Made by a program: the position numbers and the translations under genes. Shown here one piece after another: positions 1-35,123 of a DNA stretch of 35,123 nucleotides; within the stretch, counting starts at the first letter, position 1; every line of letters starts with the position of its first letter. Below the pieces are notes generated by a model that had not been told where the DNA came from, ran no database searches, and worked only from the letters and a program-made list of their open reading frames with translations. The DNA lies in the NCBI GenBank assembly GCA_023645945.1, contig JALAIB010000078.1, forward strand, positions 1 through 35,123. Direction: 5' to 3'. Source of the stretch: Diploschistes diacapsis (taxonomy: Eukaryota).

Positions 1-470
1 CCCCACCACCCACCTCCGCCTCCTCCTCCTTCAGCCCCGCCAGTGGCCTGTTCCCGTGCCTCTGGAGCCCCCTCGTGAGCCCTCTTCCCCAGCTCAGCCG
101 TGGCGTTGTCGACGGGCGGCCGCGCCTGGTGGAACGAGCGCGTGCTATCGGCCGACTTCCTCGCCTGCGCCTGTGTTTGTGTTTGCGATTGTGATCTTTC
201 TTCCGAAGGCCTCCTGCCCGAGCCGGTCTCGGCCGAAGCGCTCCCCGTCGGCGCCGAGCCGGGGACACTGCGCGGGGTGTGCGGTCTGCTCTTGGGCCGC
301 TCCTGGGCGAGATTGTCCAGCTCGGCGAGCAGGTCGGCCTCTTCCCGGGACTGCCTGGAGGAGTGCGTCTTGGGGGCTTCTTTCGTGGAGGAGTCCCCCG
401 TGCCCAGCTCGTCGAATTGGGCGAGGAGCTCCTCGTCCGTTGGACCGGACTTGAATTTTTTGGAAGACAT
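1..470 (-). CDS. MTC1: Maintenance of telomere capping protein 1-like, N-terminal part; runs off the window start
   Basis: Not in the ORF track because there is no stop in the window. ATG at 470 opens MSSKKFKSGPTDEELLAQFDELG...ADLLAELDNLAQERPKSRPHTPR...GGGGWWG with no stop. The DEELLAQFDxLG, LAELxNL, SRPHTPR and GGWWG motifs are typical of Pezizomycotina Mtc1. Confidence 0.8.
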   Translation of the reverse strand, partial: MSSKKFKSGPTDEELLAQFDELGTGDSSTKEAPKTHSSRQSREEADLLAELDNLAQERPKSRPHTPRSVPGSAPTGSASAETGSGRRPSEERSQSQTQTQAQARKSADSTRSFHQARPPVDNATAELGKRAHEGAPEAREQATGGAEGGGGGGGWW

Positions 471-994
471 TTGTGTGGGCTGTTTGGATTGAAGTTTCCC
501 GTGAGCGGGTGTAAAATGGACCACGCAGAACAAGTCTTTTTGCCTGGATGAAGTTCAATTAGACGTTCGCCAAGCTTAGAACTTCAAGAGCTTCCCACTA
601 ATTCCGATTCAGGGGTGCGGCTTTTCGGGCTCAGGTACATGTAATACCAGATGTACTTCCGTATAACTTATGCACAGATATATTCTATCTAAATATAAAA
701 TATACTACCTATGTTGTGGACACTTTCCCTCATCCTAAGTGGAGGCAGAAAGCAGTAGTAAGATTCGAATTTAGTATGCTGCATAAACCCACTAACTCCA
801 AGTATCGTGTATGAGAGCGACATTCAAACTGCCAATGCCAGCATACCTGCGCTCGTGCTAATCTAGCAGCAGGCTGTTATTTGCTGGGGTACCGCATCCG
901 GCAAAAGAGCAAAAATCCATTACCCCCTTTCCCGCCCAAACTGTAATGCCTCAGACGCTGGTCGATGCTACTTTCAATGCTAACTTCGCCATCT

Positions 995-3284
995 TTACTG
1001 TACAATCTGCTGTCTTAGTTTGCTTTCCTGGTTGCCGGCTTTGCCACGCCTTCCCAGCAAGGTTGCATTGTCCAAACTGAGCTCAAAGGCTCCCTTGTTC
1101 TTCCTGGCATGTTGCTTTGCGGCCGCTGCTACCGCTGGACTATGTTGACCGTAGCCCTTCTGCTGAGCCTGTCCTTGTTTTGGAGCAGCGGCTTGCCTAG
1201 CCTGAGCTGCGGCACTCTGATTGCCAAGATTGGCATTTCGCATTTGCCGCTCAACACCGCTTACGTCTGGAGCGGTGCCATCAGGTTTCGGTAATTTGGC
1301 GGGAGGATTATGTTGCGCACCTTTGTATGCCAGATCGTCGTCCTCGTAGTCGTCCTCATCCTCGTCGAGGGCATTCAAGCCATTCATCCCGCCAGCACCT
1401 CGGTAGCCGTGCTTGAAGTTCTTGCGCCTCTTACCTTCTTCTTCCTGACGATGAACAGAATAGCCGACGTCGAAGACCTCACGCAAGTTGACAGCTCCTG
1501 GAGAACGAAAGTCCATGCGACGAACACCTCCTCCAGGTGTCTCAAGGAACTGGGCAGAAATAGGCTCGGCCGATTGTCTGCCCGCAGATTGGAAGCCATA
1601 TTCCAGCCTCAGCCGTGCCGGGGTGGCTAATGGAGGTGCATCAAAAGCGGCAGTAGTAGGTTCGTTCGTCTTTCTTATCCACGGATGTTGGAGGAATTCT
1701 TCGATTGTGTATCTCTTCTCAGGGTCAACTGTAAGAAGGTGAGAAACCAAATCCTGCGCAGATTTCGAGATGTCGTCCCACCATGGCGATAGGAACGTGT
1801 ATTGGCCGCGAGCCACCTTCTCTGTAAGAACCTGTATACTTTCATCATAGAACGGCGGGAAGCCGCAGAGTAAAGTGTACAACACGCATCCCATCGCCCA
1901 CATGTCAACGCTCTTCGAGTATCGCTCGTCTTTGACAATTTCCGGGGCTGTGTAGCCGACCGTTCCACATGGCGTCATTGTTTGACTGTCCCAGACAACT
2001 TTGGAAAGACCGAAATCGGCAATCTTAATCTGACCGATTCCTCCGGCTCCGACACCGGGAATGAACTCCCCTTCATCGGCCTTATCTTCATCTTCGGGAG
2101 CCTTAGGCCTTGGACTCCTGGATGGGATGAAGGGAACTGGATAGAAAAGTAAATTCTCCGGTTTGATGTCACTAACAAGCTTAGCTTCGTTACCCCCCAT
2201 GGATGTGACCACACTTACCGGTGGACAACGCCCTTCTCCTCATGAAGGTAGTACAAGGCTTTGGCAACTTGCAAAATGACATGCCGACTAAGGTCCTCGC
2301 TAAAGTACGTCAATCTGACAATCTGGTGGAAGAGTTCACCCCCCGGGCAGAGTTCGAGAACGATGTAGTAGAACTGAGGAGATTCGGAAAAGGACACTAG
2401 CTTGACGATGTTAGGATGGTCGAGATTCCTCATGATCTGAACCTCCTTCAAAATGTTTGCTCTCTGCACATAGACACGCGAATTAGCTAACGCTCTTGTA
2501 GCTTGTCGAAGTAGCACATATTGGAAGAGTTGTTAGAGGGAAGGCTAGCGCACCTCAACAACCTTGGGTTGCTTCTTGAAATCGGGATGTAGGTGTTTAT
2601 CGCCCTAGCACAAAAGCAAATTGGCCAAAGGGTCAGGCATGGTGAGAAGTAATAGCAGTACATAGGTTCAAACGACAAGGTTAATTTAGGACGGAAGAAC
2701 GAGCCAATCCGTAAGCGGCATTGCATACTCACCTGGCTTGAGTTCATCTCATATTTCCTTACGACTTTGATGGCAACTTCTGTAAATTCTCCGGTCAGGT
2801 CCCTGGCACGGTAGACGTTGCTAAAAGCACCATCTCCCATTTTCTCAACCAGCTGGAAGCGTTCCAAGCCCGGGTATTTGGGAAACTTTCCCTTAGCTTC
2901 CCGCTCTTCGGCGACTATCCGCTCGAGTTCTGTGGGATCGAAATCTTTCTTACGCTCCTTTGAGCCACCCTGGTTGATCTTCTGCCCATCCGCGGCCCTT
3001 TGAGCAGCAACGCCGCCAGCTTGGGCGGCAACATTTCGATGATCGATGTTGGCTGCCGAATAATCCTGAGCAAGTTGAACGTTCTGCTGAATTGGGTTGT
3101 GTTCCAACACAGTCGGTTCGCTGACTCCATACTGTTGATGCTGTTTCTGAATCGGCGGCTGGTAACGCTGTTGTTGCGCGTGAACAGGCGAGACTGAAGT
3201 GGTAGGGTCTGCGTGCGTGTTGTTGGCTGGTTTGGCTTGTTTACCATGACGAATGAAATTCTTCAGGTTTTGAATTGTCGACAT
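995..3284 (-). CDS. srkA: CAMK-group MAPK-activated Ser/Thr kinase (Srk1/Rck2/SrkA type); exons 3284-2733, 2604-2554, 2463-2219, 2171-995
   Basis: N-terminus MSTIQNLKNFIRHGK; kinase motifs GDGAFS, VAIK, HRDIKPEN, DFG, PCGTVGYTAPE; family insert DEGEFIPGVGAGGIG. Three GT-AG introns join in frame. Confidence 0.92.
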
Positions 3285-3735
3285 GGTGGTATTGAATTGC
3301 TCGGAGACCAAGTAAAGGATCAGTACAGGTCAATACTGTGTATGACGGGTTTGACCTGGTCCGAATAATAGATAGAAACTGTGGGAAAAACTTCGGCCGT
3401 TGGAGATTTTCGATAGGTGACCGGGAGATCCAAAGATCGGTGTTGAAGTCTTTTGCCACGAGACTTGAATGTAGATTGGTAATGGCTGGAGTGGCAGACG
3501 GACGAACAGTAGCTTGGAAATAGGCGAATGCTTTCTGAGTCGGACGGTAGAGCTTCTCAGCCACGTCGATGGGCTCGCAATAACATGGGACTTCGAGCAG
3601 TTTCCAGTAATTCTAGCATTAGCATTCACCAGGCAGTGGGATGAAAGATGGGCGCCGCGATTCTTACGTTGGTTTAAAAAGGCTACAATGGGGCCCCACG
3701 ATACATAGGTAAGGAAGGGCGGGAGGGAAATGATA

Positions 3736-3996
3736 TGACGTCGTAGCTTGGAGAGATAAAATCCCAGACGCCCGTATCAACAGTTACAGTACGAACATCG
3801 ATACTACATGCAAGATAATCGTATAGAATCCTGATGGCGTATTTCAATACAATATAATATAATACCATAATATATAATACAGTATAATATAGTACAGTAT
3901 AACATAATACAATACAATACAATACAACTTCCGCACATGCAGGTATCCTGTTTTGCAGGGCTCGCTTATGGTGAACTGGTGGGCAGTGAGTGACGT
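3736..3996. promoter_or_regulatory. Two CRE-like TGACGT sites (3736-3741, 3991-3996) upstream of the kinase
   Basis: Motif match only. Srk1-type genes are targets of the stress MAPK/Atf1 pathway in fission yeast. Confidence 0.3.
3846..3927. repeat. Degenerate pentanucleotide microsatellite (AATAC/AATAT/AGTAT/AGTAC)n, about 16 units
   Basis: Directly visible: aatac aatat aatat aatac ... agtat aacat aatac aatac aatac aatac. Confidence 0.85.
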
Positions 3997-4917
3997 ATTA
4001 CAGCCAAGCCCCATCATCCACATGATGATCAATTCAAATCCGTCAGCTACTAGTTGTGGTCTAATCTGTTTTTGGCCATGATAAGGCTCCACGACCTCCT
4101 CCTCACAGAACAGTACGTGATACAATAACCTGGCCTCCTCAATTCGTGACAGAAATCTCATTATATTAGAAGTGCTCCTTTTATTCGCATACTTATACTT
4201 TGCCTGAAGTGACCCAACATTTGGTCTTTTGTCGATGCGTCGGTATCTAATTATAGATTCTTCTCTGTTTACAACTTTCCTCTGTGTCTCATGCGCCTTT
4301 AAAGTCTAGTACACATGTGCTTTGCGATGATGCATCGATGCATCGACCTTTTGTCGTCGCAGAGTTAGTCATTGCGCCCAGGGGGCCGGGCCCGCTAGAA
4401 GGCACCCCGGGGGGAAGAGAACGACAACTTCGGAAGCACGGTTCTTTCTGCTTGGCTTCTCGCGTGCGATCTCGTGGTCAAGACTTTAAATTAGGGCTGT
4501 GGAGAATAGCGCTTTAGCGTCACAAGGCCCGCCTTTCAACCTCCCATCTGCCAAATCTCGGTGGTGGTGGTTCGTAAAGGAGATGCTATTGAATCTCTCT
4601 AAGAAGTTAGCAGAGCTGTTTCCAGAGCGAAATTAACATCAAGCCTTGCGTCGCTCATCCCTCCGTGGTTACACGAGGACAAGGAATGTGGAACGCGACC
4701 GCAGTCGAGTCCTCGTGCGCTGTTTTCGCCTACCTGCATTACGGAACTTGTCCGGCCTCACTCCTTCATCGTACACACTTTCGCGGATCTTATAGATTCT
4801 TGGATCATCTTTCGAAGTGCAACAAGATCTCTAAACTCGCTGCGGGCCTTAGCGACATGACAAGCCTAGTGCCGACGGTTAACGAGGTCTGAGAACGCCC
4901 ACAAACTCAACTCTCTG

Positions 4918-7632
4918 ATGGAGCCCACACCTGAGAGATGCGCTAGGCTAAGGGCTCATAAGGCGTTGCCACGGAAAAGAATAGTCTCGGACATCTTGAA
5001 GGAGGGTAGAAAAGGTGACAAGGCCTCGCAGAGAGCTTCGGAGCCTCCTGGAAAAGATGCTAATATCGCGTCTTGGATCGCAAACGCTTCTCCTACAACG
5101 TCAAACCCAAACCAACATCTTCCCTTAACGCCTCCGTCATTACCTCATGAAGACAGTGATAATGTCTTGTCACAAGAGAAGCAGCACCCTCGACTTTCAC
5201 TGGTACTGGCAGATCGAAACGTCACTGCGACCACCCAAAATACCCCACCGACACCTGAATTGACTCCTCCGTATAAATATCCCCGAAAGCCTTATGATGC
5301 AATTTTGTTTGGATTGAGATACCCATCATCCATCTCTCAAGCGGATTCCTTCAAAACTGCACAGGAATATGCCGCCTCTGAACAAGACCTAGCTTTCGGG
5401 TCAACTCCTAGGATGGACCACACGAGCAGCACAGCCAGCAATACCAAGGAAAAGGAGCATTCACTTGTGACACCACAGCACGCATCGAGTGTTGGTCTTG
5501 GTTTGACTATGAACCTCGACGAGAGACATAGCTCTTCAACAATGCGGACCCCAAGAGCTTTGCAAAGCCCACAAGCCGTTCCAGAGCCTGCAGAAACTAC
5601 CATGTCCTACGTTGAGAATGATCCTTTCACGATAGTCGAGACAGCTGCCGTTCGTCACATGTCAAAAAGACATCTCGGCGAAGCATCCACCAATCTCGAA
5701 GAGAATGGAGATCACCAACAAGTTATGCCAGATGATTTCCAGGTGCCTCTAGACCGCGCACTCTTGCTTCGTAACCGCATTGAGGCGAGCAGAAGACGGG
5801 AGGCTCGGAACTCAATAGTCGAGCTAGAAGAACGGACTGTTTCGCCACAAAGCAACAGGAGCAGATTATCCAGCCCGGACTCATTACCAGCCGATACTAA
5901 AAGGATATCTCAGCTCTCAACTGGATCATCGGCTGTGGTTGAAGCCGTTGTTCTTGATACCCCCAAACGTCGAAAACAAAAGCTACGGCATTGCAGCAAG
6001 AACGCCTCCCTGAGAGATGCCGGCTCTCCAGTCAGTGGTTCGAATAGGAGTTCTCTAGTCTCTAGCGAGGCAAAATCTCGTTTGCAACCCAAGGCAGCAG
6101 TGACTCCAATAAATAGGAACAGGACTAGCCTCAACTCCGATAGTGGAATCAGTATGGGATTTGAGTTTATCCACAAGGAACCCGATACTCCTTACAAGGA
6201 AGTTGGGGGTAAAGAACCATCGCTAAGAGCGTCTTCCAATGAGCGAAAATTAAATCGATCGATAGCTTCTGATCACGCATACAATGCAAGCTCCAGGCCT
6301 ACAACAGCACCTGAAGGTGCCTCACCAAAAGTGAGAGCGACCAGTCTACCCCTGCGCTCTGTGTCAGATATAGGTTCAAAGCCGCCATTGGAGAACCGAG
6401 GGCGTGAACTACAACGCAGTAAGCTGACAATACCGCAACGAACCTCCTCTCTCTCAGCGCCGACGACGCGTAACCACTCGAGAGCAGCTACTCTGATGTC
6501 AGGCGATCGAGCCAAAGTGAGTGAAGTGGAACATCTTGAGTTTTCAGAGGGACGCTGCGCTTCAAGTGCGAAGGAAGTACCCGCAATCTCAATTGAGCCA
6601 GGCGACAGCTGCCCTGAGGACCATCAGCGAGTCGTCAAACTCCGTCCAAGCTTGACCAGAACGCCAATCTCGGTGGTATCTGCAGCTTCCTTTCAATCGT
6701 CTACTCCTGGACCGGTAGAACTGAATGAAGCTACTGCAATTAGTATATATCCCCACAATAACAAGTCGGTGCTTGTTGTACAGCATTCGACGACCAAGGG
6801 CCTAGAGAAGGCGACGACTTCGGCACGTCTTACGAACAATGTAACGGTAGAGCTTCGGAATCCCGCCGAGAACAGACCTCTCCCGCTGTCAAGGGTAGTC
6901 GCCAATAGTGATAACGGAGGGATCCTTGATCATTCACCAGCTAGGCCGGCTGTCGTTCTAATTCCCCCTACGCCGGCTAATGCACCTCTTCGTGGTGAAG
7001 CAGGTGAAGTGGTTATCGTTGGACAATGGAAGCGATCAGCCTCCGGCCCTTTCTCATCTATCAAAAGGGCATTCTCGGCCCGCCGTTACTCTGACACAGT
7101 CATTGCTCCACTGTCAAAGCTATTACCTGCACAGTCCGACGTCATTGTGAAGAAGAGAACCAAGATCGACAGCGGCAGCAGGGCACTATCGCCCTTCTGG
7201 CGGCCCCGTGGCTTCTGGGATGATTTCTCCGACAACGAGAGTAACGGTGAGGAATATAGCCATGTGCGCAACACCGTAGGTTTGCCCCAGAAACGCGTAG
7301 TCACCGGACCCGTCGGATTAGTTCGACGGCTAGGTCCATTGAAAAAAAGGATAGAGACCACATTACCAAATGGATACCCTACTGAAAGACGCCTGTCCAT
7401 GCCAACTCTTCGGTCGAGAAGTTACGGTAGTGCCGAGGGGATGACTACAGTATTCAAAGATAGACTCCGTCGGTGGTCGTCCGACGACAACAATCCTATC
7501 TCGAACTTCTACGAGAATCTGAAGAGGAAGAAGGCAGAGCGTGCAGAGGCGAAGCAAGGAAAAGAGAGGGAGCGCTTGAAGAGGAGTATCAAGCCAGTCC
7601 TGCCGCAGGGCCTGGTTTCCGTCTTTGAATGA
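4918..7632 (+). CDS. Large Ser/Pro-rich, mostly disordered hypothetical protein (904 aa)
   Basis: Single 2.7-kb ORF. Short blocks look conserved: PPTPELTPP, EATAISIYPHNNKSVLVVQ, LSPFWRPRGFWDDFSD, NTVGLP. Confidence 0.85.
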   Translation: MEPTPERCARLRAHKALPRKRIVSDILKEGRKGDKASQRASEPPGKDANIASWIANASPTTSNPNQHLPLTPPSLPHEDSDNVLSQEKQHPRLSLVLADRNVTATTQNTPPTPELTPPYKYPRKPYDAILFGLRYPSSISQADSFKTAQEYAASEQDLAFGSTPRMDHTSSTASNTKEKEHSLVTPQHASSVGLGLTMNLDERHSSSTMRTPRALQSPQAVPEPAETTMSYVENDPFTIVETAAVRHMSKRHLGEASTNLEENGDHQQVMPDDFQVPLDRALLLRNRIEASRRREARNSIVELEERTVSPQSNRSRLSSPDSLPADTKRISQLSTGSSAVVEAVVLDTPKRRKQKLRHCSKNASLRDAGSPVSGSNRSSLVSSEAKSRLQPKAAVTPINRNRTSLNSDSGISMGFEFIHKEPDTPYKEVGGKEPSLRASSNERKLNRSIASDHAYNASSRPTTAPEGASPKVRATSLPLRSVSDIGSKPPLENRGRELQRSKLTIPQRTSSLSAPTTRNHSRAATLMSGDRAKVSEVEHLEFSEGRCASSAKEVPAISIEPGDSCPEDHQRVVKLRPSLTRTPISVVSAASFQSSTPGPVELNEATAISIYPHNNKSVLVVQHSTTKGLEKATTSARLTNNVTVELRNPAENRPLPLSRVVANSDNGGILDHSPARPAVVLIPPTPANAPLRGEAGEVVIVGQWKRSASGPFSSIKRAFSARRYSDTVIAPLSKLLPAQSDVIVKKRTKIDSGSRALSPFWRPRGFWDDFSDNESNGEEYSHVRNTVGLPQKRVVTGPVGLVRRLGPLKKRIETTLPNGYPTERRLSMPTLRSRSYGSAEGMTTVFKDRLRRWSSDDNNPISNFYENLKRKKAERAEAKQGKERERLKRSIKPVLPQGLVSVFE

Positions 7633-7890
7633 ATCATGTGGGTCACATCATTGCATCAATATTTTATGAAACTCGGATGACAAGGTACGAGGTTATGGCA
7701 TGTATTATCTATGGATGCTCACGATTAATGCTTTTACGACTCTTGATGGGTTATGGTCAGCATATCGTTTGTTTGTGCGAGCTTCATCTGGTATGGGCTT
7801 ATTTTCTGACGATGACCGAGAAAATTAGATTGATTGAATTTCACACAACAACTCATGCTATAGAAGTGGTGGTGTTGTGCTTGCAAACTG

Positions 7891-8183
7891 CTAATGCTTC
7901 TTCGTAGCCAAAACCCTCGGGAGAACTTGTTCGTTCAGAAACGGCTGCGGAGTGTTGGTAGAGTAGAATTTAGAAGCTGGACATGGTCATTTCAAAGGGA
8001 GTCCCCTACAACAAGGGAATGGTTCTCGTGCTCCATACCTTTGACCTTCTGCTGCCGATCCGGACGTACTATATCCACCTCATGCGATGTTCTTGTTCCC
8101 GGATTCGATGACGAAGTTCGGGCCCTCTGAGGTGGAGCCTTCAATGGGCCTCGGAGGAGACCTCTGGAATCGGACTTGGGCAT
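7891..8183 (-). CDS. Possible small orphan gene (76 aa); exons 8183-8039 and 7976-7891
   Basis: TATATAA about 100 nt upstream (8283-8289 minus). A 62-nt intron AAAG|GTATGG...ATGAC...CCAG removes the stop and joins an open 28-codon exon. No recognisable homology. Confidence 0.3.
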
Positions 8184-8846
8184 CTCTGTCTGCAGGAAAG
8201 AAGAAGAGAGTCAAGTCGTGGCAGCCGCAGCGGATGAAGCTATGGGCACAATTTATTAGCTGAAAGGAGATCCCTCCTAGCTTATATACTTCCTGTATTT
8301 TCTTTCACATAACTTGTTGGCGGCTCCTTATATTGTTATCCAATTCTTTTTGCCATATGTCTTTTAGGGGTACAGCACCAGGCATTATTATCAAGAAGAG
8401 AGTAATTTGCATACCAAAAACCTCTCCGGCCACTTTAGGCCCACAGAAGGGCTGGAGAGATGCTTCGTATAAATTGTAAAGTTATGTTTTGAAATATCTG
8501 GAGAGAACTTCACGCAGTTCAGACCTATTTCGCGCTGGCTCTGGTATTGTGCAAATGGTTCTTCAATATCGCGTGAGTACCTAGTATACCTATATTCAAT
8601 TCTGGAAAACCAGGTTAGCACGTGGCAAGGGGCTTTACGCATTTTTTATACTTCCCCGCATAAAGAGGCCGGATCACCCACTCACTTCGGTGATCCACCT
8701 CGAACCAGAGCTCAAAGCTCAGCCGGCGAACTGCAAAGCATAGCGATATCGGTCTCCAACCTCTCCTAGTCATCCCGACTTCGCAGTCGCAGGCCAATGG
8801 GCAGGCTCAACCCCTAACAACGGCCGTTGCATCTCAGGCTGGTCGC

Positions 8847-11366
8847 ATGGATACTTCATCTCCCCTGCAGGCGGCCATACCGGCTGCGCAAAAACGCAAC
8901 GGTCATATCAAAGCCGAGACCTCGCACAGTTCGGGCCCTCTCAGCCCGCAGAATTCACCCACATGTCCTACCACGTTGCGCAAGTTATCGCGGGACTCTA
9001 CTCTGGGACCCAGCCCCGGCAGCACTCATGCTTCTTACGAGGACCGCGACGAGGGCAGGGTGAGTGTGAAGCGCGCCTGCAATGAGTGCCGGCAGCAAAA
9101 GGTATGTAGGTTGAGTCACTCTGTTGACTTGATATGTCTTGACAGGCAATGCCTGCGCTCTGATAACCTGTCGCCACAAACTCGCTGACAGTCAATGGCT
9201 TAGCTACGCTGCAATGTCGTGCAGGAGCCCTTCTCGTCCTGTACGCGCTGCAAGAAAGGCAACCTGGAGTGCCGCATCGATGCCAACTTCAAGCGCGTGG
9301 GCAAGAGGAAGCGGAATGCGGAAATGGAGGAAGAGCTGAACGATTTGCGGAAGCAGCTCGCAAAGAACCTGTCTCCCGTATCAGATCACACGCCTGCGTC
9401 CGCTAGTAACCATCACGCTGCTGTATTGCAAAGTCCTGCGAGCCTGGTGGATTACATGGAGTCACACGATGTCGTTGGAGCGCTGGTGGACATGAAGCGG
9501 GGCATTGGCGGATCTAGATCCTCGAAAACAAGGTCGAGAAAGCTCGATGATGTCTTCCTATCCGGAGATGGGATCGAAGAGCTGTTCGATATGTGAGAGA
9601 ATCCAAAAGCTTGGGCACGTGGGGGACTTAACACATCGATAGATTCTTCAAGTATTATCGCCCGTACCAGCCTCTCGTCGACTCAGATAAGTCTCCGAAT
9701 TGGTATTACGATGTTAATCATCTTCTGTTTTGGACAATTATCGCCATCGGAGCTCGGCACTATGAACCTGATCCAACCCTGCTGGAGTCGTTAGCCAAGC
9801 CCGTGAGCAAGCTCATGTGGGCCACGGTCGCCGAAGTGCCACAGAGCTACTACGTCGTCAAAGCACTTTGCCTGCTGTGTGTCTGGCCTTTGCCCATCAG
9901 CTCCACTTCCTCCGATTCAACCATGATGATTGCTGGCTTAATGATCCAGATAGCCAGACAAATTGGCTTGCATAGACCTTCGCACGCCCAGGACTTTTCG
10001 AAATTCAAAGTCGAGCTTCGGGAAGAGGAGCTAAGGGACCGCGTCAAAACCTGGGCTGCCTGCAATGTTGTTGCTCAAAGGTGCGGGAACCAAACCACGG
10101 TGAAGACTTTCCGCTAACTCAGGGGTGTGCAGAGTTGCTACAGGATACGGTCAGCCTGCGCTCTCAGCCTACGATTGGACCCTTGCACCAATGCGCAAGC
10201 AGGAAGATGAGTCACGTCCCGCAGGCTTTAAGCTTCCAGAAGAAATGAATGCCCGACTACGGATTGAACAATATGTGGATAAGGTTACCCGTATACTGTA
10301 CAATAACACTGCAAATCCTGTCGGCCTCGCGGACGCGAAGCAGAAACCGGTGGTCGTAAGCGTGCTCATCCGAGATTTGGAGCAGCTTGAGGATAGTTTC
10401 AAGGATCACTCCGATATACCAGGTAAGGGTTGTAGCCATTGCCCACTTCCCAGAACAAAGCGCTTACTTACTCGGATAGCGATGAACACCTTGTACATAC
10501 GAGCGGCGGCTCTTCATCTTCATTTGAGCGTCTTCTTTGATTCTCCAACAACAGAGACTTACAACGACGATCTGAGGGCCCTGTGGTTCGCAACATCGAA
10601 CTTTTTGCAGCAGGCTTTCGGGCTTGAAACTCAACATGGAGCGATCATCAAGTTTGCAACAAACTACATCCTTCAGGTGATCATCGCTGCCGGATTCGTT
10701 TTGCTCAAGCTTCTGAACTCCTCTTTCGTACGGCACATTGATTTCAACCACGGCAGAGCTTTGTTTATTAGGACTGTAGAGACCATTCGTCTGATCAGCA
10801 TCACCTCCCATGATCTGCCAAGCCGGCTGGCAGAAGTTCTCGTTCAGCTCTGGAGAACCGGCGATGCAGCGAGACGGGGACACAAAAACCCCCTCTCTGG
10901 ACCCGATCATTCCTTACAGCTCAAAGTCAAGTGTCGCATGTCCATGAGCCTGGTCTTCGATTCTGTTTGGAGGTGGCGCCAGGAGTTCAGTAATGAGGGC
11001 TACGCGAAGCTCGAAGGTAAGATCCCCAGCACTTCGTCTCGATCGAGAGTGTCTTAGGTGTTGCTAGCTGCCCTCAACAACCCAACCAACCCGGAGTATG
11101 CCGACTCATTCTCAACATCAGGCCCCGCCACCGCGCGCACCCCGCAGCCGCCCGACATGCCTCCTTTCTCAAAGCCCATCGACGCAACACTGGCACCGCC
11201 TTCCTCAACCGGAATCAGCCGAGGTACCACACCCGCTTTTCTTGAGGGTTTCGGCGAGTGGAACAACGAAGTCTTTGATCCGTTGAGCTGGACTTTGGAC
11301 GGGCTGGTAGAATTACCTTTCCCTATCGGGCCGCAGCCGATGGAGTTCGATCCATGGGTAACTTGA
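8847..11366 (+). CDS. leuB: Zn(II)2Cys6 transcription factor, Leu3/LeuB type; exons 8847-9101, 9204-9592, 9643-10080, 10133-10422, 10480-11016, 11068-11366
   Basis: Spliced cluster ACNECRQQKLRCNVVQEPFSSCTRCKKGNLEC followed by NFKRVGKRKRNAEME; middle homology region; RMSMSLVFDSVWRWR; acidic-hydrophobic C-terminal activation tail. Confidence 0.85.
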
Positions 11367-11834
11367 TTTGAGCAACGAAACCCTACGAAGTGTGACATCG
11401 GTTATCTGTAGGGGACTGTCTGGTCAAGGTATCTGATGTAGACTTGGATATTGTGAGAACTATGGGAAAGCGTCGGAGTCTCCGGTTGGAAATAGTTTTG
11501 ACATGGACATGGAATACGAGGAACGGCTATCTAATGAGTTGAAAACGATACACAAGTACGATACCCGCAATTATTATAGTATACTTAGTATAAATCAAAA
11601 CCCTTTAAACAGTTGCTCCCAATGATAGGGATGGACAACTTTTGGATATTTCGAGTTGGCGCGAAATTACCGCGCCCTGCGCGCCAAGGTCCATTGGGAA
11701 CGTCGAAGCTTCTCCCTCTGCTTCTGTCACCATTTCCATTCAACAAACCGCCTTCGGCATCTGGATTTCGACAACGGCTGAGCTAGGCTGGTGAATGCAC
11801 AGTTTACCCAAGCGTATGCGAGTCTTTGCCGACT

Positions 11835-13827
11835 ATGACTCGCCCACCCGTTGATAAACAAAATCGAGGCCAGATTCTCTATCGCCTGGGCAAATACCGC
11901 GAAGCCTTGGAAGTCTTCACCTCGGTAAGTACAAATCGGTAGCTTAGCAACGACGCAACTCACAAGCTCAAGATAATAGAAAAATGGCACGATCCTCCCG
12001 TCAGCGTGCTTGACAATCGAGCCGCTACTTTTTTAAAATTAAATGATTTTCCAAAAGCGCTAAAGGACGCCCGTAGTATAATGAGGAGCGAGAAAACGCA
12101 GGTCTCGGTATGCAATAGCTCTGTCGAATGCGAGCTGTGTTCATGCTAACAAGAAGCAGGGATACCTACGTGCCGGGCAGATTCTACAAAAATGGGGCCA
12201 GAGTGACAAGGCGCGGAATATCTATGTGCTCGGTCTAAAACACGTAGGTCCAGAGGACTCGAAGGTCAGAATTCACTTTCCGATGCTCTCTGACATTCTT
12301 CTGATTTATTAGCTCCTCCGGGAGATGATTGAGGATCTCCGACAAAAGTCATCCTCGTCAAAGGCGATGGACATCCTTATGTCCCTCCCTTTGGAGTTGT
12401 GTCAAATGATATTGAGTTACCTCACCTTTAGGGAATTAGTGTGAGTTGCGTATCCTGTCATTTTCTCCTGCTACAAGTCAGATGACAACTGACAGAAGGC
12501 TTCTCCGTGTCTGCAAGTCGTGGCGGGCGTCACTCGAAGCAATGCCTCAGCTTTGGAGACACCTGGATTTCTCAGGAGCTCGTAAACCCATCTCCCTCCG
12601 AGGAATAAGATCGAGCATCGAGCGCAGCAAAGGCCAGCTCTCTCAATTAACTTTGTCCAAGGTAGGCGTACAGCTTCGTGGTCCCGACGTACTTGGCCTT
12701 GTTTTTGCGAAATGCAAGAACCTCGAAAAGCTGCACCTCAAGGACGGCGATTGCTATCCTGAAACTCTTCGGACTCTTCTCCCTTCGGCGAAACATTTGA
12801 AAAGCCTTCATGTTGGTCCCGCCGTCTATCTCGACTACGTAATGGAGTTTCTCGAAAACAGCCCAAGCTTGGCCTACGTGGAGTTTGAATCCGTTACAGC
12901 CGGCCCCTCATCAGGCGAGTACTTCAACAAGGACCAGGCCATGCTCAACTTGCGAGTTCTCGTTCTACAAGGTTCTGATAGGCTGATCTCCGGGCCCACT
13001 CATTTTCTAAATTTTGTAAGCTTTCCACATGAGTCTTCGACCCTTCCCCAAGCCCAAAGCTTGACAGATCGTGTTCCAAATGGATGGAACTGTAGGAAAC
13101 TAAACGATTGAAGGACAAACTTTTCCCTCGAACACCCAATCTTTTGGAGTTGACAATCCAAAAACTCGGCGAGCAAGGCTTGCCGGACTTCGGTAGATTG
13201 CCAAAACTCAGAAAATTAACTTTCGAGATTGGAAAAGCGACCGGAGCTCTTCTCGCTCCGCCCTCGTTACACGAATTGAACATAACCTTCGCACGACCTA
13301 TTATTTCGGGGTCCGGCTTTGAGCATGACTTCCTCCGCGCCTGTCCTCACCTTTTGGACCTCTCGGTAACTTTCTGGAACTACGGCTACGGAATCATGCG
13401 AGCAGACTTGATCAAATCCACGAGAGATTCGTTGCAGTCGTTACGACTATGCAACACTATCCCGGAACTCGTCGTGGATATGACGGAATCGTGGACCTCG
13501 CTCAAAGCATTGAGCTTCGTCAACTGCTTCGAACTGGCGGACGAGCACTTGGAAATCATAGCCGCCAAATGTCCGAATCTGGTTGGTTTGGACATCATTT
13601 TCAGCCAGAGGTACAGCCAGAAGTTTACCGGGGTAGGCCTGAAGGCCGTGATTGCTAAAGGGAACAAAACCGGCAAAGGGCTGTTGAGTCTGATGCTTAC
13701 AGGGTGTGAAGCGATAGGCTCCGATGCTGTGGATTGGGCTCGGAGTCAGGGAGTGCATGTAGCTTTCTCGAGGGATGGCACTGATCGTACTGATAACTCT
13801 GCGAAACCTTGGCGCCGGATACGATAG
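11835..13827 (+). CDS. TPR + F-box + LRR protein (Pof3/Dia2-like SCF substrate adaptor); exons 11835-11924, ~11973-12107, 12160-12264, 12313-12440, 12496-13015, 13096-13827
   Basis: TPR text (DNRAATFLKL...ALKDARSIMR...GYLRAGQILQ), F-box (LPLELCQMILSYLTFRELVRLLRVCKSW) and LRR-like C-terminus (LTGCEAIGSDAVDWARSQG). The first acceptor appears to be AAG. Confidence 0.82.
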
Positions 13828-14415
13828 TGTGCATACAACTGTTCAATATGACAACGATAATCCTTATTGATGATATGCAGTATCATTGACATGAACACCT
13901 CGGAGAGGATAAATTCAGGTTCCGGATTTGAGCCACAGGGGCTGACGCTGACTAATCAAGATGTGGCTAAGTTTCGGCGTTGAGCCTGCAAGCGATCCCA
14001 ACTTGCCCCTGCCGACAAGACAAGGACAATAATCCCAATAAAATCCCCAATAATAAACTCTGGTCACCATCAAGGCACGCCAGGCTAAGCAAAATAATGA
14101 TCATACTCATACTGCCAAATCCATCATCCGGACAACTAACAAAAGACCGACATGTCTCTCAATTCCTGCCACCCTCCTTTCTTTTCCTCACCACTCCCTC
14201 CATCCTCAGCCTTCAACTGCATCGTGCATCACACCCAGCATCCCCGATCGACTACCTCGCACGGCCGCTACGGCCAAGCACTACGCTTAAGCACTACGCT
14301 TGATCACAGGTTGCATGCTGTCGCACCGTAAACTTACGGTCGGATCTCGACTCCCATAAATCAGCAATCACCTTGTGCATCTCCCTTCACCATCAACACA
14401 TCCACCATCGTCGCC

Positions 14416-15285
14416 ATGTCGGCAAATCCATCAGCCAAAGGAGCTGCTTCAAGCTTGCGTGGTGCAAAATCGAAACAAAATAAATCCATAATACTCAAAG
14501 TACCCTCGAAGATCCTATCTGCCTTTCCACATGACAGGCCAGCCTCGAATTCTTCACCAATGAAATCTCCGACATCCGAATCGAGCTCGACGCCAGCTAT
14601 CGCGGCCAAGGGGTCTCCGCTTGCTGCTGAGGTAAAACCGGAAGGAAATACAAAGACGGAAGTTAATGCAGAGACTGCGACGGAGCCCACACTTGACAAT
14701 CCCTCTGCCGATGGACAGCCGCAGGCCGACGGAAAGAAGAAAGGCTTGGGCGGCCCCAAGCCTGGCCAGAAGCGACGCTCGGGTGCGGTAGTAGACGGAC
14801 AACTCAAACCGCGTGCAAAGCCAGGACCGAAGAGAAGAAAACTGTAAGCCAACCCTTCGCCCAGCCCATCGCTCTGCAATATCTTACTCACCTTATCGTT
14901 CAGCGAAGGAGACGAGGCAGGGCGCCCATGGACTACACCAACTACCAGCGGGCCCGGACACAAGCTCGGACCAAAAGCGAACCAAGGAGCTATCAACGCT
15001 GGTCTACGCGCCCTCGATCGCACAGGCAAACCTTGCCGCAAGTGGAACAAAACTGGATTCTCTCTCAAAAGCTTTACGGGCGGTATGTGGGCTCTGAACA
15101 GCTGGGCGACACCTCGCCCTATGCAGGAAGTAAACCCCGAGGGTGCTGAAAATGCAACGCCAAACTCGAATAGCGAGAATCAGCAGGCAAGCAGTAATAT
15201 TGGGAGCGAAGTCAGCCATGGTAATGCCGCCGAGGTCAAACCAGACGTCACCAGCTCTCCGGCTCCCGTCCCAGTTTCTGCTTAA
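14416..15285 (+). CDS. IES4: INO80 chromatin remodelling complex subunit Ies4; exons 14416-14843, 14904-15285
   Basis: Spliced product has HKLGPKANQGAINAGLRALDRTGKPCRKWNKTGFSLKSFTG, the INO80_Ies4 signature. Confidence 0.88.
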
Positions 15286-16224
15286 GTCACGCAAACGGTA
15301 CCTTGCCCTTCGGGACAGGCTCTCGGTACGCATCGGTTTACTTTACGGCGTTCAACGATTAGATGATCAAACGGTTTGCCTTGTTGTGTTTCCCTAGCGT
15401 TGGTTTTATGGGGTCATCAGGAATAGAGTAAGGTGCATACGCAAGACTGGCACCAGGGCGTACAGGAATATTCTAGCAGGATACCAAGGCCTTGGGGTGG
15501 GCGAGAGCGAAGGATGCTCACGACACACAAGGAAAATGGGTGTGAATTCGGAAGCGCTGTACTCTTAGGTTTTTGGGGTGGGAGCTACGAGGCTTGCGCC
15601 TATTGCATTAATCATTCTCCGTACTTGAAATCTGTAAGCATGTCAGACCTTGTTGTAGGAGGAAAACAGCATAATGTGACATCCATTCTCTTTGAGTACC
15701 TCCGTATTTGCCCCGGGCGTTATAGGCAGTTCCTTCCTTGTTTGCTAGTATCATAGGCATAATCGGGCTTTGCTCCATCCGCGATATGGAGGTGGGGACG
15801 GAACTTCATTCCAATGACCACATCTCTCGACACCCGCAAAACCATGCGGAACATTCTCATCTCACAGGGGACTTGTACCTCCAATGTCATAACGTATAGC
15901 TTAACCCTGTCTTTAGTTGAGCCAGCACGCCTTACTCCTAAGATCCGATCATAGCTACTATGACGAGCTCCTAGAGCCACTGCACCGCACCGCAGACAGG
16001 CTCAAGCCAATGCTAAATCTGATCGGCCCTGGCAGTTGACTCTTGGGACTTCGAACCGACTCCGAGTAGGAGTTGCTTCCGAGGACGCAGGCAGACGTCT
16101 GGTGACATAGTGGAGCGTTAAGCGTACGCTCCCTCTACCTTCCTGTAACGATCCATGACCATCGTGTCTCGCGGAAGCTTCAAGGAAGCTGCTCGTCGAT
16201 CGAGATACCACCCACTAGAGAGCT

Positions 16225-18455
16225 ATGGACCGTAGGAGGCAGTCCTATGCATCTATAGTTGGAGGCGCCTTAGCTTCTGCAACGCCGCCGCCAAACCGGG
16301 TCGCACAACTTGCTCAGATCATGAACCCTTCTCCTCCTGTACCCACATCCCAAACGCAGGAAGCAGAACATCGATCCCACACTTCACATCAGTTATACGT
16401 GGAGACTGTGGCAAAAGCGCCGTCGGCTTCGTGGGCCAAAGGCAGCGGTACTCAGAATAGCTGGAATCAGGGTGGATCGACGGATTCCTACAATCATCAA
16501 GGGACAACCTCAAACATGCTATTACGACCTTCGTATCTACAAGGCTCAAGATATTTGGAGAGGCTGGACGCCGCACACAAGGTGAAATATGGCAGCCAGA
16601 GAGAACCAAATATAATATCCGGACAGCACAAATCAGGCCAAGCTTCGCTCTCGACAAGTTCCAGCAGCGTAAGCCTTGCTCGAATGGCTCCCTCGCACCG
16701 AGGCATGACCTACGAGATTGTCGAGCATCAGCCGCCAATCGACGATGATGGAATTCCGCCACTGCCTTCGAAGTGGGCAGAAGTGGATAGGTACGGAGGA
16801 TTAGAGGTCTCTGCAGATGGTCAGGATATAAAATACTCGGGAACGCTAAAAGCGCAGGACCACGAGGCTGCCGCTGCAAGAACAGATCATCCTATGCCTT
16901 CTCAATGCGGGATTTACTATTACGAGGTCACTTTAGTTTCCAAGGGGAAAGAGGGGTATGGCGCCGTATTCCGTTTTGATTAGACTGCTCTCTGATAGGA
17001 CTAGGATGATCGGAATCGGATTCTCAGGCTCGAAAGCTTCGTTGGAAAAGTTACCCGGCTGGGAACCGGAGTCCTGGGCTTTTCACGGAGATGACGGCAA
17101 GTCCTTCTGCTGTCAGAATATAGGAAAATCATACGGTCCTACATTTACAGTCGGCGACGTCGTCGGATGCGGTGTTAACTTCAAATCAGGGACGGCATTC
17201 TTTACGAAGAACGGCCAGTACCTAGGTAGGTGCTTTTAAGCTCTACTTAATCAAATAATACTGATTACCCGCAGGTAATGCTTTCAAGGATATCAAGGCT
17301 ATCAAATTATTCCCCTCAATTGGCATGAAGAGACCTGGGGTCCACATCAAGGTCAACTTGGGACAGCGCCCATTCATGTTTGACATTGACCAGATGATGC
17401 GGGTACGTCCATCAGCAAGCGAGTTTGAACCGAGAGCTGACTTTATCAGCATGAGAAATCTTCCGTGAAGGCAGACATTGATAGGATCGACTTGGGCAAA
17501 CTCAATCCCTCTCTTGGCAGCACCAGATTAAAGGGAGATCTTGTCGCTCAATTCCTGCGTCATGATGGCTATGTAGAGACTGCAAAGTCTTTTGCGCAAG
17601 AGTCGGAAGAAGAAGCTAGTAGGCTCAAAAAGCAGCCACAGCTGCAGCTTGAAAATCCAAGTACGCAACACGATATAGACGCTGTTCATCGCCAACGTAA
17701 GTTTAGAAATACGGTGTTACGGTAGCCAAGTCTAAGCTGATCCTCTTCAGAAATACGTGCTGCCATTCTGGAAGGAGAAATTAACCGTGCGCTCAAACTG
17801 ACAGATATGTACTATCCACATGTACTTCAAGAGTACCCTCGCATCCTCTTTCGCCTTCGATGCCGAAAGTTTGTTGAGATGATGCGGTTTTCTTCAATTC
17901 CGGTGCCCACGCGAAAACCAAGCTCAAAATCCTTGAATTGCAAGACCCCAGCTACTGCAACTACGGACGAGAGTTTTGAGCAAGATATGGAACTTGATGA
18001 CTTGAATGGAGCGGGCGATGATTGGGACAGGATGGAGACTGAAGAAGCGGACGGTCGATTCGGTAGATTCGAAGACCGAATACAGCAAGCATTGAAGTAT
18101 GCGCAGGAACTGAGGCAAGACTACAAGGACGACAAAAGCAGGGAAGTCACGAGCTCTCTTCAAGAGATCTTTTCAATATTCGCCTACGAAGACCCGAGAA
18201 ACTCCCCAACAGCTCACGTTCTTGATCCGAGCGGGCGAGTGCCCGTGGCAGAGGAGCTGAATTCTGCTATTCTCGGTAAGCCAATACCTTAAACATGGAT
18301 GAAGGCGCATCTAATAGTACCCAGTTTCTCTCGGCAAATCCTCCTCGGCAGCAATCGAGCGCGTTTGTCAGCAGACGGAGGTTCTGGTATCTGACATCAG
18401 TGAACATGCGGGACCCGGTGCATTCATCAATGTTCATGGCGATCTTCTGCGGTGA
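16225..18455 (+). CDS. SPRY-LisH-CTLH-CRA protein (RanBPM/Gid1-Vid30-like, GID/CTLH E3 complex); exons 16225-16955, 17005-17225, 17275-17402, 17450-17696, 17751-18275, 18325-18455
   Basis: SPRY (CGIYYYEV, LPGWEPESWAFHGDDG, YGPTF), LisH (LVAQFLRHDGYVETA), CTLH (RQQIRAAILEGEI) and CRA (AEELNSAIL). Five GT-AG introns join in frame. Confidence 0.88.
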
Positions 18456-19102
18456 CCAAAGAGGGCAGGCTTAGGATATAGCAGCTTTGGAAACGTCTGA
18501 GGACCCAAGACAAAATATGGACCTATTCCAAGCCTTGCCTTCCCCAGGATTCAAGCTGCCTCGCCCTTTCACGGACAGACTGTATCAACTTTCGTCGACC
18601 CCTGGCGAGTTCAACGAAACCGAATGCCTACGCAGCCAGGTTTGGCGTTTGATGGACTCACCCCTCTCCTCTTTCTTTCCCTTTATGAGTTTGTTCATGT
18701 TCTTATTTCACGGTCACGCATCGGGTAGTTCACGGTCCGCACGGCGTCTCTTCCCTAGACTGGAACAATACGATTAGCACGGAGATTGCCTGGATACGGG
18801 GATAGAATGGGCATAGCAGGCGACGGCGACTCCACGCAGGAGGTGGATATCCGGCTCAAGCTGAAGAGCGAATTGGTTTTCGGTGTGTACATAGATCGAT
18901 CGAGCCCGCTTTCCGAGAGAGAGCGACGTGGGTGGCAGCATCAGAAATTGTATCAAAGATATCAAACGTACGGTACACGGTGCACACACACGTCACTGAC
19001 TGCAACTGCTCTTCACTCGGCCAAGCTACCAAGCCTCCACCGCACAGCACCACACCACACCGCACCAACAACCTATCGTTTCCCACCACTCGCTCAATCC
19101 AC

Positions 19103-21129
19103 TCAGTCAATCTCCAACGGCTCATACACCACCCCCTTCTCCCTCAGCGCGCTCTCCACAACCTCCATGCCCGCCAAAACCTCCTCCTCCCCCCACCTCC
19201 TCCCCACAACCTGCACGCCCACCGGCAGGCCCTGCATCTTGGCGGCATCGTACAAGCCCCAGGCGCCCCTCGCCACGCCACTCAAGCGGCCCACGTCGAA
19301 GGCCTCGTCGACGGCGTCGGCGGCGGCATCGACCCTGGTGACGGGCAGCACGCCGGCGGCATAGTCGAGCAGGTTCCACAGAAAGGTGTAGCCGCAGGCG
19401 GCGACGGCGTGGCGCATGCCGGCGTGCGGCACGGCGGGCGTGGCGAAGGGCGGGCAGACGAGCAGGTCGAGGCGGGCGCGGTCGCGCCACCAGGCGTGCC
19501 AGGCGGCGCGGTACGCCTCGCGGCGCGCGACGAGCGCCCACTGCTGCGCGACGCTGTGCGCGCCGAAGCGCCGCAGCAGCCCCGCCCACACGGGGTCGCG
19601 CCGCACGTAGCGCACGTACAGGTAGTGCACGTAGCGCAAGATGCGGGGCAGGGAGGCGTACAGCGAGAGCTGCGCGGCGCCCGGGTCCGAGCGCTCGAAC
19701 GTGCGGAAGGGCCCGAGGAAGGTGGCGCAGCCGTCGGCGTTGAGCAGGGTCGAGGCCAGTTGGAGCCCCAGGTAGGGCGAGGGCGGCGTGCATGGGGAGC
19801 TGCCGGCTGAAGCGGACGAGGAGGAGAAGGAGGAGAGGGCGGGCGGAGGCGTGATTTCGATCAGGTCGTGGCCCTGGGCGGAGAGCGCGGAGGACACGAG
19901 GTGCAGGGCCCGGGCTACGGCGGGGGTGGGGTCGACGACGCCTGGTGGGAAGGAGGATTACGGTTAGTTGTGGTGCGGGGAGGCATGGCGATAGGGGTTT
20001 GAGGAAAGGAGAAGGGAGAAGGAGAAAGGAGAGGGGTTGTACCGTCTGTGCGCATGATGCCGATGCGCAGGCGCGATTTCTTCTTGATGGCTTGATAGTC
20101 GTCCTCGCGCCACGGGATCGGATGCACCGTGTGGTCGTACCGCTCGGGCTTCATGCCCCAGATGGCCTTTGAGAAGTACACCAGATCGTCCAGCGTCCTC
20201 GCCATAGGGCTGGCGACGGCCAGCACCCCCTCCTGCCCGGCCATGCTCGTGCTGAGACCCATCTTGGGCCAGCGGCCCGTGGAACAGCGCAGGGCGTAGA
20301 TCCCGCTGAAGTGGGCGGGGGCGCGGACGCTGCCGGCCACGTCGGTACCGATACCGATCCGTCCGCCGAGGGCTAGGAGGGCTGCTTCGCCGCCCGTGGA
20401 GCCGCCGGGAGAGTAGGCAGAGTTGTGTGGGTTACTGCAGCGGCCCCAGACGTCGTTGGTGGATTCAAAGGAGAGGAGGGTTATGGGGAGGGCGGTCTTG
20501 ACGTAAGGAACAGCGCCTGCGGGAGTGCTTCAGCAACGCAATGCAATGGCGTTGCAGTCAAAGAGCCGGGGGAAAAGGGGCATGAAATGAAGCCATAGGT
20601 AAACACAGGAAAGACGAAGCGTACCAGCATCCTTAAGCAGCTTCACAAGCGTCCCGTCCTTGTCCGCGGGCTTGCCCACGTTGCGCGAGTAGCCCACTGT
20701 CGTGTCAAAACCTTTGACGACGGCGGTGTCCTTTAGGGAGACCGGGATGCCAGCCAGAGGTCCTTTGAGGTCAACCTCGTTCTCAGCCCAAGATTCGGCC
20801 TCGGGGAGCAACACTTCTGTCAGGCAATTGGTCTTCTCGTGCGCTTTCACAGCAACCTTGCTGTAAGCGTGGAGAACATCGACGGGCCTGACAGCGCCTT
20901 TATGGACGTCTTGCACTAGTTCCGCAATGGGCTTCTTGATCGTCTCCCGCTCCCAGAGGGTAAAGGGGCCTTTGTAGGAGACTGAAAGCTGCTCGATGCG
21001 AGTAGCTCGCTCTGCTTGCTTGCGGTGACTGCGGGACAGTTAGTGAGAACGGCATAGAGGTGACTGAGGCACCTGCCATGCTCGGAGATGATCGAAGTAG
21101 TCGAAGGGCGGCAGCAGGTTGGCGTCCAT
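19103..21129 (-). CDS. Amidase-signature family enzyme (acetamidase/FAAH-like); exons 21129-21077, 21028-20625, 20516-20043, 19941-19103
   Basis: GPLAGIPVSLKD (catalytic Lys), SPGGSTGGE, GIGTDVAGSVRAPAHFSG (catalytic Ser) and GLPVGVQVVG. The first intron needs a GC donor. Confidence 0.9.
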
Positions 21130-22385
21130 CTTCTTTCAGTCAACTCATGAAATGAAAGCTAGCAATGGCCAGTACAATGTACACAATGTACATGAAGTGA
21201 TCGACCCCTCAACACAGCTACAGCTTTCCAACCGTGTCAAAGGTCAACTGTTAGCACGCGACAAAGATAAGGTGGGTCAAGCCGCGCACTGAAAGCTTAT
21301 GCGCTAATAATTAGATATGTAGATAGTAGCGCCGCTTATACTCGCCTTTCAACGGTATACTACCTGCTTCGCGTCTTTTCGCAACGTAGCGCTTTCACGG
21401 CTTGACGCCTTCGTTGACAGCCTGCTCAATGTCCAGCTTGCCACGAGGCTTGGCTGTAGGCTACTTCTGATATCGACTTCTTAGCCTTCTACGGCCACTA
21501 CATGCAGCTCAAAGCTTCGACCTAGCTTCATCGTTTAGAGTGCCTGCTCTGTCTCTCCAACCAGTGGCAAAGCGCGATTACGAAAAAGCTGGCAGTATTG
21601 ACTTCGATATCGTGGCCATGTTGATTCTGCTCGTGGCCTGAGGCTCGAGGAATGAAATGATACTACAGACGCTTTGCTAACAAACAGCGCATGCAGCTCT
21701 TGATACGATACTACCAAGTGGGATTGTACTTTCTGTACTATACTACATGTTCACAATTTTTTGGTTACGGAAAGCGCGAAGTTGGATAAAACCAATTTGC
21801 TAGTGGATTCGGTATGGATGCTTTATTGGGCCGCTGTATGTTATGAGTTCTCCATGTACATGGTCAATACCTGCACAAGAGCAAGAAGAAAGATGTTACT
21901 TAGAATCGCAACCTGCTACTAGAGAGATCTGGGTATAGTCATCACTTTCTTTGTTCTGCATAAATTCAGCACAAGGACGCTGCGATGTGTTGCTCATTTT
22001 CTGTTCCTGCAGCCATGAGCGCACATCTTCAAGTGCTGTACAGTATTACAGCTAGGTTGTCTGCACTTTTCCGCTCCAATTCCTGCACTTCGGCTTTTAA
22101 TCTTGGTTCTTCAATCGTGCGTTTTGTTTCGTCCTTCAACGTTTGGTTAAAGAACCCGTAACTAGTTCAAGTTATAGTAGTGTCGTTATCACAGATCGCA
22201 GAACAAAGGATGTGTTCCCGTACCTTACGAGGTGCTGCATCTGCTTTCGTCGAAGCTTCGAAACTTGCTCTCATGGATACGGAATTTCTCAACTCTGCAG
22301 CTTTCCATAACTTTTCATCTTCTCACTGGGAAGCTCCATCCTAGGGAGTGAGTCTATAGAAGGCGTGGAGTCCATCTATCTTAAA

Positions 22386-25024
22386 ATGCTTTTCGTTCCC
22401 AAGTGTGTATTGCTCTGCGTGCTGTTTCGATTTTCTGCATTATCCCAATATGTCCCGTCAATAAGCAAAGAAACCACACAAATGGGTGTCAAGGCTGCTT
22501 CGAAAGCGAATTGCAACGTTACCGTTGGATTGAACCAAACCCTAACGCTATATAGTACGCCAGACTGCAGCGAAAAGGAGAGAAACTTGGCCCACCCAAT
22601 TACTACGCATCGACACCGGCAAACACGACTTTTCAAGCGATCAAAATGTCTCGCCAGGGCTCCGACAGCGAACAATTGCTCTTTTCTGCCCTTGGTCCTG
22701 CTGTGGGAACATATTGGCACGAGAGGAGCAATCCATTACAGGCCATGTATGGGAGTTACCCGTCGTACTGCGGTATAAACGAGTTAAATCTGACCTTCCA
22801 GAGCGTCAGCCCATTTACTCCCAAAAATACGAGCGACTTGCACTCAGCTTGTAGGCAACTCGACTATGGTGAGTGATTTCAAGTTGTTTGTTCAGATGCG
22901 ATTGAGCTGATGTGTAATGCGAATCCTAGACCTGCGTAATGATCCAGCTACAGGGTATGTGTCCGGACGACAGGGCAGGCTGGCCCGTCTTTCCCGATTG
23001 CAGCGACACCAATGCTTCCGCTACAAACTGCGCCACGCAATCCAGCATATACAACGCTATGAATTATCATGTTGTTGGTGGAACAGAAATTCAATCGTGG
23101 AATTCCTCCCAGGCCTGGCTTTGGCGTGCTGCGGACGAGATCCAAATTCTTGCTACCCTAGAAGCTCAAGAGATGCGGGCCTATGGAAGCACAAATACTA
23201 CGAACCTAAATACCACCACCATCGATACGAAAGTGATGCACGGCATTGACAAGCCACCGTCTGAGACGAGCTCCCCAGTTCAAGCTGAAGCAAGCCTCAC
23301 AGCTCAAGCTACTGCTTATGGAGCTAAAAGAGGCTCCATCAAAACGGCTCTAGCAGATACTGTACCCAATGGTCCCGGCGACCCAGATCCTGCAGGCAAT
23401 AACCCCACATTTGATGACTCTGCAAACGATGATGCTACAGACAATCATCTCATAGAGCCAATCATTGACGTCGTAGTGAGCCTCTACAATCTTACTAACG
23501 AGCAAGGCAGCTCTCAAGAAACCAGCTCCGTAGCCATGCAAGCCCAGGATATCCCCAGTGTCACCTCAAGTTTCCCGCACCCTAAGTGTGATGACCATCC
23601 TCATCACCCCAGGAGTTTAAGCATGCGCTCGATCTCTGGGACTCCAACAAGCGTCAGTGTGACGCCGCTGGATGATCCGGGCCACACTTTCACTCCGCCA
23701 CCTGGCCTTGACATCAGACAGCCCCAACAGACCAGCCGGACCTCTCATCACTGAAGAACCGTACACGACTCTGTCGCTCCTAAGCAAGAAACCTCCGCCG
23801 TGGGGGCCCAAAATTCACATCAGAGAGCCTGGTGGCAGACCAGCCGGATCCCTTATCACTGACGAACCATACACAACCCCACCGTTCCCAAGCACTCGAC
23901 CTCCGCCATGGGGACCTAACATTCACATCAGGCATGCCGATCCCATGAGTCTGCCTTCGGCCAATGATTCCGCTGATTGGGGAGGTAGTTGTTCCACCAC
24001 TTGCAGAGGAACTTGAGACTATCATGAAAGACGCCTTGTCTTCTCTGCCCGCGGCTATAGAGTCGCGGATGGGTATGCAAGCCTGGCAGGTGACCTCTGC
24101 TCCCAACGCTACGTCCGTCTCGGCACCGCCGAATTCATAGACCACAGCTTCTGCGCTTTCCACATGGACACAATCTCCGGCCTGGGCGACAGCTTCGAAA
24201 TGGATTTCGGAGTCTTCGTGGGTCTCTTCTTCCACGCGGTCAGCGTGGGCACCGTCTTCTACATGGGACAGCTGGGATCCTTCCTCTGCAGCATGGAATA
24301 AGTGGGCCGAGGCTTCCTCCTGGACTTCATCAGATGCTTGGGCTCCCTCGTCCACCTGGGCTTCGTCCCCTACGTACAACTTGACGGCTTCCACATACTG
24401 GACCACAAAGGGAGCCTCTTCCCGCCAACCCCTCCTACACCTCCACCGCCAACGCCAACGCCGTCGGCGCCTCGTCCCCTTCCTTCGCCAACGCCTCCGT
24501 AGCCAGTGCAAGCCCATCAAGCCACCTCCTCTACAGACTCCGGCACGACAAGCACCGACACCATCACCATCACCGTCACAAGGACAAGCAGCACCACCGC
24601 CCCCCTCATAGCCGCCGCTTCCGCGACTTCTACAGCCACAGGAGACCCCGACGATGGCGAGATAAGCCACAACCTCATCTCCGAAAGAATGTGCGCTCGC
24701 CGCCGACTCGTCCTGCCACAAGCGCAACAAAAAGGCAGGAAGGAAACAACAACCTAGCACACAGAGCGGGCCAAGGTCAAAGGCAAGAAAGAACTGCGAT
24801 CCAGCCACGGACTCGGGGTTGTGCCGCTCAGCCTCCACGCCCGAGCAGAGGGACGCCACGGTCCTGGGAGGATCCACGGACCCACCGGAACCGGCCCGGC
24901 GGCAACCTCGCCAACGCAGAGTGTCCGCCGGGCTCGGACTTTGGCGTGTGTGAAGGGGACGAACGAGAGGAACGAGACGGTGGCGGAGATGGTGGTGCCG
25001 GATGACGAGGGGCATGGGCCTTGA
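22386..25024 (+). pseudogene. Disrupted gene for a secreted, S/T-rich repeat protein of roughly 830 codons
   Basis: Signal-peptide-like start MLFVPKCVLLCVLFRFSALS; two well-formed introns (22747-22801, 22869-22929). Protein-like text is continuous only with a -1 shift near 22576, +1 shifts near 23725, 23960, 24423, 24520, 24686, 24897 and 24958, and read-through of TAG 24138-24140. Confidence 0.65.
23711..23932 (+). repeat. 108-nt (36-codon) tandem duplication inside the disrupted gene
   Basis: cagaccagccgga starts at 23728 and 23836; acatcag starts at 23711, 23817 and 23925. Copies read RPAGPLITEEPYTT...PPPWGPKIHIR and RPAGSLITDEPYTT...PPPWGPNIHIR. Confidence 0.9.
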
Positions 25025-25524
25025 GCGTAGAGTAGGGAGTTTTGTTGTTAGGGTTGGGATTGGGAGTGGTGCAGAGGTGTTCAGTGCAGCGGAATGTCAA
25101 GTATTTACTCGGCGCTATGTGATACAGTTGGGTCCAATCATGACTATACCAATAAAAGCGGTTTCGGGTGGATTGGCATTGGCCTGTGGATTATCTCTTG
25201 CAGCGAGAGAATTTTCTCAACCTTCAGTGAGATCCTCCAGGGCGCCTTTTCATAGCAGACTGCAGCCACCGAAGCAAGAACATGGCGGGTATTGCAGTCA
25301 TGTTATGTACGAAGGAACCGTATAAATAGCGGTTACGACCGACCAACCAACCATGATAGCCATTGCCCCCAGGCAACTGTCACAGCAACAAAAAAGCCCC
25401 GATGCCCAAACCCCATGGTGCGTATACAATGGATACATAAATATATGAAAAGATATCCCGCCCGTATCTGTGCCCGTCCCCAAGTGATCGCTGGAGCTGG
25501 CTCTTCAGAAGGCGGAGGTCATCT

Positions 25525-25607
25525 TCGGCCTGATCGAATTCAGATGTAGAAGTGCCCACCGTCCTCGATCATGGGCACAAAGCTCGAGGAGGTTTTGATC
25601 GTGCCGG
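25525..25607 (+). ncRNA. Candidate structured RNA element: H-type pseudoknot enclosed by a long stem
   Basis: GTGCCCA(25552-58)/TGGGCAC(25572-78) interleaves with TCCTCGA(25562-68)/TCGAGGA(25584-90). Outer stem 25525-25538 with 25594-25607 pairs 13 of 14 positions, with G-U pairs valid only on the + strand. Confidence 0.35.
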
Positions 25608-26044
25608 TTGCTGCGCGAGGCGTGTGAGACGGGTGAAGGGGAGGTGGAATGAGGGGGTGCAGATATGGGATTGAGGTATGCTTTGAACTTGTAAGGGGGT
25701 ATTAGAGGGGTGACTGGTGGTTGCGGGAAGATGAAATAATAGATTGCAAACGGTTGTTGGGTGATGAAGGAGGGAAAATATGGTTTGGTGGTAGGTATAA
25801 TGAGTACGGCCGAAGGCGCAAGCAACATAGAACACAGCTCTTCGGACCGTCGTTTTAGAGCGCCAGAGGCGCTATGTATTGTCCGTAAACACAGCTACGT
25901 ATCCTCTTGAAGTGTGTTGTCATTTCCACATCGATAGGCGTGGTAGTGAAGCCGTCACCTCATCCAAGCAAAAATCTGCATGCTCATGAGCCCATCAGCC
26001 CATCTGCTCTTCCCGAAATACCGAGAAAACTCACCGGCCCAGAT

Positions 26045-26543
26045 CTACCGATTCGCGCTCCAAACCCCCTTCAACAATCCATCTCTCTGCGCCAGGCGAT
26101 TCATAGTGTCATCGCTTTTGGAAAAACGTTAGCTACCCACTCTACCAATCTACTAAGCCCCATGTCGGCAACACATACCTTTCGCCCATAGCTCTCACGA
26201 ACCCGCAAAGCCTACAGAGTCCCAGTCAGTCCTTCCTTCCACCAGAACCACCGAAGCCGGGTTCAGAGGGCTCACGCGTAGGTCTGGTTCTCGCCTGTGT
26301 ATCTGCCCTGGTCGTCGACCTTGCCTAATTTCCGTGAGCCCTTGAGGAGTTTTATGTGAAAGTTGAAACAACGTACCGATGCTGATTTGCACGGAGGCAT
26401 GGTCCTTGGCTTTGATGATTCGGTTGGTGCCTGAGCATTTGCGTGGGACATAGAGGTCCACGACTTCGCTGGATAAAGTTAGCGCTTTGAAGAAAAACAG
26501 AGGATTTGGGAAAAGAATATATATACCCTCTATCGTTCTCCAT
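26045..26543 (-). CDS. RPS21: 40S ribosomal protein S21 (eS21); exons 26543-26527, 26468-26377, 26324-26276, 26211-26179, 26114-26045
   Basis: Spliced product [86 protein letters not shown]. Confidence 0.97.
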
Positions 26544-27047
26544 TTTGAGGGTTAGGGTGGAAGATGGAAGGCTCGGTGGATTTGCAATTTGGCTCCAGGT
26601 GTAAGTTGACGGAGCTCACAGAAATTGGCGGAAGTTGTTGGGTGGTGAGATGCCAAGAAAATAAGCGAGGTCGTCATTATACATGTACGAAGAAGAACGA
26701 GGAGTTTCACTGCAAACCCCGAGTGTATTTCGAAACAAAATAGAACAAGCATGATGAGCTTTGCCTGGACTCCAAAGGAGACATTTCATTTTTGTAGTGA
26801 TGGCTCTTGTTATAGCGAGCGACTGTCTTATCAAATAGCAAAGGCATGCGCCCCATATCTACCAACACCTTTATGTACTAGTATCAAACCCTGGGTATCT
26901 TAAAGTAAAGAGCGTATAGAGCCTCACAGACGCATGCTTAGAACTCCAATGTATGCAAGAACTCAACTATCCATGTTAATGCAAATGTTTGTTATACTTC
27001 GGCGCATCATCCCCTGCTTCACTTTCCCAATATACCTCCTCTTTCAC

Positions 27048-28649
27048 TTAATGAGTGTACTTCTTGTTGAACCTGGCTGATCGACGCTTCGAACGTGTGG
27101 TCACACGGAGAGCCAGCGCTTCCTCAAGAGGTTCCTCAACCAGATCGGTAGAGCGCTTCAGCTTAGGCTGCTCTTGGGGTTCCTGTTCTGCGAAGATCAA
27201 CGAGCGCTTTTGCACACCAGACGGCTTGCATGGTTGAGAAGGTGCGGCGGCGCTGCTCTGAGTCGCCGCAGCCTCTGCTGGTGCGCTTGATGCCGATGCA
27301 GCTCCCACCGGTGCAGTTTCTTCTGGAGCCACGGCACCTGCCGATCCAGAAGCGGAAGCTTCGGACAAAAGAGCTGCTGTCGAGGCAACGGCAGCTGGAG
27401 CGACGGATGCTGTTGCCACGGGGCTGTTGGTGAAGACGGTGACGGTTACAATCGAGACCGACAAGGCAGGAGCACCAGATGCAGGAGCAGTTGGTAGAGC
27501 AGCTGCTGAGGTGGTGGCAACTGAAGGAGCGGCGGCACAAGCGGCGGAAGAAGTCGCTGCGGACATGGTACCAGTCGGCACGGGGTTAATGACGAGGCTA
27601 GTTCCAGCGGCTACTTGCGTGGTTGGCTGCGTCTGAGCGCCTGCGGGCGTGGTGACTGGAGGAACAGCTGCAGCCTGTGTTGTTTGACCCGGGGCAACAG
27701 GCGCAGAAGAAGCGGCGGCAGTGGCTGGGCCTGGAGCAGCGCCGGGTGCGAAACCATTCACGGCTGAAGTCTGTGCAAAAAAGTTGGTACCTTGGGCCAT
27801 TTGGTTGACTGCTGCAGGAACACCTGCTCCTTGAATGTCGGAATTCGGAACGTACTTGATCGGAGCAGCTGCGACCTTTGAATTTGATGAGCCATTAACA
27901 ACATCAACATCCATACAAGTAGTATAGGTTTGGTTCATGCCGTTAGGCTGTCCAGCGGTGCCCACGCTAGTTGGCCAATCCCAGACCCAATAGAGCGCCA
28001 AAGGCTTGCCCGACTGGGCGTCACTTGGAATCGCTAGGTCTGTTTGACACCACAGATTTCCACCTTCGGGAAGTGTAGCCTCAATAATGTTGAACTCTTT
28101 TTGACGTGTCGTAGATATAGTTCCGTCGTTCTTTTGATAACATTGGCCGTCATCGAAGTTCTGGGTTGTCAACAACTTCCCGCGCTTATCCCCGCCAGTT
28201 CCATCAGCATTCCAAATCTTGTGTATACTGTAGAAAGTCTCGTTCTCGTGAGGTTGATCGGTGACATAGACATATACAGTTCCGCGGTTCGCTGGCTTTC
28301 CTGGTACGTTCTGAGGGAGCGTGACGTGACCGTTTTCTTGGTAGAGTAGGGCAATCATGCTTCCTACAGAGGCTTGGAGGCGGGGGGCTCCGGGGGTTTG
28401 AGGCAAACCGCCCTGTTGGGTGCCCATACACATTGAGGGGTTTGCTCCATTCTGTTCTACCTGGTAGGCCATGGTTTTGTCGTTGAATCCGGGTGCGCTG
28501 CGATTGAAGTAGCCTCTAGGATAGCCTGGGTCTCCCATAAATGTACCGTTGTTGGCAACGTTCCTCAGCATCTCAACCCAGGAGTGAGCGCTTGCTTGCT
28601 TGACAAGAAAGGTGGAGGCCGCCAAGGCCGTAAGAAATGAGGTGTGCAT
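27048..28649 (-). CDS. Secreted protein: signal peptide, His1-initiated globular domain (LPMO-like motifs), A/S/T/P-rich stalk and basic tail
   Basis: ATG at 28649 (the ORF-track start is a TTG). MHTSFLTALAASTFLVKQASA|HSWVE; YQENGHVT; TQNFDDGQCYQ; LYWVWDWPT; YTTCMDVDV; tail RSKRRSARF. Confidence 0.85.
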   Translation of the reverse strand: MHTSFLTALAASTFLVKQASAHSWVEMLRNVANNGTFMGDPGYPRGYFNRSAPGFNDKTMAYQVEQNGANPSMCMGTQQGGLPQTPGAPRLQASVGSMIALLYQENGHVTLPQNVPGKPANRGTVYVYVTDQPHENETFYSIHKIWNADGTGGDKRGKLLTTQNFDDGQCYQKNDGTISTTRQKEFNIIEATLPEGGNLWCQTDLAIPSDAQSGKPLALYWVWDWPTSVGTAGQPNGMNQTYTTCMDVDVVNGSSNSKVAAAPIKYVPNSDIQGAGVPAAVNQMAQGTNFFAQTSAVNGFAPGAAPGPATAAASSAPVAPGQTTQAAAVPPVTTPAGAQTQPTTQVAAGTSLVINPVPTGTMSAATSSAACAAAPSVATTSAAALPTAPASGAPALSVSIVTVTVFTNSPVATASVAPAAVASTAALLSEASASGSAGAVAPEETAPVGAASASSAPAEAAATQSSAAAPSQPCKPSGVQKRSLIFAEQEPQEQPKLKRSTDLVEEPLEEALALRVTTRSKRRSARFNKKYTH

Positions 28650-29708
28650 GATGCACAAACAGAATGGTGTGGATTTGCTGAATAGGCGTTCAAGAACCCG
28701 CTTGATTGCGTACTCGAAGCTGATGAGGAACGAGCGATCACCCAGAGTATTTGCAAGTTAGTATGTTGGCAAGAGGATAGTCTCAGAAATAGCAGAGAAC
28801 TAGGAAGATGAAATAGACCAGCTGAATCAGTCTCTTGGTGGAATAAGAAATTAGAAGCAAGCCTTGTTCGTGTCCAGCAGCAACAAAGAGAGATAAAGAA
28901 GTGAAGATTTGAAGCGAGTAGAAGCTCAAGAAAATGTCATTGACAATGCCTGCGTGACAAAGACACAACGGACAATAGTCCTGTGCGCATCAACATAACG
29001 ACACAGCACACAATCGAATAGAGCAGAATAGGATTATCAACAGAAGAAGAACAATGGACAGAAGGGAGTCAAAAAGAGATGTACAAGTATTGAGTCAGAC
29101 TATAGGATGGCGAAAAAGTCGGCGCGAGCGGACAGAAAGCAGAAATCTTGGACATGTGGGAAAGGATTTGGTGATGAACTCTTGCCATACCAATCAAAGG
29201 CATTGAGGCCCGATGCTGCAAGACACAGAGACTTTGCATGTCGTTTCATCAGGGTCTGCCAGACATGAGATGGTATGGCAAGTAGGAAGAACTCAAGTGC
29301 CCCGTATATAGCACTATACGAACCTCTATTGTGGGGACGTCTGGCAGCAGGGCATGTGTAATCTACTGGTTGGACAGAGGACAACATAAGTTCAGGATGC
29401 CAGGTCAATTTCGCAGTTATTGTGGTATGCATTGAGCACCACTGTTCATAGATATCTGTTTCACCGCTGCCATGGAAGAGAATTGAAGCAAAAAATGTGT
29501 GGAGGAGAGAGTTCGCAGACGAGGTTTAAGAGCGCTTCGATTGTTTCAGATTTGTCGCGCTGTGATTGGCCAACTTCAACGGCACGTCTCCTCATTACCG
29601 CCCACGCTATCCAAACCCATCCACTACTACAGCTCTTGCTTCAGCGGAAAACACAGCTACTGGGCCTGAATAAATCGTTTATACTCGAACCAGCGACCCA
29701 AGCCCAAG

Positions 29709-30680
29709 ATGAATACCGTGTCGAAGTATCACGGACCAAAGGATAGTCCATTCGCGTATAAAAGACTGAATGACACTACCTTTGTGATTATCGAAGATGA
29801 CCGCTTCAAAGAAAAGCCCTTGATATACGCGAAAGTATGCCGCGATCACAATGTGCTCGTACTGACAGATACCGGCTGTGGTGGCAACCCTAATGGGAAA
29901 TTCAATACTTTACGCACCTTTGTGGAAACGTTCCCAATCCCAGAAAATGACCATCTCCCTCTCAATCCTCCTGGCAAAGACGGCCAGGTGACCCTTAAGT
30001 ACGTGATCGTTCTGACTCACTGCCACTACGACCACATCCTCGGTGTACCAGAATTTCTTGACTCCAAGCCAATAACTATTGCTTCGGCTCATGGAAAGGA
30101 GTTTGTGGATTCGGATCTCCCCAGTCACTCGCTGTGCAAATTCCTAGATATTGAAACTCCAAACTATACGGTGTCAGATTGGGCGGCAGACTCTGAGTGG
30201 GTAGTGCAGGGAAGAATTCTGATCCTTCAAACACCAGGGCATACTCCGGACGAGCTAGCGTGGTATGATCCAGAGGAACGACATCTGTATGTCGGAGACT
30301 CCTTCAACGACAGGCTGTCCGAAGACGGTACGTATGCGCAACCCATCATGTTTCCGGAAGACGGAAACTTGGTGGATTTCATGGCTTCGCTCGTGAAGAT
30401 GCAGCAATTCGTAAGGAGCAAGAACGAGGACGCCGGTAAAGCACGCATTAAGGTAGGTTGTGGGCATACCACGTCGTCAAAAGATGCCGCAAACAATCTC
30501 GATGAAGTACATGCGTTTTTCGAGGATGTCATCAAAGGCAAAGTACCTGTCAAGCACTCTATTGAAAAGCGAGGCTTGACGTTTCATCTATGGCAAGAAG
30601 GGGGGGCTCCAAGGTTTTCGGTGGAGGCACCACGAATTCTCGTAGAGCATGCTAGGAAGCATTTCGGATTTTCGACGTAA
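29709..30680 (+). CDS. Metallo-beta-lactamase-fold hydrolase
   Basis: DTG, THCHYDH (HxHxDH), TPGHTPD, YVGDS and GCGH metal-binding motifs in a single 323-aa ORF. Confidence 0.9.
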   Translation: MNTVSKYHGPKDSPFAYKRLNDTTFVIIEDDRFKEKPLIYAKVCRDHNVLVLTDTGCGGNPNGKFNTLRTFVETFPIPENDHLPLNPPGKDGQVTLKYVIVLTHCHYDHILGVPEFLDSKPITIASAHGKEFVDSDLPSHSLCKFLDIETPNYTVSDWAADSEWVVQGRILILQTPGHTPDELAWYDPEERHLYVGDSFNDRLSEDGTYAQPIMFPEDGNLVDFMASLVKMQQFVRSKNEDAGKARIKVGCGHTTSSKDAANNLDEVHAFFEDVIKGKVPVKHSIEKRGLTFHLWQEGGAPRFSVEAPRILVEHARKHFGFST

Positions 30681-31161
30681 AGTAGTGATGGGGGAGTGGT
30701 ACTACAGGAGTAGTTCGTCTCATGAGCCTCGCTGACAACATCTTTTTGGCGAGAGATCACAGGTCTCCACAAGATAGATATGCCAAAGTCAACAAGCGCT
30801 CAAACCAATTAAGAGACCTCGCAAGTTCAGTCAGGCCCATCAACATGTGGGTTATGAAGAATCATCTAGTGATCGCATACTATCCCTTCCGTCGGATCTG
30901 CATTAACTCCATATGGTAATATTGACATCAAAGGCATGACAGCCTTCAGGATAATTCGAGCGTTAGCGTACCAAAAGAACATTAGCCTCAACCCCCACAG
31001 TGAGCAGAAGGGTGCGCTAGTTGCCCGACCGCGTCAAAAGCTGCACTTGATTGAAACAAAAAACATCACTTAATGAAAAACACAGCTCTCTTTCAGTCTT
31101 TCCCAGGCCTCCTAAACCCGGTTCAACTCTTTATTTCTTGACAAATCAACCACTTCGCAAA

Positions 31162-32012
31162 ATGAATTCATCTCATCCCGAGTTCGTTCCCGCCCTAATC
31201 GTCGTCGACATGCAAGAAGACTTCTGCCCCCCGGTACGCACTCCCTCAAGAAACCCAAAACCCACTTCGTTCCCAGTCCATCCCACATTCCACTTACCCC
31301 AATCCCCTAGAACGGCGCCCTCCCGACCCCTGGCGCCCGCGCCCTCGCCCCCACCATCAACAGCCTCCTGCACCTCCCCTTCGCCGTGAAAGCCGGCACA
31401 CAAGACTGGCACCCCTCAAACCACATCTCCTTCGCGACACAGCACTCAGCCCCACACAACAAGCTTCTCACCCGGATCCCCTGCGCCAACCCCGCCAACC
31501 CGGCGGAAACCGTACCCCTGCTCCTCTGCGCGGAACACTGCATCGCCCGCACGCCCGGCGCGCTGCTCATCCCGGAGTTGGAGGCCGAGAAGTTCGATAT
31601 CGTCATCCGGAAGGGCATGGATGCGCGCACGGAGATGTTCAGCGGCTTCGCGGACGCGTTTGGGCGGCGCGCGCGGGACTACTACGGGGGGGGCGGCGAC
31701 GGGAACGGAGACGGGGTAGCCGTCGCGAACATAGATCTAGCGGACTATCTGTCGGAGCGGGGCGTGACGGACGTGTACGTGTGCGGGGTGACGGGGGACT
31801 GCTGCGTCAAGTGCACGGCGGTGGACGGGGCGCGGTTGGGGTTCCGGACCTGGGTGGTTGAGGATGCGTGCGCGACGGAGGAGGAAGGAACGGCGGTTTG
31901 GGGGTGGAGGGAGGCGAGGAGGGTGATGGAGGAGGCTGGGGTGAGAGTTGTGGGAAGTGGGGATTTGGTGGGTAGGTTTGGAGGTAGGGGGTGGAATAGA
32001 GCCCTCACGTGA
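31162..32012 (+). CDS. PNC1: Nicotinamidase/pyrazinamidase (isochorismatase family); exons 31162-31233, 31311-32012
   Basis: ALIVVDMQEDFCPPNG, TQDWHPSNHISFA, HC...TPGA, IRKG...EMFSGF and GVTGDCCVKCTA retain the D-K-C triad and D/H/H metal ligands. Confidence 0.85.
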
Positions 32013-32474
32013 GCCCGAATGTGACTAAGCGGCTCGATTTTTCGGTAAGCGGGCTCGGCAGGGGCGTGCACAGGCACCTCGAGACCTTTTGTCTTCAAGT
32101 CCACTTCAGTCGAGGTAGGGCTTCCATAGACCAATTCAATTGCTTTAAAGGTTCATCACATGTTTAGTTATCTTTAGATAGACCTGAAGTGGATTGCTCA
32201 ATCAAGAATCATGAGAAACATGCATGCAACAACCGTGCCAAAAGTCAATGGGCGGCACAGGCCCACCTTCAGATCGGGAAGGATGCTTATTTACTTATGG
32301 CGTAAACTTAATCACCACGGTGACGGAATCGGCATCTCAAGCCCAGCTCCAGCTAGTCGCATAAAGCTTCTTTACCTTATTGCGACTCCCCAACCCATTC
32401 GCATTCCTTTCGCTCACTATCTTCCACCCTTCCATCATCTAGAGTATCTCTCTACACTTGCACACAAACTCGAT

Positions 32475-33165
32475 ATGCCTTCTTCCAAGGGTAAACCTAC
32501 CGATCCTGAGCTGCGCGAAAAGATTAAGGAGGGTAAGTCGCGTCGCACTTTCACCCAGCCCGCCGCGCGCATCTAATCAACAATGCGCAGACATTCAAAA
32601 CGAGCCTACAAGCAAAGACGGTAGCGGAAAAGGAGGTTGGGCAGCATGGAAGGTATGTCGCGTCCTTTCACTTCGACGCGCATTGCGCGTGATACGCGCG
32701 ATGTGTTCCTTCGCCGTCCTATGACTTCGCCACAGCCTAACTAATGCGCATAAATAGGGAGCGAAGCTGTCCAAAGAGTACGAAGCCCAGGGTGGCGGTT
32801 ATGAAAATGCGCCCGGCAGTAAGAATGAGCCCAAGAACGGCACCCCCGAACCCAAGAGCGGCAGCAAGAAAGACCACGAGATGGGTGATGCTGATGAAGA
32901 TGGCAAAGAAGCGCCCGAGGAAGGCACCAAGGGAGCAAAAGAAACCAGGGACACCAAAAAGGGCAGCAAGAAAGGCACCGCCGAAAAGAAAGATGGAGCT
33001 GAAGAGAAGAAGCCGGCCGGACGAGGCAGACCGGCTGGGAAAGCCGGCGCGAAGAAGGAGAAGAAGGAGCCTGCACAGGGTGCGCGGAGGAGCGAGCGCG
33101 TGAGCAAGCGCGAGGCCGAGACTAAGAAGGAAGAGGCCCCAGCTACCAAGAAGCAAAAGAAGTGA
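32475..33165 (+). CDS. Small conserved-type hypothetical protein with K/E-rich tail; exons 32475-32532, 32591-32652, 32758-33165
   Basis: Spliced MPSSKGKPTDPELREKIKEDIQNEPTSKDGSGKGGWAAWKGAKLSKEYEAQGGGYEN... Resembles the TDPELRE..GQWSAxK..EY..GGGY module found in fungal and bacterial proteins. Both introns are canonical. Confidence 0.8.
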
Positions 33166-34013
33166 ACCTAGGGTCCTGAAAGCGAGTGTGTACACTTTTC
33201 TTTATCTCATGATGTTTTCTGTAATGTTGGAAAGGGTCTGGATCGTGGCTTGATCTATGCTGGGAAGCAAGGGCAAACGGTTTTATGCGGGCAGGAACAT
33301 TGGGATAGATATGCAACAGCTGGTGGTGTCTGTGGATTACTTCTCATCGTGCTTGCTCCCTTTCGGGAGAGACGCGGCTGATTTTGAATTTGTCGGGCTG
33401 ATTCTATACTAGAGGCGGTACTTTAGATCTGAAAGATATGTCAAAGCTAGAATACATGTTGTCGCTCAGAAGCACGCTGTGATTGCTGCTGGTAGATCAA
33501 ATAGCCTCATATATCATAAAGACTAGATATGTCAAACAGAATTGCTTCGCTTTACATACCAGCCAAAACCAGAAAGAACCGTTATTAGGTACGATGGAAA
33601 GGTAGGCTCCCGCTACAAACGCTGGTTTCCTTGATATCTGGTGCAATATCAAAAGCAAGCATATGCTTGTCATGTAGCCTAACCTTTTTTGTCTCTCAGA
33701 AGAAACAAAGATAGCGATATGCGGTACGAATTTCAAGGACTATGTTGAAGGACAAGGAGCTTCCTAGTGTTCACGATAGGGGATGGGGTTTCTCCACAGC
33801 ACGGCGGGATAACCTGCTTCGCACCGCTGAGTATCAAACTTCATGCCTATATTATAAAGGTTGGAGGAGTATTCTCTTGAACATATGTAGCTGAAGAAGT
33901 TTAACACTCCCTTACATATATTTGTCTCTATCCTCCGACTTCTCTTCTCTGAATCTTTATGCTGCTGTGTCTTCTCTGAGCTTCCACAAGAGAGAATAGA
34001 AAATACTGTACAA

Positions 34014-35123
34014 ATGTCAAGCTGGCGGTTACTTGCATCTTCTCTGGATGTTGCTGGGAATCCAACACTGCTTATAAAACACGACTTCCAAACCACTAGG
34101 TACACAGTCCATATTACGGACTTGACTTTCTTGTGGACCGAGACCCTCGACCGCAAAGGTATCATAAAGAGAGCACTGAACGAAGATACTAGTATCGACC
34201 CAAGCGAGGGTTCGGACCAGCTGAGGTTGCTGCTGAATCACGTACGAAGGGGTCTCGATGGCGAAGATGAAACAACTCTCGAGATATCTTCCAGGGAGAA
34301 TAGTAAGGAGCGGCTGGACCTGCTTCTTACCTCAAACTTGCCATCTCCGCTGAAGACGCTTTCATGGAACCTGCGTCTTAAGGCAGCTTCTGAGTACGAC
34401 TTCTCACGGGAGGTTTTGCTGCCTATCCTAGGCAGCCTTTTCACAGCGGATAAGGCCGTGTCAAGTCTATTGAATAAGGTCAAGGACAGGGAGAATCTCA
34501 TTGCTCGCATCAACAGCAACCTATCCAGCACAGGACGCAGCATGGTTGATATCTTCTGGGAACTCGTTCCTCCCAAGGCCTCCAAGGACGCTCAATATGC
34601 GGCCTTGCTGAAGAAAGTGCCGGGCTTGCAGACTTTCGACGAGGACTCCTGGCGAGACTCCCAGGAATTTGTAGGGGAGCTGGGCACTCACGAGCTCTGT
34701 GAGGAGCTGTTTCGTAGAGGCCTGGAGTGCCGAGCCATAAGTAATACTCCAGCCGATGAAGCATGGTGGACACATCTGGGTGCAGGAGTCACCATCAGAG
34801 ACGCCCCCCACTCTCCTCCCAGCAAAGCTCCATTCCTGCGAAAAGAGACAAGCAGCACCGTTTTCCAAACGCTCGACGACACCTCCAACACCGCAGGCGA
34901 GCACCTCGCTCCCGCTCTAGCTCCCTTCCATGCAGCCCAGGAAACCCCTAAGCCACAACCCAAAACCACCGATGACAACAACACCGACTCCGACTCCGAC
35001 GCCACAGCCTCCACAGTCTCCGACCTAGACGCCCAAGTATCCAAACCCCCCACCCCAGGCTTCCCTCAACCGGCCCGCAAACTCGGCACAATCCGTGGTC
35101 TCAAAACCTCCAAGCCCTCGCCT
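34014..35123 (+). CDS. XLF/Cernunnos (Nej1-like) non-homologous end-joining factor; runs off the window end
   Basis: Not in the ORF track because there is no stop in the window. MSSWRLL...YTVHITDLTFLWTETLDRKGIIKRALNEDTSIDPSEGSDQLRLLL...LPSPLKTLSW matches the fungal XLF head domain. Confidence 0.85.
   Translation, partial: MSSWRLLASSLDVAGNPTLLIKHDFQTTRYTVHITDLTFLWTETLDRKGIIKRALNEDTSIDPSEGSDQLRLLLNHVRRGLDGEDETTLEISSRENSKERLDLLLTSNLPSPLKTLSWNLRLKAASEYDFSREVLLPILGSLFTADKAVSSLLNKVKDRENLIARINSNLSSTGRSMVDIFWELVPPKASKDAQYAALLKKVPGLQTFDEDSWRDSQEFVGELGTHELCEELFRRGLECRAISNTPADEAWWTHLGAGVTIRDAPHSPPSKAPFLRKETSSTVFQTLDDTSNTAGEHLAPALAPFHAAQETPKPQPKTTDDNNTDSDSDATASTVSDLDAQVSKPPTPGFPQPARKLGTIRGLKTSKPSP

Follow-up and report, generated by a model that had tools for sequence, protein, structure and literature searches.

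A gene on the forward strand of a fungal contig from Diploschistes diacapsis (JALAIB010000078.1) appears to change its reading frame repeatedly in one direction, and the question it raises is what produced these steps. The stretch analysed, 35,123 nucleotides in full length, is referred to here as the window, and the gene occupies positions ~22386-25005. The original prediction was of seven consecutive +1 steps, each at a short run extended by one base, in an otherwise well-preserved gene. A different account is favoured by our comparison of the window with a ~97% identical relative (X2) and a second relative (X3). With a probability of roughly 0.7, the gene in the window's strain would be a lineage-specific, decaying pseudogene, damaged by ordinary slippage at short runs.

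Gene layout and coding strand

The gene consists of a conserved, cysteine-containing N-terminal domain followed by a long, repetitive tail rich in Ser, Thr, Pro and Trp (Table 1), and it is predicted to encode a serine/threonine-rich protein of the secreted type. Tandem repeats of 108 bp and hexamers were detected in the tail by TRF; the match of run X4 to the window was a single 31-letter piece, which fell on a hexamer repeat. The short runs at all seven predicted sites are present (C4 at 23723-26, GG at 23959-60, C3 at 24421-23, AA at 24519-20, A3 at 24684-86, C3 at 24895-97 and G4 at 24955-58), and the three-frame translation contains the peptide texts quoted for them.

Table 1. Features of the locus, with positions in the window and forward frames designated +mod0, +mod1 and +mod2
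Feature	Positions	Strand	Description
5' exon(s)	22386-22868	+	ATG at 22386; hydrophobic, signal-peptide-like start MLFVPKCVLLCVLFRFSAL; +mod2 text from ~22571 (translations)
TT run	22838-22839	+	Single T in X2 (depth 89.8 of 89.8)
61-nt intron	22869-22929	+	GTGAGT..CTGAT..TAG; recovered by control intron scan
Conserved N-terminal domain and first Ser/Thr-rich stretch	22930-23722	+	+mod1; homologue matches
C4 run (site 1)	23723-23726	+	C3 in both X2 and X3
108-bp tandem repeat, 1.9 copies (RPAGxLITxEPYTT..PPPWGPxIHIR)	23728-23931	+	+mod2; TRF, 79% matches
Ambiguous step, +mod2 to +mod0 (site 2)	23949-24006	+	Extra G in G4 run 23979-82 (G3 in X2), or weak 58-nt intron
In-frame TAG in Trp/Ser-rich segment	24138-24140	+	In X2, 24139 A>G gives TGG; preceding codon TTA for TCA (24136 C>T)
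Trp/Ser-rich segment (SxxW-type repeats)	24141-24420	+	+mod0; two AWAPSSTW copies
C3 run (site 3), step +mod0 to +mod1	24421-24423	+	C2 in X2; codon log-odds
CC (site 4, true place), step +mod1 to +mod2	24503-24504	+	Single C in X2; directly after +mod2 stop at 24500-02
Thr/Ser-rich segment	24505-24757	+	+mod2; ends at TAG 24755-57, the stop of the frame continuous in X2
A3 run (site 5)	24684-24686	+	No difference here among those listed for X2; step plausible from text only (ECALAADSSC)
3' end, no demonstrable frame; sites 6 (24895-97) and 7 (24955-58)	24758-25005	+	X2 comparison, codon log-odds
438-codon open frame	23780-25096	-	ATG at 25015, 411 aa; Arg/Trp/Cys-rich except for one acidic stretch

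For the N-terminal domain, which lies within 22930-23722, six relatives were found with E-values from 9.9e-30 to 6.8e-18, and a tblastn search of the window with these six homologues gave E-values of 5e-40 to 2e-25, all in +mod1 and significant at the N-terminal domain only. Homologue P0003 aligned from TCVM at 22930, also in +mod1, and the invariant positions of the domain alignment include C8, D10, D11, R12, A13, W15, P16, C21, C31 and W54. The homologue ORFs, 235-422 aa long, carry the same domain running into tails of their own, which could not be aligned; the best tblastn matches in the tail (E-values of 7e-4 to 2e-3 with filters off) fell in the predicted frames, but were driven by composition. 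AlphaFold, run on the 7-row alignment, returned a mean pLDDT of 43.4, with values above 70 at about residues 40-85 only. A homologue search with exon 22577-22868 found no relatives, one with the Trp/Ser-rich piece returned 500 candidates of which none reached E <= 0.001, and there were no relatives among 162 pattern matches in JGI metagenome contigs. When nine pieces of the locus, including the antisense ORF, were searched against Pfam, nothing credible was found; the sole match, DUF4964 (E = 0.25), fell short of its cut-off. Peptidase_C1, a lead from the ESM Atlas, was dropped at a best score of 0.89, below a meaningful level. The 271-aa ORF listed in NCBI nr for this contig is a truncated remnant of the broken gene.

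Reading frames were scored with codon-usage log-odds trained on 3937 codons taken from ten long ORFs in the window itself. The best-scoring frames were +mod1 to ~23640, +mod2 at 23685-23910, +mod0 at 23955-24000, +mod1 at 24405-24450 (12.3 and 7.5 at 24405 and 24450) and +mod2 at 24495-24630 (7.3 and 9.9 at 24540 and 24585), and past ~24675 every forward frame scored 3.3 bits or less per 30 codons. By this measure the predicted path through the frames is real as far as ~24686, and beyond that point no forward frame is demonstrable; the frames open at the 3' end are +mod0 at 24687-24951 and +mod1 at 24385-25003. As the window stands, +mod1 ends at a stop at TGA 23752-54.

Across 24045-24315 the best codon score belongs to an antisense frame. 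This conflict is settled for +mod0 because the two AWAPSSTW copies there differ at 6 of 24 nucleotides, all at third positions and synonymous in +mod0, and four residues would be changed in the antisense frame. Between the copies of the 108-bp repeat there are 28 differences, which fall 7/6/15 on +mod2 codon positions 1/2/3 (P = 0.02 for at least 15 of 28). Together with the homologue matches in +mod1 and the codon scores, the synonymous nature, in forward frames, of the changes that separate internal repeat copies identifies the forward strand as the coding strand.

The codon score at 24045-24315 would also speak for a reading that makes the 438-codon antisense frame the functional unit, with the insertions retained for opening it. 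Its length, reached by none of 500 mononucleotide shuffles and by 11 of 3000 codon shuffles, points the same way, as does the shorter longest antisense frame of 254 codons without the four bases. However, this was a post-hoc observation, and outside the acidic stretch the codon score stays close to zero or below it (maximum +2.0, minimum -16.5), in Arg/Trp/Cys-rich text that has no Pfam match. The repeat-copy differences that are synonymous on the forward strand change residues on the other, those of the 108-bp repeat lie on antisense first codon positions, and the indels of X2 would break the frame. We regard this reading as extremely improbable; the antisense frame is a by-product of GC-rich Ser/Thr codons and the frame steps. 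Very little credence is also given to the idea that the insertions are non-neutral, whether they mark the birth of an antisense ORF, in which they turn a sense gene that is dying out into the 438-codon frame, or a locus in locally insertion-prone DNA.

Frame steps compared with two relatives

The comparison with X2 draws on the 40 substitutions listed out of 76, and on the indels listed, to which 21 further entries belong. X2 is without one base at each of 22838, 23722, 23979, 24421 and 24503, and the last four of these bear out four of the seven predicted +1 steps. Sites 1 and 3 lie exactly where they were placed, and sites 2 and 4 are real, but the run that differs is 19 and 17 nt away. The base at site 1 (23722) is missing in both X2 (88.9 of 88.9) and X3 (4.01 of 4.01), and with C3 at this site the repeat alignment brings IRQP-NRPAG into frame with the next repeat, HIREPGGRPAG. 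When the four tail bases are dropped and TGG is read in place of the TAG, the longest forward open frame grows from 274 to 607 codons (22930-24755). The steps at 24686, 24897 and 24958 are unsupported, because the codon statistics are flat past ~24675 and X2 differs from the window at 24755-24960 by mixed indels, namely -1 at 24768, -1 at 24788 (also in X3), -2 at 24820 and, in part of the X2 contigs, +G after 24954. At 24768 and 24820 X3 has the state of the window, so these two differences are real polymorphisms. Record lengths indicate that 18 further letters inserted in X2 would lie in 24821-24888.

The description of the gene as otherwise well preserved is wrong, having overlooked both the in-frame TAG at 24138-40 and the extra T at 22838-39; a single T is needed at the latter for the exon to end in phase 0 at 22868 and to join to TCVMIQLQGMCPDD past the 61-nt intron. 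In all, the independent disabling lesions in the window comprise extra bases at 22838, 23723, 24421 and 24503, possibly another at 23979, and the TAG at 24138. X2 is itself damaged, by a gap of 61 nt at 23530-23590 and by one additional T after 23813, and no fully intact allele was seen among the window and the relatives compared. Among the differences listed, X2 has no other indels in 23591-24820, a result that depends on the handling of tied rows.

Substitution density against X2 rose from 1.6% in the 5' half to 3.0% in the tail and 4.9% downstream, and the 38 listed substitutions on the frame path fell 3/4/3 on codon positions 1/2/3 in the 5' half and 11/10/7 in the tail, small counts in which the lineages are pooled. 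Third positions show no excess among these listed changes, which would fit a relaxation of constraint after the split from X2. Of the 11 small indels listed for the comparison with X2, 9 leave the window with the longer sequence. When the direction of the indels was polarised by frame continuity, and at one site by X3 as well, the four or five private frameshifts were all insertions, with P = 0.03 for five of five at even odds and 0.13 at odds of 2:1.

This uniform direction in the window lineage is what a locally elevated, insertion-biased mutation process on the GC-rich repetitive tail, going beyond the genome-wide slippage spectrum, would produce. A high ratio of indels to substitutions in the tail, where at least 8 listed events and the inferred 18 inserted letters stand against 39 substitutions, is also in keeping with such a process. 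But intergenic DNA next to the gene has a similar density of indels (2 letters in gaps over 366 nt, compared with at least 8 events listed in 23591-24820), and the same tail contains deletions of the X2 lineage (24768 and 24820, where X3 equals the window). The Ser/Thr/Ala-rich tail of the neighbouring DUF7492 gene has no shift. In addition, the window was chosen from many for its pattern, so that a P of 0.03-0.13 is expected somewhere. Of the insertion-biased local process originally suggested, it holds that the extra bases are real differences from two relatives and that the window is longer and out of frame at four or five sites, but with a similar indel density next door no such process is needed, and we consider it very improbable. 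Comparison with orthologues, which had been named as the way to overturn the pattern, showed mixed indel sizes (1, 2, 3, 61 and the inferred 18), and two of the sites have true positions other than those predicted, so that the pattern is in part refuted.

Candidate introns, and possible run-length errors or recoding

Some of the frame steps may instead be small introns with weak signals, a reading that is compatible with a pseudogene at the other sites. Site 2 could be accounted for by 23949-24006 and site 5 by 24691-24757, while the -1 step that the original prediction had put at 22576 could be an intron ending at 22570. For the last of these, the intron is more likely than a frameshift; the frame change near 22576 probably corresponds to a candidate intron ending in the CAG at 22568-70, with a perfect CTAAC (22541-45) 26 nt before the CAG at 22570. 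Ten GT..CTAAC..YAG candidates have a length of 2 modulo 3, seven of them ending at 22570 (for example 22518-22570) and three at 22563.

At site 2, the sequence GTCTGC..CTGAT..CAG (58 nt, GC 0.55) has a length of 1 modulo 3 and lies exactly at the required handover from +mod2 to +mod0, and it contains 4 of the 28 listed substitutions, where 1.9 would be expected, together with one indel. Among the changes listed, X2 retains its GT, AG and branch site, and a non-consensus donor, GTACAA, is used elsewhere in this genome by the amidase intron. If 23949-24006 is an intron, the run difference between X2 and the window at 23979-82 would be neutral. Against this, the substitution cluster is not significant (P = 0.12), the donors GTCTGC, GTGCGC and GTTACC are poor, and with the G3 run of X2 the text reads straight through site 2. 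The candidate at 24691-24757 (67 nt, 58% GC) is without a CTRAY branch site, a scan of 23650-25050 returned no strict-donor candidate with a branch site, and sites 1, 3 and 4 are explained by no intron candidate. We therefore hold weak introns to be a possible but doubtful explanation of these steps. Two further introns were rejected. A second intron at 22955-23003, which would rescue the frame of the window, falls in text that homologues conserve (GMCPDDRA[DG]WP), and use of the TAG at 24138 as an acceptor (donor GTATGC at 24073, 68 nt) would lead into +mod2, although +mod0 is the constrained frame and X2 reads TGG at that codon.

Sequencing platforms make run-length errors that appear as one-base differences at runs, and the extra bases could be such errors in reads or consensus, with the real gene intact. 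It fits this that every differing site is a short run and that the window is so often the longer sequence. However, errors would be expected contig-wide, and the ORFs for amidase, DUF7492, kinase, metallo-beta-lactamase and isochorismatase are clean, including a 68-70% GC exon. Seven of nine flanking ORF pieces match Pfam families in single frames, the DUF7492 gene is one ORF of 536 aa, and the amidase gene, in three pieces on Pfam positions 1-93, 90-248 and 349-445, has a proper intron (GTACAA..CTAAC..CAG) at the one of its two junctions that was checked; the flanking genes are thus intact. The exact 411-aa antisense ORF (23780-25015), crossing six of the seven sites, recurs on an 8936-nt Logan contig, and run X1, the possible source run and labelled lichen metagenome, contained 1.00 of 327 sampled words; these probably all go back to the same reads. 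The runs listed as containing the sequence included no RNA data set. The damage is confined to one gene and includes a substitution to a stop codon, the TAG at 24138, which is not a run error, and X3 agrees with the window at 24768 and 24820. An assembly artefact, one of the explanations first offered, is accordingly unlikely.

Recoding, in which ribosome or polymerase would shift +1 at each site to yield a full-length protein, had been ranked last among the explanations, and that ranking holds. Its sole support is the same direction of all steps together with their location at short runs. Programmed +1 ribosomal frameshifting in fungi (Ty1, Ty3, EST3, ABP140, antizyme) relies in each gene on a single conserved site that has a defined heptamer, and the locus resembles it in having +1 frame changes inside coding sequence but differs in that its sites are several, unconserved and without a motif. 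X2 lacks the shift bases, as X3 does at 23722, and without them reading just continues in one frame; the contexts differ (runs TT, CCCC, GGGG, CCC and CC; CAG CCC CAA, TGG GGA GGT, TCC CGC and GTA GCC AGT) with no motif in common; and a full-length product would further require a way past the in-frame TAG and past the exon junction broken at 22838. We consider recoding the least probable of the readings. A phase-variable contingency locus was also set aside, as the runs are only 2-4 nt long and the lesions several and scattered.

Probable pseudogene decay and its counterparts

In the favoured reading, pseudogene decay, private one-base run extensions relative to X2 would have arisen at 22838-39, 23723-26, 24421-23 and 24503-04, with a further one probable at 23979-82, along with a nonsense change from TGG to TAG at 24138-40. 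We infer that replication slippage at short runs made these changes, that the state of the window is the derived one, and that the changes were neutral, and they may have been kept because the gene was no longer under selection. The first lesion (22838) would already part the start codon from the conserved domain. Several independent lesions, an in-frame relative and intact neighbours are what is seen in unitary pseudogenes, which accumulate slipped-strand one-base indels and nonsense changes; the locus departs from them in that its four or five private frameshifts without exception add a base and that X2 bears different lesions.

The shared direction of the insertions would follow from a small sample and from a bias already known in a filamentous ascomycete, whose run-associated indels are more often insertions than deletions. 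A study of mutation-accumulation lines in Neurospora crassa placed 88 of 96 1-bp indels in homopolymers and reported that insertions in repeats occurred at more than twice the rate of deletions (bioRxiv 10.1101/2022.03.13.484164). The homopolymer rates given there concern runs of at least 5 bp, mostly A:T, whereas the runs here were 1-3 nt long before the change and four of the five are G:C.

The gene product resembles a known class in its signal-peptide-like start, small conserved domain and long low-complexity repeat tail, and differs from it in that no Pfam family matched at the locus. This class comprises fungal proteins, secreted or of the wall, that are rich in Ser/Thr and whose genes contain tandem repeats; length changes in such genes are normally in frame.

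The locus adds another case of already known pseudogene decay, with little beyond housekeeping. It does indicate that long ORFs can mislead, since the antisense ORF here only mirrors the GC-rich, Ser/Thr-rich tail and should not be called a gene, and that, where frame steps in fungal DNA share one direction, weak introns and relatives should be checked before recoding is proposed. It is also a small example of a fast-evolving secreted-protein gene decaying differently in two close lichen- or rock-associated fungal strains, and as such could help studies of gene loss.

Coding strand and frame path

We read this locus, with a probability of roughly 0.7, as a strain-specific pseudogene of a gene for an uncharacterized, secreted-type fungal protein. 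The gene begins at ATG 22386 (+), whose translation has a hydrophobic, signal-peptide-like N-terminus. The original prediction traced seven consecutive +1 frame steps through its downstream part (at 23723-23726, 23960, 24423, 24520, 24686, 24897 and 24958); all seven runs are present at these positions, and the peptide texts quoted for the path are readable in translation. Three independent lines of evidence establish that the + strand is coding along this path up to about 24686. Codon-usage log-odds, trained on 3937 codons from ten long ORFs of the window, favored +mod1 (one of the three + strand frames, +mod0 to +mod2), then +mod2 from 23685, +mod0 from 23955, +mod1 at 24405-24450 and +mod2 at 24495-24630; past about 24675, no + frame exceeded 3.3 bits per 30 codons. 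In the Trp/Ser-rich segment, codon usage preferred the antisense frame. The 28 differences between the two copies of a 108-bp tandem repeat were distributed 7/6/15 over the +mod2 codon positions (P = 0.02 for at least 15). The two AWAPSSTW copies of the Trp/Ser-rich segment nevertheless point to the + strand: of their 24 nt, 6 differ, every one at a third position and synonymous in +mod0, whereas on the minus strand these differences alter four residues. The tail, the repetitive 3' part of the gene, also holds two hexamer microsatellites, (CCAACG)3.3 at 24443-24462 and (CACCAT)3.5 at 24559-24579, the second of which is all that a 31-letter contig of another sequencing run (X4) matches.

A single -1 step had been proposed upstream, at 22576, and is more simply explained, without any deletion, by an intron ending at CAG 22570. 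Judged from its signals, this intron is probable, with 22518-22570 as a candidate span (CAG at 22568-22570): a perfect CTAAC at 22541-22545, 26 nt upstream of CAG 22570, would serve as branch point, and several weak donors give a length mod 3 of 2.

Frameshifts of the window compared with its relatives

Over 22300-25400, the window was compared with contigs from two other sequencing runs, that of a relative (X2, depth about 89) sharing 0.36 of sampled words, from which we estimate about 97% identity, and a rock metagenome with a second relative (X3, depth 3-4).

Features of the gene and lesions seen against X2 and X3
Feature	Position	Strand	Detail
Intron	22869-22929	+	61 nt, GTGAGT..CTGAT..TAG
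One base fewer in X2	22838	+	TT run
One base fewer in X2 and X3	23722	+	C4 run, first predicted step
One base fewer in X2	23979	+	G4 run, near second predicted step
One base fewer in X2	24421	+	C3 run, third predicted step
One base fewer in X2	24503	+	CC, near fourth predicted step
In-frame TAG of the window, Trp/Ser-rich segment	24138-24140	+	TGG in X2 (A>G at 24139)

The first and third predicted steps were placed exactly; the second and fourth are real, but the runs chosen for them were off by 19 and 17 nt. At the fifth, no X2 difference occurs among the indels listed, and a 67-nt candidate intron at 24691-24757, without a branch site, offers an alternative. The last two gained no support, the X2 indels there being mixed in size and direction. 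Three steps are thus firmly confirmed and three unsupported. The second holds up as a change of frame that an intron may account for: a weak 58-nt candidate at 23949-24006 (GTCTGC..CTGAT..CAG, length mod 3 = 1) has its signals retained in X2. Of the 28 substitutions listed, 4 fall within this candidate, against 1.9 expected (P = 0.12). We consider an insertion and an intron about equally likely here.

Two lesions had been overlooked, the in-frame TAG and an extra T at 22838-22839. The latter is a further +1 lesion that breaks the phase of the exon ahead of the 61-nt intron; only a single T at 22838 lets that exon reach its end at 22868 in phase 0, so that it continues into the conserved text past the intron. 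A second intron at 22955-23003 was considered as a frame rescue and rejected, since this stretch is conserved in homologues. When the four extra tail bases were dropped by script and TGG was read, the longest + open frame grew from 274 to 607 codons (22930-24755).

Toward the 3' end, X2 differed from the window by -1 (24768), -1 (24788, X3 too), -2 (24820) and, in some contigs, +G after 24954. X3 has the window state at 24768 and 24820, so the differences there represent genuine polymorphisms, varied in size and in direction. Record lengths imply 18 further inserted letters in X2, absent among the indels listed. The X2 contigs break at 24955-24958, with one extra G in part (depth 116.8/192.4), and the run length seems to vary within that sample.

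An assembly artefact is an unlikely source of the extra bases, because a lichen metagenome run that may be the source of the window (X1) contains every one of the 327 words sampled from the locus, the 411-aa antisense ORF spanning 23780-25015 recurs exactly on an 8936-nt Logan contig, one of the lesions is a base substitution, and the remainder of the window's contig is clean. Recoding at the steps has a next to negligible probability, since the relatives lack the extra bases and simply read on in one frame, the site contexts have no motif in common, and the stop codon and broken exon junction would need bypass too.

Insertion bias and the antisense open frame

All of the frameshifts private to the window lineage, four or five as polarized by frame continuity, are insertions. 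Five insertions in five have a chance of 0.03 if the odds are even and 0.13 if they are 2:1, for a window selected from many for this pattern. A study of N. crassa mutation-accumulation lines reports 88 of 96 one-base indels in homopolymers and, in repeats, insertions at over double the frequency of deletions, although its homopolymer rates concern runs of at least 5 bp, longer than those here (bioRxiv 10.1101/2022.03.13.484164). Given these chances, the known bias and the selection of the window, the locally insertion-biased process originally suggested is unnecessary. Neighboring genes are intact: a 68-70% GC island (19001-20500) in a window of about 50% GC coincides with the amidase gene's 3' exon, which reads through, the one amidase junction examined is an intron (GTACAA..CTAAC..CAG), and the DUF7492 gene is a single 536-aa ORF, its tail similarly Ser/Thr/Ala-rich. 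Protein kinase, metallo-beta-lactamase and isochorismatase genes also lie in the window, which by this gene content and its short introns with GTGAGT..CTGAT..TAG signals resembles the DNA of a filamentous ascomycete.

An open frame of 438 codons runs along the minus strand (23780-25096; 411 aa from ATG 25015), covering the decayed tail almost exactly, and stops number 13 and 20 in the other two minus frames over this interval. No mononucleotide shuffle out of 500 reached this length, against 11 of 3000 codon shuffles; without the four tail bases, the frame would be about 250 codons long. That the private insertions were non-neutral, turning a dying gene into an antisense open frame, or reflect locally insertion-prone DNA, is nevertheless highly improbable. 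The acidic, well-scoring antisense stretch arises because a GNN-rich antisense frame mirrors NCN (Ser/Pro/Thr/Ala) sense codons; outside it the codon score is near zero or negative, and both repeat-copy tests (108-bp repeat, AWAPSSTW) favor the + strand. We treat the antisense frame as a by-product.

Protein family and probable decay of the gene

The conserved domain, encoded from 22930 (+) downstream of the 61-nt intron (TCVMIQLQGMCPDDRAGWPVFPDC...), has six relatives (E 9.9e-30 to 6.8e-18; 36-52% identity) among 1.84 billion representatives scanned in full with HMMER, none of them matching past query residue 154. These are unnamed ORFs of 121-422 aa on ENA and Logan contigs, with Ser/Thr-rich tails unalignable with one another or with the window. 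No piece of the locus matched Pfam, and the AlphaFold model is poor (mean pLDDT 43.4). We therefore assign the protein to an uncharacterized fungal family in which a conserved domain of small size precedes a tail that evolves fast and is probably disordered. A 271-aa ORF (22939-23754, +), stopping 10 codons past the first frame step, is entered in NCBI and NCBI nr among the proteins of this 35,123-nt contig; the deposited record thus apparently counts the truncated remnant as a gene.

The codon-position split of substitutions against X2 (38 of 40 listed, 76 in total) was 3/4/3 for the 5' half and 11/10/7 for the tail, and the recent substitutions listed show no sign of constraint. Their density climbs outward, from 1.6% in the 5' half to 3.0% in the tail and 4.9% downstream, and the tail and adjoining intergenic DNA have comparable indel densities. 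Window-to-X2 substitutions over 22300-25400 are asymmetric (G>A 20 and C>T 13 versus A>G 11 and T>C 8), and at differing sites the window copy is richer in GC.

The pseudogene is an ordinary one. X2 lacks 61 nt (23530-23590), whose GT..TG ends exclude an intron; 222 nt beyond the gap, after 23813, it carries an additional T (net -60). A T>C change at 23781 eliminates a stop in the frame X2 would then read, and the stops at 23618 and 23660 seem to be retained. The X2 copy is damaged as well; this group seems able to do without the gene, whose decay takes a different course in each lineage.
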